64,000 bases of DNA from an uncultured delta proteobacterium (GCA_963815115.1 CAWFFN010000008.1:608001-672000), one strand, 5' to 3'. Shown: positions 1-64,000, counted from the first letter of the stretch. A program made the numbers and translations. Notes: generated from the letters alone by a model not told the origin.

Positions 1-1002
1 GGCCGCTACTACCTGGTCGATCGGGAGGCGAACGGCGGTGCGCGGCTCGAGGTGGGTGTGCCGACGTTGCCGCGCTTCTACGGCCGCCGCACCGCCTCGG
101 GCATGCCGATGCGGCGGGTCGCGAGCGTCGTCGGGAGCCACCTGCTCGTCCATCCCTCCGGGGCGTGCGGCTTCAGCGTGCAGGGCTCGCCGTGCCGCTT
201 CTGTCTCGAAGGCGCACGGGCCGAGCGTGGCGCGGTGGCGACGGTCGCGGACGTGGTCGAGGTCACCCGCGTCGCCTTCGAGGAAGGCGTCGCCGAGTCC
301 GTGTATCTGAACAGCGACGCCTTCGAGGCCGAAGACGGCGGCCTCGCCTTCGTGGCGCCGTACGTCGAGGGCATCCGGAGGCATTTCGACACGCTGGTGG
401 CCGTGCAGGTACATCCCCCGCGCTCCGACCGCTGGATCGACTGGGCCTACGCGCTCGGCGTCGACGCCCTCAGCTTCAACCTCGAGATCTACGACCCCGA
501 GCTGCTCGACCGCTGCTGCATCGGGCGCATGCGCTACATCGGCCGCCAGCGCTACCTCGATGCCCTGGCTCACGCGGCGCGCATCTTCCCCAGCGGCACG
601 GTGTGGAGCGATCTGGTGCTCGGCCTCGAACCCCCCGGGTCGACCATGGAAGGCATCGACGCACTCGCCGCGCTCGGCGTCGTGCCCGTGGTGACGGCAC
701 GCCGGGCCCTGTCGACGCCCGGGGAGCGTCTGGAAGGGCCCGTCGTGGGGCACGTGCTCGCCCATCTCTACGGTGCGGTGCACGACCGCGGCATCAACAT
801 GGGCTGGATCCGCGACCTGGTCGGCGGCGTCGCGCCGCTCGAGGCGCGCGCGCACGGCGGCAAGGGCGCCGGACTCGCCACCGCCATGGAGAACATCACG
901 CGCTCGCGGCTGGGGGCGCTCGCCGCCCGCGGGCTCGCCCGCTTCCGCCGCCGGCTCCGCGTGAAGAGCATCGGCGACTCGTTCGACGCCGCACACCTCT
1001 GA
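1..1002 (+). CDS. Radical SAM protein, MSMEG_0568-like, 5' partial
   Basis: Frame open from base 1; non-canonical C-x8-C-x2-C motif (CGFSVQGSPCRFC) preceded by PRFYGRRTASG; later SFNLEIYD and SDLVLGLEP segments typical of radical SAM barrels. Confidence 0.75.
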   Translation, partial: GRYYLVDREANGGARLEVGVPTLPRFYGRRTASGMPMRRVASVVGSHLLVHPSGACGFSVQGSPCRFCLEGARAERGAVATVADVVEVTRVAFEEGVAESVYLNSDAFEAEDGGLAFVAPYVEGIRRHFDTLVAVQVHPPRSDRWIDWAYALGVDALSFNLEIYDPELLDRCCIGRMRYIGRQRYLDALAHAARIFPSGTVWSDLVLGLEPPGSTMEGIDALAALGVVPVVTARRALSTPGERLEGPVVGHVLAHLYGAVHDRGINMGWIRDLVGGVAPLEARAHGGKGAGLATAMENITRSRLGALAARGLARFRRRLRVKSIGDSFDAAHL

Positions 1003-1006
1003 GCCC

Positions 1007-2485
1007 GTGGGGGAGCCAGCTACCCGCCGCGTCCCCGGGGACGTCCTCGTCGACACGCGCCCGTTGTGGCGCATTCTCGCCGGACGCACCTTCCGCCCGC
1101 TGGTGCTGCTCACCGGCGCGGCGCTGTTCCTGCTGATCCGCGCCCTGCCGCCTTTGCCGGGACTCGAGCCGGGCGGGCAACGCGCGCTCGCCGTCTTCGT
1201 CATCTGCCTCGTCTACTGGGTGACGAACGTTCTGCCGCTCATGGTGACGAGCCTCCTCGCCATGGTGCTGCTGCCGCTCACCGGCGTGCTCCAGACGAAG
1301 GACACCTACGCGCTGTTCGGCAACGAGGCGGTATTCTTCATCCTGGGCGCGTTCCTGCTCGCCGCCTCCCTCATGCGCTGCGGGCTCTCCACCCGCATCG
1401 CGGTCGCCATCCTGCGTCGCTTCGGCCACACCCCGCGGACGCTCCTCCTGTCCTTCTTCCTCATGAACGCCTTCCTCGCCTTCTTCATGTCCGAGCACGC
1501 GGTCGCGGCCATGACCTTCCCGATCACGCTCGAGATCGCGTCCGTCCTCGGCTTGCAGCGCCAGCGCAGCAGCTACGGCCGTGCCCTCTTCATCTCGATG
1601 GCGTGGGGAACGCAGATCGGCGGCATCGCCACGCTGCTGGGCGGCGGACGGGCGCCGCTCGCCATCGGCATGCTGCGCGAGTCCACGGGGCAGGGCTACA
1701 CCTTTCTCCAGTGGACGCTGGCGGCGTGGCCGATCGTCGCGGTGCTGCTGGTCGCCGGCTGGTTCATCATCACGTGGTTCTTTCCCATCGACATCGAGTC
1801 GGTGAGACGGGCGGACGCGGTGATCGAGGAGAAGGCGCTCAAGATGGGCCGCCCGTCGGTGCGCGAGCGCTCCATCGGGCTGATCATGCTCGTCACGCTC
1901 ACTGCCTGGATCGTGGGTGGCGAGGAGTTCGGGCTGGCGACCATCGCGCTGGGCGCGGTCGTGGTCATCTTCGTCGCCGGGCTGCTCGAGTGGCGCGACC
2001 TCGAGCAGTACGTGAACTGGGGCGTGCTCCTCATGTACGGCGGCGCCATCGCGCTGGGCTCGGCGCTGCACAAGTCGGGTGCCTCGGTGTGGATCGCCTC
2101 CCTCACCGTGAGCCACTGGGCGCGGACGCCCGCGCAGGTCGTGGCCATCCTCTCGGGCATCGGCATCGTGCTCACGGAGGCCATGAGCCACTCGGCCGTG
2201 GTCGCTCTCCTGATGCCCGTCGCGCTCGGCATCGCGCAGCAGTACGGCATGGACCCGCGGCTGATGGCGCCCGTGATCGCCCTCCCCTCCGGGCTCGCCT
2301 TCACGCTCCCCGTCGGCACGCCGGGGAACGCCATCGCCTACTCCTCGGGCTACCTCCGGCTGCGCGACATGCTGCTGCCGGGCTCCCTGATGGTCGTCAT
2401 TGCCTGGGCCGTGTTCAACCTGGTGGTGCGCTACTACTGGCCCCTGATCGGGCTCTCGCTCGCCCCGGTGGCTGCAGCAGGTTGA
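1007..2485 (+). CDS. SLC13/DASS family Na+/anion (sulfate/dicarboxylate) symporter
   Basis: Many TM segments; GGIATLLGG and [15 protein letters not shown] motifs; adjacent to sat. Confidence 0.85.
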
Positions 2486-2550
2486 GCCCAGGGCCGCTTT
2501 CCCCTAGGTTTCTCCGTTCTCACTTCCTCGACGCGAAAGGACCATCCGAC

Positions 2551-3807
2551 ATGCCCGATCTGATTCCTCCGCACGGCGGCCTCACCGAGCCCGTGAACTG
2601 CATGGTATCCGCAGCCGACGAGGCAGCGCTCGTCGCCGAGGCGGCGAAGCTGGTGCAGGTGCCCGTCTCCGACGCCGATCTCTCCAGCGTCTATCGCTTC
2701 GGCGATGGCGGCCTCTCGCCCCTCACCGGCCCGATGGACGAGGCCGCATACCACCGCGTCCTCGACGAGGCGGTCATCGAGCACCAGGGTCGGAAGTACG
2801 CCTGGACCATTCCGATCGCGTTTCCCGTCACGCGCGAGCTCGCGGGCCGCATCCGCCGCGGCGATTCGGTGGCGCTGGTGAACGGCGACACCGTCGTCGC
2901 CACGCTCGCGGTCGGCGACGTCTTCGCGTGGGACAAGCAGCGCTACATCCGGAGCGTCTACCAGACGGAGCGCACCGACCACCCCGGCGGCGACATGGTG
3001 CTCAAGGGCGACGCCGACAAGACGCACCTGCTCGGCGGCACGCTGCGGGTGCGCCCGCAGCCGAAGCACCCGAAGTTCGGCGCCTACGTCCGCTCGCCGC
3101 GCGAGGTGCGGGCCCTGCTGCGCGACAAGGGCTGGCAGCGCGTGGTCGCGTTCCAGACCCGCAACCCGTTGCACCGCGCCCACGAGTACGCCCTCGTCTA
3201 CGGCCTCGAGACGCTGCTGCGCCAGGGACACGACGCGGGCGCCTGCCTGAATCCGCTGATCGGCGAGACCAAGGGCGACGACGTCCACGCCGAGGTCCGC
3301 ATGGCCACCTACGAGGCGCTGATCCGCACGCGTGCCCTGGGCGACGGCGACAGCGACCAGGCGCTGTGGGGTCCGCGCGGGGAGTCCGTGCCCGATCGCG
3401 TGATCCTGCTCGGGCTCGACATCAAGATGTTCTACGGCGGTCCGAACGAGGCGGTGATGCACGCCATCTACCGGCAGAACTTCGGCTTCACGGACCTGAT
3501 CGTGGGGCGCAAGCACGCCGACGCCCCCTTTCACGACGGCAGCGCCATCTGGGGCGACTTCGACGCCCAGGAGCGGTTCTCGACGCTGCGAGGCGACCTC
3601 GAGATCCGCCCGCTGAAGGTCGGCTTCGCCGCCTACTACGAGTCCATCGGCCGCGTCGACCTGACCGACAATCATCCCGACGAGAAGCCGGTGTCGATCT
3701 CCGGCAAGGACGTCCGCAAGGCGCTGCTCGAGGGCCGCGAGGTCGACCCGCGCATCATGCGCCCGTCCACCTCGCACATCCTGGCGGCCGCGATGCGGGA
3801 GGCGTGA
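2551..3807 (+). CDS. sat: Sulfate adenylyltransferase (Sat-type ATP sulfurylase)
   Basis: [10 protein letters not shown] start after AAAGGA; [48 protein letters not shown] motifs; the 1066 start in the track is spurious. Confidence 0.93.
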
Positions 3808-3832
3808 GGCCGCGCCTGCAGCGCCGGGTCCG

Positions 3833-4045
3833 ATGAAGGTCGACGTGTCGTGTCGCCAGTGCGGCGCCACGACCCGGCTCGACCTCGGCAGCCCGGCTCC
3901 GGGCGAGTCCGTCGAGGACTATCTCCACCTGGTCCGCGAGCGCCTCGCCCACCGGCCGAGCTTCACCTGCTTCGGCGGCCATACCGAGCTGCGGCCGCCC
4001 GTGCCCGGCTTCTGGGAGGTGCGCTGGGAGACGCTCGGGGAATAG
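3833..4045 (+). CDS. Small hypothetical protein with possible Zn site (CxxC...CxxxH)
   Basis: 70 aa, coding-like codon bias, directly downstream of sat. Confidence 0.6.
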   Translation: MKVDVSCRQCGATTRLDLGSPAPGESVEDYLHLVRERLAHRPSFTCFGGHTELRPPVPGFWEVRWETLGE

Positions 4046-4082
4046 GAATGCGACCCGAGACTCCGTCTCGGGTCGCATTCCT
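4044..4082. repeat. Perfect 18-bp inverted repeat between convergent genes (REP-like or bidirectional terminator)
   Basis: AGGAATGCGACCCGAGAC-TCC-GTCTCGGGTCGCATTCCT. Confidence 0.7.
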
Positions 4083-4378
4083 CAGCCGGCCCCGAAGGGG
4101 TGGACCTCGATCGACAGGCCGAACACCTGCACGAGCAGGAGGTAGAGCGCGAGCAGCGCGAGGAGCAGGCCGCCGAGCGCCGTCAGCGCCAGGCCCGACA
4201 GCAGGATGACCGCCAGGAGCCCGCCGATGGCGATCGCCGGAGCGGCGAACCCTGGGCGGTTGAAGGGGGCGACCGGCTGCAGCAGGGGGAACACGCCCTG
4301 GGCCCGCACCTCGTCCCAGAGCGCATCGGCAACGCCGCGCAGCTGGCGGCCGACGCCGTCGAGCCAGCCCGTCGTCAC
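4082..4378 (-). CDS. Small membrane hypothetical protein
   Basis: 98 aa with long hydrophobic hairpin; start overlaps upstream stop; last gene of ECF operon. Confidence 0.65.
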   Translation of the reverse strand: MTTGWLDGVGRQLRGVADALWDEVRAQGVFPLLQPVAPFNRPGFAAPAIAIGGLLAVILLSGLALTALGGLLLALLALYLLLVQVFGLSIEVHPFGAG

Positions 4379-4875
4379 GGCGAGGAGTGCGGAACGTTCT
4401 GGGGAGCGTTCTCGGCCCGCAGGAGGATGAGGATCGCTCCGTCACCGCTGCGGGCGTCCCGGCCGACGCCGAAGACCATGGTGCCACCGTTCAGCAAGCG
4501 CACGTTCGTGTCGACCAGGCGCTTGCGCCCCTCGAGGAGGCGAACCTGCATCATCACCCGTTGGTCGACCATGCCCTTCGGAAGCAGGATCAGGGAGCGG
4601 CCGTCGCCGACGTCGAAAGCCTCCGTGTTGCGCCACGCCACGCGACGTTGCTGCTCGGCCACGAGCTGGTAGGCGTGGTAGCCGGCGATGTGCCGCAACC
4701 GGGGTCGCAGCGATTCGAGCTGGGGATCGCACGGGCCACTCTCGACGGCGCGGACGGTGGTGACCTGGATATCGAGCGGCTGGGCGACGGCATCAGGGGG
4801 GACGACACACGGACCGATGATCAGCATCGCACCCGCCAGCCCGGCGAGCGCGGCGCCGAACCCCTCGCGTGTCAC
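4375..4875 (-). CDS. Exported hypothetical protein (ECF operon)
   Basis: GTG overlaps anti-sigma stop (GTGA); signal-peptide-like N-terminus; beta-rich body (LNGGTMVFGV). Confidence 0.65.
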   Translation of the reverse strand: MTREGFGAALAGLAGAMLIIGPCVVPPDAVAQPLDIQVTTVRAVESGPCDPQLESLRPRLRHIAGYHAYQLVAEQQRRVAWRNTEAFDVGDGRSLILLPKGMVDQRVMMQVRLLEGRKRLVDTNVRLLNGGTMVFGVGRDARSGDGAILILLRAENAPQNVPHSSP

Positions 4876-5405
4876 GGGTTGCCGTCCTCTATCGTGTGGT
4901 TCACCCAGATGACGGTGGTGCCGCTCTTGGGCTCGCGGCGAACCGCGATGCCCTTGCCGCTGAGCCGATCGATCTCGGCGTGGTTGGCCGACTGCCACGC
5001 CCGGCTCCGGCTCGCGTAACGGTCGCCTGCCGCAGCCGGGGTCGGCTTCGGGGTCGACGGCGGCTGCGCCGAGGTGCCGAGCCAGAGCAGCACGCTCGCC
5101 GCGAGCGCCATCACGGCCCCCCACACGGGGAGCTGCCGCGGCAGGACGGCGATGCCGGCGCTGCGTGGCCGGCGGCTCGCGGGGAGCGTCGCGGCCACCG
5201 CGGGCCACACCCCGGAGAGGTCGAGCTGCCGCGCTTCGCCTTCGATGAGACGCGTCACGGCACCGCGGAGGCCCGTCAGCTCGCGGATCGTCCCGTCGCA
5301 CGCCGTGCAGGTGGCCGCGTGACGGGCAACGTCGAGCAGCTCGGGAGGTGACAGCTCCGTGTCCACGAAGCCATCGAGAAGCTGCTCGACATCCTGACAA
5401 TTCAT
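4872..5405 (-). CDS. Zinc-binding anti-sigma factor (zf-HC2) with TM helix
   Basis: MNCQDV...GFVDTEL...HAATCTAC (HxxxCxxC) then a TM segment; follows ECF sigma. Confidence 0.85.
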   Translation of the reverse strand: MNCQDVEQLLDGFVDTELSPPELLDVARHAATCTACDGTIRELTGLRGAVTRLIEGEARQLDLSGVWPAVAATLPASRRPRSAGIAVLPRQLPVWGAVMALAASVLLWLGTSAQPPSTPKPTPAAAGDRYASRSRAWQSANHAEIDRLSGKGIAVRREPKSGTTVIWVNHTIEDGNP

Positions 5406-5410
5406 GTGAC

Positions 5411-5988
5411 TCAGCGAAGCCCGCGGAGCCGCTGCTGAAGCTGGCGGCGCGCGTAGTGGAGGCGGCTCATCACGGTGCCTTTGGGACAATCGAGTACGCG
5501 ACTGATCTCCTCGTAGGAGAGCCCGTCCACTTCACGAAGGAGTATTACCGCTCGATGCTCGGGGGTCAACTCGGCGATGGCAGCCGAGAGCCCCCGCGCG
5601 ATCTCGGCATCACGAGTGCGCTGGAAGGGATCGCCCTCCTCCGCCCCGTCCGCCAGGAAGGTGACCGGATCCGCCCCCCGGTCTCCCCCTCGCGCGGCTC
5701 GAGGGTGGCGAGGGGCATCTTCGCCTCGCGGCGCTGGTGATCGATGCAGAGGTTCACCGCGATGCGGTAGGTCCACGTGTAGAAGCCGGCGTCGCCCTTG
5801 AAACGGTCCAAGCTCTGAAAAGCTTTCGTGAAAGTCTCCTGGACCACGTCGAGCGCGTCCTCCCGGTTTCGTAACATCCCGAGCGCGAGCGTGGCGATCT
5901 TGCGCTGATAGCGTTCGACCAGCTGCCGGAAGGCATCCCGGTCGCCCTTCCGGGCTCGCTCGACGAGCTCACCGTCGCTAGGCCCCAC
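5411..5988 (-). CDS. ECF RNA polymerase sigma factor (SigE/SigW-like), frameshifted near 5674-5679
   Basis: Region 2 (DVVQETF...FYTWTYRIAVN) in ORF 5566..5988 and region 4 (GLSYEEIS...GTVMSRLHYAR) in ORF 5411..5776; 578 nt span is 1 nt short of a whole frame. Confidence 0.85.
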
Positions 5989-6002
5989 GGCCCGCTCGCC
6001 TA

Positions 6003-6029
6003 TCAGACGGGAATGGCAAAAGGGTATTC
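6003..6029 (-). promoter_or_regulatory. Putative autoregulatory ECF (sigmaE-type) promoter
   Basis: GAATAC-N16-TCTGA just upstream of the sigma gene. Confidence 0.5.
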
Positions 6030-6048
6030 AGCTGCCGGCCACCGGCCA

Positions 6049-8664
6049 TCAGCCATGCACCTCGGCCCAATTCGACCCCGAGTGTGCCTCGACCCGGAGG
6101 GGCACCCGGAGCGGCCACACACCCTCCATGGCCTCGCGCACCTCCGACACGGTCCGCTCGACCTCGGCCTCGGGCGCTTCCAGCACGAGCTCGTCGTGCA
6201 CCTGGAGCAGCATCCGCGAGCGCAGCCCCGCGCCCCGGAGGCGCCGGGAGACCTCGAGCATCGCGAGCTTGATCAGGTCGGCGGCCGAGCCCTGGATCGG
6301 GGTGTTGGTCGCCGCCCGCTCGGCGAACTGGCGCACGGCAGGGTCCCGCGCGCCCAGCTCCGGCAGGTAGCGGCGCCGTCCGAGCACGGTCGCCACCCAG
6401 CCGCGCTCGCGGGCCTGGGCGATCGTGCCGTCGATGAAGCGCCGCACGCCGGGATAACGCGCGAAGTAGCCGGCGATGTACGCCTCGGCCTCGGCGATCG
6501 ACACGCCGAGTTCGCGGGCGGCGCGGCTCGGACCCATGCCGTAGACGATACCGTAGTTGATCACCTTCGCGAGCCGCCGCCCGCTGCTCGGTGACAGGCT
6601 GGCGAACACCTCCGCCGCGGTGCGCGCGTGGATGTCGTCGTCGCGAGTGAAGGCGTCGATGAGCGCCGGATCGTCCGCCAGATGCGCCAGGAGGCGCAGC
6701 TCGATCTGCGAATAGTCGGCGGAGATCAGGCGGCAGCCCGGCGCCGCCACGAAGGTGGCGCGGATGCGGCGTCCCTCCTCGCTGCGCACCGGGATGTTCT
6801 GCAGATTCGGGTCCGAGCTGGACAGCCGGCCGGTCGCAGCGACGGTCTGGTTGAAGGAGGTATGCACGCGGCCGGTGCGCGGGTCGACCAGCGCCGGAAG
6901 GGAGTCGATGTAGGTCGACTTGAGCTTGGAGAGCGCGCGGAACTCGAGGATCTTCGCCGGCAGCGGATGCTCGCGCGCGAGGCGCGTCAGCACGTCCACG
7001 TCGGTCGACAGCCCGGTCTTCCCGCGCCGCACGCCGCGGGTCGAGATCCCGAGTCGGTCGAAGAGGACCTCGCGCAGCTGCGGCGGCGAGTTGATGTTGA
7101 ACGGGCCACCGGCGGCCTCGTGGATCTCCGCCATCAGGCAGTCCATGGTGCCGCCGAACTCCGCCGAAAGCCCCGCCAGCGCGGCGACGTCGAGCGAGAT
7201 CCCCGCGAGCTCCATGTCGGCGAGCACCTCGGCGAGGGGCATCTCGAGGTCGCGGTAGAGACGGTCCATGTCGTGCGCGCGCAAGCGTGCCTCGAGCTCG
7301 CGGCGGAGCGTGAACGCCGCACGCGCCGAACGTGCGGCCGGCGCGGGGCCGGTGTCGGCCTCACGCGGCTGCCCGAGCAGCTCCTCGGCGAGGGCCCCGA
7401 TGCCGTGATCGGCACGCGAGGGGTTCAGGCAGTACGACGCCAGCGAGAGATCGAAGGCCGGACCCGCGAGGCGGAGGCCACGGCGCGCGAGGGCCACGCG
7501 CAGCGCCTTCAGGTCGGCGCCCACCTTCTCCACCGCGAGGTCGGCGAGCAGCGGCACCAACGCCGCCTGCACGTCGGCCGCCTCGGGCTCCGTGACCACG
7601 ATCACCGGATCGTGCTCCGCCGCCAGGGCGAGGCGGGTGAGACGCGCCACCGTGGCGCGCGGCGAGTCGACGTCGGCCACCACCGCAACGCTCCCCGCCG
7701 ACTTGAGCGAGGCGACCGCGGTCGCGACCGGACCCGCGGCGCCGACCTCCTCGAGAGCGACGGCCGGCGGCTCGCCGACGCCGCCGAGGTCGCGCAACAG
7801 CGAGCGCATCTCGAGCTCGCCGAGCAGGGCGCGGAGCTCCTCGCGGTCCGGGCCAGCCCAGCGCAGCGCCTCCATGTCGAGCGGCACCGCCACGTCGCGC
7901 CGGATGGTCGCGAGGGTCTTCGACAGCCGGGCCACCTCCGCCTCGCGGGCGAGCGTGTCGCGGACCTTCTTGGCGCCCCGCAGACCGCTCTGCTCGACGA
8001 GATCGAGTCGTTCGAGGACGGTCTCCAGCGCGCCGATGCGCTGCACCAGGGCCATGGCCGTCTTCTCCCCGATCCCCGGCACGCCGGGAATGTCGTCGAT
8101 CGCGTCCCCCATGAGCCCGAGGACGTCCGGGACCAGGGTGGGCTCGACGCCGAAGCGCGCCTGGACCTCGGCGACTCCCGCGCGCCGGTCCCGCATGGTG
8201 TCGTAGAGCGTGGTACGGGCGTCGACCAGCTGCATCATGTCCTTGTCGCCCGTGACGATCACGGTCTCGAGCCCCGCGAGGCTCGCCTGGGTCGCCAATG
8301 TGCCGATGACGTCGTCGGCCTCGACGCCCGCCTGCTCGATCACGGGGAGGCGGAGCGCGGTCACCAGCCGGCGGATGTACGGTATCTGCGGGCGGAGCTC
8401 CTCGGGCATCGGAGCCCGGGTCTCCTTGTAGGCGGCATAGAGCGCGTCGCGGAAGGTCTCGCCGGGGGCGTCGAAGACCACCGCGACGTGGTCGGGCCGC
8501 TCCTCCCGCAGCAGCTTGGACAGCATGTTGGCGAAGCCCAGAACGGCATTGGTGGGTAGGCCTCGCGAGGTGTTGAGGGCGGGCAGGGCATGGAATGCGC
8601 GATAGACGTACCCGCTGCCGTCGATCAGGTGGAGGCGCGGCGCGTGGACGTTCGCCATGGGCAT
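6049..8664 (-). CDS. polA: DNA polymerase I
   Basis: LIDGSGYVYRAFHA 5'-nuclease, TGRLSSSDPNLQNIP, ADYSQIELR, LQVHDELV; start 8664 or 8658. Confidence 0.97.
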   Translation of the reverse strand: MPMANVHAPRLHLIDGSGYVYRAFHALPALNTSRGLPTNAVLGFANMLSKLLREERPDHVAVVFDAPGETFRDALYAAYKETRAPMPEELRPQIPYIRRLVTALRLPVIEQAGVEADDVIGTLATQASLAGLETVIVTGDKDMMQLVDARTTLYDTMRDRRAGVAEVQARFGVEPTLVPDVLGLMGDAIDDIPGVPGIGEKTAMALVQRIGALETVLERLDLVEQSGLRGAKKVRDTLAREAEVARLSKTLATIRRDVAVPLDMEALRWAGPDREELRALLGELEMRSLLRDLGGVGEPPAVALEEVGAAGPVATAVASLKSAGSVAVVADVDSPRATVARLTRLALAAEHDPVIVVTEPEAADVQAALVPLLADLAVEKVGADLKALRVALARRGLRLAGPAFDLSLASYCLNPSRADHGIGALAEELLGQPREADTGPAPAARSARAAFTLRRELEARLRAHDMDRLYRDLEMPLAEVLADMELAGISLDVAALAGLSAEFGGTMDCLMAEIHEAAGGPFNINSPPQLREVLFDRLGISTRGVRRGKTGLSTDVDVLTRLAREHPLPAKILEFRALSKLKSTYIDSLPALVDPRTGRVHTSFNQTVAATGRLSSSDPNLQNIPVRSEEGRRIRATFVAAPGCRLISADYSQIELRLLAHLADDPALIDAFTRDDDIHARTAAEVFASLSPSSGRRLAKVINYGIVYGMGPSRAARELGVSIAEAEAYIAGYFARYPGVRRFIDGTIAQARERGWVATVLGRRRYLPELGARDPAVRQFAERAATNTPIQGSAADLIKLAMLEVSRRLRGAGLRSRMLLQVHDELVLEAPEAEVERTVSEVREAMEGVWPLRVPLRVEAHSGSNWAEVHG

Positions 8665-8760
8665 CGGGTGCAGGCGCCGGCGCGATCCTTGACTTCGGGA
8701 GGGGGGATGGTAATAGCGCCCCCGAATTTTGTTTCGGGCACGAGCGTCTAACGCGTTTAC

Positions 8761-9504
8761 ATGATCGAAGTCGCGAACCTGAGCAAACGGTACGGCGACC
8801 TCGCGGCGGTCCAGGATCTCTCCTTCGCCGCCCATCCGGGAGAGATCCTCGGCTTCCTCGGGCCGAACGGCGCGGGCAAGACCACCACCCTCCGCGTCAT
8901 CACCGGGTTTCTTCCCGCCACCTCGGGCACCGTGCGGGTGTGCGGCTTCGACGTCTTCGAGCAGTCTGCCGAGGTCCGGCGCCGGATCGGCTATCTGCCG
9001 GAGAACCCGCCGCTCTACAACGACATGACCGTGGTCCCGTACCTCCGCTTCGCGGCCCGCATCCACGGCGTCGAGCGGGGCGCGGTGGCGGACGCCGTCG
9101 AGCGGGTCATCGACACCTGCGGGCTCGCCGACGTCACCCAGCGCCTGCTCGGGCACCTCTCGAAGGGGTTCCGCCAGCGGGTCGGTCTCGCGCAGGCCCT
9201 CATTCACGACCCCGAGGTGCTGATTCTCGACGAGCCCACCAACGGGCTCGATCCCGGCCAGATCCGCGACATGCTCGCGTTCATCCGGTCGATGGGCGCG
9301 AAGCGGACGATCGTCCTGTCCACGCACATCCTGTCGCAGGTGCTGAGCGCGTGTCAGAAGGTCGTCATCATCAACGACGGCCGGATCGCCCTCGAGGCGC
9401 CGCTCGGCGACCTGACGCGCGACCGCTCGCTGGAAGACGTCTACACGCAGGCGATCTCGGGCGGGGCGGCGAGTCTCCTCCCCGAAGGCGGAGCCTCGGC
9501 CTGA
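8761..9504 (+). CDS. ABC transporter ATP-binding protein (GldA-like)
   Basis: GPNGAGKTT, LSKGFRQRVG, LILDEPT, STH. Confidence 0.92.
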   Translation: MIEVANLSKRYGDLAAVQDLSFAAHPGEILGFLGPNGAGKTTTLRVITGFLPATSGTVRVCGFDVFEQSAEVRRRIGYLPENPPLYNDMTVVPYLRFAARIHGVERGAVADAVERVIDTCGLADVTQRLLGHLSKGFRQRVGLAQALIHDPEVLILDEPTNGLDPGQIRDMLAFIRSMGAKRTIVLSTHILSQVLSACQKVVIINDGRIALEAPLGDLTRDRSLEDVYTQAISGGAASLLPEGGASA

Positions 9505-10277
9505 TGCGCAACGTCCTCACCATCGCCGGTCGCGAGATCCGCTCGTACTTCTCGTCGCCCGTGGCCTACGTCCTGCTGGCCGTCTTTCTCGCCCTCGCGG
9601 GCTACTTCTTCTGGGCCCTCCTCACCTCGTTCAATCAGATGCTCGCCATCTACAGCATGATGCGCAATCCCGAGATGCTGCAGCGCTTCAACCTGAACGA
9701 GATGGTGATCCGGCCCCTGCTCCAGAACATGGCGGTGCTCCTCATCTTCATCGTCCCGGCGATCACGATGCGCATGTTCCCCGAGGAGAAGCGCGCCGGC
9801 ACCTACGAGCTGCTGCTCACGTCGCCGGTGCGGGTGGGGGAGATCGTCGCCGGAAAGTTTCTCGGCGGCCTCGCCCTGCTGCTGGTGATGATCGCGCTCT
9901 CCAGCATCTTCGGCCTGCTGCTCTCCCTGTACGGCAACCCGGAGATCAGGATGATGCTCGCGGGCTACCTCGGGCTGCTGCTGATGGCGACGAGCTTCCT
10001 CGCCATCGGCACGCTGATCTCGTCGTTCACCGACAACGTCGTCATCGCATACGTGGGCACGCTCTTCACGCTCCTGGTGCTCTACACCATCGGCTGGCTG
10101 GGCGAGACCGTCCAGGGCTTCTGGTCGGGCGTGATCCGGTACGTCTCCATCACCGACCACTTCCAGGAGTTCACCAAGGGCATCATCGACACGAGGGACC
10201 TGGTCTACTTCGCGACCGTCCTCGTGGTGACCCTGTTCCTCACCCACCGATCGGTCGAGTCGGTCCGCTGGAGGTGA
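9504..10277 (+). CDS. ABC-2 permease (GldF-like)
   Basis: TGATG coupling; REIRSYFSSPVAY, EEKRAGTYELLLTSP, GKF. Confidence 0.9.
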   Translation: MRNVLTIAGREIRSYFSSPVAYVLLAVFLALAGYFFWALLTSFNQMLAIYSMMRNPEMLQRFNLNEMVIRPLLQNMAVLLIFIVPAITMRMFPEEKRAGTYELLLTSPVRVGEIVAGKFLGGLALLLVMIALSSIFGLLLSLYGNPEIRMMLAGYLGLLLMATSFLAIGTLISSFTDNVVIAYVGTLFTLLVLYTIGWLGETVQGFWSGVIRYVSITDHFQEFTKGIIDTRDLVYFATVLVVTLFLTHRSVESVRWR

Positions 10278-10280
10278 GTC

Positions 10281-11858
10281 GTGGGTCGGTCCGCCTCGCT
10301 CCTCGGCCTCCTCGGCCTCGTCCTGCTCGCGTTCGGCTTCGTCGCCGCGGCGATCGTCGAGTTCCCTGCCCGCGATCCGTTCGTCCTGGCGAACGTGATC
10401 CTGGGCGCCGGGCTGCTGCTCCTCACCCTCGTCTTCGGGTTCGACAACCTGCGCGGGCTGGTCGGGCAACGCTCGACGCGCTACGGCGCGAGCGCCGCCA
10501 TCTACTCGGCGCTCTTCGTCGCGCTGCTCGTCGGGCTGAGCTATCTCGGCATTCGCCACCACCATCGCTGGGACCTCACCGAGAGCGGCGCCTACACCCT
10601 CTCGCCGCAGTCGAAGAAGGTGGTCGAGGCGCTCAAGGACAAGCTGGTCGTCACGGCCTTCGCCGACGGCGGCGTCAGTCCGCAGCTCGAGACCCTGCTC
10701 GACGGCTATCGGTACCTCTCCCCCGATCAGGTCGAGACCCGCGTGGTCGACCCCGACAAGGAGCCCACGCTCGCCGAGCAGATGAAGATCACCACCGTCC
10801 CGAGCGTGCACCTGCAGTACGGCAAGGAGAGCTTCGTGGTGACGCAGCCGACGGAGGAGACGGTCACCAACGGGATCATCCGCGTCACGCGGAGCGGGAA
10901 GAAGGTCGTGTACTTCACGGAAGGGTTCGGCGAGCCGGACGTGAAGAACGCGGACGACCCGAAGGGATTCTCGGAGGTGAAGCTCGCCCTCGAGCAGGAG
11001 AACTACGAGGTCAAGTCCCTCCTGCTGCCGTCGGTCGAGCAGGTTCCCGACGACGCCAGCGCGGTGGTGCTGGCCGGGCCCACCCGGCCCCTCACCGAGG
11101 CAGCGATCGCGGCGCTCGACGGCTATCTCAAGCGCGGCGGCCACCTGCTCGCGCTCGTCGGCGCGGGTCCGAGCGGCGACAAGGGCAGCGAGAAGCTCAC
11201 GGCCTTCCTCGGCGGCTGGGGCGTCAAGGTGGGCAACGACATCGTGATCGATCGCGAGATGCGGCTCTTCGAAGGCCCTCGCCTGGGGGTCGTGCCGCTC
11301 TCCCGCACCTACGGCACCCATCCCGTCACGCAGGGCTTCAAGGACTACACGGTCTTCCCACAGACCCGCAGCGTCGAGCCCGCGGCCGAGGGCAAGAAGG
11401 GCCTCCAGGCCACGTGGCTGGTCAAGACGAGCGAGTCGAGCTGGGCCGAGACCGACGTCGACGGCGTCTTCGCCAAGGGCGTTGCGACCCTGGACCAGAC
11501 CGACCGCAAGGGTCCGGTGTCGATCGCGGTCGCGGTCACCGCGAACCTGAAGGAGCTCGGGGCGAATCCGCCCCAGGGCGTCACGGACGCGCGGCTCGTC
11601 GTGTTCGGCAGTGCCCTCTTCGCCGACAACCAGCAGATCGAGCAGTCCCGGCTGAACGGCGACCTGTTCCTGAACGCGGTCGGCTGGCTGGTCGGACAGG
11701 AGGACCTGATCTCCATCCGCAGCCAGAGCGTGCGCGCCTCGCGCGCCGACCTGACGCCGGCCCAGGCCCCCCAGGTCTTCTACCTCTCCGTGTTCATCAT
11801 CCCCGAGCTGCTGATCGCCCTCGGCATCTGGGTGTGGTGGCGGCGGAGAGCGGCGTGA
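10281..11858 (+). CDS. GldG-like ABC auxiliary component
   Basis: RWDLTESGAYTLS, VYFTEGFGE, NGDLFLNAVGWL, C-terminal TM plus WWRRR. Confidence 0.88.
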   Translation: MGRSASLLGLLGLVLLAFGFVAAAIVEFPARDPFVLANVILGAGLLLLTLVFGFDNLRGLVGQRSTRYGASAAIYSALFVALLVGLSYLGIRHHHRWDLTESGAYTLSPQSKKVVEALKDKLVVTAFADGGVSPQLETLLDGYRYLSPDQVETRVVDPDKEPTLAEQMKITTVPSVHLQYGKESFVVTQPTEETVTNGIIRVTRSGKKVVYFTEGFGEPDVKNADDPKGFSEVKLALEQENYEVKSLLLPSVEQVPDDASAVVLAGPTRPLTEAAIAALDGYLKRGGHLLALVGAGPSGDKGSEKLTAFLGGWGVKVGNDIVIDREMRLFEGPRLGVVPLSRTYGTHPVTQGFKDYTVFPQTRSVEPAAEGKKGLQATWLVKTSESSWAETDVDGVFAKGVATLDQTDRKGPVSIAVAVTANLKELGANPPQGVTDARLVVFGSALFADNQQIEQSRLNGDLFLNAVGWLVGQEDLISIRSQSVRASRADLTPAQAPQVFYLSVFIIPELLIALGIWVWWRRRAA

Positions 11859-13246
11859 AGCTCGGCCGGATAGCAATTCTCTTCCTGCTGGTGGCGGCTC
11901 TCGGCGCCTACCTCTACTGGGTGGAGGTTCCGAAGTCCCGCGAGGAGTCCACCAAGGCCAAACTGGTCGACACGACCGCCGACGCCATCACGAGCGTCGA
12001 CCTGGTGTTCCCGGACCGCGAGATCGCGCTCGCCAAGCACGACGGCGCCTGGCGTCTCACCAAGCCGCTGGAAGCACCCGCCGACGAGGGAGCGGTGAAG
12101 GCGCTGATCGGGGCGATCACCGGCGCCGAGGTGCAGAAGACGCTGGACGAGGCCCCGAGCGATCTCGCCAGCTTCGGGCTCGACGCCCCCGATCCCACGG
12201 TGCGACTGGCGACGGCCTCCGGCGACCTGCCGCCGATCGCCGTCGGCAAGAACGCCGCCATCGGCGGCAAGGCGTACGTGCGGGTCGGCGAGGGCAAGAT
12301 CGTCCTGACCCCCGCGACGCTCAGGGTCGCGCTCAACAAGCAGCCGAAGGACCTGCGCGACAAGCAGCTGCTCACCTTCAAGGACGATGACGTCACCCGG
12401 GTCGACGTCAAGCCGGCGGACGGCAAGCCGGTGAGCATCGTCAAGAAGGACAAGGACGCCTGGACCATCGAGCCCGGCGACCAGGTGGCCGATTTGACGG
12501 AGGTGCGCTCGTACCTCTCGGCGCTGCGCTCGACGCGCGCGGTGGACTTTCCTGAGACCGATCTCGCCGCCGCCGGTCTCGACAAGCCGCGGCTCACGGT
12601 GACGGTGGCCTTCGACAAGGGCGCGACGCCCCAGACGCTGCTCGTCGGCAACGACACCACGCAGGGCACCCAGAAGCAGGTCTTCGCGAAGCGCGGCGAT
12701 CAGCCCACGATCGTCACGCTCGGCGACTGGTCGTTCCGCACCCTCGGCAAGGACGCCTGGCAGTTCCGTGACAAGACGGTGCTCGGCTTCAGCGCCGACC
12801 GCGTCGGTCGCATCGTGGTCGAGCGCAAGGAGGGCACCGGCGCCACGCTCGTGCACGGCGAGCCGGGAGGGTGGAAGGTCGACGGCCAGGAGCAATCGAA
12901 GGCCGGCGCCCTCCAGCGCTTCGTCGACGACCTCCGCGACCTGCGCGGTTCGGGCATCGCGGCCGAGCCGCCGAAGGACCTGAAGACCTTCGGCCTCGAG
13001 GCCCCCGATCTCCGGGTGACGCTGAGCGATCGCGACGGCAAGCCGCTCGGCGTGGTTCTGCTCGCCAAGCACGGCGGCAAGTACTACGGCATGCGCGAGG
13101 GCGGTCCGACGGTGTTCGAGATCCGCGACTACATGTACACCCGCCTCGACAAGCAGCAGCGGGACTTCGTCGGACCGGAAGAGCCGCCGGCGACGGCGCC
13201 GGTGCCGGGCGGGCAGCCAGAGCCTGACGAGGACGAGCCGGAGTGA
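11855..13246 (+). CDS. DUF4340 domain protein (repeated domains)
   Basis: GTGA overlap; N-terminal anchor; three repeats with (F/A)GL..P and (L/F)RDK motifs; usual partner of GldG-like genes. Confidence 0.8.
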   Translation: MKLGRIAILFLLVAALGAYLYWVEVPKSREESTKAKLVDTTADAITSVDLVFPDREIALAKHDGAWRLTKPLEAPADEGAVKALIGAITGAEVQKTLDEAPSDLASFGLDAPDPTVRLATASGDLPPIAVGKNAAIGGKAYVRVGEGKIVLTPATLRVALNKQPKDLRDKQLLTFKDDDVTRVDVKPADGKPVSIVKKDKDAWTIEPGDQVADLTEVRSYLSALRSTRAVDFPETDLAAAGLDKPRLTVTVAFDKGATPQTLLVGNDTTQGTQKQVFAKRGDQPTIVTLGDWSFRTLGKDAWQFRDKTVLGFSADRVGRIVVERKEGTGATLVHGEPGGWKVDGQEQSKAGALQRFVDDLRDLRGSGIAAEPPKDLKTFGLEAPDLRVTLSDRDGKPLGVVLLAKHGGKYYGMREGGPTVFEIRDYMYTRLDKQQRDFVGPEEPPATAPVPGGQPEPDEDEPE

Positions 13247-13396
13247 GGGGCGCGGTTGCCGGGGCGGGTACTCTGCTCGCTCGCGGTCCTCGGTGCACGC
13301 GCGCGGCGTAGGTCGGGGCGTCCCCCCGTTGGCCGCAGGCGCGCGCGGCACCTGCGGGCTCGCTCGGCAGCGCACCCGCCCCGCCGACGCGGCTGC

Positions 13397-14461
13397 TCAG
13401 CCTCGTGCGAGATCGCGAAGGTGGGCGAGCAGAACGTCGATCTCCTCGTCGCTGCCGACGGTGATGCGAAGCGCGTCCCGTAGCCTCGGGGTGGGGAAGT
13501 GGCGGACTAGCACTCCGCGGTCGGCGAGGGTGGCGGCGAGCGGGGCCTGGTCGATGCCGGGGCGGCGAGCGAGGAGGAAGTTGGCCGATGATTCCGGGAC
13601 CTCGTAGCCGAGGTGCTCGAGCTCGGCGGTGAGGCGGGCGCGGGTCGCCCGGATGCGGGCGACGTTGGCGCGCATGTGCGGCAGATCGGCGAGCGCCGCC
13701 TCGGCGGCGAGCTGGGTCAGGCGGTTGACGTTGTACGAGTCCCTCACCGTGCGCACGCCGGCGAGCAGCTCGGGGTGCCCGAAGGCGAGGCCCGCGCGCA
13801 GGCCGGCGAGGGAGAACGCCTTGGACAGGGTGCGCAGCACGACGACGTTCGGCAGACGCCCCACCAGCGCCATGGCGTCGTCGTCGGCGAAGTCGACGTA
13901 GGCCTCGTCCACCACGAGCACCCCCGCCACCGCTCGGGCCAGCGCCTCCACGTCGCGCCGGGGCACCGCCGTCCCGGACGGCGAGTTCGGATTGCAGAGG
14001 AACGTCAGGCGCGCCGCTGCCGACGCGAGCGCCGGCGGAACGCCCCAGTCCTCCGCATAGTCGACGCAGACCACCTCGCCACCCTGCACCGCCACCAGGG
14101 TCTGGTAGAGGCTGTAGGTCGGCACGGCGAAGGCCACGCGGTCGCCGGGATCGACGGTGGCCCGGAGCAGCAGCGCGAGCAGCTCGTCGGATCCATTGCC
14201 GGCGAGGATGTGATCTGCCGGCACGCCGTAGACCGCCGACGCGCGCGCGCGCAGCGACTGCGCCTCGGGATCGGGGTAGAGGCGGATCGTTCCGTCGGCC
14301 GCGCTGCGCAGGACGTCGAGCACGGCCGGCGACGGCGGGTACGGGTTTTCGTTGGTGTTGAGCTTGATGACGCGGCGGCCAGCAGCAGGCTGCTCGCCGG
14401 GAACGTAGGCGGCCACACCGCGCACGGCGGGACGGAGCCATTCGGCAGGACGCAACGTCAC
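13397..14461 (-). CDS. hisC: Histidinol-phosphate aminotransferase
   Basis: KLNTNENPY, GNGSDE, CNPNSPSG, DEAYVDF, RTLSKAFSLAGLR. Confidence 0.93.
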   Translation of the reverse strand: MTLRPAEWLRPAVRGVAAYVPGEQPAAGRRVIKLNTNENPYPPSPAVLDVLRSAADGTIRLYPDPEAQSLRARASAVYGVPADHILAGNGSDELLALLLRATVDPGDRVAFAVPTYSLYQTLVAVQGGEVVCVDYAEDWGVPPALASAAARLTFLCNPNSPSGTAVPRRDVEALARAVAGVLVVDEAYVDFADDDAMALVGRLPNVVVLRTLSKAFSLAGLRAGLAFGHPELLAGVRTVRDSYNVNRLTQLAAEAALADLPHMRANVARIRATRARLTAELEHLGYEVPESSANFLLARRPGIDQAPLAATLADRGVLVRHFPTPRLRDALRITVGSDEEIDVLLAHLRDLARG

Positions 14462-14468
14462 GGCGGCG

Positions 14469-14497
14469 ACGGTAGTGGCGCCTCCGGTGGTTTGCAA
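14469..14497 (-). promoter_or_regulatory. sigma70-like promoter, leaderless hisC
   Basis: TTGCAA-N17-TACCGT, 7 nt before GTG 14461, no SD. Confidence 0.5.
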
Positions 14498-14517
14498 GGC
14501 ACGGGCCATCGCGTGCA

Positions 14518-16296
14518 TTGACAGCGCGGCGGCGCCTGACGCATTGGCTCTCGGTGCTGCGCGCCGCGACACGGCTCGTCGGGCCGTTGCTGCTCTACGG
14601 CGCGGTGGTGTGCTGGCTCACCTGGCCGCTGGCGGCGCGGCTCGGAACGCACCTGCCGGCGACCGCCATCGCCTGCAACTTCGACACCCTCTACACGGGG
14701 TGGGCGCTCGCCTGGCAGACCCATGCGATCGGCGCCGCCGGCACGGCGTTGCTGGGCGCCAACATCTACCACCCGGCTCCAAACGCGCTTCTCTACGGGC
14801 CGCCCGCCTTCGGGGCCGTGCCGTACTTCGGCGCCGTGTTCGTCCCGACCGGCAACCCGACCCTCGCGCTCAACGTGCTCTTCCTCGGCGCGGTCGCGGT
14901 CGCGGCCGCGCTGGTGCACGCGGTGGTACGGAGCTGGACCGGCACGGCCGCCGCGGGCTTCGTCGCGGGCAGCGCCTTTCTCGCCAGCCGCTGGCTCTTC
15001 TGGGACTTCGTTCCCACGGCGCCGCAGTTCGCGGTGGTGTTCTACATCCCGCTCATCGTGCAGATCGCGAGCGCGCCGCGCCTCACGTGGCGCGCGGCGC
15101 TCCTGCTCTTCCTGCTCGTCTTCCTCCAGGGGCTCAGCGAGATCGTCTACCTGGCCCCGGCCGTCATGCTGCCGCTGGGCGTGATCGCCGTCGCGCGGCT
15201 GGCCCGCCCTCGCACACGCCGCGATGGCCTCGCCTTGCTCGCCGTGGTCGGGAGCGCATCGCTCCTCCTGATCGGACTGCACTGGCCGTACTTCGCCCTC
15301 GTGCGCCGGACCCCCGATCTCTCGAGCCAGTCGTTCTGGCCCACCTTCGAGCCGCGCCCGCTGGAGCTGCCGTGGGATCTGCTGGGTACCTACTCGCCCA
15401 TCGCCGTCCCCGGCGTCGCCCTGCTTCTCATCGCCGCAGGCGGCATGAAGGTGATCGTGCGGCGCCTGCGCCGCGGACCGGACGCCACGGATCGTCTGTG
15501 GAAGCACGCCGCGCTCTGGGTGGTCGTCGGGACGGCCATGTCGCTGCGCGAGCGCGTCGCCTGGCGAGGCATGGTGGTCACGCTGCCCCACCTCGCCCTG
15601 GCGCGGTCGTGGTTTCCCGCCGTCTCCGTCATCCGCGAGCCCCGGCGCCTCGCGGTGGTCGCTCTCGTCGGACTGGCCTTCCTCGCCGGTCTGGCGCTCG
15701 CCGAGCTGCTTCCGTCCGGTACGAGGCGCCCTCGAATCCGCTTCGCGCACGGCGCCGTCGCGGTCGGACTGGCGGCGCTGATGTACCTGCAGTACGCGCG
15801 CGCCATCTGGGAGCCGGAGGGGTACGGACAGCCCCTGCCGGCCGCCTATCCGCTGCAGGAGGCGATCCGCGGAGACTCGGCGGTGCTGCGCGCATTGCGA
15901 GAGGCGGCAGGACCGACGATCGAGCTGCCGCTCTGGCCCCCGCAGCCGACGATCCCGCCCTATCACGCCGTGCCCATGTACCGATCGATCTTTCACTGGC
16001 AGCCGCTCCTGAACGGCTACTCCTCGTACTGGCCTCGGGAGTTTCCCGAGCTCATGACGCTCGCGGCACGGCTGCCTGATCCGCAGGCGGTGCAGGACCT
16101 CCGCCGCCGCACCGCATTGCGCTTCGTGCTCGTCCGGCTGACCGCGCGCCTGTGGAACGAGGAGCGACTCGAGCCGCTCCGTCAGCTGTGGCGGGACATC
16201 GCCGCGCGGCACGACCGCCCCGATCTCGAGCTGGTGGCAGCGGACGACGAGCTGATGCTCTTTCGCGTGACCGAGGGCCCGGTCACGTCCCCCTGA
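14518..16296 (+). CDS. Polytopic membrane protein, GT-C/YfhO-like glycosyltransferase candidate
   Basis: TWPLA...ANIYHP N-terminal pattern, many TMs, REPRR, periplasmic HWQPLLNGYSSY; start uncertain. Confidence 0.6.
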   Translation: MTARRRLTHWLSVLRAATRLVGPLLLYGAVVCWLTWPLAARLGTHLPATAIACNFDTLYTGWALAWQTHAIGAAGTALLGANIYHPAPNALLYGPPAFGAVPYFGAVFVPTGNPTLALNVLFLGAVAVAAALVHAVVRSWTGTAAAGFVAGSAFLASRWLFWDFVPTAPQFAVVFYIPLIVQIASAPRLTWRAALLLFLLVFLQGLSEIVYLAPAVMLPLGVIAVARLARPRTRRDGLALLAVVGSASLLLIGLHWPYFALVRRTPDLSSQSFWPTFEPRPLELPWDLLGTYSPIAVPGVALLLIAAGGMKVIVRRLRRGPDATDRLWKHAALWVVVGTAMSLRERVAWRGMVVTLPHLALARSWFPAVSVIREPRRLAVVALVGLAFLAGLALAELLPSGTRRPRIRFAHGAVAVGLAALMYLQYARAIWEPEGYGQPLPAAYPLQEAIRGDSAVLRALREAAGPTIELPLWPPQPTIPPYHAVPMYRSIFHWQPLLNGYSSYWPREFPELMTLAARLPDPQAVQDLRRRTALRFVLVRLTARLWNEERLEPLRQLWRDIAARHDRPDLELVAADDELMLFRVTEGPVTSP

Positions 16297-16299
16297 CGT

Positions 16300-16689
16300 T
16301 CAGAGCAGGAAGTTGCCGGTTCCGGCAGCGACCGGGCGTGCCGGGTCGTCCTGCCAGGCGAGCACGCGAACGTTGGCGATGCGTCTCCCGTGCTTCACGA
16401 TCTCGGCGCGGCCGCGCGTGTCGCGCGGGCCGGCCGAGCGCAGGTAGTCGACGCTGAAGTTGATCGGCTTCGGCACGCGCTCGCTATCCGCGAGCTCGAT
16501 CGCCTGCACGAGCGCCGTCAGCTCGAGGAATGCGCCGACGACGCCGCCGTGCAGCGCCGGCAGCGCGACGTTCCCGACCAGATCGTCACGGAAGGGGAGC
16601 ACGCAGACGATGCCCTGGGCGTCGTCCTCGATGCGGACACCGAGAAACCCGGCGTAGGGAATCACCGCCAGCGCCTGCCGCCCCCTCAC
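16300..16689 (-). CDS. PaaI family thioesterase
   Basis: LVGN...LHGGVV, SVDYLR hotdog motifs. Confidence 0.85.
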   Translation of the reverse strand: MRGRQALAVIPYAGFLGVRIEDDAQGIVCVLPFRDDLVGNVALPALHGGVVGAFLELTALVQAIELADSERVPKPINFSVDYLRSAGPRDTRGRAEIVKHGRRIANVRVLAWQDDPARPVAAGTGNFLL

Positions 16690-17189
16690 TTGGCCTCCTC
16701 CAGCCGCTTCCGTACGGCGCGCGCCACGGGGCTCACGCTCTGGTTGGCCCCGATCATGAACGTACCGAGGGCGCTCGCGAAGGGATCGTCTGGCCCGTGC
16801 TCCCAGGCGGTCGCGCGCACGAAGGCGACGTGGGTGGTGAGCTTGTAGCAGTGCGCCTGTCCGACCAGGTCGCGCCCGGGCTCCGCCGCGCGCAGGTAGT
16901 CGATGCGGAGATCGAGCGTGGCGATCGCCTTCAGCTCCGTGAGGCTGCAGAACACGGCGAGACCGGAGGCGTGGTCGATGAGTGTCGTGATCACTCCACC
17001 GAAGACGACCCGCCGGACCGGGTCGCCCACCAGCTCGTCACGGTAGGGCAGTCGCACCGTCGCGGTCTGCGGACCGACCTCCACCACCTCCATCCCGAGC
17101 CGACGGCAGTGCGGGATGTGATCGATCAGCTCGCGCCGGGCCGAGCCGAACAGCTCGGCGAGCGCGTACCGCCCCGGTGCATCCGACAC
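16686..17189 (-). CDS. PaaI family thioesterase
   Basis: LVGDP...FGGVITTLID, ATLDLRIDYLR; start estimated at GTG 17189. Confidence 0.85.
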   Translation of the reverse strand: MSDAPGRYALAELFGSARRELIDHIPHCRRLGMEVVEVGPQTATVRLPYRDELVGDPVRRVVFGGVITTLIDHASGLAVFCSLTELKAIATLDLRIDYLRAAEPGRDLVGQAHCYKLTTHVAFVRATAWEHGPDDPFASALGTFMIGANQSVSPVARAVRKRLEEAK

Positions 17190-17278
17190 GCCGCATGCGA
17201 GTAACGCGAAGGTGGCCACACCGCAACCGGTCGATCCGAGGGTGCATCGGGCCGGGGCTCCTGCTAGACGGATCCACG

Positions 17279-18040
17279 ATGCCCAGCGAGGTCTGGAATC
17301 CGGATCAGTACGATCGCTTCCGGCGCGAGCGGCAGCAACCGTTCTTCGATCTGCTCGCACTGCTGCGTCCCGCGAAGGAGCCGCGCGTGGTCGACCTGGG
17401 CTGCGGCACCGGGGAGCTGACTCGCGAGCTCCATCACCGGCTCGGCGCCCGTGAGACCATCGGCGTGGACAGCTCGGCGGCCATGCTGGAACGCGCCGCC
17501 GCGCACGACGGCGGCGGCCTGCGATTCGAGCGCGGCGACATCGCCGACTTCTGCGCCGACGACGCCTTCGACCTGATCTTCTCGAACGCGGCGCTGCACT
17601 GGCTCCCCGATCACGAAGCGCTCATCGGTCGCCTCTCGCGCGCGCTCCGGCCGGGCGGCCAGCTCGCGGTGCAGGTGCCCGCGAACCACGACCACGCCTC
17701 GCACGTCACGGCGGCGGAGGTCGCGACGGAGATGGGCCTCTCGCCGCACATCCCGCAGGTGCTGCTGCCCGAGTCGTACGCCTCCATCCTGGGCCGTGCC
17801 GGCTACGCGGAGCAGCACGTTCGCCTGCAGGTCTACCTCCACCGCCTCGACTCCCGCGAGGCGGTCGTGGAATGGGTGAAGGGCACGCTCCTCACCGACT
17901 ATGCGCGCCGCCTGTCGGAGGACGCCTACGCCGACTTCCTCGCCCGCTACCGTGCGCGTCTGCTCCCCAAGCTCGAGGATGCCCGGCCCTACCTGTTCAC
18001 CTTCAAGCGCATTCACCTCTGGGCTCAGAGGTCACCATGA
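17279..18040 (+). CDS. tam: Trans-aconitate 2-methyltransferase
   Basis: WNPDQY..F..ER.QPFFDL, VDLGCGTG, SNAALHW, QVPAN, WVKGT. Confidence 0.85.
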   Translation: MPSEVWNPDQYDRFRRERQQPFFDLLALLRPAKEPRVVDLGCGTGELTRELHHRLGARETIGVDSSAAMLERAAAHDGGGLRFERGDIADFCADDAFDLIFSNAALHWLPDHEALIGRLSRALRPGGQLAVQVPANHDHASHVTAAEVATEMGLSPHIPQVLLPESYASILGRAGYAEQHVRLQVYLHRLDSREAVVEWVKGTLLTDYARRLSEDAYADFLARYRARLLPKLEDARPYLFTFKRIHLWAQRSP

Positions 18041-18120
18041 GGAGGCCCGTCCACATTCTGCTCCAGACCACCATGCCAGCGGCGCGCCGCTCTGGGACGT
18101 CGCCATCGTCCGCAATCGGC

Positions 18121-18153
18121 TTGACGGGCCATGTTGACAAGGCTAGTCTAGCC
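18121..18153 (+). promoter_or_regulatory. TA promoter with operator palindrome (leaderless)
   Basis: TTGACG-N17-TAGTCT 6 nt before ATG 18156; palindrome GGCTAG-T-CTAGCC over the -10. Confidence 0.65.
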
Positions 18154-18155
18154 AG

Positions 18156-18434
18156 ATGAAGACGGCTCCGGTGACCGACCTGAAGAACCGGCTCAGTCAC
18201 TACCTGCGACTGGTCGCTCGGGGAGAGAGCGTGACCATCCTCGACCGGGGGCGTCCGGTCGCCCGCTTGAGCCGTGTCGAAGCGGCTGACGCCGAGCTGG
18301 ATGCACTGGTGGCATCGGGGCTGGCACGGCCCCCCGTCGCGGCGTTGCCGAAGGATTTCCTGGTCCGTCGGCTGCCACGGCCGAAGGTCTCCGTACGGCG
18401 TGCCCTGATCGAGGACCGCGAAGATCGCTTCTGA
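18156..18434 (+). CDS. Phd/YefM family antitoxin
   Basis: DLKNRLSHYLRLVARGESVTILDRGRPVARL. Confidence 0.9.
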   Translation: MKTAPVTDLKNRLSHYLRLVARGESVTILDRGRPVARLSRVEAADAELDALVASGLARPPVAALPKDFLVRRLPRPKVSVRRALIEDREDRF

Positions 18435-18437
18435 GCC

Positions 18438-18860
18438 GTGCAGTACTGGGACGCATCCGCCCTCGTCTCGTTGTGCGTCGACGAGGGTGACGTCGGCAGG
18501 TTGCGAAAGCTCGCTGGCGCTGGCCTCGTCACCTGGAGCGTGTCGGCCGTGGAAATCGCCTCGGCGATCGAACGCCGGACGCGTGAAGGGAAGCTGACGC
18601 ACGCCGAGCACACCGCGGCACACGCCGCGCTGAGTGACCTCGCCGCGGCCTGGACCGAGATCTCTGCGCTCGGCCCGGTACGCGATCGCGCGATGCGCCT
18701 CGTCGCCACGCACGCCCTGCGGGCGGCGGATGCGATGCAGCTCGGCGCTGCTCTGGTCGCCGTCGGTGATCGCCCCCGCGGGCATGCGTTCGTGTGCGCG
18801 GATCGGCGGCTGCGCGACGCCGCGCTCCGCGAAGGCTTCGACGTCCTCCCCGAAGGCTAG
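18438..18860 (+). CDS. vapC: VapC PIN-domain toxin
   Basis: YWDASAL, VEIASA, LRAADAMQL, CADRRL acidic PIN residues. Confidence 0.88.
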   Translation: MQYWDASALVSLCVDEGDVGRLRKLAGAGLVTWSVSAVEIASAIERRTREGKLTHAEHTAAHAALSDLAAAWTEISALGPVRDRAMRLVATHALRAADAMQLGAALVAVGDRPRGHAFVCADRRLRDAALREGFDVLPEG

Positions 18861-18909
18861 AGGGTCTCGAGCTCGGCCCGCCCGCTCCGCGGGCCAAAGC
18901 CCGAGCCCT

Positions 18910-19305
18910 TCAGGCGTCGTCCTCCGGTGTCTCCGACGGGAGACGCGGCAAGACGCGCAGGCTGGTCCATCGCCTGAGCTGCACCTTGCCGGGGGCGTAG
19001 CCGCGTGGCTTGCGCACGTCCGCCACGCGGCAGACGTGCACCTCGACCTTGCCGGCGCCGCGGCCCTTCGAGTGCCACGCCGCGAGCTCGGCGGCGCGCT
19101 GGAGGACCGGGCGCGGCAGCGACGCCAGCCCGTCGGGGTTGCGCACGATCACGTGGCTCCCGGAGTGTCCGGCGACGTGCAGCCACCAGTCTCGAGGATC
19201 GGCCACGCCGAACGTCAGCCGGTCGTTCTCGGCGTCGCCCTTGCCGACGAGCACCTCGAACCCCTCGACCTCGAGCCGCCGGTAGCCGCGGCCCTTGCTC
19301 GCCAC
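18910..19305 (-). CDS. Stand-alone NFACT RNA-binding domain protein (DUF814)
   Basis: VLVGKGDAENDRLT, DWWLHVAGHSGSHV, AAELAAWHSK, VRKPRG..PG; start uncertain. Confidence 0.8.
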   Translation of the reverse strand: MASKGRGYRRLEVEGFEVLVGKGDAENDRLTFGVADPRDWWLHVAGHSGSHVIVRNPDGLASLPRPVLQRAAELAAWHSKGRGAGKVEVHVCRVADVRKPRGYAPGKVQLRRWTSLRVLPRLPSETPEDDA

Positions 19306-19309
19306 GGCC

Positions 19310-20725
19310 TCAGGGACCCGGAGCGAGGCCGCGGCGCCGCGGCTGCGCGCGCTCACGCTCGCGCGCGCGCACGAGGGGCTGCAGCTCCTCGAGCGCGGCG
19401 TCGACCTCCTCGCGTTGCGGGCTGCCCTCGGCGAGCAGCGGCTTGGCGCGATCGAAGAGGCTGTAGGCCTGCTCCAGGTCGCCGCGCAGCCTCGCGGCCA
19501 CCGCGAGCTGGTAGAACCCCTGCCCCTGATCGCCCTGCCGCCCGAGCGCCATCCCGAGCAGGCGGTGGGCCTCGTCGAGATTGCCGTCGAGGCGCGCGGC
19601 GCGCTGGTACTCGCCCAGCGCCTGGTCGGCCTTGCCCTCGTCCGCGAACGCCTTGCCCAGCTGCAGGTGCGCCCAGGCGTCGCTCGGATGCGCCGCCAGG
19701 TAGCGCTGCAGGATCGCCGCGCCCTGCTCGGGCTGCTTGAGCGCCACGTAGACGGCGCCCAGCGGGCGGTCGACCTGGTTACCGAATCCGAGGTCGCGGG
19801 CCCGCTCGAGCGCGGTCTTCGCGGCGTCGGGCTTGCCGATGGTCTGGTATACCCGGCCGAGCAGGAACTGGCGCTCGGCGTCGTCGGGCTTCTCCTCGGC
19901 GAGCTTGCGGTACTCTGCGACCACCACCTCGGGCGGCCCGTCGAGCGCGTTCGCCACCGCTCTCGCTTCCTGGAACGCGGGAGTCGCCCTGGGATGGCCG
20001 GCCGGCGTCTTCAGCCCGCGCGCCTTGATGATGCTCTCGGTGTGCGCCACCCGCTCCTCGGTGACCGGGTGCGACAGCATGTAGGCGGGCACGCCGGCGG
20101 GATTCACCCGCTGCTCGACCAGGAGCTGCTTGAAGAACGCGGGGAGCGCGTTGGGATCGTATCCCGCCTGCGAGGTCGTCGTGAGGCCGAGGTAGTCCGC
20201 TTCCTGCTCGAAGTCGCGCGAGTACTTGAGCTGCGCGGTCTGGGCCGCGGCGAGCGCGCCGGCGGCGAGCACCGGATTGATGGCGGCGAGGAACACGCCG
20301 AGCAGCGACGCGACGTTCCACGCCATCCCCTGCGTCTGCATGCGGACGACGTGGTGCGCGTGCGCGTGGCCGATCTCGTGGCCGAGGACGCCGGCGAGCT
20401 CGTCGTCGGTGCCGGCCCGCGCGAGCAGGCCGGTGAACACGAAGACGTACCCTCCCGGCACCGCGAAGGCGTTCAGGATGGGGCTCTCGACGACGTAGAA
20501 GTGATAGTCGAACGGCTGCGGGCCGAGCGCGCCGACCAGCCGGTTCCCCAGCGACTGCACGTACTCGTTGACGGCGGGATCTTCGGCCAGCGGCAGCTGC
20601 GAGCGCGCCTCGAGGAGGAAGTGCGCACCCATCTCGCGCTCGCCGCCCTCGCCGGTGGCGAGCACCCCCTCCGCGGCGAGCAGGACCGCGAGGAACGACG
20701 CCAGGAGCGGGCGGCGGCGTCTCAT
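19310..20725 (-). CDS. M48 metalloprotease with TPR repeats (BepA-like)
   Basis: NAFAVPGG, HEIGH, YSRDFEQEAD, LSHP, C-terminal TPRs, signal peptide. Confidence 0.9.
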   Translation of the reverse strand: MRRRRPLLASFLAVLLAAEGVLATGEGGEREMGAHFLLEARSQLPLAEDPAVNEYVQSLGNRLVGALGPQPFDYHFYVVESPILNAFAVPGGYVFVFTGLLARAGTDDELAGVLGHEIGHAHAHHVVRMQTQGMAWNVASLLGVFLAAINPVLAAGALAAAQTAQLKYSRDFEQEADYLGLTTTSQAGYDPNALPAFFKQLLVEQRVNPAGVPAYMLSHPVTEERVAHTESIIKARGLKTPAGHPRATPAFQEARAVANALDGPPEVVVAEYRKLAEEKPDDAERQFLLGRVYQTIGKPDAAKTALERARDLGFGNQVDRPLGAVYVALKQPEQGAAILQRYLAAHPSDAWAHLQLGKAFADEGKADQALGEYQRAARLDGNLDEAHRLLGMALGRQGDQGQGFYQLAVAARLRGDLEQAYSLFDRAKPLLAEGSPQREEVDAALEELQPLVRARERERAQPRRRGLAPGP

Positions 20726-21696
20726 GGGCGCCGCCGCGCGACGTCACGCGCGAAGTACGTGATCACGATGTCCGCGCCGGCGCGCCGGATCGCGAGCAGG
20801 CTCTCGTCGACCACGCGCTCCTCGTCGATCCAACCGCGCGCGGCGGCCGCCTTGATCATCGAGTACTCTCCGCTGACGTGGTAGGCGGCGACGGGATGGC
20901 CGAAGCGCTCCTTCACCCGCCACACCAGGTCGAGGTAGGGAAGCGCGGGCTTGACCATCACGATGTCGGCCCCCTCCTCGATGTCGAGGGCCACCTCGCG
21001 CAGCGCCTCCTCCGCGTTGGCCGGGTCCATCTGGTAGCCGCGGCGATCGCCGAACTGCGGCGTCGACTCCGCCGCCTCGCGGAACGGCCCGTAGAGGGCC
21101 GACGCGAACTTGGCGGCGTACGACATGATCGGCACCTGCGTGAAGCTCGCCTCGTCGAGCACCCGCCGGACGGCACCGACCCGGCCATCCATCATGTCCG
21201 AGGGCGCGATCACGTCCGCGCCCGCCCTGGCATGAGCGAGCGCCTCCGCGGCCAGCACCGGAAGAGTCGCGTCGTTGTCGACCTCGCCATCGCGGATGAT
21301 GCCGCAGTGCCCGTGGTCGGTGTACTCGCACAGGCACACGTCGGTGATCAGCAGCAGCCCGGGCGCGGCGGCCCGGATGGCCTCGAGCGCGCGGGGGATG
21401 ATGCCCGAGGGATCGACTGCGCCGCTGCCGCGCGCGTCCTTGCGCTCGGGAATCCCGAAGAGCAGGACGGCGGGAACGCCGAGGTCGGCGAGCCGGCGGC
21501 CCTCCTCGGCGGCGCGGTCGGCAGAGAGCTGCGAGATGCCTGGCATGGCGTCGATGGGCTGCTCGACGCTTCTCCCCGGGACGACGAAGAGCGGCTGCAC
21601 GAGCTGCTCCAGGGTCACCCGCGTCTCGCGCACCAGGCGGCGGAGGGCGTCGCTGCGCCGCAGCCGCCGCGGACGGTAGGCGGGGTAGCGGCTCAT
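20722..21696 (-). CDS. hemB: Porphobilinogen synthase
   Basis: RPRRLR, DVCLCEYTDHGHCG, PSDMMDG, MVKPA, VSGEYSM. Confidence 0.96.
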   Translation of the reverse strand: MSRYPAYRPRRLRRSDALRRLVRETRVTLEQLVQPLFVVPGRSVEQPIDAMPGISQLSADRAAEEGRRLADLGVPAVLLFGIPERKDARGSGAVDPSGIIPRALEAIRAAAPGLLLITDVCLCEYTDHGHCGIIRDGEVDNDATLPVLAAEALAHARAGADVIAPSDMMDGRVGAVRRVLDEASFTQVPIMSYAAKFASALYGPFREAAESTPQFGDRRGYQMDPANAEEALREVALDIEEGADIVMVKPALPYLDLVWRVKERFGHPVAAYHVSGEYSMIKAAAARGWIDEERVVDESLLAIRRAGADIVITYFARDVARRRP

Positions 21697-23270
21697 CGCA
21701 CGCCTCCGCTTAGTCGATCCCCCGCTCGATTGCAAAAATGATCGATGAGGGCAGCCGCCAGACCCTGCGCCGTGTAGTCCTCGGGGCACACGTGCACGGT
21801 GAGGCCGGCTTCTCGCGCCGTCTCCGCCGTGACGGGGCCGATGCAGGCAACGACCGGGCCCGGGGAGCGTCCGAGCCGGGCAGTCTCCTCCCGCCCGAGC
21901 AGCTCGGCGAAGTTCCGCACCGTCGAGCTGCTGGTGAAGGTGAGGGCGTCGATCGCACCCGCGGCGAGTGCCGCGCGGAGGCCCTCGACGTCGGCGTCGG
22001 GCGGCCGCACCGCCTGGTACGCGATGACCTCGTCGACGTGCGCGCCGCGCGCGGCGAGGGTCTCGGGGAGCACGCGACGTGCGCCGGCGGCCCGCGGCAG
22101 CAGGATGCGCCTCCCGCGCACGTCCTCGCGATCGAGGGCCTCGAGCAACCCCTCGGCCCGGTACTCCCGCGGCACGACCGCGGGCCGCAGCAGGCGGCGC
22201 TCCAGCTCCGCCGCCGTCTCCGGGCCGATGACGCCGATTCGCACCCCGGCCAGCTCCCGGACGTCTCCACCCCGCGCGGCGAAGCGCGCGAAGAAGGCGC
22301 GGACGCCGTTGGCGCTGGTGAAGAGCAGCCAGTCGTAGCCGGCGGCGGTCGCCGCCGCGTGCTCGAGCGCGGCGGGGTCCGGCGGCGGAGCGATGGCGAT
22401 GGTCGGGAAGAGGATCACCTCGGCCCCCGCGTCTTCCAGGACGCGCGCCAGCTCCCCGGCCTGCTCGCGCGGACGCGTCACCACGACGCGGCGGCCGAGC
22501 AGCGGGCGATCCTCGAACCAGCGCACGTGCTCGCGCAGGGAAACGACGCCGCCGATGACGAGCACGGCGGGGGCCGGAACGCCGGCAGCTTGCACGCGCT
22601 CGGCGAGCGTCGCGGCGGTGCCTTCGACCGTGCGCTGGCTTCCCAGCGTCCCGCGGTGCACGAGCGCGGCCGGTGTCGCCGGGTCGAGGCCCGCACCGAT
22701 CAGTGCGGCCAGCACCTTCGCCAGCTGCCGCACCGCCATCAGGAACACCAGCGTGCCGCCCTGGCGGGCCAGGGCCGCCCAGGGCAGGTCGGGAGGACCC
22801 GGCTCGGCCGCTCCTGGCGGGCAGGCCTGGTGGCCGGTGGCGATGGTGACGAGCGAGGCGTGGTCGCGATGGGTGACCGGGATGCCGGCGTAGGCGAGCG
22901 CGGCGATGGCGGAGGTGACGCCGGGAACCACCTCGAAGGCGATGCCGGCAGCGCGCAGCGCCTGCGCCTCCTCGGCGCCGCGCCCGAAGACGAACGGATC
23001 GCCGTTCTTGAGCCGGACGACGAGCCGCCCGACACGCGCGCGGTCGATCAGCAGCTTCTCGATCTCGGCCTGCGAGAGGCGATCGCCCTCCCCGTGGGGA
23101 CGGCCCACGGCCACCACCTCGGCATCGGGACGCACCGACTCGAGGAGCCGGCGGTGCACGAGGTCGTCGTGCACCACGACGTCGGCGGCCGCGAGCCAGC
23201 GCTGCCCGCGCACCGTGAGCAGCCCGGGATCGCCGGGGCCGGCGCCGACGAGCACGACGCGCCCGCTCAT
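21693..23270 (-). CDS. cobA: Uroporphyrinogen-III C-methyltransferase / uroporphyrinogen-III synthase fusion (CobA-HemD)
   Basis: VGAGPGDPGLLT, RLKNGDPFVFGRG; then VVTRPREQ, FTSANGV, FTSSSTV, IGPVT. Confidence 0.93.
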   Translation of the reverse strand: MSGRVVLVGAGPGDPGLLTVRGQRWLAAADVVVHDDLVHRRLLESVRPDAEVVAVGRPHGEGDRLSQAEIEKLLIDRARVGRLVVRLKNGDPFVFGRGAEEAQALRAAGIAFEVVPGVTSAIAALAYAGIPVTHRDHASLVTIATGHQACPPGAAEPGPPDLPWAALARQGGTLVFLMAVRQLAKVLAALIGAGLDPATPAALVHRGTLGSQRTVEGTAATLAERVQAAGVPAPAVLVIGGVVSLREHVRWFEDRPLLGRRVVVTRPREQAGELARVLEDAGAEVILFPTIAIAPPPDPAALEHAAATAAGYDWLLFTSANGVRAFFARFAARGGDVRELAGVRIGVIGPETAAELERRLLRPAVVPREYRAEGLLEALDREDVRGRRILLPRAAGARRVLPETLAARGAHVDEVIAYQAVRPPDADVEGLRAALAAGAIDALTFTSSSTVRNFAELLGREETARLGRSPGPVVACIGPVTAETAREAGLTVHVCPEDYTAQGLAAALIDHFCNRAGDRLSGGVR

Positions 23271-24184
23271 CGCCCGAGCACCCGGCCCGCACCGCGGCCG
23301 AGCAGGCGCTGCGCGAGGTCGCACCCGAGCGCCTCGGCGTCGGCGCGCGGCGCCTCTCCCTCGCCGTCGAACCACTCCCGTCCCTCGAGATCGCTGACCT
23401 GCGCGCGCAGTGCGACCCGGCCGTCGTCGATCCGCGCGTGGGCGGCCATCGGGGTATTGCAGTCCCCACCGATGGCGATCAGGAACGCGCGCTCGGCGGC
23501 CACCGCGACCGTGGAGTCCGGATCGGCGAAGGCAGCGAGCAGCGCGCGCGTTGCCGTGTCGTCGACGCGGCACTCGATGGCGAGCGCCCCCTGCCCCACC
23601 GCGGGAAGCAGCTCGTCGGTCTCCAGCGGCGTGGCCGCGGGCTCGCTGACGCCGAGTCGCACCAGGCCCGCCGAGGCGAGGACGAGCGCGTCCACCTCCC
23701 CGGCCCGCCACTTCGCGAGGCGTGTGTCGACGTTGCCGCGCAGGAACACCACGCCGAGATCGCGGCGACGGGCGAGGAGCTGGGCGCGCCGGCGCACGCT
23801 GGCCGTCCCGATGCGCGCGCCGGGCGGAAGCCCCGCGAGCCCGCCGCCTCCGCCCCCCACGAGGACGTCGCGCGCGTCGGCGCGGGCGGGGATCGCGCCG
23901 ATCGCGAGTCCCGGCGCGAGCGCCGCCGGAACGTCCTTCATGGAATGCACGGCGCAGTCGATCCGCCGGTCGGCCAGCGCCTCCTCCAGCTCCTTCACGA
24001 ACAGGCCCTTGCCGCCGACCGGCGCCAGGGACCCCTGCGACAGGCGGTCACCGCTGGTCCGGATCAGCACCATCTCGACCTCGAGCCCGGGGTGGAGCCG
24101 CTCGAGGGCGACACCGACCTGCCCGCTCTGGGCGCGCGCAAGCGCGCTCGCGCGCGTGCCCACGCGAAGGGTGCGAGCGGGCAC
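23267..24184 (-). CDS. hemC: Hydroxymethylbilane synthase
   Basis: GTRASALA, GKGLFVKE, AVHSMKDVP, RGNVDTRL, GDCNTP. Confidence 0.95.
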   Translation of the reverse strand: MPARTLRVGTRASALARAQSGQVGVALERLHPGLEVEMVLIRTSGDRLSQGSLAPVGGKGLFVKELEEALADRRIDCAVHSMKDVPAALAPGLAIGAIPARADARDVLVGGGGGGLAGLPPGARIGTASVRRRAQLLARRRDLGVVFLRGNVDTRLAKWRAGEVDALVLASAGLVRLGVSEPAATPLETDELLPAVGQGALAIECRVDDTATRALLAAFADPDSTVAVAAERAFLIAIGGDCNTPMAAHARIDDGRVALRAQVSDLEGREWFDGEGEAPRADAEALGCDLAQRLLGRGAGRVLGR

Positions 24185-24188
24185 GGCG

Positions 24189-25485
24189 TCAGCTCTCCTC
24201 GTCGTCCGGCGGCTCGTCCCTGCCGAGACGGAAGAGGGACCGCGCCGCCTCGATGTAGAACGACTCGCCGCGCACCGCCTGGTGGCGGCGGAGCGCCGTC
24301 ACCGGATGATGCAGGATCTTGTTCACGATGGCGCGGGTCAGGCGCTCGACCGCCTCGCGATGGCGGAGATCGGCCGAGCCCAGGGACGCGAGATGGCGCT
24401 CCACCTCGGCTTGCCGGATGGCTTCCACCTTGTCGCGCAGGGCGACGATCGTGGGCACGACGTCGAGCCCCTGGAGCCAGGTCCAGAAGGACTCGACCTC
24501 GGCCTCCACGATGGCCTCGGCCCGGACCGCCTCGCCGGCACGCGCTCCCCGGTTCTCGGCGACGATCCCGTCGAGGTCGTCGACGTCGAACAGATACACG
24601 CCGTCCAGCGCGTTGACGGCGGGGTCGATCGAGCGCGGCACCGCGAGGTCGATGAGGAGCATCGGGCGGCCCCGGCGCTCGCGCATGGCCTCCTCCATCG
24701 GTCCGGGGCGGACCAGGAGATCGCCACCCGCGGCGCTGATCACGAGGTCGGCGTGCGGCAGCATCCGGGCCGCGCGCTCGAGCGGGACGGCGAGGCCGCC
24801 CAGCTCGCGCGCGACGTCGGCGGCACGCTCGAAGGTACGGTTCGCCACCATGAGCGTTCCGACGCCCCGTGCCAGGAGCGCGCGCGCCGTGAGCTCGCCC
24901 ATCGTCCCCGCACCGAGCAGGAGCACCGTCTTGTCGGCGAAGTGATCGAAGATTTCGCCGGCGAGCTCGACCGCCGCGGAGCCCACCGACACGGCCCTCT
25001 CGGCAATCCCGGTCTCGCTGCGGATGCGCTTGGCCACCGAGAACGACTTGTGGAAGCAGCGATGCAGCACCCGGCCAGAGGCTCCGGCCGCCGCCGCCGC
25101 GGCGTACTGCTCCTTCAGCTGGCCGAGGGATCTGCGGCTCGCCCACCACCATCGAGTCGAGACTCGCCGCGACCCGGAAGAGATGCCGGATCGCCTCGCG
25201 ATCGCGGTGGGTGTAGAGGCTCCCGGCCAGCTCGTCGGCGCCGAGCCGGTGCGCGTCGGCGAGGAAGGCCGGTAGCTCGGCCGCGACCGCGTCCGGATCA
25301 CGCCCGCACGCCACCACCTCGACGCGGTTGCAGGTGGAGACGATCACGGCCTCGTTCACGTTGGGTAGCGCGACGAGGCCGCGCAGTGCGAGGTCGAGGC
25401 GCCCATTGGTGAACGCCACGCGCTCGCGCACCTCCACCGGGGCGGTGTGGTGGCTCAACCCGACGAGGACGATGCGCTGGCTCAC
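24189..25485 (-). CDS. hemA: Glutamyl-tRNA reductase, with +1 frameshift at about 25127-25129
   Basis: STCNRVE and LDSMVVGEPQI in one frame, LGQLK...GAGTMG...DLAVPR in the next; minus-strand ATCCCTCGGC has one extra C. Confidence 0.92.
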
Positions 25486-25486
25486 G

Positions 25487-26308
25487 CTAGAATGCCCGGC
25501 CGTGAATCCCGAGTCCGAGAAGGTTGACGCCGACGAGCGAGACGACGATCACCGCGAAGCCGGCGATGGTGAGCTGAGCGGCCCAGCGGCCGCGCCAGCC
25601 GGCCGTCATGCGGCCCTGGAGCAGCACCATGTAGAGCGCCCATACGAGCAGCGTGGTGAGCAGCTTGGGATCGCTCAACCAGAAGCCGCGTCCCCAGGCC
25701 TCGTGGGCCCACACGATGCCGGTGACGATGCCGAGCGTCAGCAGGATCAGCCCCCACTTGAGGCAGGTGTGGCTCACCTGGTCGAGGCGCTCGAGGGACG
25801 GCAGATGGCGCAGCACGCCGCGCCCGCGGTGGGTCTTCAGGCGCCGCTCCTGGATCAGGTAGAGCACGCTCGCGCTGCAGGCGATGGCGAACACCGCGTC
25901 GCCCAGGAAGGCCAGCAGCACGTGCACCGGCAGCCAGACGCTGTGCAGGATGGCGGGCAGGGGCTGGGCGCCCCCCTTGAGCACGCTCGCGAACGAGGTG
26001 AGCCCGAACACGATCGGCATCACGACCGCGCCGAGCGCCAGGAGAGGCCCGCGAAGCTGGACGGCGAGGAACAGGACGACCAGCAGCACCGCGAGCAGCG
26101 ACAGGCCCTCGCCGAAGTTGGCGACCGGAAGGTCGCCGACGAGGACGGTGCGGATGACGATGGAGATCACGTGCAGGACCAGGCCCGCTCCCACCAGCCA
26201 GAGAAAGAGACGGCTCGGGAAATCGCGGCGGACCGCGATGCCGGTGAGCGCCGCCACGGTGGCGGCGAGATAGAGCCCGGCGGCTCCGCGTAGCAGCACG
26301 ATCTCCAT
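25487..26308 (-). CDS. ccsA: Cytochrome c assembly protein (CcsA/HemX-like)
   Basis: WLPVHV, LPSLERLD, TGIVWA..WG..W.SDPK, WRGR; position before hemA. Confidence 0.85.
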   Translation of the reverse strand: MEIVLLRGAAGLYLAATVAALTGIAVRRDFPSRLFLWLVGAGLVLHVISIVIRTVLVGDLPVANFGEGLSLLAVLLVVLFLAVQLRGPLLALGAVVMPIVFGLTSFASVLKGGAQPLPAILHSVWLPVHVLLAFLGDAVFAIACSASVLYLIQERRLKTHRGRGVLRHLPSLERLDQVSHTCLKWGLILLTLGIVTGIVWAHEAWGRGFWLSDPKLLTTLLVWALYMVLLQGRMTAGWRGRWAAQLTIAGFAVIVVSLVGVNLLGLGIHGRAF

Positions 26309-26961
26309 CAGGCCGATCCTTCCACGCCGAGCTGCTCGAGCGTACAGCCGTCGCCGACGATCCCGGCCAGCAGGCGATCGACGGATCCCCGATCCCCCCG
26401 CCGCAGTAGATCGAGCAGCGGAGAGTCGAGCAGCGCCGCCAGCACCGCCGCCCGGTCGCCGCCGCGGCACGCCCGCCGCACGGCCCCCAGGATGGCGACG
26501 AACGCCCCGTACTCGGGTCCGACGGTCTGGGCGAGCTCGTCACGCAGGCGCACGGCCAGCCCGGGGCTGGCTCCCCCGGTCCCGATCGCGACCAGCAGGT
26601 CGCCCCGCGCCAGCACCGCGGGAGAGAGGAAGTCGCACGCCTCCGGCACGTCGATCACGTTGAGCAGGACGCCCTCGCGCCCTGCCTCCGCCCGGAGAGC
26701 CCGGATGCGCTCGGGGTCGCGCGTCGAGGCATAGGCGAGCAGCGCGCCGTGCAGGTCGCCCGGCCGGTAGTCCCGCTCCAGCCACGCGATCGTGCGCGAG
26801 CTGGCCAGCTCGCGCAACGCGGGCGTGAGCTCGGCTGCGATCACGGTCAGCTCGGCTCCCGCCCGGTGGCAGGACCGCACCTTGTCCTCGATCACCGGGT
26901 CCCCGCCGACCGCGACGCAGCGGCGGCCTTCGAGGCACAGGAACACCGGATGGGTGCGCAT
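26308..26961 (-). CDS. Precorrin-2 dehydrogenase / sirohydrochlorin ferrochelatase (CysG N-terminal/Met8-like)
   Basis: PVFLCLEGRRCVAVGG, NVIDVPEACDF, IGTGGASP. Confidence 0.85.
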   Translation of the reverse strand: MRTHPVFLCLEGRRCVAVGGDPVIEDKVRSCHRAGAELTVIAAELTPALRELASSRTIAWLERDYRPGDLHGALLAYASTRDPERIRALRAEAGREGVLLNVIDVPEACDFLSPAVLARGDLLVAIGTGGASPGLAVRLRDELAQTVGPEYGAFVAILGAVRRACRGGDRAAVLAALLDSPLLDLLRRGDRGSVDRLLAGIVGDGCTLEQLGVEGSA

Positions 26962-27022
26962 GCGCCTCGGGATGCTACCAGAACGCTCCCGGCCCCGGAA
27001 CTCGCAGGGCCGGGGCCGGACA

Positions 27023-28399
27023 TCACGTGTCGCCGGGGATCCTGAGCACCTGTCCGGGCCGCACCTGGCTGCGAGCGCCGAGCCGGTTGGCCGTGCAGAG
27101 CGCCTCGAGGCTGACGCCGTAGTGGTCCGCGATCCCGGCCAGCGTCTGACCCGGCTTCACGCGGTGCGTGGCCATGGGGCTCTCGGCGCGGTGGTCCTGA
27201 TCGTCGCGTGGATCGGGCGTCGCGCGCGCGACGCGCTCCTCGGGGGCGGCCTGCGCGAGCCGCGACGAGAAGGCGTCGGCCCCTTCGGCGGGAACGCGGA
27301 GCCCGTAGCCGGCGGGGATGGGAGTGCGTCCCGAGACGACCGGGTCCATGAGGGCGGGGTTCAGGTCGGCGAGACCGACACGATCGATGCGGGCGACCTG
27401 CGCGGCGGTCATGATGTCGACCGGCCGGTCGAGCATGATGGTGCGGGTCGGTGGCAGGGGCTCGCGGGGAAGGCGGCCGAAATACGAGTCGGCATTCTTG
27501 TCGACGTCGAGCGCGGCCAGGAACTCTGCGTAGAAGTTCCGCGACGAGAAGCCCCATCCCGGGCCGTCGTAGTAGCGGATGAGCGCCGCGATGTCGGTGC
27601 TGCCGGTCGCCTCGACGCCCCGCGCGACACCGGCGGGGCCGTGATTGTACGCCGTGATGGCCAGCGGCCAGTTGCCCAGCCGATCGTAGCTGCCGGTCAG
27701 GAAGCGCGCCGCCGCACGCGTCGACGCGATCGGGTCGCGCCGCTCGTCGACGGTGCCGTTGACCGTCATGTAGAGGCGGCCCGTTCCCGGCATGAACTGC
27801 CACACACCGGTCGCCCCGACCTTCGAGTAGGCGTCGAGGTTGAAGCAGGATTCGATGAGCGGCAGGCGCGTCAGCTCGGGCGGCAGGCCTTCCTCGGTGA
27901 AGATGCGCTCCATCTCCGGGAAGTATCGTCGTGCGGTGCGGTAGCCCGCGCTGAAGCGCTCGCGGATGCCGTGCTGCCAGCGCAGCCGCCTATCGTCGGC
28001 CGCCCGCGTGAACTTGTAGGGATCGGGATCGTTCTTGAAGAGATCGTAGATGCGCTGCTCGTCGGGCTGAAGGGACGAGCGCGGTGCTCCGTCCTGCAGG
28101 CGTTGGAAGAGCGCCTTCAGGCGCGCCTCTTCCGCCTCGGCAGCGTCCTTCTTGTACGGCTCGATCTCGGGCTGGGTCATCCCCGCCTGGGTGTAGGAGC
28201 GGAAGTCGAGGACGCTGTAGATCCGGTCGAGATCGGCCGTGTCATGCACCACGATCTGGTCCTGCGAGTAGACCGTGAAGATGCTCCGCCAGAAGCGGAT
28301 CTGGTGCTCCATCTCCGCGGGACGCGGCCACGAGGCTGCCCCCGGACGCTGGGGGAAGCTCAGGAGGATCGTGAGTGCCAGGAGGATTGCTGAACGCAT
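27023..28399 (-). CDS. Lytic transglycosylase with LysM (MltD-like)
   Basis: LPLIES, GATGVWQFM, AITAYNHG, C-terminal HRVKPGQTL LysM. Confidence 0.88.
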   Translation of the reverse strand: MRSAILLALTILLSFPQRPGAASWPRPAEMEHQIRFWRSIFTVYSQDQIVVHDTADLDRIYSVLDFRSYTQAGMTQPEIEPYKKDAAEAEEARLKALFQRLQDGAPRSSLQPDEQRIYDLFKNDPDPYKFTRAADDRRLRWQHGIRERFSAGYRTARRYFPEMERIFTEEGLPPELTRLPLIESCFNLDAYSKVGATGVWQFMPGTGRLYMTVNGTVDERRDPIASTRAAARFLTGSYDRLGNWPLAITAYNHGPAGVARGVEATGSTDIAALIRYYDGPGWGFSSRNFYAEFLAALDVDKNADSYFGRLPREPLPPTRTIMLDRPVDIMTAAQVARIDRVGLADLNPALMDPVVSGRTPIPAGYGLRVPAEGADAFSSRLAQAAPEERVARATPDPRDDQDHRAESPMATHRVKPGQTLAGIADHYGVSLEALCTANRLGARSQVRPGQVLRIPGDT

Positions 28400-28533
28400 A
28401 GAGAGCTCCCACCGCCGCGCAGCCGGTCGCCGTTGGCGCCGTAAGGTACCAAACGGCTCCCCGGATAGTCAATCAGTTGTCCAGTAATCTCCGGGGCTTG
28501 GCGATGGCTTCCGGAAGGATCGCGGGCCCGAGG

Positions 28534-29349
28534 TCAGCGCTGGCAGCGCGCGCAGTAGAAGGTCGAGCGTCCGGTGACGACGCAGGCCCGGACCAGCCCG
28601 CCACAGCGCCGGCAGGGCTCGCCGGCCCGGTCGTAGACCTGGTGCCGCCGCTGGTAGGAGCCGGACCGCTCGAAGCCGTCGCGGTAGTCCGAGATCGACG
28701 ATCCGCCGCGTCGGATGGCCGCCGCCAGGATCGATCGTGTGGCGGCCGCCAGGCGCGCGCATTCCGCTCGCGTGAGCCGACCGGCGCGCCGGCGCGGCCG
28801 GACCCCGGCCCGGAAGAGTATCTCGTTCACGTAGATGTTGCCCAGGCCCGCGATCTCGCGCTGGTCCATGAGCAGGGACTTCACCGTGGTGCGGCCATGG
28901 CGGCGCGAGCGCTCGTGCAGGAACTCGGCGGTGAGAGCGGGCGACAGCGCGTCGACCCCGGCGGCGGTCTCCGCTTCCATCGCGTCGGCCGCGATCACCG
29001 CCAGCCGGCCGAAGCGGCGCGGGTCGTTGTAGGTGAGCAACCGGCCGTCGTCGAGGCGCACCACGACGTGGTCGTGCGGGCGCTCGGGCCGGTCCCGCGC
29101 TCCGAGCGTCAGGCGTCCGGTCATGCCGAGATGCACCAGCCAGAGCCTGCCGTCGTCGAGAGCGAGCAGCATGAACTTGCCGTGGCGGCTCATGCCGGCG
29201 ATGCGGCGGCCCGTCAGCCGGACCCCGAAGTCGGGCGCGATGGGCGTCCGCAGGCGAGGCTCGCGGACCTCGACGGCGGCGATGCGGCGCGCGCACAGCA
29301 CGGGCTCCAGACCGCGCACGATGGTCTCGACCTCGGGCAGCTCCGGCAC
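28534..29349 (-). CDS. mutM: Formamidopyrimidine-DNA glycosylase
   Basis: PELPEVE, HLGMTG, GLGNIY, C-terminal CxxC-CxxC. Confidence 0.96.
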   Translation of the reverse strand: MPELPEVETIVRGLEPVLCARRIAAVEVREPRLRTPIAPDFGVRLTGRRIAGMSRHGKFMLLALDDGRLWLVHLGMTGRLTLGARDRPERPHDHVVVRLDDGRLLTYNDPRRFGRLAVIAADAMEAETAAGVDALSPALTAEFLHERSRRHGRTTVKSLLMDQREIAGLGNIYVNEILFRAGVRPRRRAGRLTRAECARLAAATRSILAAAIRRGGSSISDYRDGFERSGSYQRRHQVYDRAGEPCRRCGGLVRACVVTGRSTFYCARCQR

Positions 29350-29352
29350 GCG

Positions 29353-30195
29353 TCACCCCTCGAGCGCGCCGGCGAGGCGCGCGAAGTCCGCCAGAGCGAG
29401 CGTCTCCGCGCGCGCCCGCGGGTCGACGTCGGCGCGCGCGAACCACGCCGTCTGCGCCGCGGCCGACAGCCCGCGCGCCGCCGCCAGCGCCGCGAGCGCG
29501 TTGCGCAGCATCTTGCGGCGCTGGCCGAAGGCTGCACGCACGACCGCCTCGTACGTCGCGGGATCGTCGAGCGGGACGCGCGGGGCGGGCGTGAAACGCA
29601 GGACGGCGACCGCGGAATCGACGCGGGGCGGCGGCAGGAAGCTCCGCCGCGAGACGCCGAACGCCACCCGCACCTCGGCGTGGGTCTGCACCATCACCGA
29701 CAGCGCGCCGCGCGCGTCGGCCCCGGGCGGCGCCGCGAGCCGGGCGGCCACCTCGCGCTGCAGCATCACGACGGCGCGCGGGATGCGGGCGCGCAGCGCG
29801 AGCAGGCGGAAGAGCACCGGGGTCGAGATGTTGTACGGCAGGTTCGCCACCACGGTGATCTGGTCGTCCTCGAGCAAGGTCTCGAGCGGCAGCCTGAGCA
29901 CGTCGCCGACGAGGACGCGCACGTGCGCTCTCCCGGCGTGGCGCTCGGTCAGCCGCGCCGCCAGACCGCGGTCGATCTCGACCAGGTAGAGCCGCGCCGC
30001 GCGCGCCGCGAGCTCGTCGGTGAGGGCACCCAGCCCGGGACCGATCTCGAGCACCGCGGCGCCGGGCTGCAGGTCCGCCGCGCCGACGATGCGGCGAGCC
30101 ACGGCGGGGTCGCACAGGAAGTGCTGGCCCCAGCGTTTCTGCGGCCGGAGCCCGGCGGCGGCGAGCGCGGCCCGCGCCTCCCGCCGTGCCCCCAT
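29353..30195 (-). CDS. rsmA: 16S rRNA adenine dimethyltransferase
   Basis: WGQHFL, EIGPGLG, ANLPYNIS, QRRKML. Confidence 0.95.
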   Translation of the reverse strand: MGARREARAALAAAGLRPQKRWGQHFLCDPAVARRIVGAADLQPGAAVLEIGPGLGALTDELAARAARLYLVEIDRGLAARLTERHAGRAHVRVLVGDVLRLPLETLLEDDQITVVANLPYNISTPVLFRLLALRARIPRAVVMLQREVAARLAAPPGADARGALSVMVQTHAEVRVAFGVSRRSFLPPPRVDSAVAVLRFTPAPRVPLDDPATYEAVVRAAFGQRRKMLRNALAALAAARGLSAAAQTAWFARADVDPRARAETLALADFARLAGALEG

Positions 30196-31214
30196 CAGCC
30201 GGACCAGGGCACGCCGAACGGCAGCGCCGCGTCCGCCTCGACGGCGAGGTCGTCGCGGTCACCCGCGGCGAGGCGAGCCCATCCCGCCAGCGCCACCATG
30301 GCGGCGTTGTCCGTGCACAGCGCGGGCCGCGGGACGACGACCTCGACCCCGCGTTCCTCGCCCAGCGCCGCCATGCGCTCGCGCAGCCGCCGGTTCGCCG
30401 ACACGCCACCGGCGACGACCAGCCGCTCGGCGCCGGTGGCATCGAGGCCCTCCGTGGTGGTGGCGACCAGCATGTCGACCAGCGCCTCCTGGACGCTGGC
30501 GGCGATGTCCGGCAGCTCGTCGCGGGTCGGCGGGTGGTCGCGCACGTGCTGCCACACGGCCGTCTTGAAGCCGCTGAAGCTCAGGTCGAAGCGGCCCCGC
30601 TTGAGGCGCGCCCGCGGGAAGCGGAACGCCGTCGGGTTGCCCTCGCGCGCCAGGCGATCGATCGCCGGGCCGCCCGGATACCCGAGCCCGAGCGCCTTGG
30701 CGACCTTGTCGAATGCCTCCCCGACGGCGTCGTCACGGGTCTTGCCGAGGCACGCGTAGTCGCCCGGGCCGCGCGCCAGGTAGAGACCCGAGTGCCCACC
30801 CGAGACGACGAGACCGAGGAACGGGAAGCGCACCGGATCGTCGGCTCCGCGGTCCAGGTTGGCGGCGAGCAGATGACCCTCCAGGTGGTTCACGCCCACC
30901 AACGGGATGTCGCGCCGGAGCGCGATGCCCTTCGCGACGGAGAGGCCGACCAGGAGCGACCCGATCAGGCCAGGCCCCCGCGTCACCGCGATCCCGCCGA
31001 CCTGCTCCAGCCCGACGTCCGCCCGCCGCAGCGCCGCGTCCACCACCGCGAGCATGTTGCGCACGTGGTGGCGAGAGGCCAGCTCCGGGACGACGCCGCC
31101 GTAGGGCCCGTGCACCGCGTCCTGCGACGACACGATCGACGACACGAGGCGGCCGTCCCGCAGGACGGCCGCCGCCGAGTCGTCGCAGGAGCTCTCGAGC
31201 CCGAGGACGAGCAC
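30195..31214 (-). CDS. tsaD: tRNA N6-adenosine threonylcarbamoyltransferase
   Basis: GLESSCDD, GGVVPELASRHH, NHLEGH, DDAVGEAFDK, CTDNAAM. Confidence 0.96.
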   Translation of the reverse strand: MLVLGLESSCDDSAAAVLRDGRLVSSIVSSQDAVHGPYGGVVPELASRHHVRNMLAVVDAALRRADVGLEQVGGIAVTRGPGLIGSLLVGLSVAKGIALRRDIPLVGVNHLEGHLLAANLDRGADDPVRFPFLGLVVSGGHSGLYLARGPGDYACLGKTRDDAVGEAFDKVAKALGLGYPGGPAIDRLAREGNPTAFRFPRARLKRGRFDLSFSGFKTAVWQHVRDHPPTRDELPDIAASVQEALVDMLVATTTEGLDATGAERLVVAGGVSANRRLRERMAALGEERGVEVVVPRPALCTDNAAMVALAGWARLAAGDRDDLAVEADAALPFGVPWSG

Positions 31215-31229
31215 TCCGCTCGCCTCGCC

Positions 31230-32747
31230 TCAGCTCGACGGCTTGACCGCGAGGAAGATCGTGTTGTCGCCCCGCCGCACGAGGAACAGCACGCTCTTGC
31301 CCTTGCCCGCCCCGCGCATGATCTTGTTGTAGGCGCCGACGTCCTTCACCGGCGTGCGGTTCACCTCGACGATGACGTCGCCGCGCCGCATGCCCGCATC
31401 ACCCGCCGGGCCCGATGGATCGACCTGCGTCACCACGACCCCCTTCAGCCCGCGCTCGAGGCCGAGATTCTCCGCCAGCTCGGGGGTGAGGCTCTGCACC
31501 GTGATGCCGAGGTCCTCGCCACCGCCGCCTCCCGCCTGTGCGAGCTCCTCCTCGTCCTTCAGCTCGGCGATGGTGACCGTGAAGGTCTCCCGCTTCTTGT
31601 CGCGGATCACGGTGAGCTTCGCCGTCTTGCCGACCGTCGTGCGCGCCACGAGCAGCGGAAGCTCCGCCGAGTCGTTCACGGGCTTGCCGTCGAACTCGAC
31701 GATGACGTCGCCCTGCTTCAGGCCGGCGGCCTCCGCCGGGCCGTCCTTCACGACGTCCGCGACCAGTGCGCCCTTGGACTCGTCGAGTCCGAGCGACTCG
31801 GCGATGTCGGGCGTCACCTTCTGGATCATCACGCCGAGCCAGCCGCGGGTGACCTTTCCCTTGTCCTTCAGCTGCGGGACGATCTCCTTGGCCAGGTCGA
31901 TCGGGATCGCGAAGCCGATGCCGATGTTGCCGCCGCTGCGGCTGAAGATCGCCGTGTTGATGCCCACGACCTCGCCCTTGGTGTTGAGGAGCGGACCGCC
32001 GGAGTTGCCGGGATTGATCGCCGCGTCGGTCTGGATGAAGTTGTCGTACGGCCCCTGGTTGATGTGCCGCCCGACGGCGCTGACGATGCCGACGGTGACC
32101 GTGTTCTCGAGGCCGAAGGGATTGCCGATGGCGACCACCCATTCGCCGACGCGCAAGCTGTTCGAGTCTCCCAGCTTCACCGCGGGCAGGTCCTTGGCGT
32201 CGCCCTTGATCTCGATGAGCGCGATGTCGGTCTTCGCGTCGCGCCCCGCGACCTTGGCCTTGAACTCCTTGCCGTTCGAGAGCTTGACGACGATCTCGTC
32301 GGCGTTCTCGACGACGTGATTGTTGGTGAGGATGTAGCCGCTCGAGTCGATGACGAAGCCGGAGCCGAGGCTCTTGGCCTTGAACGGCTTGCGTGGCTGC
32401 CCGAAGAAGCGCTCGAACGGTCCGTAGAATTCGCCGAAGGGATCGTCCTCGCCCTGGCCCTGGCCCGGTCCCTGTCCGCCCCCGGGACCCTGCGGGCCGC
32501 GCGACTTCACCTCCTGGGTGCTCGAGATGTTCACGACCGAGGGTGACATGTGCTCGGACAGGTCGGCGAAGTCCGGCAGCACGACGGCGGGGGGCGGCCC
32601 ACCCGACGGCTTCTGCTCTCCGCCGCCGAAGAGATTGAGCGCCTCGCTGCGTGAAACCAGATCGTACCGCACGCTGACGGCGCTGCCGACCACGAACCCG
32701 ATCAGCGCCGTCGCGACGAGCGCCCGGCGGTTGGTGCCTCTGCTCAT
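31230..32747 (-). CDS. Do/DegP/DegQ family serine protease with two PDZ domains
   Basis: LTNNHVV, DIAL, QTDAAINPGNSGGPL. Confidence 0.93.
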   Translation of the reverse strand: MSRGTNRRALVATALIGFVVGSAVSVRYDLVSRSEALNLFGGGEQKPSGGPPPAVVLPDFADLSEHMSPSVVNISSTQEVKSRGPQGPGGGQGPGQGQGEDDPFGEFYGPFERFFGQPRKPFKAKSLGSGFVIDSSGYILTNNHVVENADEIVVKLSNGKEFKAKVAGRDAKTDIALIEIKGDAKDLPAVKLGDSNSLRVGEWVVAIGNPFGLENTVTVGIVSAVGRHINQGPYDNFIQTDAAINPGNSGGPLLNTKGEVVGINTAIFSRSGGNIGIGFAIPIDLAKEIVPQLKDKGKVTRGWLGVMIQKVTPDIAESLGLDESKGALVADVVKDGPAEAAGLKQGDVIVEFDGKPVNDSAELPLLVARTTVGKTAKLTVIRDKKRETFTVTIAELKDEEELAQAGGGGGEDLGITVQSLTPELAENLGLERGLKGVVVTQVDPSGPAGDAGMRRGDVIVEVNRTPVKDVGAYNKIMRGAGKGKSVLFLVRRGDNTIFLAVKPSS

Positions 32748-33190
32748 GCCTCCTCCTTCGGTGTCCCTCGCACGAGCTCCACGTACCGCATGCGAAGGTC
32801 GTAGAGGACGGCCTCGAGCAACTGGGCCTCCGCCTGCTCGAGATTGTTCCTGGTCTTGGCCTCGAGGATGCCGAGGATGTCGATGACGTGCCGGGCCGCG
32901 CCCAGATCGCGCTCCACCTGGCCGCTCACCGGGCTCTCGATGTCGCCCAGGTGGAGCAGCGCCTGCGTGCTCAGTCCGAGGATGAAGGTGGAGAAGCTGA
33001 CCGGCTCCTCCGGCGCGCGATCGCCGGTCGGCCCGGGCTCGGGGGCCGATTCGGCCTCGGGCGCCGGCTCGATCCCGGCTCCGGACGACGCTTCGGTCTG
33101 CTCCTCGGCCGGATGCGCCTCGCCCTCGTCTGCAAAGCGCCGACGATCGGTGACGCGGAAGCCGCGTGACGAGTCCTTGTCCTCTTCCAT
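32744..33190 (-). CDS. DUF1844 domain protein
   Basis: FRVTDRRR, FSTFILGL, ARHVIDILGILEAKTRNNL, LYDLRMRYV. Confidence 0.85.
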   Translation of the reverse strand: MEEDKDSSRGFRVTDRRRFADEGEAHPAEEQTEASSGAGIEPAPEAESAPEPGPTGDRAPEEPVSFSTFILGLSTQALLHLGDIESPVSGQVERDLGAARHVIDILGILEAKTRNNLEQAEAQLLEAVLYDLRMRYVELVRGTPKEEA

Positions 33191-33229
33191 CGTCGATCCC
33201 TCGTCCCTCAGCTCCTCGACGGGACGCAC

Positions 33230-33443
33230 GCTCGTCGGCGGCCCCGGCCGACGTCACCTGCCTGCCGCGCCCGGTTCAACGAGGATGACGTCCGCCGACC
33301 GCAGCCCACACGGCAGCCGCCCCGACAAGGACCGCGACCTGCGCGCCTGGCGCCTTCACGGTGACGAGCTTCGGCGCGCGGCACGGACACGTCTTCCGGG
33401 GTTGCGTGAGATCGTGGGTGCAGCCTGGGGGGAGCCTCTTTAT
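33230..33443 (-). ncRNA. Candidate structured RNA or 5' leader (family unassigned)
   Basis: Rod-like imperfect stem 33297-33425 plus a second stem 33250-33292 downstream of a strong promoter; no credible ORF. Confidence 0.35.
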
Positions 33444-33450
33444 GGCGCGG

Positions 33451-33479
33451 ACGCTAGACCCGGGGTCGGTGCTTGTCAA
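33451..33479 (-). promoter_or_regulatory. sigma70 promoter for leader-DUF1844-degP operon
   Basis: TTGACA-N17-TAGCGT. Confidence 0.65.
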
Positions 33480-34996
33480 GGATTGGACCCGGCAGAGCCG
33501 GGCTCGACGAGCGCCGCGATGCGACCGCCGCGCTCCCGGGCTCGCCGCCAGTCATCGGCGGAGACGACGAAGCGGACGGGGCGCCCGTCCACCGTGTTGT
33601 CGGGGAAGACGGTCACGAAAATTCCGGCCCATCCGGGCAGGCGACCCGGCAGGAAATGCAGGATGAACTGCGCGGGCAGGAAGGTCTGGTTCTCGATCCG
33701 CACGGCGGCGCCCGGCGGCGAGGCGGCGACTGCCTCGCGGACGGTCCCGACCACCCGCGCGGTCTCGGCACGCTCCCAGTCGTGGTGGTCGATGGGGAGG
33801 GGCCGGACGAAGAGGACGATCGCACGGGCGAGCGCCCAGAGCGCGGCGGTGGCGTACACCGCCCGGCGCGCGGGCCGGCTCCGGATCGCCAGCGCGGCGA
33901 TCGCGATCGAGAGCAGCAGCGTGAGGAGCGCCAGCGGCAGGTACTGATAGCGCGGCGCCAGGGCGGCGGTGAGCACCGGCTCCCGGTAGAATGCGAACAG
34001 GCTCGCACGTCCGACGGCGGTCATCCCGTCGACGGCGGCCAGCAGCAATCCGAGACCGAGGAGCTGGCGGCGCACCACGGGCCCGGATCGGCGCCACCCG
34101 AGGACGAGCACACCGGCGACGACGGCGGCCGCGGCGACGCCGAGCGGGCTCGGGTAGCCCCGGCCGAGACCGAGGAAGCCGAGCACCAGGGTGCAGGCGC
34201 CGAAGGCGAGCAGATGCATCCCGAGCACGACCGCCCCGGGGAGCGCGGCCACGGTCGCCCGCCCGGTGAGCGCCTCGCGAAACGGCACGTCGGCGTCGGA
34301 CGACTGCGCGCGCAGGACGCCGTACACGGCGAAGATCGCGAGCGCGGCCAGGATCAGGATGCCGATGCTCCGCGGGCCGCGCCGCTTCGCCGGCAGCGCG
34401 AGCAGGACGGTCAGCGGGAACGCGGCGCAGATGGCGAGGCCGGCCGTGTAGCACGTCGCGCCGACGGCGAGGAGCGCACCCCACCACAGGGCGCGGCGGG
34501 GCTGCAGGATCTCGTCGCGCGCGACCGTGGTGCCGAGGGCCGCGAGCACCGCGAGCACGAGGGTCGTGAGAAGCACCTGGCCGTAGGCGGAGTACCACCC
34601 GAGCGCACCCTCGAGCACCGGAGACGTGCCCCAGAGCGCGGCACCGACGCACGCCAGCACGAGATCGCCCGTGAAGCCCCGGATCGCGCGCGCGAGCAGG
34701 AGCACGTTCACCAGGTGGGTGAGCAGCATGCTCCAGAAGTAGGGCCGCGGATCCGGTCCGAAGACGTGGAACAGGCCCGCGAAGACGAGATTGCGGACCA
34801 GGTAGAACTGCCCGATGAAGAGCTCGCTCGAGAAGCTCCAGAGCGTCCGGGTGGCGATGTCGTAGAGGTGCACGAAGTCGTCGTTCCAGAAGTAGTTGTT
34901 GCGGATCGGCGCCCAGACGGCCGCCGCGGCCACGAGCGGCAAGACCGCCAGGAGCGCCGTGACGATCGCGGAGCGAGCGGAGTGGTGCGCTGGCAT
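33476..34996 (-). CDS. Polytopic membrane protein, GT-C fold glycosyltransferase candidate
   Basis: TM1 followed by YFWNDDF acidic motif, many TMs, PRYQY, periplasmic C-terminus. Confidence 0.55.
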   Translation of the reverse strand: MPAHHSARSAIVTALLAVLPLVAAAAVWAPIRNNYFWNDDFVHLYDIATRTLWSFSSELFIGQFYLVRNLVFAGLFHVFGPDPRPYFWSMLLTHLVNVLLLARAIRGFTGDLVLACVGAALWGTSPVLEGALGWYSAYGQVLLTTLVLAVLAALGTTVARDEILQPRRALWWGALLAVGATCYTAGLAICAAFPLTVLLALPAKRRGPRSIGILILAALAIFAVYGVLRAQSSDADVPFREALTGRATVAALPGAVVLGMHLLAFGACTLVLGFLGLGRGYPSPLGVAAAAVVAGVLVLGWRRSGPVVRRQLLGLGLLLAAVDGMTAVGRASLFAFYREPVLTAALAPRYQYLPLALLTLLLSIAIAALAIRSRPARRAVYATAALWALARAIVLFVRPLPIDHHDWERAETARVVGTVREAVAASPPGAAVRIENQTFLPAQFILHFLPGRLPGWAGIFVTVFPDNTVDGRPVRFVVSADDWRRARERGGRIAALVEPGSAGSNP

Positions 34997-35135
34997 GCGA
35001 GGCGAGCGCGCGGACGCGCCGGCTGCGGCTTGCTAGCATGCTCGTCACACGAGGCTCAATGGCCGCGGCAACGCCGCGGCCGCCGGCCGTGTTTCGTTGA
35101 CGCCGCCAGGCGGCGGCGATAGTTCGCTGGCGCCA

Positions 35136-36473
35136 ATGGAGGGGGCCGCCCAGATCACCCTGCAGAGCTTCGGCCGTACCTGCCGGGCCACGGTGCGCGC
35201 GCTCCGTCCGGAGCGCGAGCGCGAGCTGCTCGCCGCGGTGCGGGCCGGAAGTCCCGGCGGCTTTCTCGCCCGCGGATCGGGCAGGAGCTACGGCGACTGC
35301 GCGATCGCCACCGAGGCCACGGTGGTCCTGATGCAGCGCCTCGACCGGCTGACCGCGTTCGATCCGGAGCGTGCCGAGATCGTGTGCGAGGCCGGCGTGG
35401 AGCTCGGCGAGCTGGTGCGCCTGTTTCTGCCGCGAGGCTTCCTGGTTCCCGCCTGCCCCGGTAGCGCGCAGGTGACCGTCGGCGGTGCGATCGCGAACGA
35501 CGTGCACGGCAAGAACCAGCTGGCCGAAGGCTGTTTCGGACACCACGTGCGCTGGATCGATCTGGTGCTCGCCTCGGGCGAGGTGGTCCGCGTGTCACCG
35601 AGCGAGCGCCGGGAGCTCTTCGAGGCGACGATCGGCGGTGTCGGCCTCACCGGCATCGTGCTGCGCGCGTGCTTCGGGCTCGAGCGCGTCCCGTCCGTCG
35701 CACTCCGCTGGCGCGCGCGGCGGATCCCCGGCTTCGACGCCTTCCTCGACGCGCTCGACCGCGCTGCCTGCGAAGCGGCGTACGTCGTGGGGTGGGTGGA
35801 CGGCACGGCGCGCGGCGCGGCGCTCGGCCGCGGCATCCTGGAGACCGCCGAGTTCACTTCCGCCGCGGGGAGCGTCAGGCTGCCGCCGCACCGGGCGACG
35901 GGACGCGGACTCGCCGCTCCCGGCCCGCCATTCGCGCGTCAGGCCGTCGCGGCGTGGAACGCGCTGCGGCTCCTGCGCGTCCCTGCCCAGGGCATGACGC
36001 GGACGCTCGACGTGGCGCGCGTCCTGTTTCCGCTCGATGCGAACTCGCTCTATGGCCGACTGCGTCTTCGCGAGCTGCACGCCGTGTTCCCCGAGATCGA
36101 CGCGGGCGCCGGCCTGCGCCGCGTCCTCGCGGCGCTGGCGGAGTCCTCGGTGCCGCCGCTGCTCGTCGCCCTCAAGCGCTTCGGCCGCCCCGGCATCGGG
36201 CACCTCTCCTTCGCCATGCCGGGGCACTCGCTGGTGATCGACATGCCGGCGGATCGCCGCGCGGAGGCGTTGCTGGGCCGCCTCGAGGCGATCGTGCTCG
36301 AGCACGGCGGACGCATCTATCTCGCCAAGGACGGCACGCTCGCGGCCGAGTCGTTCGCGCGCATGTATCCGAGGCTGGGCGATTTCCGGCGCGTGCTCGC
36401 GACGGTCGATCCCCAGGGGGTGTTCCGCTCCGATCTCGCGCGCCGCCTGCGCATTCGTGAAGCCGCCGAATGA
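35136..36473 (+). CDS. FAD-binding oxidoreductase, DprE1-like
   Basis: ARGSGRSYGD, TVGGAIANDVHGKN, TIGGVGLTG, LKRFG, GGRIYLAKD, SDLARRL. Confidence 0.85.
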   Translation: MEGAAQITLQSFGRTCRATVRALRPERERELLAAVRAGSPGGFLARGSGRSYGDCAIATEATVVLMQRLDRLTAFDPERAEIVCEAGVELGELVRLFLPRGFLVPACPGSAQVTVGGAIANDVHGKNQLAEGCFGHHVRWIDLVLASGEVVRVSPSERRELFEATIGGVGLTGIVLRACFGLERVPSVALRWRARRIPGFDAFLDALDRAACEAAYVVGWVDGTARGAALGRGILETAEFTSAAGSVRLPPHRATGRGLAAPGPPFARQAVAAWNALRLLRVPAQGMTRTLDVARVLFPLDANSLYGRLRLRELHAVFPEIDAGAGLRRVLAALAESSVPPLLVALKRFGRPGIGHLSFAMPGHSLVIDMPADRRAEALLGRLEAIVLEHGGRIYLAKDGTLAAESFARMYPRLGDFRRVLATVDPQGVFRSDLARRLRIREAAE

Positions 36474-37210
36474 CGGAGGACACCTGGCTCGTCCTGGGGG
36501 CGTCCTCCCCGATCGCCCGGGCGATCGCTCGTCGCGTCGCCGAGCGCGGCCAGCGTTTGCTCCTGGCCGGCCGCGATCGCGAGGATCTGTCCCGGATCGC
36601 CGAGGACCTCGCGGTGCGCGGCGCCGCGCGCGTCGAGGTCCTGGCGTTCGACGCCGCCGACCTGGAGAGTCACGCCGGATTCGCCGCCCGGTGCGCCGAG
36701 CTGGCCGGCGGGGGCGCGCTCGCGGTGCTGGTCGCGTTCGCCGTCATGCCCGAGCAGCCGGACATCGACGGCGACCCGTCGCTGGTCCGCCGCACCATCG
36801 ACACCACGTTCACCGGCGCGGCCTCCGTGCTGCACCACCTCGTGCCCCAGCTCGAGCGCGGCGGGCGCGTCGTCGTCCTGGGCTCCGTCGCGGGCGACCG
36901 CGGGCGGCCGCGCAACTACGTGTACGGCGCGGCCAAGGCGGGGCTGCACGCCTACCTCCAGGGCTTGCGCGGACGCCTGCATCGGCGCGGCGTGCCGGTC
37001 ACCACGGTGAAGCTGGGCTTCGTCGACACCCCGATGACCTTCGGACGTCGCGGCACCTTCCTGGTCGCGTCACCCGACGCCGCCGCGGCGGCCGTGCTCC
37101 GCCACGCCGACCGCGGCACCGACGTGTGCTACGTCCCGGCCTTCTGGCGTCCAGTGATGCTCGCCATTCGTCTGGTTCCCGAGCGCTGGTTCAAGCGGCT
37201 CGACCTGTGA
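36470..37210 (+). CDS. SDR oxidoreductase, DprE2-like
   Basis: LGASSPIA, SVAGDRGRPRNYVYGAAKAG, KLGFVDTPMT; coupled to DprE1-like gene. Confidence 0.85.
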   Translation: MTEDTWLVLGASSPIARAIARRVAERGQRLLLAGRDREDLSRIAEDLAVRGAARVEVLAFDAADLESHAGFAARCAELAGGGALAVLVAFAVMPEQPDIDGDPSLVRRTIDTTFTGAASVLHHLVPQLERGGRVVVLGSVAGDRGRPRNYVYGAAKAGLHAYLQGLRGRLHRRGVPVTTVKLGFVDTPMTFGRRGTFLVASPDAAAAAVLRHADRGTDVCYVPAFWRPVMLAIRLVPERWFKRLDL

Positions 37211-37283
37211 GGGTCGTCCGCGGCCGTCCTCGCGACGCCGCCGGCTTTGCAGCCGGAAGTCCTCTCGCGTATCAGGACGCCCC

Positions 37284-38726
37284 GTGGCCGCCCCCCGCAT
37301 CGGCGTGATCGCCGCCGCCGGCCAGGGACGCCGCATCCATCCGCGCAGCGCGAGCGTGCCCAAGGTGATGCTCGACGTGGCGGGAAAGCCGCTCCTGGTG
37401 CGCAACGTCGAGCTGCTCCGCGATGCCCTCGGGGTCCGCGAGGTGATCGTGGTGATCGGCCATCTCGGCGCCGTGGTCCGCGAGCGGCTCGGTGACGGCA
37501 GCTCGCTCGGCGTCGAGCTGCGCTACGTCGAGAACCCGCGCGCCGACGACGGGCTCGGCACGATCCTGCCCGCGCTCGAGCCGCACGTGCAGCAGCCGTT
37601 CGTGCTCCTGCTGGGCGACGAGCTCTATCTCGAATCGAACCATGCCGGGCTCGCCGGTGTCACGGCGCCGTGGGTCGCCGTGTGCGCCGTGCACCGCACG
37701 GACGACCCCGAGGTCGTCCGGAAGAACTACGCCGTCGAGGTCGTCGACGGCCGCATCACGGCCCTGATCGAGAAGCCGCCCTCGCCCCACGGCGGCCTGG
37801 TCGGCTGCGGCACCTTCCTGCTCGATCCCGAGATCTTCACGACCGCGCGTGGCACCCCGCCCTCGTCCCGGACCGGTAAGCTCGAGCTCATCGACGTGAT
37901 CGACCGTGCCGCGCGCGAGGGCGGTCTGGTGCGCGCCTACGAGCTCACGGGGCACTATCTCAACGTCAACTCGGTGGACGATCTGAATGCCGCCAACTTC
38001 CTCGCCCGCTCGCTGGAGTTCGAGCACCGGCGCGTCAGCGTCGTCATCCCCGCTTCTCAGGAGGCCGCCTCGATCGGCGGCGTCATCCGCGACTTCCGCG
38101 AGCACGCGGACGAGATCATCGTCATGGACAACCGCTCGCCGGACGGGACCGGCGACATCGCGCGCGAGCTCGGCGCCGTCGTCCACTCGCGTCCGTTCGC
38201 CGGCTACGGCGACGCCTGCCGGCAGGGCCTGGACGCCGCGACCGGCGACATCCTCGTGCTGGTCGAAGCAGACGGCACGTTCCGGGCGCACGACCTGGGC
38301 AAGCTCCTCGAGTACCTGAAGGACGCCGACATGGTCATCGGCACGCGCACGACGCGCCAGATGATCCAGCAGGGCGCGAACATGGACGGGCTGCTGCGCT
38401 GGGGAAACGTGGCGGTCGGCAAGATCGTCGAGGCGCTGTGGTGGAAGCTCGAGCCGCGCCTGACCGACGTCGGCTGCACCTACCGGGCGCTGTGGCGCGA
38501 CTGCTACCGCAAGATTCGACCGTACCTGGCCGAGGACGGACCCGCCTTCTCGCCGGAGATGATGATCGAGGTGCTGCGCATGGAGGGCCGGCTCATCGAG
38601 GTGCCGGTGAACTACTACCGCCGCCGGGCCGGCGAATCGAAGCACTCGGCGAGCCGCCGGCACAGCATGCGCACCGGCCTCACGATGCTGAACCTGATCG
38701 TGCGCAAGCGGCTGAACCTGCGCTGA
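37284..38726 (+). CDS. Sugar-phosphate nucleotidyltransferase / GT2 (DPM-synthase-like) fusion
   Basis: IAAAGQGRR..PK, LGD, EKP; then VSVVIPA..E, MDNRSPDGT, GYG, EADG, LTDVGC. Confidence 0.82.
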   Translation: MAAPRIGVIAAAGQGRRIHPRSASVPKVMLDVAGKPLLVRNVELLRDALGVREVIVVIGHLGAVVRERLGDGSSLGVELRYVENPRADDGLGTILPALEPHVQQPFVLLLGDELYLESNHAGLAGVTAPWVAVCAVHRTDDPEVVRKNYAVEVVDGRITALIEKPPSPHGGLVGCGTFLLDPEIFTTARGTPPSSRTGKLELIDVIDRAAREGGLVRAYELTGHYLNVNSVDDLNAANFLARSLEFEHRRVSVVIPASQEAASIGGVIRDFREHADEIIVMDNRSPDGTGDIARELGAVVHSRPFAGYGDACRQGLDAATGDILVLVEADGTFRAHDLGKLLEYLKDADMVIGTRTTRQMIQQGANMDGLLRWGNVAVGKIVEALWWKLEPRLTDVGCTYRALWRDCYRKIRPYLAEDGPAFSPEMMIEVLRMEGRLIEVPVNYYRRRAGESKHSASRRHSMRTGLTMLNLIVRKRLNLR

Positions 38727-39618
38727 GGCGCGCCAGCGTCCGACAGACGCGGTCGAGGAACGGCCGCCCGTGGTCGCCGGCCCGAGCGCGCAGCGCGACG
38801 AGGCGCGCGCCGAGCGGGCGCCAGCGTGCCGGATCCGTCGGCCCGAAGAGCACCGCACCGCACGCGCCGACCGCGCCGGCCAGATGGCTCACGCCGCTGT
38901 CGTTGCCGATGTAGGCGTCGCTCAGGGCGAGCAGAGCCGCAACGTCGGGAAGGCCCCATCCGCCGGCGACGGCGGTACCCTCGAGCGGCGTCTCACCGGT
39001 CTCCGCGGGGCCGAGAAGCTCGACGACGTCGCCGTGCGATCGCCGCCACCACGCGGCAACGGCGGCGAAGCCCGCGGGCGCCCATCGCTTGGTGTGCGAG
39101 CCCGCCCCGCGATGCATGGCGAGCAGCGGCCGTCTCAAACCGGCGACGAGGGTCTGGGCACGCGCCGATGCGGGGGGCGCGACACCGCCATCCACGGCGA
39201 GCCGCCGCCGATCCGCCGGAACTCCGGCCGCACGCGCGTACGCCACCGCGGCGTGCACGCGACCGGGACCGCGCTCGACGGAGAGCAGGAGGGCCGCGGC
39301 CGCGGCGCCCGCCAGGCGGGCGCGCAGCGTCGCATCGCGCGTGCCGAGCCAGCTGAAGACGGTCGCACCGGGCGCGAGCCAGCGCGGCGTCGTGTCGCCC
39401 CCGAACAGCCACGCCGCGCCCGCCTCGTCGAGGCTCGCGACGGTCTCGGCGACGCCGGCGAGGCGCGCGAGGCCGCGTTGCGGCTCGGGGACGACGAGCG
39501 TCGTCCGGGCCGGACGATGGCGGCGCCGTAGCCGGCGCAGGGTCGGGAGCACCAGCAGGAGATCGCCGAGCGCGCCCGGGAAGATCAGCACCAGCTCCTG
39601 AATTGACCCCGCGCGCAC
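38680..39618 (-). CDS. Glycosyltransferase family 9 (heptosyltransferase-like)
   Basis: PGALGDLLL, HRGAGSHTKRW, GNDSGVSHLA, LFGPTDPARW. Confidence 0.85.
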   Translation of the reverse strand: MRAGSIQELVLIFPGALGDLLLVLPTLRRLRRRHRPARTTLVVPEPQRGLARLAGVAETVASLDEAGAAWLFGGDTTPRWLAPGATVFSWLGTRDATLRARLAGAAAAALLLSVERGPGRVHAAVAYARAAGVPADRRRLAVDGGVAPPASARAQTLVAGLRRPLLAMHRGAGSHTKRWAPAGFAAVAAWWRRSHGDVVELLGPAETGETPLEGTAVAGGWGLPDVAALLALSDAYIGNDSGVSHLAGAVGACGAVLFGPTDPARWRPLGARLVALRARAGDHGRPFLDRVCRTLARLSAGSAACARSGSAS

Positions 39619-39661
39619 GCCGCGTATATGCTCATGCGCGCCGATCGCGGACAACGCATTC

Positions 39662-40606
<945 letters not shown>

Positions 40607-40611
40607 CGCGC

Positions 40612-41463
40612 ATGACGCTCGACGACAAGCTGGCGCGCCTGCGCGGCCTGCTGGCGGAGCTCGACTCGGCGCTGGTCGCGTTCTCGGGAGGCGTCGATTC
40701 CACCTTCCTCCTGCGCGTGGCGCACGAGGTCCTCGGGGCGCGCTGTGTCGCCCTCACCACCGTCTCTCCCACGACGCCCGCCGACGACCTCGCCGAAGCA
40801 CGTGCGCTCGCCACCGCACTGGGCGCCGAGCACGTGATCGTGGGCACCGACGAGCTGACCATCGCGGGCTACGCCGAGAATCCGACCAACCGTTGCTATT
40901 TCTGCAAGGACAACCTGTTCGTCATCTCGTCCGCCGAGGCGGCGCGCCGTGGGCTGGGGACGGTGCTCGACGGCGCCAACCTGGACGACCTCGGCGATCA
41001 TCGGCCGGGGCTCGTCGCGGCGAGCGAGCACGGCGTTCGCCATCCCCTCGTCGAGGCCGGCTTCTCCAAGGCCGAGATCCGCGAGGCGAGCCGGGCGTTG
41101 GGGTTGCGCACCTGGGATCGCCCCGCGAGCCCGTGCCTGTCCTCGCGCTTTCCCTACGGCACCAAGATCACGGCGGACGGCCTGGCCCGCGTCGCCGCCG
41201 CCGAGGACTGGCTGCGCGCGCGCGGCATCGGCGAGTTGCGGGTCCGCTTCCACGACGCCCTCGCCCGGGTCGAGGTCGCTCCCGCCGACATGCCGCGCGT
41301 GCTCGCGCTGCGTGCGGAGCTGGTCGAGGCTTTCCGCCGATTCGGCTTCACCTGGGTCGCGCTCGACCTCCAGGGCTTCCGCAGCGGTAGCCTGAACGAA
41401 GCGCTTCCTCCCGGAAAACACGAGGGGCCGGGGGACGAACCCCCGGCCCCTCGCCCCCGCTAG
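40612..41463 (+). CDS. larE: ATP-dependent sulfur transferase LarE
   Basis: AFSGGVDS, NRCYFCK, DDLGDHRPG, SPCLSSRFPYG, GFRSGSLN. Confidence 0.88.
   Translation: MTLDDKLARLRGLLAELDSALVAFSGGVDSTFLLRVAHEVLGARCVALTTVSPTTPADDLAEARALATALGAEHVIVGTDELTIAGYAENPTNRCYFCKDNLFVISSAEAARRGLGTVLDGANLDDLGDHRPGLVAASEHGVRHPLVEAGFSKAEIREASRALGLRTWDRPASPCLSSRFPYGTKITADGLARVAAAEDWLRARGIGELRVRFHDALARVEVAPADMPRVLALRAELVEAFRRFGFTWVALDLQGFRSGSLNEALPPGKHEGPGDEPPAPRPR
41415..41453 (-). terminator. Rho-independent terminator of carD, within the larE 3' end
   Basis: 14-bp perfect stem CGAGGGGCCGGGGG/CCCCCGGCCCCTCG followed by TGTTTT on the minus strand. Confidence 0.7.
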
Positions 41464-41495
41464 GCACGCGGGAGGGCCGCAGCGGTGCGGTGATC

Positions 41496-41978
41496 TTAGT
41501 TGGCGAAGATCGTGCGCAGCTCCTCCATGATCTTCTCTTCGCTGAAGGACTTGGCGATGGCCAGCTCCTTCACCAGGAGGTTGCGCGCGGTGTCGAGCAT
41601 CTTGCGCTCGCCGAACGAGAGCTCCTTGTCACCCTTCAACACGAACAGGTCGCGGAGCACCTTGGCGATCTCGAGAACGCTGCCGGTCTTGATCTTCTCG
41701 GTGTACTCCCGGTAGCGCCGGTTCCACGTCTGCTGGTCGATCTCGACCTTCTTGTCACGCAGGATGCGGTAGACCTTGGCGACCATGTCCTTGCCGATGA
41801 TGCGGCGGAGTCCGACCGCGTTGACGTTCTCGGTCGGGATCATGATCGTCATGTCGCTGTCGAGGATGCGGAGCATGTAGAACTTCCGCTCGGAGCCCGA
41901 AACCACCCGCGTCTGGATGCCCTCGATGACACCGACGCCATGCGCCGGGTACACGACCTTTTCCCCTATCTTGAACAT
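41496..41978 (-). CDS. carD: CarD/CdnL family RNAP-binding regulator
   Basis: MFKIGEKVVYPAHGVG, TWNRRYRE, LSFGERKML. Confidence 0.93.
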   Translation of the reverse strand: MFKIGEKVVYPAHGVGVIEGIQTRVVSGSERKFYMLRILDSDMTIMIPTENVNAVGLRRIIGKDMVAKVYRILRDKKVEIDQQTWNRRYREYTEKIKTGSVLEIAKVLRDLFVLKGDKELSFGERKMLDTARNLLVKELAIAKSFSEEKIMEELRTIFAN

Positions 41979-42025
41979 ACCGGTCATTCGAGTTGGCCTC
42001 CGGAAGCGTGCGGATGAGCCCCCGC

Positions 42026-42055
42026 ATACTAGCTGACGACCCCCTTTCCGGTCAA
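42026..42055 (-). promoter_or_regulatory. sigma70-like promoter of carD
   Basis: TTGACC-N18-TAGTAT. Confidence 0.45.
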
Positions 42056-42419
42056 CGAACGGCCGCTTGCACGCGCCCGGGCGGCACCCGGAATGTCGCC
42101 CCATGACCGCGCGGACGCCATCAGGCAACCTCCTGACTTCCTTGCGAAACTTCCATGCGTGCGGGGCCGTCGGACGGGCCGCGGCACGGGCGGAGAGCGG
42201 CACGCGACCGCGTGCCGGCAGGCACACACATCCCGTGCCATGCAAAGCTCGATAGAGCCCGGCGCCCGCTAGCGAACGGCAGCTAAGGAAGCCTTTGGCT
42301 AGCTTTCCCGCATCCGTCAGAGGCTTGGTTGCGAGCGCAGTTCTTTTGTGACACAAGCGGCGTTGCTTTACCTAGACCACCCCGGGCCTCCCCGCCCGGG
42401 CCAAAGGGAGGTGCGAGGG

Positions 42420-42638
42420 ATGAAGGCACGCAAGTTGGGTGCGAGCATCGCCACGCTGGCGCTCGTGAGCACGATGATGGTTGGATGCGCCGGCAAGAAA
42501 GAGGTCGAGCAGGCGAACGCGGCTGCCGCTCGAGCTGAGGATGCGAGCCGTCGGGCAGAGGCCGCAGCGAGCAGGGTCGATTCCGCAGCCGCGCGCTGCG
42601 AAGCGGCCATGAGCTCCGGCAAGACCCTGCGCAAGTAG
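42420..42638 (+). CDS. Lpp/OprI-like alanine-zipper lipoprotein 1
   Basis: GGGAGG SD; lipobox MVGC; Ala-rich heptads; C-terminal Lys. Confidence 0.75.
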   Translation: MKARKLGASIATLALVSTMMVGCAGKKEVEQANAAAARAEDASRRAEAAASRVDSAAARCEAAMSSGKTLRK

Positions 42639-42678
42639 TGCGCGTTACTTCCCACACGTTTACAAGGAGGTGATGCGC

Positions 42679-42900
42679 ATGAAGAAGGCATTGGCAGGCA
42701 TGGGGTTGCTGCTGTTCGTCGGCGCGTTCGGAGCGGGATGTGAACCCATGAGCAAGGTGAAGGAGCCGCTCCAGCGAGCCGAAGCGGCCGCGACACGCGC
42801 TGAGGATGCGGGACGCCGGGCAGAAGCCGGCGCCTCCCGGGCCGAGGCAGCGTGCGATCGCTGCGCGGCGATGGCCGGCAAGGGCTCGATGCACAAGTAG
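42679..42900 (+). CDS. Lpp/OprI-like alanine-zipper lipoprotein 2
   Basis: AGGAGG SD; lipobox GAGC; RAEAAATRAEDAGRRAEA paralogous to previous gene; C-terminal Lys. Confidence 0.75.
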   Translation: MKKALAGMGLLLFVGAFGAGCEPMSKVKEPLQRAEAAATRAEDAGRRAEAGASRAEAACDRCAAMAGKGSMHK

Positions 42901-42929
42901 AGTGCCATCGATCCCTTGATCGTTCAAAG

Positions 42930-42964
42930 AAGGCGAGGGCGATGAGCCGTCGCCTTTTTTGTTT
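42930..42964 (+). terminator. Rho-independent terminator
   Basis: AAGGCGA...TCGCCTT stem followed by T run. Confidence 0.75.
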
Positions 42965-42987
42965 GGTGCGCGAGCCTCCTGGTGGCG

Positions 42988-44181
42988 TCAGCGCAATTGC
43001 GCCAGGGCGTCGCCGATCCGCCTGATGCCCTCCTCGAGCACCTGGCGCGGCGCCGCATAGGAGAGGCGGATGTGGCGCGGCGCGCCGAACCCTTCGCCCG
43101 GAACGGTCGCGACGTTCGCGTGGCGCAGCAGGTGGGTGGAGAGTTCGTGAGCGGACGCGACGATCCCGTCGGGTCCGCGGCGGCCGAAGACCGAGCTCAC
43201 GTCGGGGAAGACGTAGAAAGCGCCTCCCGGCACGGTGGTGCGCACGCCCGGGATGGCGCCGAGGCACGCGATGACGAGGTCGCGCCGCGCCAGGAACTCG
43301 CGCGCCATGGCTCCGACGCACTCCTGCGGCCCGGTGAGGGCGGCGACCGCCGCCGCCTGCGCGATCGACGTCGGATTCGACGTGCTCTGACTCTGCAGCG
43401 CGGTCATGGCCGCGATGGCCTCGGCCGGCGCTGCCACGTAGCCGATGCGCCAGCCCGTCATCGAGTACGTCTTCGAGACCGAGTTGACGACCAGGAGCCG
43501 CGGGCGCAGCTCCGGCACCAGCGCACCGATGTTCTCGATCGGGTGCTCGGCGATGTGCTCGTAGATGTCGTCGGTGAACACGATCAGTCCGCGGCGCAGC
43601 GCCACCTCGCCGATGGCGCGAACCTCGTCCGACGAGTAGACGGCTCCCGTCGGGTTGCTCGGGCTGTTCAGGACGAGGCCCTTGGTGCGCGCGCCACAGG
43701 CCGCCTCGAGCTGGGCGGCGCTCATGCGGAAGCCCTGCTCCGGGGTGGTCTCGACGACGCGGGTGGTCGCGCCGGCGAGCGTGAGCATGTCGGGGTAGCT
43801 CACCCAGTACGGCGCCGGGACGATCACCTCGTCACCCTCGTCGAAGAGGGCCTGGAAGGCGTTGTAGAGGACGTGCTTGCCGCCGCAGCTCGCCATCACC
43901 TCGGCGCGCTCGTAGGCGAGGCCGTTCTCGCGCCGGAGCTTCTCGCGGATGGCGTCCTTCAGCTCGGGGGTGCCGCCGACGGCCGTGTACTTCGTGAGCC
44001 CTCGGGCCAGGGCCTCGCGGGCCGCGGCCTTGATGTGCTCCGGGGTCTCGAAGTCGGGCTCGCCGGCAGAGAGGTCGACGATGTCGCGGCCCTCGGCGCG
44101 CAGGGCTGCCGCCTCGGCGGCCATGCCGAGGGTGGGTGACGGCTTGATGCCGCGCACGCGCGCGGCGAGCTCGAGAGTCAT
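42988..44181 (-). CDS. PLP-dependent aminotransferase class I (aspartate aminotransferase-like)
   Basis: GEPDF, NSPSNPTG, DDIY, SKTYSMTGWRIGY, IRLSYA. Confidence 0.92.
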   Translation of the reverse strand: MTLELAARVRGIKPSPTLGMAAEAAALRAEGRDIVDLSAGEPDFETPEHIKAAAREALARGLTKYTAVGGTPELKDAIREKLRRENGLAYERAEVMASCGGKHVLYNAFQALFDEGDEVIVPAPYWVSYPDMLTLAGATTRVVETTPEQGFRMSAAQLEAACGARTKGLVLNSPSNPTGAVYSSDEVRAIGEVALRRGLIVFTDDIYEHIAEHPIENIGALVPELRPRLLVVNSVSKTYSMTGWRIGYVAAPAEAIAAMTALQSQSTSNPTSIAQAAAVAALTGPQECVGAMAREFLARRDLVIACLGAIPGVRTTVPGGAFYVFPDVSSVFGRRGPDGIVASAHELSTHLLRHANVATVPGEGFGAPRHIRLSYAAPRQVLEEGIRRIGDALAQLR

Positions 44182-44675
44182 GATCGGCGCTCCCGGACGC
44201 GGGCCAGCAGGCGCGACAGGACCTGGTCCGGCAACAGGCCGGCGACGTTGCCGCCCAGGCTCGCGACCTCCTTCACGAGGCGCGAGCTGACGTAGAAGTG
44301 GGATTCCCCGGCGACCATGAAGATGGTCTCGACCTGGGGCTTCAGGTGACGATTCATCGAGGTCATCTGGAACTCGTATTCGAAATCTGCCACCGCGCGC
44401 AGACCGCGCACGATGGCGGTCGCGCCCCTGGCGGCCGCGTAGTCGACCAGGAGTCCCGAGAAGGCATCGGCGCGCACGCGCTCGCCGTCTGCGGCGAAGG
44501 TCTCGCGGATCATCCCCACCCGCTCCTCGGGAGTGAACCAGGCCGAGTCCTTGTCCGGGTTGAAGGCGACGGCGACGATCACCTGATCGAAGACCTGGAG
44601 GCTGCGGCGAATGATGTCGACGTGGCCGTTGGTGATGGGGTCGAAGGAGCCGGGGTACACGGCGATCCGGTTCAT
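44178..44675 (-). CDS. coaD: Phosphopantetheine adenylyltransferase
   Basis: YPGSFDPITNGH, RGLRAVADFEYE, SSRLVKE. Confidence 0.96.
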   Translation of the reverse strand: MNRIAVYPGSFDPITNGHVDIIRRSLQVFDQVIVAVAFNPDKDSAWFTPEERVGMIRETFAADGERVRADAFSGLLVDYAAARGATAIVRGLRAVADFEYEFQMTSMNRHLKPQVETIFMVAGESHFYVSSRLVKEVASLGGNVAGLLPDQVLSRLLARVRERRS

Positions 44676-45244
44676 GCCGTCACCTCCGGGCGCTGCAGCA
44701 GGGTGAGAGCCGTGTCGCCATGGCGGCGGCAGGCCACCGGGACGAGCCCCGGGCGCTCCGCCGGCGTCTCGTCGAGGGCGTGCTCGACGGCCAGCCAGCC
44801 CTCCTGACCGAGGACCTCGCCCGCGGCCACCTGATCGACGAGGCGCTGGACGCAGCCCGCGCGGTAGGGCGGATCGGCGAGGATGCCGTCGACCCGCACC
44901 CCGCGCCGTCCGAGCGTGCGCAGCGCGCGATCCGCCGCCATGGGCATCACCTCCGCGCGTCGGGTGAAGCCGCTCACCCGCAGGTTGCCGCGCAGCGTCC
45001 GGACGACGACCGCCGAGGCCTCGACGAAGACCACGGCGCGTGCGCCCCGCGACAGCGCCTCGATGCCGAGCGCACCGCTGCCCGCGTAGAGGTCGATCAC
45101 GCGCGCGTCGGTCAGCCAGCCTCGGTGTTCGAGCATGTTGAAGAGCGCTCCTCGCACCAGGCTCGAGGTCGGACGCGTACGGCCACCCGCCGGAACCCGG
45201 AGCCGCCGACCGTGCGCGCCTCCCGCGATGATCCTGAGCGCCAT
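44672..45244 (-). CDS. rsmD: 16S rRNA G966 methyltransferase
   Basis: LRIIAG, TRPT, DLYAGSGALGIEALSRGA, DPPY. Confidence 0.92.
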   Translation of the reverse strand: MALRIIAGGAHGRRLRVPAGGRTRPTSSLVRGALFNMLEHRGWLTDARVIDLYAGSGALGIEALSRGARAVVFVEASAVVVRTLRGNLRVSGFTRRAEVMPMAADRALRTLGRRGVRVDGILADPPYRAGCVQRLVDQVAAGEVLGQEGWLAVEHALDETPAERPGLVPVACRRHGDTALTLLQRPEVTA

Positions 45245-45297
45245 GATCGTCGGCCGTGGAGCTTATAGCGGGTGCGCGATGATCCGGGCAACCGACG

Positions 45298-45417
45298 TCA
45301 CTTCTTCTGTTGCATGTCGGCGCCGCAGCAACGCAGCGTACCGCTGCCGGCCTTGGTGACGATCACCTGCGAGCCGCAGGCGCTGCAGACGTAGATCTTG
45401 CCGATCTGGCTGGGCAT
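45298..45417 (-). CDS. Desulforedoxin-like microprotein B (39 aa; not in ORF track)
   Basis: MPSQIGKIYVCSACGSQVIVTKAGSGTLRCCGADMQQKK; CxxCG-x14-CC; GAGGAGG SD upstream. Confidence 0.85.
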   Translation of the reverse strand: MPSQIGKIYVCSACGSQVIVTKAGSGTLRCCGADMQQKK

Positions 45418-45448
45418 GACGCTGTCGTCCTCCTCGACGGATGGGTTG

Positions 45449-46216
45449 CTACCGTCCCTCGTAGCGCGGCGGGCGGCGCTCGAGGAACGACCGCACCCCT
45501 TCCCGCCGGTCGCTGGTGGTCTGGAGCAGTACGTAGAGATCGTGCTCGAGCCGCACGCCGTCGTCCAGCGGGAGGTCGAGCGCGCGCCCCACCGCTTCCT
45601 TGGCCAGGCGCAGCGCGAGCGGACCGCGCTCGACGAGGCCGCGCGCCAGCGCGCCGGCGGCCGAACGCAGGCGCCGGGGAGCCACCACGCGCGACACGAG
45701 GCCCCACGCCGCGGCGGTGTGCGCCGCCACCGGCTCGCCGAGCAGCAGCATCGAGAGCGCCCGCGCGGTACCGACCAGGCGGGGAAGCCGCTGGGTCACC
45801 CCGCCGCCCGGCAGCCGGCCGCGGGACACCTCGGGCAGCTCCAGTACCGCGGTCGTCGCCGCGACGCGGAGGTCGCATGCCAGAGCCAGCGCGAGCCCCC
45901 AGCCTCGAACCGTCCCGGCCAGGCAGCCGATCACCGGCTTGGTCACGCCGGCGACCGCCGCCACCCCGTCCGGCCAGCCGGCGGGCGGCCACGCGATCCC
46001 GGCCGGCAGGCCGGCGCAGAAGTGCTCGCCGGCCCCCGACATGACCATCGCCCGCACCCGCCGGTCGTGCTCGACCGCCTCGCAGGCGTCGGCGAGCGCG
46101 CCCATCATCTCGTCGTCGAGCAGGTTGCGCCGCGCCGGACGTGCCAGCGTCAGCCAGGCGACGCCATCCTCGACCGCCGTCTCGACCGCGGGACGGCGTG
46201 CCGCATGGCGGCTCAC
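45449..46216 (-). CDS. Enoyl-CoA hydratase/isomerase family protein (degenerate active site)
   Basis: GTG overlaps ligase stop; [42 protein letters not shown]. Confidence 0.85.
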
Positions 46217-47763
46217 GCGCCCTCGACCTGCGCGCGCAGCTCGCGGCGGAGCACCTTGCCCATCGGGTTCTTCGGCAGCTCGGGGAGGAAGCGGATCACC
46301 TCGGGCTTCTTGAAGCTCGCGAGGCGCTGCCGGCAGAATTCGCCCAGCTCCTCGGCGGTCGCCTGGGCATCCGGGCGCAGGACGACGAACGCGCCGATCC
46401 GCTGTCCCCACTCGACGTCCGGCAGCCCGACCACCGCCACCTCCTCGACGGCCGGGTGCGCTCCGAGCACCGTCTCGACCTCGGCGGGTGCGATGTTCTC
46501 CCCGCCCCGGATGATCATGTCGTCCTTGCGGCCCGCGACGTAGAGGTAGCCGTCCGCATCCACCCAGCCCAGGTCCCGCGTCGGGAGCCAGCCGTCGGCG
46601 GTGAACGGGGAGTCCCCTCCGCCGGCGTAGCCCTTCATCGCACGCGGCGTGCGGACGTGGATCTCCCCCACCTGATCGGCTCCCAGCTCCTCGCCCTCCT
46701 CGCCCACGATGCGCACCTCGACGTCGGGCAGCGGGCGACCGATGGAGCGCAGGCGCCGGAGCGTGCGCTCGACGTCGTCCGGGCCGCCGTCGAGGCGGTG
46801 ATCCTCCGGCCCCAGCACGGTCAGGGTGGAGGTGGTCTCGGTCTGCCCGAAGGCGTTCACGAAGCCGACCGCCTTCGGGAGGCGCTCGATGGCGCGGCGA
46901 ATGACCGGGAACGGCATGGGCGCGCCGCCGTAGGCGAGCACCTCCAGGCCGGCGAGGTCGCGCCGCTCGAGGTCGGGTTGATCGAGCAGGTGCTTCATCA
47001 TCGTCGGCACGACGAAGGCGTGCGTGATGCGCTCGCGCTCGACGAGATCGAGCCAGGCGCCTGCCTCGAACTGCGCCATGATCACGAGGCGGCGCCCGGT
47101 CCACAGCGTCGTCATCATGTTGGTCGCGCCGGCGATGTGGTAGAGCGGCGCGCACAGCAGCGCCGCGCCGCGCGGCGTGCCGTCGGCCAGCTCGACGTTG
47201 GCCGTGACGTAGGCGCTGAAGTCGCCGTACGTGAGCAGCACGCCCTTCGGCAGCGACGTCGTGCCGCTCGTGAACATGAGGATCGTGGTCTCCTCGTCCT
47301 CGACGTCGGCTTCCGCATCGAACGGCTCCGCGGCGGCGAGCAGACTCTCGTACGCCGGCAGATCACCGTGCGGGGCGTCGAAGCCGATCACCGTCCGCAG
47401 CGCGGGCAGCCCGGGACGCAAGGCCGTCACCGCGGGCACGTAGCGCCCGCCGACCAGCAGCACGCTGGCCTCCCCGGCTCGCAGCATGTGCTCCAGCTCC
47501 GGCTGCTTGGCGCGATAGTTGACCGGGATGAACACGCCGCCGAGGAGGGCGGTGGCATAGTAGGCCTCGACGTAGCGGTGCGAGTTGGTGTCCAGCGCCG
47601 CGACACGCGTGCCGCGACCAACGCCCAGCCGCGCGAGCGCGCCAGCGAGGCGCCGGACCCGGGCCTCGACCTCCGCGTAGGTGAAGCGCTGTCCGTCGAA
47701 GACCACCGCCTCCTGCTCGGGAACGATGCCCGCAGGGATGGTGAGGAAGGCGACGGTATTCAT
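46213..47763 (-). CDS. Acyl-CoA synthetase / AMP-binding ligase
   Basis: [40 protein letters not shown]. Confidence 0.92.
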
Positions 47764-48494
47764 GGCGTCGCGCCTTCTAGCCCGAGCGCGAGCCGGCGCT
47801 CAAGGGCGATGCCGTCCTCGAGCGACAGGTCGTGGGCCGCGCGCACGCAGCGCCGGGCGGCGCGGGCAACGCGCGGCGGTACGCGCGCCAGCCGGTTCGC
47901 CAGGGCGCGCGTCGCGGCGTCGAGGCGCGGCCGCGGCACGACCCGCACGACCAGCCCGAGGCGCTCCGCCTCGCCGGCGTCGATCCGCCGGCCCGTCAGC
48001 ACCAGGTCGAGCGCCCGGCCGACGCCGACCCGCCGCGGCAGGGTCTGCGTCCCCGCCACCCCCGGGATCATGCCGCGCCCGGTCTCGGGAAGCGCAAAGC
48101 TCGCGTCGGCCGCGGCGATGCAGAGGTCGCAGAGGAGTGCCATCTCCATACCGCCCCCCACCGCGAGCCCATGGACCGCGGCCAGGGTGACCGCGCGCAG
48201 CCGCAGGAGCTGGCCCCACACGTCGCGCTGCCAGCGTACCTGGCGGGCGATGAACGGCGACGGTGCGCTGCCGAACTCGCGCAGGTCGCCGCCGGTGGAG
48301 AACGCCGGCCCACGGCCGCGCAGGACGAGGACGCGGACGTCCGGGTCCGCGTCGGCAGCGGCGAGCACGGCGTGCAGGTCGTCGCGCATCGCCATGCTGT
48401 AGGCGTTGAGCACCTCGGGCCGGTCGAGGCTCACCGTCGCGACCGCGCCCCGGGTCTCGTAACGCAGCGTCACGTACGGCCTCACGCGCGTCAC
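47760..48494 (-). CDS. Enoyl-CoA hydratase/isomerase family protein
   Basis: [27 protein letters not shown]; start estimated at GTG 48494. Confidence 0.88.
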   Translation of the reverse strand: MTRVRPYVTLRYETRGAVATVSLDRPEVLNAYSMAMRDDLHAVLAAADADPDVRVLVLRGRGPAFSTGGDLREFGSAPSPFIARQVRWQRDVWGQLLRLRAVTLAAVHGLAVGGGMEMALLCDLCIAAADASFALPETGRGMIPGVAGTQTLPRRVGVGRALDLVLTGRRIDAGEAERLGLVVRVVPRPRLDAATRALANRLARVPPRVARAARRCVRAAHDLSLEDGIALERRLALGLEGATP

Positions 48495-48619
48495 ACGATC
48501 TCCCCGCCGATCCTCGTCAGGCGGACGCGCGCGGGCGCGACCCTCGTCCGGCGACGCGGATCGGCCTCCACGACGACTCGATCGGCCGGACGGGTTCTCC
48601 AGGCTGCAGGAGTCGTGCG

Positions 48620-48763
48620 TCAGTCCGACGACGGGAGCGGCTTCGCTTCCTTGAGCTTCATCTCGTGGTCGCAGCAGGTGAGCTCGCCGCCGCCGGGCTT
48701 GTTGCACAGCACCTCTGCGCCGCAGGCGTCACACAGGTACCGCTTGCCGAGCTGGGTGGACAT
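48620..48763 (-). CDS. Desulforedoxin-like microprotein A (47 aa; not in ORF track)
   Basis: MSTQLGKRYLCDACGAEVLCNKPGGGELTCCDHEMKLKEAKPLPSSD; paralog of 45298..45417; promoter-like TTGAGC-N18-TACCAG 7 nt upstream. Confidence 0.85.
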   Translation of the reverse strand: MSTQLGKRYLCDACGAEVLCNKPGGGELTCCDHEMKLKEAKPLPSSD

Positions 48764-48827
48764 GGCCCGTCTGGTAGCAGACAGGCACGCCGCGGCTCAA
48801 GGAGGCGGCTCCGACCGTCTCGTGCGG

Positions 48828-49877
48828 CTACGCGAGGGGCCAGGTCGCGACCCGCGCCACCGTGACCGCGTGACCGCCGCGCACGGCGAGCTCCGTGCCC
48901 GGCTCCCAGTGCTCGCGGCGCACGAAGCCCAGCCCGGCGAGCGTGCCGGCGCCGAAGGCACGCGCGATGGTGGTGAGGTGCCCGACGTCCTTGCCGTCGC
49001 GCACCAGCGCCGCGCCGCTCGCCGGTGCCGGTCCGGCGAGCAGGAGCGGGACCAGGCGGCGGTTGACGTGCCCCCGGGCCGTCCCGCGCGCGACCACCTC
49101 CTGCCCGAGGTAGCACCCCTTCGTGATGCTGATCGCATCCTCGACCGGCACCTCCAGCGCCAGGGTCTTCTCGCCCATGTCGAGGCCGACACGCGGCACC
49201 CCGACCTCGACGCGCCGGCCCTCGAGCGCCTCCATGCCGCACGGCCTCGCGCCTGCAGCGCCGAGGGCGTCCCACACCGCGGCAGCGTGCGCGCGCGGCA
49301 CGTGCAGCGCGAAGCCGTCACCGCGCACCTCGCTGGTGCGCTGGATGCGGACGTCCACCCCGGCGATCCGGGCCTGCGCGTGTGCGAACGGCGCCAGCGC
49401 CGCCGCGACCCCGGCGAGGAGCCGCGCGGCCCCGGGTCCCTCGACGCCGACCAGCGCCGGCGGATCGGCCGGCGCGAGCAGCTCGACGTCGTCCGCGATG
49501 AGGAGCGCTTCCAGCGCGGCGACCATCCCGTCGCGGGCGCGGACGTCACAGTCGAGCAGGATCTCGTCCGCGAGCGCGGCCAGGCGGAGATCGGCGGTGA
49601 CGCGCCCCTGCACCGTCAGTAGCAGCGCCGGGCAGCCCTCGCCGGGGCCGAGGCGGGCGACGTCGTTGCTCAGCATGCCCTGGAGGAAGGACGCGCGGTC
49701 GGGGCCGGTGGCGCGCATCAGCGTGCGGAAGCCCAGGTCGATCAGCGCCGCTCCCCGGGTGAGCGCGCCATACTCCGCCTCCGGGTCGCCGAAATGGCGC
49801 GGCAGCGCGACGCCGCGGTCGTCGTCGTGCGACGCGCCGGCCGCCACGAGATGGGCGTGCAGGGCGGTCTCGATCAT
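48828..49877 (-). CDS. YgfZ/GcvT family folate-binding protein
   Basis: [23 protein letters not shown] signature. Confidence 0.88.
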
Positions 49878-49942
49878 CGGAGACCACCGTGCCCGGCTCC
49901 TTCCGGCTTGACAAGGGAGGCGAAGACACGGAAAGCGCAAAC

Positions 49943-50743
49943 GTGGGCGGTGCGCCGGCGATCTACGAGGACATCCTCTACGAGTCACGGGACGGCATCG
50001 CCTGGATCACCATCAACCGGCCCGAGGTGCTGAACGCCTTCCGCGCCCGGACGGTCGACGAGCTCATCGCCGCCTTCCGCACCGCCTGGCACGACGCCGG
50101 CGTCGGCGTCGCCGTGCTCACGGGCGCCGGCGAGCGCGCCTTCTCCAGCGGCGGCGACCAGACCGAGCGCAGCGACCAGGGCTACGGCGGCGGCGGCGGC
50201 GGTCCGGGGCTCGACGTGCACGGGCTGCACGGCATCCTCCGGGCGATCCCGAAGCCGGTGATCGCCATGGTGAACGGCTGGGCGATCGGCGGCGGTCACG
50301 TGCTCCACGTGCTGTGCGATCTCACCATCGCAGCCGACACCGCACGCTTCGGACAGGTCGGGCCCCGGGTCGGATCGGTCGATCCCGGCTTCGGCACCGC
50401 GTATCTGGCGCGCGTGGTGGGCGAGAAGAAAGCGCGCGAGATGTGGTACCTCTGCCGGCAGTACACGGCCGAGCAGGCGCTGGCGATGGGCCTGGTCAAC
50501 GCGGTGGTGCCCGCGGCCGAGCTGCGTGCCGAGACCGAGCGCTGGTGCCACGAGCTCCTCGAGAAGAGCCCGACCGCCCTCAAGCTCGCCAAGCAGTCCT
50601 TCAACGCCGACACGGAGCACATCGCGGGCATCACCGAGCTGGGCTTCGCCGCGCTCGAGCTGTACTATCGCACCGACGAGGCCGAGGAGGGCCGGCGCGC
50701 CTTCCTCGAGCGGCGGCCGCCCCGCTTCCGGCGCTTGCCCTAG
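49943..50743 (+). CDS. MenB/BadI-family crotonase (BadI-like 2-ketocyclohexanecarboxyl-CoA hydrolase or DHNA-CoA synthase)
   Basis: [43 protein letters not shown]. Confidence 0.75.
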
Positions 50744-50773
50744 CCCGATCCCTCACGAGGAGAACGAAAGACG

Positions 50774-52144
50774 ATGTCGAACCGCCGGCTCCCTCTCGCG
50801 ACCTGGCTCACGACCGGCATGGCGCTGGCGGCTGGCAGCGCTGCACAGGCCGTCATCACGCTCGAGGATCCGGTCAATTTCCAGGTGAAGAACACCTTCA
50901 GCGCCACGACGCTCGGCGTGCCCGGGCCGCTCGGCGGACTGATGTTCTCGCCCGACGGCACCGTGCTCTACCTCGTCGGCGCCTCCGAGCTCACCACCAG
51001 CGCGCTGTACCGCATCCCCGTCACCCGCGATCCGGCGACGCACCAGGTCACCGACCTCGGCCCCGCGGCCGCCATCACCAAGGCCTTCGACGGCAATGCG
51101 GCGACGCCCGGCCTCGACACGGGACTCGAGCTCGGGCCGGGCGGCACGCTCTTCTACACCTACTGGAGCTCGAACTTCCTCGGCGAGCGTCCCGGCGGCG
51201 TCGCCGGTGCGGAGACGCAGTTCAACATGGCCCCCATCGGCGTTCCCTCCTCCATCGCCGGGCTCACCTTCTCGCCTCATCGGACCGATCCGGGCACCGG
51301 ATTCGGCCGCATGCAGATCAGCTCGTGGCAGGGGGCGAATCTCTACGAGGTGCCGCTCACGTCCGGCGCCGGCGGCATCTTCACGCCCGGGGCCGTCACG
51401 CTCTTCGTCACGTTGCCACAGCAAGGCACGGGTGCCATCCAGTACGTCCCGTCGGGCCCGCTGGCCGGCAACCTCATGTACGTCAACTGGAACTTCGGCG
51501 AGGTGCGGCTCCTCACCATCGACCCGGCGACGGGTCTTGCGGTCGACAAGGGCACCGGGCAGCCGACGCTCGGAACGACCGATCCCGTGGACGCCCGCTT
51601 CGCCTCCGGCCTCGGCGTGGGACCATGGGGACTCGAGTTCGATCCCCTGACCAACGACTTCTTCGTCGCCACCTTCCGTGGGGACCCGGCCAACACGATC
51701 GTCCAGATCGGCGGCGCCGGCTTCCCGCCGCCCGAGAGCACGACGACGACCACCGCCACCGTGACCACGACGACGACCACCACCACGCTGCCGTCGGAGT
51801 GCGGCGTCCGTGCGGCCACCTTCGAGTCGATCGATTGCCGGCTCGACCTGCTCGTGGTGAAGGTCGGCGCCGCGCAGGACCTCGGCAGGGGAAAGAAATT
51901 CCTGCTCGCCGGCGTGACCGCGGCGCGAGCCAAGAAGCAGGACGCCGAGGCCGACGTCGCGGCGGGCCGCGGCAAGCCCGCGAACAAGGCCCTCGGGAAG
52001 TCCATCCGGAAGATGATCAACTTCGCGCACCGCCTGCGCTCGCTCACGTCCCGCAAGAACATCCCGGGTACGACGCGAACGGCGCTCCTCGACGACGCGA
52101 ACCCGATCCTGGAGGACCTGAAGACCCTGCGGCAGCAGTTCTGA
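50774..52144 (+). CDS. Secreted protein: beta-rich domain, Thr-rich linker, Cys-containing helical C-terminal domain
   Basis: Signal peptide (AAQA), repeated GL.F.P motifs, ESTTTTTATVTTTTTTTTLP, C...SIDCRLD. Confidence 0.75.
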   Translation: MSNRRLPLATWLTTGMALAAGSAAQAVITLEDPVNFQVKNTFSATTLGVPGPLGGLMFSPDGTVLYLVGASELTTSALYRIPVTRDPATHQVTDLGPAAAITKAFDGNAATPGLDTGLELGPGGTLFYTYWSSNFLGERPGGVAGAETQFNMAPIGVPSSIAGLTFSPHRTDPGTGFGRMQISSWQGANLYEVPLTSGAGGIFTPGAVTLFVTLPQQGTGAIQYVPSGPLAGNLMYVNWNFGEVRLLTIDPATGLAVDKGTGQPTLGTTDPVDARFASGLGVGPWGLEFDPLTNDFFVATFRGDPANTIVQIGGAGFPPPESTTTTTATVTTTTTTTTLPSECGVRAATFESIDCRLDLLVVKVGAAQDLGRGKKFLLAGVTAARAKKQDAEADVAAGRGKPANKALGKSIRKMINFAHRLRSLTSRKNIPGTTRTALLDDANPILEDLKTLRQQF

Positions 52145-52183
52145 GCTGGACGCGTCTCGCCGCCGTGGCGTGAACCGACGACG

Positions 52184-53002
52184 ATGAGTGCGAGCCGGGA
52201 GCGCGGGCTCCACACGGCCGCCGGCCGACCCATCAACTGCTCCGCTTATGAGCGGTACATCGGTCGGTGGTCTCGTCTCTTCGTACCCTCGCTCCTCGCG
52301 GCTGCCGAGGTAGCGCACGGATACCGGGTGCTCGACCTCGCCACGGGACCGGGCGAGGCGGCCCTCGAGGCGCTGTCCACCGTCGGACGCTCGGGAGCCG
52401 TCGTCGGGGCCGACATCTCGCCGTCCATGCTCGCGGCAGCCCGCGCTCGACTGTCGGGCGCGTTTCGACCCGTGGTCACGGACGGCCAGGCCCTGGCGCT
52501 CCGCGATGCCAGCTTCGACGCCGTCGTCTGCCAGCTCGGGCTGATGTTCTTCACCGACCCCGGGCGAGGCCTCGCAGAGGTCCGGCGCGTGCTCCGTCCG
52601 GGCCGGTGTGCCGCGGTGTGCGTCATCTCCACGCCGGACCGGGCGCCGATGTGGGGCGTCCTCGCAGAGACCCTCGGCCACTACCTTCCCGAGCATCGCG
52701 AGGCGCTGCACCTCTCGTTCGTCCTGGCAAACGCCGACAGGCTCGAAGCGATGTTTCGAGCGGCAGGCTTTCGCGAGGCGCAGGTGAGACGAGAGACGCG
52801 TGACGGTGTCGTCGACTCGTTCGACGACTACTGGGCCCCCATCGAGGAAGGGACCGGGCAGATGCCGCAGATCTATCTGACGCTCCCCGAACCGAGCCGA
52901 CGAGCGGTACGTGAAGAGGTGCGCGCGGGCCTGGCACGGTTCGAGTCGGAGGGACGGCTGGTGATGGGCGTGGAGATGCTGATCGCGAGCGGCAGGGCGT
53001 AG
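52184..53002 (+). CDS. Class I SAM-dependent methyltransferase
   Basis: VLDLATGPG, ADISPSML, SFDAVVCQLGLMFF, RVLRPG. Confidence 0.85.
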   Translation: MSASRERGLHTAAGRPINCSAYERYIGRWSRLFVPSLLAAAEVAHGYRVLDLATGPGEAALEALSTVGRSGAVVGADISPSMLAAARARLSGAFRPVVTDGQALALRDASFDAVVCQLGLMFFTDPGRGLAEVRRVLRPGRCAAVCVISTPDRAPMWGVLAETLGHYLPEHREALHLSFVLANADRLEAMFRAAGFREAQVRRETRDGVVDSFDDYWAPIEEGTGQMPQIYLTLPEPSRRAVREEVRAGLARFESEGRLVMGVEMLIASGRA

Positions 53003-53008
53003 GCGCGC

Positions 53009-53493
53009 TCAGCTACCGCGCCGGGCGCGCAGGAAGCGCTCGTCGTCCGCAGCAGCTGATCCCGCTTCAGGTCCCACTCCCACGGCCCCCGCGTGGTCTC
53101 GTCGAAGTCGTCGATGTCGAAGACGAGGTGGCCGTCGGGCGCTGCGAAGGCGCCCAGGTTGCGGACGTGCGCGTCGCCGCAGATCTGCACCGCGAGGCCG
53201 GTCACCGGCAGCGTCGCCAGGTCGGCCGCCATGATCGGCGCCGCGCCGCGGAAGAATCCGAACGGCGACGCCGCCATCCGCCCGTGCTTGATCGGCAGCA
53301 GCGCCGTGAGACGGCCCTGCTCGGCGCGCTCGATGGTCTCGACCGGATCGGCGCGCCCCGGGTCGGGCTGCCAGGCGCCCTGGGTCTGACGCGGCACCCG
53401 CTTGCGCAGCGCGCGCCCGCGGGCGCGGCGTTCCTCGAGCGACGCGTGATGGCGCGGGGCGATGAGACGCACGGTCCGCTCCCGGGGCGCCAC
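53009..53493 (-). pseudogene. DUF2252 family remnant (large internal deletion)
   Basis: GRALRKRVPR, GRMAASPFGFFRGAA, CGDAH..N.G, DDFDE...GPWEWDLKR, then similarity ends after about 145 aa. Confidence 0.75.
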
Positions 53494-53627
53494 GACCCTG
53501 GTCAGCTACTACACCACCGGCAACGGGGCGAGCGAGGCGCAACCGTTGATCTCGGCGAGCGCACTGACATACAGCAACGAGGCGCCGGGCTCATCCCGGG
53601 GGGCGCAAAGGGACGGACGGGGCCGCG

Positions 53628-55292
53628 ATGCTCGACCTGGTACTGCGTGGCGGAACGGTGTGCGACGGGAGCGGCGCACCCGCGCAGACTGCCGACGTCG
53701 CGATCGAGGGCGGGCGCGTCGTGGCGGTCGGGCGCGTCGCCGAGGCGGCACGGCGCGTCGTCGACGTCGCCGGCCTGGTGGTCGCGCCGGGCTTCGTCGA
53801 CGTCCACACGCACTACGACGCCCAGGTCACGTGGGACGGGCTGTGCACACCGTCGTGCTGGCATGGGGTCACCACGGTCGTGCTCGGCAACTGCGGCTTC
53901 GCGCTCGCGCCGTGCCGGGCGGGCGATCGGGATCGCCTGCTCCGCATGCTCGAGTACGTCGAGGGCATGCCGCTGGAGAGCCTGCGGGCGGGCGTGCGCT
54001 GGAGCTGGGAGACGGTGCCCGACTACCTGGCCATGTTGCGCGCGGCGCGACTCGGGCCGAACGTTGGCGTGCTGGCCGGCCACTCGGCGCTGCGCGTGTT
54101 CGTCATGGGCGAAGCGGCCTACGACCGGGCCGCCACCGACGAGGAGATCGCCCGCATGCAGGCGATCGTGCGCGAGGCCATGGCGGCGGGTGCGCTCGGC
54201 TTCGCGACCTCGCGTTCCGCGGGTCACGTCGGGGAAGGCGGGCGTCCCGTGCCCAGCCGGCTCGCGACGCACGACGAGCTGCGCGCGCTCGCCGGCGCGA
54301 TGGCGAGCGGCGGCCGCGGGGTGCTGGAGATCACGCCCGAGACCTTCCCGATCGCCGAGCACGAGCTCTCGTTCCTGCAGGACCTCGCCGTCGAGAGCGG
54401 ACGCGCGGTGTCCTTCAGCGCCATCCTGGACCTGCCCGAACGCGACGGCGTCTGGGAGCCGGTCTGGGCGCGCGTTCGCGCGGGCCACGCGTGCGGCGCT
54501 CGCGTCGTTCCGCAGGTGTCGTGCCGGCCGATGCGTTTCGAGTTCGATCTCGTGACGGGCTGCGCCTCGCTCGACGCCCTGCCCGCCTGGAAGCGCTTCC
54601 GCGAAGTGCGCGATCACGCCGCGGTGCTCGCCGATCCCGGGTTCCGGGCCACGGTCAAGGACCAGACGCTCGGCCGGCCCGATACGCCGTCGAGCAAGCG
54701 CTGGGCGACCGTCGTGGTGGAGGAGGTGCGAGACCCGGCTCATGTCCGGTTCGCCGGCAGGACGCTCGCGGACGTCGCCGCGGCACGCGGCGGAGACGTC
54801 ATCGACGCGCTCTTCGATCTCGCACTCGCGGACGACCTCGCGACGCGTTTCTCGATGCTGCTGCTCAACTACGACGACGAGCGGGTCGCCGATCTGCTGC
54901 GGCAGCCGGAAGGCCTGATCGCGCTCTCCGACGCTGGCGCGCACGTCTCCGTTCTGTGCGACGCCGGCTACGCGACGCACCTGCTCGGGTACTGGGTGCG
55001 CGAGCGCGGCCTCCTCCCGCTTGAGCAGGCGATCCACAGGCTCACCGCGATGCCCGCGGACGTCTACGGCATCCCCGATCGCGGCCGTCTCGTGCCCGGC
55101 GCCGCCGCGGACGTCACGTGCTTCGACCCGGCACGGATCGGCTCGCGGGCGCCGGAGCGCGTGACCGACTTCCCGGCCGGTGCGCGGCGCTGGATCGTGC
55201 GCGCCGACGGGATCGCCCACGTCCTCGTCGGCGGCGTGCCGTTCATCGAGAGCGGGGAGCTGACGGGGAGCCGTCCCGGCCAGGTGATCTGA
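53628..55292 (+). CDS. N-acyl-D-amino-acid deacylase family amidohydrolase
   Basis: APGFVDVHTHYD, GVTTVVLGNCG, SDAGAH, DRGRLVPG.AAD. Confidence 0.9.
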   Translation: MLDLVLRGGTVCDGSGAPAQTADVAIEGGRVVAVGRVAEAARRVVDVAGLVVAPGFVDVHTHYDAQVTWDGLCTPSCWHGVTTVVLGNCGFALAPCRAGDRDRLLRMLEYVEGMPLESLRAGVRWSWETVPDYLAMLRAARLGPNVGVLAGHSALRVFVMGEAAYDRAATDEEIARMQAIVREAMAAGALGFATSRSAGHVGEGGRPVPSRLATHDELRALAGAMASGGRGVLEITPETFPIAEHELSFLQDLAVESGRAVSFSAILDLPERDGVWEPVWARVRAGHACGARVVPQVSCRPMRFEFDLVTGCASLDALPAWKRFREVRDHAAVLADPGFRATVKDQTLGRPDTPSSKRWATVVVEEVRDPAHVRFAGRTLADVAAARGGDVIDALFDLALADDLATRFSMLLLNYDDERVADLLRQPEGLIALSDAGAHVSVLCDAGYATHLLGYWVRERGLLPLEQAIHRLTAMPADVYGIPDRGRLVPGAAADVTCFDPARIGSRAPERVTDFPAGARRWIVRADGIAHVLVGGVPFIESGELTGSRPGQVI

Positions 55293-55515
55293 GACACGGA
55301 CCCGTGCCGCCACGGGCGATCGATCGAGGTCCGCGATTTCCCTTCGAGCCCGGCGCCATTCTCGAGCAGATGAACGCCTGGCGCCGCCGCCTGGCGAACG
55401 GCGGCGGCACCAGCTTCGACGGACGATGGGCAGAGACCGCCGAGCCCGGGCGCCCAGGACCTCGGGCCTCGATTTCGTCTGGATTTCGACACCTCATGCG
55501 TTCTAGTATCGCCCT

Positions 55516-57264
55516 ATGCAACCTTCTGCTGACTCTCTGCAGGACCGCCTCCTCCGCGTTCTTCGGAAGTATGTTGGTTTGAGAGTCATCTCCCTAATAT
55601 GTTTGATCGGAGTGCTCGGACTTGTCGTCACCTTCGTCACTTTCTCGGAGCAGAGGCAGGCATCGGTGGGCACCTACCTGCTCCACGAGCTCGGCAAGGC
55701 CCTGTTCCTGACCGCCCTGGTCTCCTTTGGAGTCAATGCTCTGATCGCCCGTCAATCCGCCGCCCTGAAGCAGGAAGAGCTCGCGCGGCAGGAGCACGAG
55801 ACCAACGCCCACTTCAATCAGCTCACGGTCGGCATCGATGCCCTGCAAGAGCGGGTCATGTCGCAGACGACCCAGCTCGTCGAATCGGTCTCGTCCCTCG
55901 AGGCACTCCGCGAGGCCGGCGTGCAGAAGGTCTATTCTACCCGGGACGATGCCGCCGCCGATCTCCGGGCGGCGCTGGACGACCGCAACGCCACGTCGAT
56001 CAAGATCATCGGCATCTCGCTGAATGATTTCCTGCGAGACGAGCGCCCGCAGCTTCGCTCTCTCTGGCAGGCGATCAAGACCCGACTCCTCGATGCCGCC
56101 GACAACGGCGGCGTGACCCCGAAGGTGCAGATCCTGCTGATCGACCCCCGGTCTCGAGGAGCGTTCCTGCGCGCCGAAGCCGAGCAGGAGCGCGACAAGG
56201 ATTCCACTCGGCTCTACGAGGACGTCACCGTCGCGGTCGATCTCCTGAACAAACTGCGGCGCCGTCTCGCAGAAAGTCCTTCCAGCATCGCATCGCTCGA
56301 GGTCAGGCTCTACCGGACTGCGCCGATCCTCTATCTCGTACGGACGTCAGCAGTCTCGTTCCTGCAGCAATACTACTTCCGGCCAACCCATCTGCAATCG
56401 ATTCCGATTCCAGTCTTCCGCGCCGGAGCGCGGGCGGCCCATCACGGCAACGGATCCTCGCTACACGACGAGCTCGGCTTCCACTTCGATTGGATATGGA
56501 AGCACGCGTCGATCGGGCTCGACGACTACCTGGACGGCGAATGTCACGGACACGATCACACGGCCCATCGCGCTCGGATTCGCAACATCTACTACGATGC
56601 CGGCACCAGCCGGAAACGCATTCTTCATCTGATCAGGGACCCCTCGAACAGGCGGATCTGGATCAAGGGAATCTCGCTGCGGTCATTTTTCCGCCCGGAC
56701 AGCGAGCTGTGCGCTGCGATCATCGAGGCCTGCCGCCGGCGAAAGACCGACGTCCGGATACTGGTCATCGATCCCGATTCGGAGCAGGCCAAGCTACGCT
56801 CGTTTCGTGAGCACCTGATCCACGCGCCACGGGGAGCGAGACTGGAAGGCTTCACGCCACACGACCGGGAGCACCAGCGACTGTACAAGGAGACTCAGGA
56901 AACCATCGAGCAGATCCAGTTCTTGTGCGGGGAGCTAGCAAAACTAAGCATCCCCGCAAGCTTCAGAGCGCAGGCGTTTTCGTCGGCGCCGGAAGCTTTC
57001 GTCTTCCTGACCGACACGGCCGCGATCGTCGAGCAGTACCACTACGGCAAGATTGGACGGGAAGATGGGGACGTCCTCGGTGTTCTCGGCGGCGACGTCC
57101 CCGTAGTCGAGTACGAGGCCTTTGGCGCATCGCACGTCCAGGATCCGTACAGAATCTTCGAGGACCACTTCAAGTTCGTCTACGACCACTGCAGCAGGAA
57201 GATCGCCGAGTGCCCCTCCCGTGAGACCGAGAAGTTCGGGGAAGCAGCCTCGGCGGTGTCATAG
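55516..57264 (+). CDS. Membrane-anchored protein with coiled coil and tandem DUF5919-like domains
   Basis: Two TMs; internal repeat IKIIGISL..VQILLIDP.S / IWIKGISL..VRILVIDPDS; lower GC than flanks. Confidence 0.7.
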   Translation: MQPSADSLQDRLLRVLRKYVGLRVISLICLIGVLGLVVTFVTFSEQRQASVGTYLLHELGKALFLTALVSFGVNALIARQSAALKQEELARQEHETNAHFNQLTVGIDALQERVMSQTTQLVESVSSLEALREAGVQKVYSTRDDAAADLRAALDDRNATSIKIIGISLNDFLRDERPQLRSLWQAIKTRLLDAADNGGVTPKVQILLIDPRSRGAFLRAEAEQERDKDSTRLYEDVTVAVDLLNKLRRRLAESPSSIASLEVRLYRTAPILYLVRTSAVSFLQQYYFRPTHLQSIPIPVFRAGARAAHHGNGSSLHDELGFHFDWIWKHASIGLDDYLDGECHGHDHTAHRARIRNIYYDAGTSRKRILHLIRDPSNRRIWIKGISLRSFFRPDSELCAAIIEACRRRKTDVRILVIDPDSEQAKLRSFREHLIHAPRGARLEGFTPHDREHQRLYKETQETIEQIQFLCGELAKLSIPASFRAQAFSSAPEAFVFLTDTAAIVEQYHYGKIGREDGDVLGVLGGDVPVVEYEAFGASHVQDPYRIFEDHFKFVYDHCSRKIAECPSRETEKFGEAASAVS

Positions 57265-57453
57265 ATCGGGCAGGACTGGGGTCGCGTGCCGGGCTCGTTC
57301 CAGGCATGGCGATCGCCTCGAGGGAGATCTCCAGCCGGCCGGGAGGCTTGCGGCCGTCCTTCGTCCTCGACCTGCTTCGCGCGGCATTGCCACTGCAGCG
57401 GATCGAGGCGGACGATGGCCGCGACCTCCATGACGACGGAGCGCCGGCGCCCC

Positions 57454-57990
57454 TCAGAGTCTCATCATCGGCAAGGGACTGAAGGGATGCGACCGCCACC
57501 GCTGGAGTGACAGCTGAACAAGGCGCTGGTGAAAGCCGGCGTTCGGCCACTCCGAAAAGATCTCGCGCAGCACCCGCCGCTCGAGCCCGAACGTGATCAG
57601 CCCCCTCGAGACGTCCACCCAATCCGCACGGCGAAACGACTCGATGAGCGAGTGCCGATCGCGCCGGCGTGGCGAGATCCCGTGGTGCTCGAGGATCATC
57701 GCCGAGATGTCGGACGTCCACTCCGAGCTGCCGCGGCGAAGAAGGTGGGCGCTCGCCAATCGGACGGACGGATCCAGGTAGTCGAAGGTCCGGTCGGTCC
57801 AGATCCCCACGTCGTGAAACGCCGCAGCGATTGCGATCTTCTCGAGCTGCTCCTCGTTCGGGGAACACAGGGCGACGCACAGATTCGCCACCCGGTAGGC
57901 GTGATTCCTGTAGCCAGGAAGATCGTGACCGATCTCCTCGGCGTGGTCCTGCAACAGCCGCTCGAGAGTGGCGATCTCGGTGAGCAGCAT
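57454..57990 (-). CDS. HD-superfamily phosphohydrolase-like protein
   Basis: YRNHAYRV, AFHDVGIW, EHH, RRADWVD. Confidence 0.7.
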   Translation of the reverse strand: MLLTEIATLERLLQDHAEEIGHDLPGYRNHAYRVANLCVALCSPNEEQLEKIAIAAAFHDVGIWTDRTFDYLDPSVRLASAHLLRRGSSEWTSDISAMILEHHGISPRRRDRHSLIESFRRADWVDVSRGLITFGLERRVLREIFSEWPNAGFHQRLVQLSLQRWRSHPFSPLPMMRL

Positions 57991-58145
57991 GCGTCAGCTC
58001 CGAGACGGCCCCGGCGTCAGGCGGGAACCCCCTGCGGTCCGGGTCGCCGGAGCCTTGTCCAGAGCGATCCGCCCTGCAACGGTCGGCAGGAAGGGCGAGC
58101 CGGCTTTCGAGCAGCAGGCGGCCGAGCGCGCGCCGGTCGCCGACA

Positions 58146-58862
58146 TCACCGATCGAGCAGCGCGTCGTATCCTTCGGCCATTCCGGTATGCGCGAGGACG
58201 CTCCAGCGGAACGCCCGCCGCACGCGTGCCTGCTGCTCGGCGGTGCGGGCGAACCACTCGACCGCCGTCATCGCGTTCTCGCCGTGCTCTTCCTCGGCCT
58301 CGACGTGAACGGCGTAGAACTCGAGCGTCCGATCGTCGAGGGAGTAGTTCTTCCGGAGCGCGTTGTAGATCACGTCCGCGCCCACGGGACGGCCGGGCAC
58401 CTGCATCTCGACGGCGAGGCCGAAGGCGCCGAGCCCTTCCTCGAACGACGAGCGGCAGAAGAATCCGACCGCGGCGGCCGCGCCGAGCGTCGAGGGAAGC
58501 GGCAGATGCGCGCGTGCCTCGTCGAGCGAGATGCCGAGCCCGTCCAGGAGCTGCTCGTAGAGATCGACGTGCGCCCTCTCCTTGATGTAGCCCAGCTCAC
58601 CGGCCAGGTTGCGCGCGATGGCGCGGAAGATCGTCCGGTCGGGAACGATCGGAGCCAGCGCCAGCCATGCCGCGATGTTCGGGGTCGCCGCCGCCGTGTA
58701 GTAGTAGGCATCCTTGGCCCAGCGATGGAGCTCCGCCGTCGAGCACCTGCCCGCGAGCAGCCGCTGCATGAACACCGCCTTCGGCGCGTGGTCGCGCTTG
58801 AAGGCGAAGCACTCCTCGACGAACTGCTGCGGCGTCAACGCGCGCTCCGGACTCGGCCCCAT
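58146..58862 (-). CDS. Heme-oxygenase-like di-iron enzyme (TenA/PqqC/CADD family)
   Basis: NLAGE...AHVDLY, AVEMQ, FYAVHVEAEEEH metal-ligand pattern. Confidence 0.8.
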   Translation of the reverse strand: MGPSPERALTPQQFVEECFAFKRDHAPKAVFMQRLLAGRCSTAELHRWAKDAYYYTAAATPNIAAWLALAPIVPDRTIFRAIARNLAGELGYIKERAHVDLYEQLLDGLGISLDEARAHLPLPSTLGAAAAVGFFCRSSFEEGLGAFGLAVEMQVPGRPVGADVIYNALRKNYSLDDRTLEFYAVHVEAEEEHGENAMTAVEWFARTAEQQARVRRAFRWSVLAHTGMAEGYDALLDR

Positions 58863-58933
58863 CGTGCGTCCTCCTCGCTCGAAGATGGTGGCGGCGACTA
58901 TAGTGCAGCCGGTGACATCGGGTCCATGACCAG

Positions 58934-59686
58934 ATGACGACGTCCTCCTACGACCTGATCGGCCGCGGCTACGACCAGCATCGCCGCCCCGACCGCCGCA
59001 TCGCGGCGTGCATCCTCGCGGCCCTCGGTGACGCCGGGTCCGTCGTCAACGTCGGTGCGGGCACGGGGTCGTACGAGCCCCGGGACCGCCTCGTCGCCGC
59101 CGTCGAGCCGTCGGGGGTCATGATCGCGCAGCGGCCATCCGATGCGGCGCCGGTGGTGCGCGGCAGCGCCGAGGCGCTCCCGTTCGGGAACGGCGCCTTC
59201 GACGCCGCCACCGCCTTGCTGACGGTGCACCACTGGGCGGACTTCCGGCGTGGCCTCGCAGAGATGCGCCGCGTGGCGCGCCGCCGCGTGGTCGTGTTGA
59301 CCTGGGATCGCGATGGATTCGGTGACGGCTTCTGGCTCGCGCGCGACTACCTCCCCGAGGTGCGCGAGGCCGAGCAGGGTCTCGCCACGTTGCACGAGAT
59401 CGTCGCGGCCCTGGGGACGTGCAGCATCCAGCCCGTCCCGGTGCCGCACGACTGCACCGACGGCTTCTTCGGCGCGTTCTGGCGGCGGCCGGAGGCCTAT
59501 CTCGACGCGGGCGTGCGGGCCTCGATCTCGGCCCTCGCCCGTCTCGGCGAGGCCAGCGTCCGCCCGGCGATCGAGCGGCTCGCGGGCGACCTCGCCTCGG
59601 GCGCGTGGGAGCGGCGCTACGGGCACCTGCGCGTGCTCGAGGAGATCGACCTCGGCTACCGCCTCGTGGTGAGTTCCCGGCCGTGA
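58934..59686 (+). CDS. Class I SAM-dependent methyltransferase
   Basis: YD.IG.GY..RRPD.RIA, VNVGAGTGSY, TVHHW, AFWRRPEAYLD. Confidence 0.88.
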   Translation: MTTSSYDLIGRGYDQHRRPDRRIAACILAALGDAGSVVNVGAGTGSYEPRDRLVAAVEPSGVMIAQRPSDAAPVVRGSAEALPFGNGAFDAATALLTVHHWADFRRGLAEMRRVARRRVVVLTWDRDGFGDGFWLARDYLPEVREAEQGLATLHEIVAALGTCSIQPVPVPHDCTDGFFGAFWRRPEAYLDAGVRASISALARLGEASVRPAIERLAGDLASGAWERRYGHLRVLEEIDLGYRLVVSSRP

Positions 59687-59762
59687 CGATGTGCCGGGTC
59701 GCGGTGCGCCTTGTTGCGGCGGCACGCCGCCGACTATAGTGCCTGCTGCCCGCGTGGCCGCC

Positions 59763-60263
59763 ATGCATCGCTGGAACCACGTCAACTACGCCATCCCGCC
59801 GGAGCGCATGCCGCTCGTCGAGCAGTGCATCGACGCGGTCTTCCCCTGGGAGAAGTTCGTCGCCAAGCCCTATCTCCTGGGCTACCGCTTCACGGACGAT
59901 CTGAACGAGGGCGCGCTCTACTTCCGCCCCGTCCCGGAAGCCGGCGTGATCGAAGACGCGCTGCAGCGGCTGCGAACCCAGGACGCGGCGCTCGACGGCG
60001 CGCTCGCGCGGCTCGAGCACATCGAGGCCGACTGGGCCGACCACACCGGGTTCATGGTCGAGAGCGTGGCGGAGTGGGAGGAGCGCGTGGCGGCGATCGG
60101 GCGACTCGAGCACGAGCGACCCGAGTTCGCCGTGCGCATCGTCGACGTGCTGCGACCCGGCGACGGCCGCTCGCAGACGGACTATCTGCACCAGGCGTTC
60201 ATTCGCGTCGGGCTGCTCGGCCGGCTGCGCAACACCTTCGAGATGCAGGCCCGCCGGTCCTGA
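59763..60263 (+). CDS. Hypothetical protein, VOC/glyoxalase-like
   Basis: WNHV, DHTGF, FEMQ resemble the VOC His/His/Glu metal ligands; coupled to LLM gene (TGATG). Confidence 0.55.
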   Translation: MHRWNHVNYAIPPERMPLVEQCIDAVFPWEKFVAKPYLLGYRFTDDLNEGALYFRPVPEAGVIEDALQRLRTQDAALDGALARLEHIEADWADHTGFMVESVAEWEERVAAIGRLEHERPEFAVRIVDVLRPGDGRSQTDYLHQAFIRVGLLGRLRNTFEMQARRS

Positions 60264-61156
60264 TGGAGTTCGGCGTCGTCCTGCCGACCTTCGGACCGCC
60301 GGCGCGCGGCGTGGCCCTGGCCTCGCGGCTGCGGGAGATCGCCGAGGCGGCCGACGAGCTGGGCTACCACGTGGTCTTCACGGCCGAGCACCTGATCTTT
60401 CCGCCGGAGATCCGTACGCCCTACCCGTACGGCGGCCGGTTCCCCTACCCGGTCGACGATCCCGTCCTCGATCCCCCGGCGACGCTGGCGTGGGTCGCCG
60501 CGCTGACGCGGCACGTCCGCCTCGGCGCCTCGGTGATGGTGCTGCCGTATCGCGAGCCGATCGCCCTCGCCAAGGCGCTCGCGACCATCGACGTGCTGTC
60601 GGGCGGCCGCCTCATGGTGGGCGTCGCCAGCGGCTGGCTGCGGGAGGAGTTCGAGCTCCTCGGCGTGCCGTTCCGCGAGCGCGGGGCGCGGACCGACGAG
60701 TACCTCGCCGCCCTGATCGCCCTGTGGACGGAGGAGCGGGTGACGTTCCACGGCCGCTGGGTCGAGCTGGAAGAGGCGGCCTTCTTTCCGAAGCCGATCC
60801 AGAAGCCGTACCCACCCATCTGGATCGGCGGGCGGAGCCCGGCTGCCTTCCGCCGCGTGGCGCGCTTCGGCGACGGTTGGCTCGCGGTGCCACGCACCCC
60901 GGACGAGCTCGCCGCCGACGTGAGTGCGATCCGTCGCGAGGCGGAGGCGGCGGGCCGCGACCCCGGGCGCATCGGCGTCGCCGCCAGCGGCGGGGCGCGC
61001 TCGGTCTCCGAGCTGCTCGACCGGATCCCGGCCCTCGAGCGCGCCGGGGCCACCATCGTCACCGTCCCGGCGATCTTCTGGGCGGCCGGCGTCCCCCAGG
61101 CAATCGAGCTGATGGACGAGTTTGCCGCCCGCGCCGGGCTCGGGCGCCGCGACTGA
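60263..61156 (+). CDS. LLM-class (probably F420-dependent) oxidoreductase
   Basis: AEHLIFP, LPYREP..LAK.LATIDVLSGGR, GWLREEF, PKPIQKPYPPIWIGG. Confidence 0.88.
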   Translation: MEFGVVLPTFGPPARGVALASRLREIAEAADELGYHVVFTAEHLIFPPEIRTPYPYGGRFPYPVDDPVLDPPATLAWVAALTRHVRLGASVMVLPYREPIALAKALATIDVLSGGRLMVGVASGWLREEFELLGVPFRERGARTDEYLAALIALWTEERVTFHGRWVELEEAAFFPKPIQKPYPPIWIGGRSPAAFRRVARFGDGWLAVPRTPDELAADVSAIRREAEAAGRDPGRIGVAASGGARSVSELLDRIPALERAGATIVTVPAIFWAAGVPQAIELMDEFAARAGLGRRD

Positions 61157-61170
61157 CACGGAGTATCGCC

Positions 61171-61488
61171 ATGGCCGCACGAGAAGGCTCATCCGTCATC
61201 GGAACCGCCGAGCTGTTCGAGAACGAGCGCGTGAAGGTGTGGGACTTCGTGCTCGAGCCCGGCGAGGCGGTCCCGCTGCACACGCACCGCCGCGACCACG
61301 TGATCGTCGTGCTCGAGGGCAGCGACCTCGAGGTGGAGTACGGCGACGGCCGCAGGCAAGCGTACTCTCCCAAGCCGGGCGACGTGCACTGGACCCGCGT
61401 CGACGGCGGTCCCGCCCACACCCACGATGCGCGCAACGTCGGCACGACACGCTATCGCAACCTGATCGTCGAGCTGAAGGAGCCGTGA
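61171..61488 (+). CDS. Cupin domain protein
   Basis: FENERVKVW, LEPGEAVPLHTH, THDARNVG. Confidence 0.85.
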   Translation: MAAREGSSVIGTAELFENERVKVWDFVLEPGEAVPLHTHRRDHVIVVLEGSDLEVEYGDGRRQAYSPKPGDVHWTRVDGGPAHTHDARNVGTTRYRNLIVELKEP

Positions 61489-62507
61489 GCGCGCTCACCA
61501 TCGTCTCCCTGAACACCGCGCAGCGCGACGAGCTCTTCGCCCCGGTCCGCGCCATCGAGGGCGTCGAGCTCGTGCACGCCGATCATCGCGTGTCGTGGGA
61601 GGAGATCTCCGCCCGCCGGGCGGGACGAGCACAGCCCGAGCCCGAGCCGATCGCGGACGACCTGCGCCCGACGCTGGCGCGCGCCGACGTCGTCTTCGGC
61701 TTCGTGATCCCGCGTGGCATCCTCGCCCTGGCGCCGCGCGTGCGCTGGATTGCCACCCCCGCCACCGGCATCGACCACCTGCGCGGCACCGGCGTGCTGG
61801 AGGGCACGGTTCCGGTCACGACCGTGGGCGGCCTCTTCGGTCCCCTCATCGCGGAGCACGTGTTCGCCGTCATGCTGGCCGTCGCGAAGCGCCTGCCGCA
61901 CTTCGCGGCGCAGCAGCGAACCCGCACCTGGCAGATGTCGCGCGTGGCGGCGCTCGAGGGCCGCACCGTGGGCCTGGTCGGCGTGGGCGCCATCGGCAGC
62001 GCCGTCGCGGTGCGCGCGAAGGCATTCGGGATGCGCACGCTCGGCGTCGGCCGCTGCGATCCGCGCGGCCGCAGCGTCGCCGGAGTGGACCGGCTCCTCG
62101 GGCGCGACGAGCTGGCGACTCTGCTCGCCGAATCGGACTGGGTGGTCGTCGCCGCCGCCGACACCCCGGAGACGCGCGGCATGATCGGCACGGCGGAGCT
62201 CGCGGTGATGAGGCCGGGCGCCGTGCTGGTGAACGTCGCGCGCGGCAGCCTGGTCGACGAGGCGGCGCTGGTGGACGGGCTTCGCGCCGGCCGCATCGCC
62301 GGCGCGGCGCTCGACGTCTTCGCCAGCGAGCCGCTGCCGCCCGGAAGCCCGCTCTGGGAGCTTCCCAACGTGCTGGTCACGCCGCACATCGCGACCAACG
62401 TGCCCGAGTATCTCGCGCGCGCCATCGAGCAGTTCGCCGTCAACGTGCACCGCTTCCTGGCGGGCGAGCCGCTGCTCAACCAGGTCGACCGGCGTCGCGG
62501 GTACTAG
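61485..62507 (+). CDS. D-2-hydroxyacid dehydrogenase
   Basis: VGVGAIG, NVARG, LDVFASEPL, TPHIA. Confidence 0.9.
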   Translation: MSALTIVSLNTAQRDELFAPVRAIEGVELVHADHRVSWEEISARRAGRAQPEPEPIADDLRPTLARADVVFGFVIPRGILALAPRVRWIATPATGIDHLRGTGVLEGTVPVTTVGGLFGPLIAEHVFAVMLAVAKRLPHFAAQQRTRTWQMSRVAALEGRTVGLVGVGAIGSAVAVRAKAFGMRTLGVGRCDPRGRSVAGVDRLLGRDELATLLAESDWVVVAAADTPETRGMIGTAELAVMRPGAVLVNVARGSLVDEAALVDGLRAGRIAGAALDVFASEPLPPGSPLWELPNVLVTPHIATNVPEYLARAIEQFAVNVHRFLAGEPLLNQVDRRRGY

Positions 62508-62546
62508 AGGGGCCCGCGGTGCCACATCCCGTGGCCACCGGGTGTC

Positions 62547-62581
62547 TTGCTCCTGTATGCAGGGCGATGCAGAATGCAGCC
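62547..62581 (+). promoter_or_regulatory. TA promoter with ATGCAG direct repeats (leaderless)
   Basis: TTGCTC-N17-CAGAAT 6 nt before ATG; ATGCAG at 62557, 62567 and 62574. Confidence 0.5.
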
Positions 62582-62854
62582 ATGGCCAAGGACGCTGCCG
62601 TCACCGTTCGCCTGCCCCAGTCGCTCAAGCGGGCGCTCGAAGTGCGCGCGCGGCGCGAGCGCCGGTCCCTGTCGGCGCAGATCGCGGCATATCTCGAGCG
62701 CGGCGTGGCGGACGAGCCCGCCGTGGCAGATGCCCCGGGACGGCTCCTCGGTCTCTTCGAGGGGGGGCCCGTCCCGTCCGACGCGGACTTCACGCGCGTC
62801 CGCCGGCTGCTCTGGGGCTCGCTCGGCAAGCGACGGAGCCGCCGTGGGGCGTAG
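62582..62854 (+). CDS. Ribbon-helix-helix antitoxin
   Basis: AVTVRLPQSLKRALEVRARRERRSLSAQI; upstream of PIN gene. Confidence 0.8.
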   Translation: MAKDAAVTVRLPQSLKRALEVRARRERRSLSAQIAAYLERGVADEPAVADAPGRLLGLFEGGPVPSDADFTRVRRLLWGSLGKRRSRRGA

Positions 62855-63242
62855 ATACGTCGTCGATACGCACGCCCTCGTCTTCATGCTGACGGCGCCG
62901 CGGAAGCTGGGGACAGACGCGCGTGCAGCGCTCGGACGGGTCGAGGCGGGGCGCGACCAGGCGTTCGTCCCGGCTGCCGTCGTGACAGAGATCCTCATCC
63001 TCCGCGACCTCGGCCGCGTACGCGTCGGCCTGCCGGAGCTCCGCAAGGCCACGGAGTCGGCGCCGGGCCTCCGCTTCCTGCCCCTCGATCTCCCGCAGCT
63101 CGATCACTTCGCCGCCCTCGTCGCGCTCCGCGACCCCTTCGACCGGCTCATCGTCTCGGCGGCACGGGCGATGGGCGCTGCACTGGTCACTCGCGACGGC
63201 GACATCGCCGAGAGCGGCCTGGTCGAGACCGTCTGGTCCTAG
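62844..63242 (+). CDS. vapC: VapC PIN-domain toxin
   Basis: YVVDTHAL, VVTEI, RDPFDRLI, LVTRD. Confidence 0.87.
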   Translation: MGRRYVVDTHALVFMLTAPRKLGTDARAALGRVEAGRDQAFVPAAVVTEILILRDLGRVRVGLPELRKATESAPGLRFLPLDLPQLDHFAALVALRDPFDRLIVSAARAMGAALVTRDGDIAESGLVETVWS

Positions 63243-63249
63243 GAGGCGG

Positions 63250-64000
63250 CTACCCGCCAGCACGCAGCGCGCGCAGGAACGCCCTGCCGTAGCGGGCGAG
63301 CTTCGCCGGCCCCACGCCGGAGACGGCGAGCAGCCCGGCCTCGTCGGTCGGCCGCGCCGCGGCCATGCGGGCGAGGACCGCGTCGCTGAAGACGATGTAG
63401 GCGGGCACGCCCTCGGCCTCGGCGAGGCTGCGGCGCAGCACGCGCAGGCGTTCGAAGAGCTCGCCGTCCGGGGCGCCCGGAAGAGCGCCGGCCACGGACG
63501 CGGCCGGCCGCACCAGATCGGCGAGCGACGTCCCGCGGCAGCAATCGCACGCCGAGCCGCAGGCGGCGATGTCCTCGTCGAAGTAACGCACGAGCCGCTG
63601 CCAGCGGCATCCCGGCGCCTCGGCAAGCTCGAACATGGCGACGCTCTTGGCGCGCGCCGTCCGGCGTGCCACCGGATCGTCCAGCGATTCCTGCATGCGC
63701 TGGTGGCCGATGACGTCGGCCCACGAGTAGAGCAGCACGCAGTCGCTCGGCAGCCCGTCGCGCCCTGCCCGCCCGATCTCCTGGTACCAGCTCTCGATCG
63801 ATCGCGGCAGCTCGCGATGGATCACGTAGCGCACGTTCGACTTGTCGATCCCCATCCCGAACGCGATGGTCGCGACGACGACGTCCACCTCGTCGCGCGC
63901 GAAGGCGTCCTGGTGGCGGGCGCGCACGGCATCGTCCAGGCCGGCGTGATACGGCACGGCACGCACGCCCGCGCCGCGGAGGAACTCGGCCAGCGACTCG
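63250..64000 (-). CDS. recQ: RecQ helicase, C-terminal part (5' partial)
   Basis: YHAGL, ATIAFGMGIDK, YQEIGRAGRDG, Zn-binding cysteines, HRDC (VPAYIVFSD, GVGPAK). Confidence 0.92.
   Translation of the reverse strand, partial: ESLAEFLRGAGVRAVPYHAGLDDAVRARHQDAFARDEVDVVVATIAFGMGIDKSNVRYVIHRELPRSIESWYQEIGRAGRDGLPSDCVLLYSWADVIGHQRMQESLDDPVARRTARAKSVAMFELAEAPGCRWQRLVRYFDEDIAACGSACDCCRGTSLADLVRPAASVAGALPGAPDGELFERLRVLRRSLAEAEGVPAYIVFSDAVLARMAAARPTDEAGLLAVSGVGPAKLARYGRAFLRALRAGG

Follow-up and report, generated by a model that had tools for sequence, protein, structure and literature searches.

A desulforedoxin-like microprotein pair as a candidate accessory subunit of a FadD-like acyl-CoA ligase

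The acyl-CoA synthetases within the ANL superfamily are regarded as enzymes that need no partner. For NRPS adenylation domains, small (40–100 aa) non-catalytic partners are known, the MbtH-like proteins. Three further systems with small cysteine-rich proteins come close to the case described here. Desulforedoxin is a homodimer of two short chains of the desulfoferrodoxin N-domain family (PF06397). LysW and ArgW are amino-group carriers with a Cys4 zinc ribbon and an essential acidic tail (EDWGE), and they are served by ATP-grasp ligases. The DUF35 Zn-ribbon/OB-fold proteins are non-catalytic Cys4 proteins that scaffold thiolase-type enzymes.

The locus described here comes from an uncultured delta proteobacterium and contains two microproteins, A and B, in one gene block with a FadD-like acyl-CoA ligase. 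With desulforedoxin they share the sequence family, the size (36–47 aa) and the C-x2-C...C-C ligand pattern. They differ from it in having split into two divergent paralogous types with separate signatures, in the invariant C-terminal tail and fifth cysteine added in the A-type, in having an acyl-CoA ligase as neighbour instead of superoxide reductase (SOR), and in the loss of the metal ligands in many relatives. In the literature, the term "desulforedoxin-like" was found for Clostridioides difficile in connection with oxygen/ROS tolerance, as judged by titles.

The closest functional analogy, drawn here from gene adjacency, is provided by the MbtH-like proteins, as in both cases a small, presumably non-catalytic protein lies beside an ANL-superfamily enzyme. 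Sequence and fold are nevertheless unrelated (no match to MbtH, PF03621, for A, B or fused relatives in Pfam scans at E ≤ 0.1), and the partner here is a stand-alone acyl-CoA synthetase, not an NRPS adenylation domain. LysW/ArgW resemble the present proteins as small Cys4 proteins that have a conserved acidic tail at the C-terminus and whose genes share a metabolic operon with a ligase gene, but the tail here is PLPSSD and the neighbour an ANL ligase. For representative P0070 only, the LysW models stayed below their cut-offs (Zn_ribbon_LysW, 16.1 bits versus 27; TIGR01206, 15.2 versus 53.2), and no ATP-grasp (LysX/ArgX) gene was seen in any inspected context. The likeness to DUF35 lies in a small Cys4 zinc-ribbon, non-catalytic subunit of CoA-ester metabolism, and thiolase plus OB-fold pairs occur in the same plasmid clusters as the fused relatives of A and B described below; here, however, an OB fold is lacking, the sequences are unrelated, and another enzyme takes the place of the partner.

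A full-text literature search returned nothing that joins desulforedoxin to acyl-CoA or CoA ligase, nothing that joins Binatia with fatty acid and beta-oxidation, and no occurrence of the tail string PLPSSD. Neither a family model nor a paper was found for the association of the small proteins with the ligase. The occurrence of the two proteins in fused form in other bacteria, nearly always next to a ligase of this kind, points to an undescribed helper subunit.

The window, i.e., the whole stretch of 64,000 nucleotides that was analysed, carries the block on its minus strand. Microprotein A (48620–48763, 47 aa) is followed by crotonase 1 (ECH1, 47760–48494), an AMP-forming, FadD-like acyl-CoA ligase of the ANL family (46213–47763, 516 aa; PF00501, 275.4 bits; PF13193, 80.1 bits), crotonase 2 (ECH2, 45449–46216, 255 aa) and microprotein B (45298–45417, 39 aa). 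ECH1 comprises 244 aa if GTG at 48494 is the start, and with this start its length matches that of the orthologues. Both crotonases scored far above the cut-off of 27 bits for the ECH_1 domain (PF00378; 177.8 bits for ECH1 and 159.3 bits for ECH2), and neither reached any NCBIfam equivalog cut-off. The 4-nt overlaps between the enzyme genes, proposed in a first-pass annotation of this DNA, were found as ATGA at 47763–47760 (ECH1/ligase) and GTGA at 46216–46213 (ligase/ECH2), the latter if ECH2 starts there.

The annotation had also placed a promoter-like site 7 nt before A. Such an element is present on the minus strand at 48771–48800, with TTGAGC at 48800–48795, an 18-nt spacer, TACCAG at 48776–48771 and a further 7 nt to the ATG. 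The pattern TTGAG[C/A/T]-N18-TA[C/A]NNN-N5-8-ATG was seen in 7 of the 12 nearest loci examined, with variable spacer sequence. A consensus promoter scan of 42800–50200 returned no sigma-70-type site and did not call the element. As the element ends 7 nt before the start codon of A, a leaderless or near-leaderless transcript would result. B is preceded, as had been noted, by a Shine–Dalgarno-like GAGGAGG (45429–45435, minus strand) 11 nt ahead of its ATG, and a loosely defined SD-like 4-mer was found before B in 59 of 61 related loci.

The description of the block as bracketed by A and B held for the gene order only. Downstream of B the block is not closed: rsmD, coaD and an aminotransferase gene continue on the same strand after a 53-nt gap, and no terminator-like site was detected in the gap between B and rsmD. 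Upstream of A lies a gene for a YgfZ/GcvT-like folate-binding protein (48828–49988, minus strand; PF01571, PF25455). A ygfZ gene on the same strand upstream of A was observed in 76 of 80 related loci (coverage ≥ 60%) and was absent in all plasmid contexts; it is probably a lineage-specific neighbour of A and not part of the unit.

In the closest relatives an Amidohydro_3 gene is located between A and ECH1, and in the window it is deleted. Alignment to the related locus L002 was split, with window 48589–47700 corresponding to 11488–12383 and window 49000–48620 to 9789–10144, which means that about 1.34 kb is missing from the window. Only a 3′-end remnant is left at 48495–48589 (minus strand). 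A second Amidohydro_3 gene of the window (53628–55292) was considered as the relocated gap gene and rejected, since only a 59-residue local match was obtained (E = 5e-7).

Both microprotein genes were reproduced with the coordinates and translations given in the first-pass annotation, and their desulforedoxin-like nature was borne out. In the Pfam scan for PF06397 (Desulfoferrod_N, gathering score 23 bits), A reached 30.6 bits (E = 2.7e-7) and B 42 bits (E = 7e-11). The NCBIfam model TIGR00319 (cut-off 36.05) was passed by B with 37.0 and was not reached by A (20.8). A profile built from A, B and homologues of A matched the solved desulforedoxin 1cfw (E = 4.5e-5) with the C-x2-C and C-C ligands aligned. 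The 64-kb window contains 930 stop-to-stop ORFs with a length of 25 aa or more; A and B were the only ones to match the profile, and the next-best ORF had an E value of 0.9.

The ligands of A are C11, C14, C30 and C31, a fifth invariant cysteine is C20 (59-sequence alignment), and the protein ends in the conserved C-terminal tail KLKEAKPLPSSD. B has four cysteine ligands and ends in M-x-Q-K-K. In the Binatia-like lineage, no exchange of any of the four ligand cysteines was seen in alignments of 59 sequences each for A and B, and they are likewise invariant among the 68 distinct A and 55 distinct B sequences. In related genomes, 62 sequences of A gave a median dN/dS of 0.117, and 49 sequences of B gave 0.105. 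A and B are real genes under purifying selection.

Conservation was assessed in the best 80 of at least 569 confirmed genome matches. All 80 loci belong to one class-level lineage, so that contexts outside this lineage come from plasmids only. Sixty of these Binatia-like loci extend at least 6.5 kb past A, and 56 of the 60 contain the ligase gene. B directly follows ECH2 in 55 of the 56 ligase-bearing loci, with a median spacer of 41 nt, and the remaining locus (L073) has a weaker B match. The proposed tie of A and B, as a conserved pair, to the ligase/crotonase block was thereby supported. Synteny is lost for the flanking housekeeping genes and kept for the block: rsmD, coaD and the aminotransferase gene are retained in the nearest loci only. 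The link is not strict, as two loci (L044, L053) retain ygfZ, A and the amidohydrolase gene with no ECH-ligase-ECH-B block within 10 kb, and one (L042) retains ECH1, ECH2 and B without the ligase.

In profile searches, A and B turned out to be the halves of a larger family that has no name. Free proteins of the A-type end in an invariant K-x-A-K-P-L-P-S-S-D tail, free B-type proteins occur as well, and fused proteins of about 100 residues consist of a B-type N-terminal and an A-type C-terminal half, many of them without metal-binding cysteines. Two domains were found in 44 of 149 representatives, in the order B-type then A-type in 33 of the 44, and the only fusion partner among the representatives was a second desulforedoxin-like domain. 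At 90% identity, the family falls into no fewer than 1,198 clusters, for which the search output gave no Pfam domain, and "hypothetical protein" was the only name among the 120 clusters listed.

Loss of metal ligands is widespread in the two-domain forms. Among 46 two-domain representatives, 13 have four cysteines in both domains and 13 have at most two in both. The Cys-poor forms retain GKRY, LC(T/N)K and the KPLPSSD tail; judged from these sequences, the metal ligands are dispensable in the family while the three motifs are kept. No other feature of the family is as strongly conserved as the tail, which is always located at the protein end. For the Cys-less members scanned, no Pfam or NCBIfam model scored above its cut-off. 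The predicted structure of a Cys-less fused form consists of two small beta units (pLDDT 90.4, pTM 0.81), and its structural neighbour in the Atlas was a tandem Desulfoferrod_N cluster (TM 0.65–0.72). A Foldseek comparison of the fused-protein model with the PDB gave no hit at E ≤ 0.001 (best E 1.4), which is uninformative for such small domains.

On plasmids, 18 places with a fused gene were inspected, located on actinobacterial and sphingomonad megaplasmids (Rhodococcus, Streptomyces, Mycobacterium, Sphingobium, Sphingomonas). On 15 plasmids, A of the window matched fused proteins in their C-terminal domain, with 49–58% identity. In tblastn searches of plasmids, B gave no match at E ≤ 0.01, whereas A and fused queries did. 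A homologue of the window ligase directly adjoins the fused gene on the same strand in 15 of the 18 places (36–46% identity, E ≤ 2.7e-86). The gap between the two genes was 2–59 nt in the 12 annotated cases, both gene orders were found, and the surrounding gene sets were of at least eight different kinds. These counts do not represent independent events, since the 80 genome loci share a single lineage and some of the plasmid loci are related to one another.

The three places with no adjoining ligase differed from one another. In L091 the fused gene lies between hydrolase and FAD-oxidoreductase genes, in L098 an AMP-binding gene is found 3.2 kb away on the opposite strand, and no ligase homologue was detected within 9 kb in L096/L099. 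Distances of the small proteins and of the ligases were correlated (Mantel r = 0.62, 12 pairs, p ≈ 2e-4), also for seven paralogous pairs of Rhodococcus (r = 0.74, p ≈ 0.002); such a correlation can alternatively arise from simple co-inheritance of linked genes.

No SOR or rubredoxin-type Pfam domain was present in the 45 window ORFs scanned; for SOR, this agrees with the first-pass annotation. Homologues lying mainly next to SOR or rubredoxin genes, which the annotation had named as a refuting outcome, were not encountered: no such gene was seen in any inspected context, and none was annotated in the 14 annotated plasmid contexts.

The partner ligase has invariant TSGTT-x-PKG, YGxTE-type, GRxDD and PxxxxGK motifs, the last with the catalytic lysine near the C-terminal end. 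It scored 466.2 bits against subfamily PRK06187, just under the cut-off of 476, and its closest solved structure was FadD5 (8r2q, E = 4.2e-80).

The best explanation, proposed here with about even confidence, is that A and B together serve the FadD-like ligase as an accessory subunit with no catalytic role of its own and with a structural metal site. Each of the two proteins corresponds to one half of a small two-domain family derived from desulforedoxin, here encoded by separate genes, and the conserved genomic partner of this family is one clade of FadD-like AMP-forming acyl-CoA ligases. The earlier suggestion of joint action, perhaps in a heterodimer, gains support from the B-A fusions of other lineages, and the desulforedoxin homodimer fits an arrangement of A plus B or a tandem B-A. 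We infer that A and B pair like the two chains of desulforedoxin, that the pair binds the ligase and may stabilise, assemble or tune it, and that docking probably takes place via the conserved tail and the basic GKRY face. In six loci ECH1 and the ligase form a single ORF of about 757 aa, which hints at physical assembly, and in the window docking may involve a complex of the ligase with both crotonases. For the Binatia proteins, a structural role of the Cys4 site, with Fe or Zn, would apply instead of electron transfer.

Besides the plasmid places and Binatia loci that lack the ligase, two further observations count against a ligase subunit. In the window, A and B adjoin the crotonases and not the ligase. 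Among close relatives, no A-like domain fused to the ligase was found, and no AMP-binding domain was present in longer A-like proteins (6 of 9 candidates matched, 89–142 aa); as this search covered close relatives, the argument is a weak one. Complex prediction of the ligase with A, run without controls, gave a score of 0.02 in both runs (mark 0.32), which speaks neither for nor against binding.

In the Binatia loci as in the window, A and B border the block on its two crotonase sides, which would also agree with a scaffold, in which A binds ECH1, B binds ECH2 and the A·B dimer tethers a crotonase-ligase-crotonase channelling complex, as DUF35 Zn-ribbon proteins do for thiolase and HMG-CoA synthase. 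The ECH1-ligase fusions of six loci fit this reading too; in several of the plasmid contexts, crotonases occur not far from the fused gene, and L098 and L099, without an adjoining ligase, have crotonases nearby. On the other hand, crotonases are absent from several contexts, including the inspected stretches of the ligase-adjacent places L081, L083, L084, L088, L090 and L093, and it is the ligase and not the crotonase that is the invariant partner and constant neighbour (15 of 18). Such a scaffold is considered unlikely.

Iron or redox function was also taken into account, with A and B as Fe(Cys)4 electron carriers or as iron/redox sensors gating an acyl-CoA pathway. Membership in the desulforedoxin family, the invariant ligand cysteines of the Binatia-like A and B sequences, a ferredoxin gene near two fused genes and the frequent YgfZ gene upstream of A would be in line with it, YgfZ being an Fe-S maintenance protein. 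Ligase and crotonase chemistry, however, requires no electrons, no SOR, rubredoxin or oxidoreductase partner recurs, and the 13 Cys-poor forms among 46 keep the tail and the ligase neighbour. Redox or metal sensing, as suggested in the first-pass annotation, was consequently not upheld as the conserved function, and this role as a whole is quite unlikely.

Still more doubtful is a function as carrier or pseudo-substrate, in which the ligase would adenylate or acylate the PLPSSD-COOH tail or the cysteine of LC(T/N)K, or would be inhibited by it in the active site, in the manner of the LysW tail. The strong conservation of the tail, whose terminal Asp is invariant in three family alignments, speaks for it, as do the cysteine at LC(T/N)K in 100 of 149 representatives and a partner enzyme whose family activates carboxylates. 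Against it, the neighbouring genes all handle CoA thioesters, the LysW models and the search for an ATP-grasp partner gave the negative results reported above, and to our knowledge no ANL enzyme is known to use the C-terminus of a protein as substrate.

That A and B are stand-alone desulforedoxins with no functional link, placed by the inherited gene order of one lineage, would suit the single lineage of the 80 genome loci and the persistence of A with ygfZ and the amidohydrolase gene where the enzyme block is missing, but it is highly improbable given that members of the family also adjoin a homologous ligase in two further phyla, with either gene order and with changing neighbourhoods, the existence of B-A fusions and a block that outlasts the synteny of its housekeeping flanks.

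The accessory-subunit reading may be extended beyond this locus, which we propose tentatively and with less than even confidence. The B/A proteins, whether split or fused, metal-binding or metal-free, would then be widespread, unnamed, obligate small partners of one clade of stand-alone acyl-CoA synthetases, a fatty-acyl-CoA-ligase counterpart of the MbtH-like proteins. Their AKPLPSSD-COOH tail would insert into the ligase, affecting domain alternation or substrate access, or would serve as a covalent acceptor.

If this is true, catabolic clusters of actinobacteria and sphingomonads would contain many "orphan" FadD-like ligases that show no activity or solubility in vitro unless their partner is present. 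A conserved small partner would alter the expression, assay and engineering of FadD-like ligases from Rhodococcus, Mycobacterium, Streptomyces, sphingomonads and Binatia, just as the discovery of MbtH-like proteins altered the handling of NRPS adenylation domains. The desulforedoxin redox fold would have been reused as a structural module, with the metal lost afterwards, and a function would be assigned to a family of this size.

On the minus strand of the window, a gene for a YgfZ/GcvT-like protein (49988..48828) is followed by microprotein A (47 aa, 48763..48620) and, after a gap of 125 nt, by the crotonase ECH1 (48494..47760), the AMP-forming ligase (47763..46213) and the second crotonase, ECH2 (46216..45449). 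A gap of 31 nt containing GAGGAGG separates ECH2 from microprotein B (39 aa, 45417..45298), and the order continues 53 nt past B with rsmD, coaD and an aminotransferase gene. The first-pass annotation had described A and B as desulforedoxin-like genes around ECH1-ligase-ECH2, and this was confirmed by gene order, domain scoring, profile alignment and an ORF scan. The desulforedoxin domain PF06397 scored 30.6 bits in A and 42 bits in B (Pfam cut-off 23), the A/B profile aligned with solved desulforedoxin 1cfw at E 4.5e-5 with the four cysteines in register, and among 930 stop-to-stop ORFs of the window (≥25 aa) the profile matched only A and B.

Both A and B are real genes. The protein collection contained 52 close relatives of A at 70–96% identity, and 80 related genome loci yielded 68 distinct sequences of A and 55 of B, with the four ligand cysteines and several further positions invariant. 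Median pairwise dN/dS was 0.117 for A (62 sequences; usable dS in 1409 of 1891 pairs) and 0.105 for B (49 sequences; usable dS in 985 of 1176 pairs). A fifth cysteine, at position 20 of A (window about 48704-48706) within LC(N/T)K, lies outside the desulforedoxin ligand set; all 59 Binatia A sequences have it, and its column was Cys in 100 of 149 family representatives, some of them without metal ligands.

The promoter-like site of the first-pass annotation, TTGAGC-N18-TACCAG (48771-48800, minus), ends 7 nt before the ATG of A and was not called by a consensus promoter scan. Among the 12 nearest loci examined, seven (L001, L002, L003, L005, L008, L012 and L022) show the pattern TTGAG[C/A/T]-N18-TA[C/A]NNN-N5-8-ATG, with variable spacer sequence. 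No Shine-Dalgarno sequence preceded A in loci with the conserved TTGAG-type site, while more distant loci carried GGAG-type sites instead. The recurrence of the pattern, its variable spacer and the missing Shine-Dalgarno sequence suggest a probable promoter, with A heading its own leaderless or nearly leaderless transcript.

The species-representative genome scan gave 598 pattern matches, of which tblastn confirmed 569; the best 80 of these were analyzed, all from Binatia-like MAGs of one lineage. In 76 of the 80 loci, A was preceded by a ygfZ homologue of the same orientation. Downstream of A, 60 loci extend 6.5 kb or more, and the ligase was present in 56 of them. B directly followed ECH2 in 55 of these 56 (median spacer 41 nt), the match to B being weaker in the remaining one (L073). 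The genes rsmD, coaD and aminotransferase were retained downstream in the nearest loci only. In L062 the ligase match was only partial, in L042 (1314-3232) ECH1-ECH2-B was kept with the ligase missing, and in L044 (1463-8000) and L053 (10001-17000) ygfZ-A-Amidohydro_3 was followed by sulfate-activation genes (ATP-sulfurylase, APS-kinase) in place of ECH-LIG-ECH-B. As L042, L044 and L053 demonstrate, the microproteins and the ligase do not always stand together.

The nearest relatives of the window, L001-L003, carry an Amidohydro_3 gene between A and ECH1 (about 10145-11600 in those loci). The window has lost this gene of about 1.34 kb, apart from some 95 nt of its 3' end at 48589..48495 (minus). 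The A-ECH1 gap exceeded 900 nt, the size of such a gene, in 51 of the 80 loci, and the gap gene was confirmed as Amidohydro_3 in all three loci scanned. Amidohydrolase genes were also observed close to the fused gene in plasmid contexts L083, L092 and L098. Divergent from ygfZ, a third crotonase of 284 aa (49889-50743, plus; ECH_1, 234.5 bits) was found; about a dozen of the nearer loci keep it at 74–87% identity, no more than a few kb upstream of ygfZ. A 456-aa ORF (50774-52144, plus) with a long poly-Thr stretch (TTTTTATVTTTTTTTT) had no Pfam match at E ≤ 1e-5; its product may be secreted or displayed on the cell surface.

A profile search over 1.84 billion representative proteins returned 1156 matches at E ≤ 1e-3, 180 of them at E ≤ 1e-10, and the best 150 of the 1156 were grouped. 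Three groups were distinguished: free A-type proteins of about 45–47 aa with (A/P)K(P)LPSSD at the C-terminus, free B-type proteins of about 39 aa with M(E/Q)QKK at theirs, and two-domain proteins of about 81–122 aa. When separate A and B profiles were applied, two domains were found in 44 of 149 representatives, with B-type followed by A-type in 33, A-A in 7, A-B in 3 and B-B in 1. By this scoring, A and B of the window correspond to the two halves of a fused protein. In a further architecture of 104–118 aa, an N-terminal segment, about 60 residues long, precedes an A-type domain with the PSSD tail (P0126, P0134, P0136, P0141, P0167, P0170, P0188 and P0197); the segment had no match in the two proteins scanned (P0126 and P0167).

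Four cysteines were present in both domains in 13 of 46 two-domain proteins and two or fewer in both in another 13, the remainder being mixed; judged from these sequences, the metal site is not conserved across the family. The Cys-poor subfamily comprises at least 1198 clusters, every name given among 120 listed being "hypothetical protein", and no Pfam or NCBIfam model matched the members scanned above cut-off. It retains GKRY, E-x-LC-x-K-x-G-x-G-x-L and, at the extreme C-terminus, the K-x-AKPLPSSD tail. One such protein was confidently predicted to form a pair of small beta units (pLDDT 90.4, pTM 0.81), and a tandem Desulfoferrod_N cluster was among the structural neighbours of the model in the ESM Atlas (TM 0.65–0.72).

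Contexts from other phyla came from plasmids only. The fused protein P0148 matched 19 plasmid records (Rhodococcus 12, Streptomyces 3, Sphingobium 2, Mycobacterium 1, Sphingomonas 1), and in 15 of them A was 49–58% identical to the C-terminal domain. Seventeen records and a second copy within one record, 18 places in total, were inspected; H5 and H8 were left out, their identity, E-value and score being equal to those of H4 and H7. In 15 of the 18 places (12 from annotation, 3 from tblastn in unannotated records) a homologue of the window ligase directly adjoined the fused gene on the same strand, with 36–46% identity and E ≤ 2.7e-86. In the 12 annotated cases the two genes were 2–59 nt apart, with the ligase leading in 4 of them and the small gene in 8. 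Neighbours other than the ligase varied: CaiB-type CoA-transferases, crotonases, SDRs, acyl-CoA dehydrogenases, thiolase with OB-fold protein, phosphotransferases and regulators. The exceptions were L091, with hydrolases and FAD oxidoreductases on its flanks, L098, with an AMP-binding gene 3.2 kb off on the opposite strand, and L096/L099, where crotonases lie nearby and no homologue of the ligase occurs within 9 kb. The catabolic clusters of L081, L083, L084, L090 and L098 also contain pairs of a thiolase gene and a Zn-ribbon/OB-fold (DUF35-like) gene, and thus two distinct kinds of small accessory protein that are Cys-rich or ex-Cys-rich.

The plasmid ligases and the window ligase form one coherent clade with all core ANL motifs kept, the closest solved structure being M. 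tuberculosis FadD5. Small proteins and partner ligases showed the same paralogue groupings. The correlation of their pairwise distances (r 0.62 over 12 pairs, r 0.74 over 7 Rhodococcus pairs) shows that each small protein and its ligase were passed on or duplicated together; by itself it is no proof of co-evolution. ECH1 and the ligase form a single continuous ORF of about 757–761 aa in six loci (L021, L025, L028, L061, L063 and L077), a natural fusion suggesting joint action of both enzymes. ECH1 (47760-48494, minus; GGGMEMA ... LPETG) has Glu at both positions that we take, from the rat enzyme, to be the catalytic pair of canonical hydratases. ECH2 (45449-46216, minus; GWGLALA ... LPEVS) presumably has Leu at the first of these and may therefore be something other than a plain hydratase.

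The genomic association is well supported, and the mechanism is unproven. A and B would pair in the manner of desulforedoxin's two chains and act as a non-catalytic subunit serving the ligase, likely contacting it through the tail and the basic GKRY face, with the Cys4 centre probably structural. Four less probable readings compete with this one: a scaffold for an ECH-ligase-ECH complex; a redox or metal sensor, as the first-pass annotation had also proposed; a tail-based carrier or pseudo-substrate; and no functional link at all.

For the subunit reading, the nearest functional analogy is offered by MbtH-like proteins, the partners of NRPS adenylation domains; the likeness is in role only, as they are unrelated to A and B in sequence and fold. 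In the full-text paper library searched, no paper was found on the tail motif, and none that ties desulforedoxin-like proteins to acyl-CoA or to CoA ligases. The desulforedoxin-family genes A and B form a conserved pair that is fused elsewhere, and in three phyla the family has one constant neighbour, a single clade of FadD-like ligases. In the evolution of this family, the metal ligands have been dispensable and the C-terminal tail has not.
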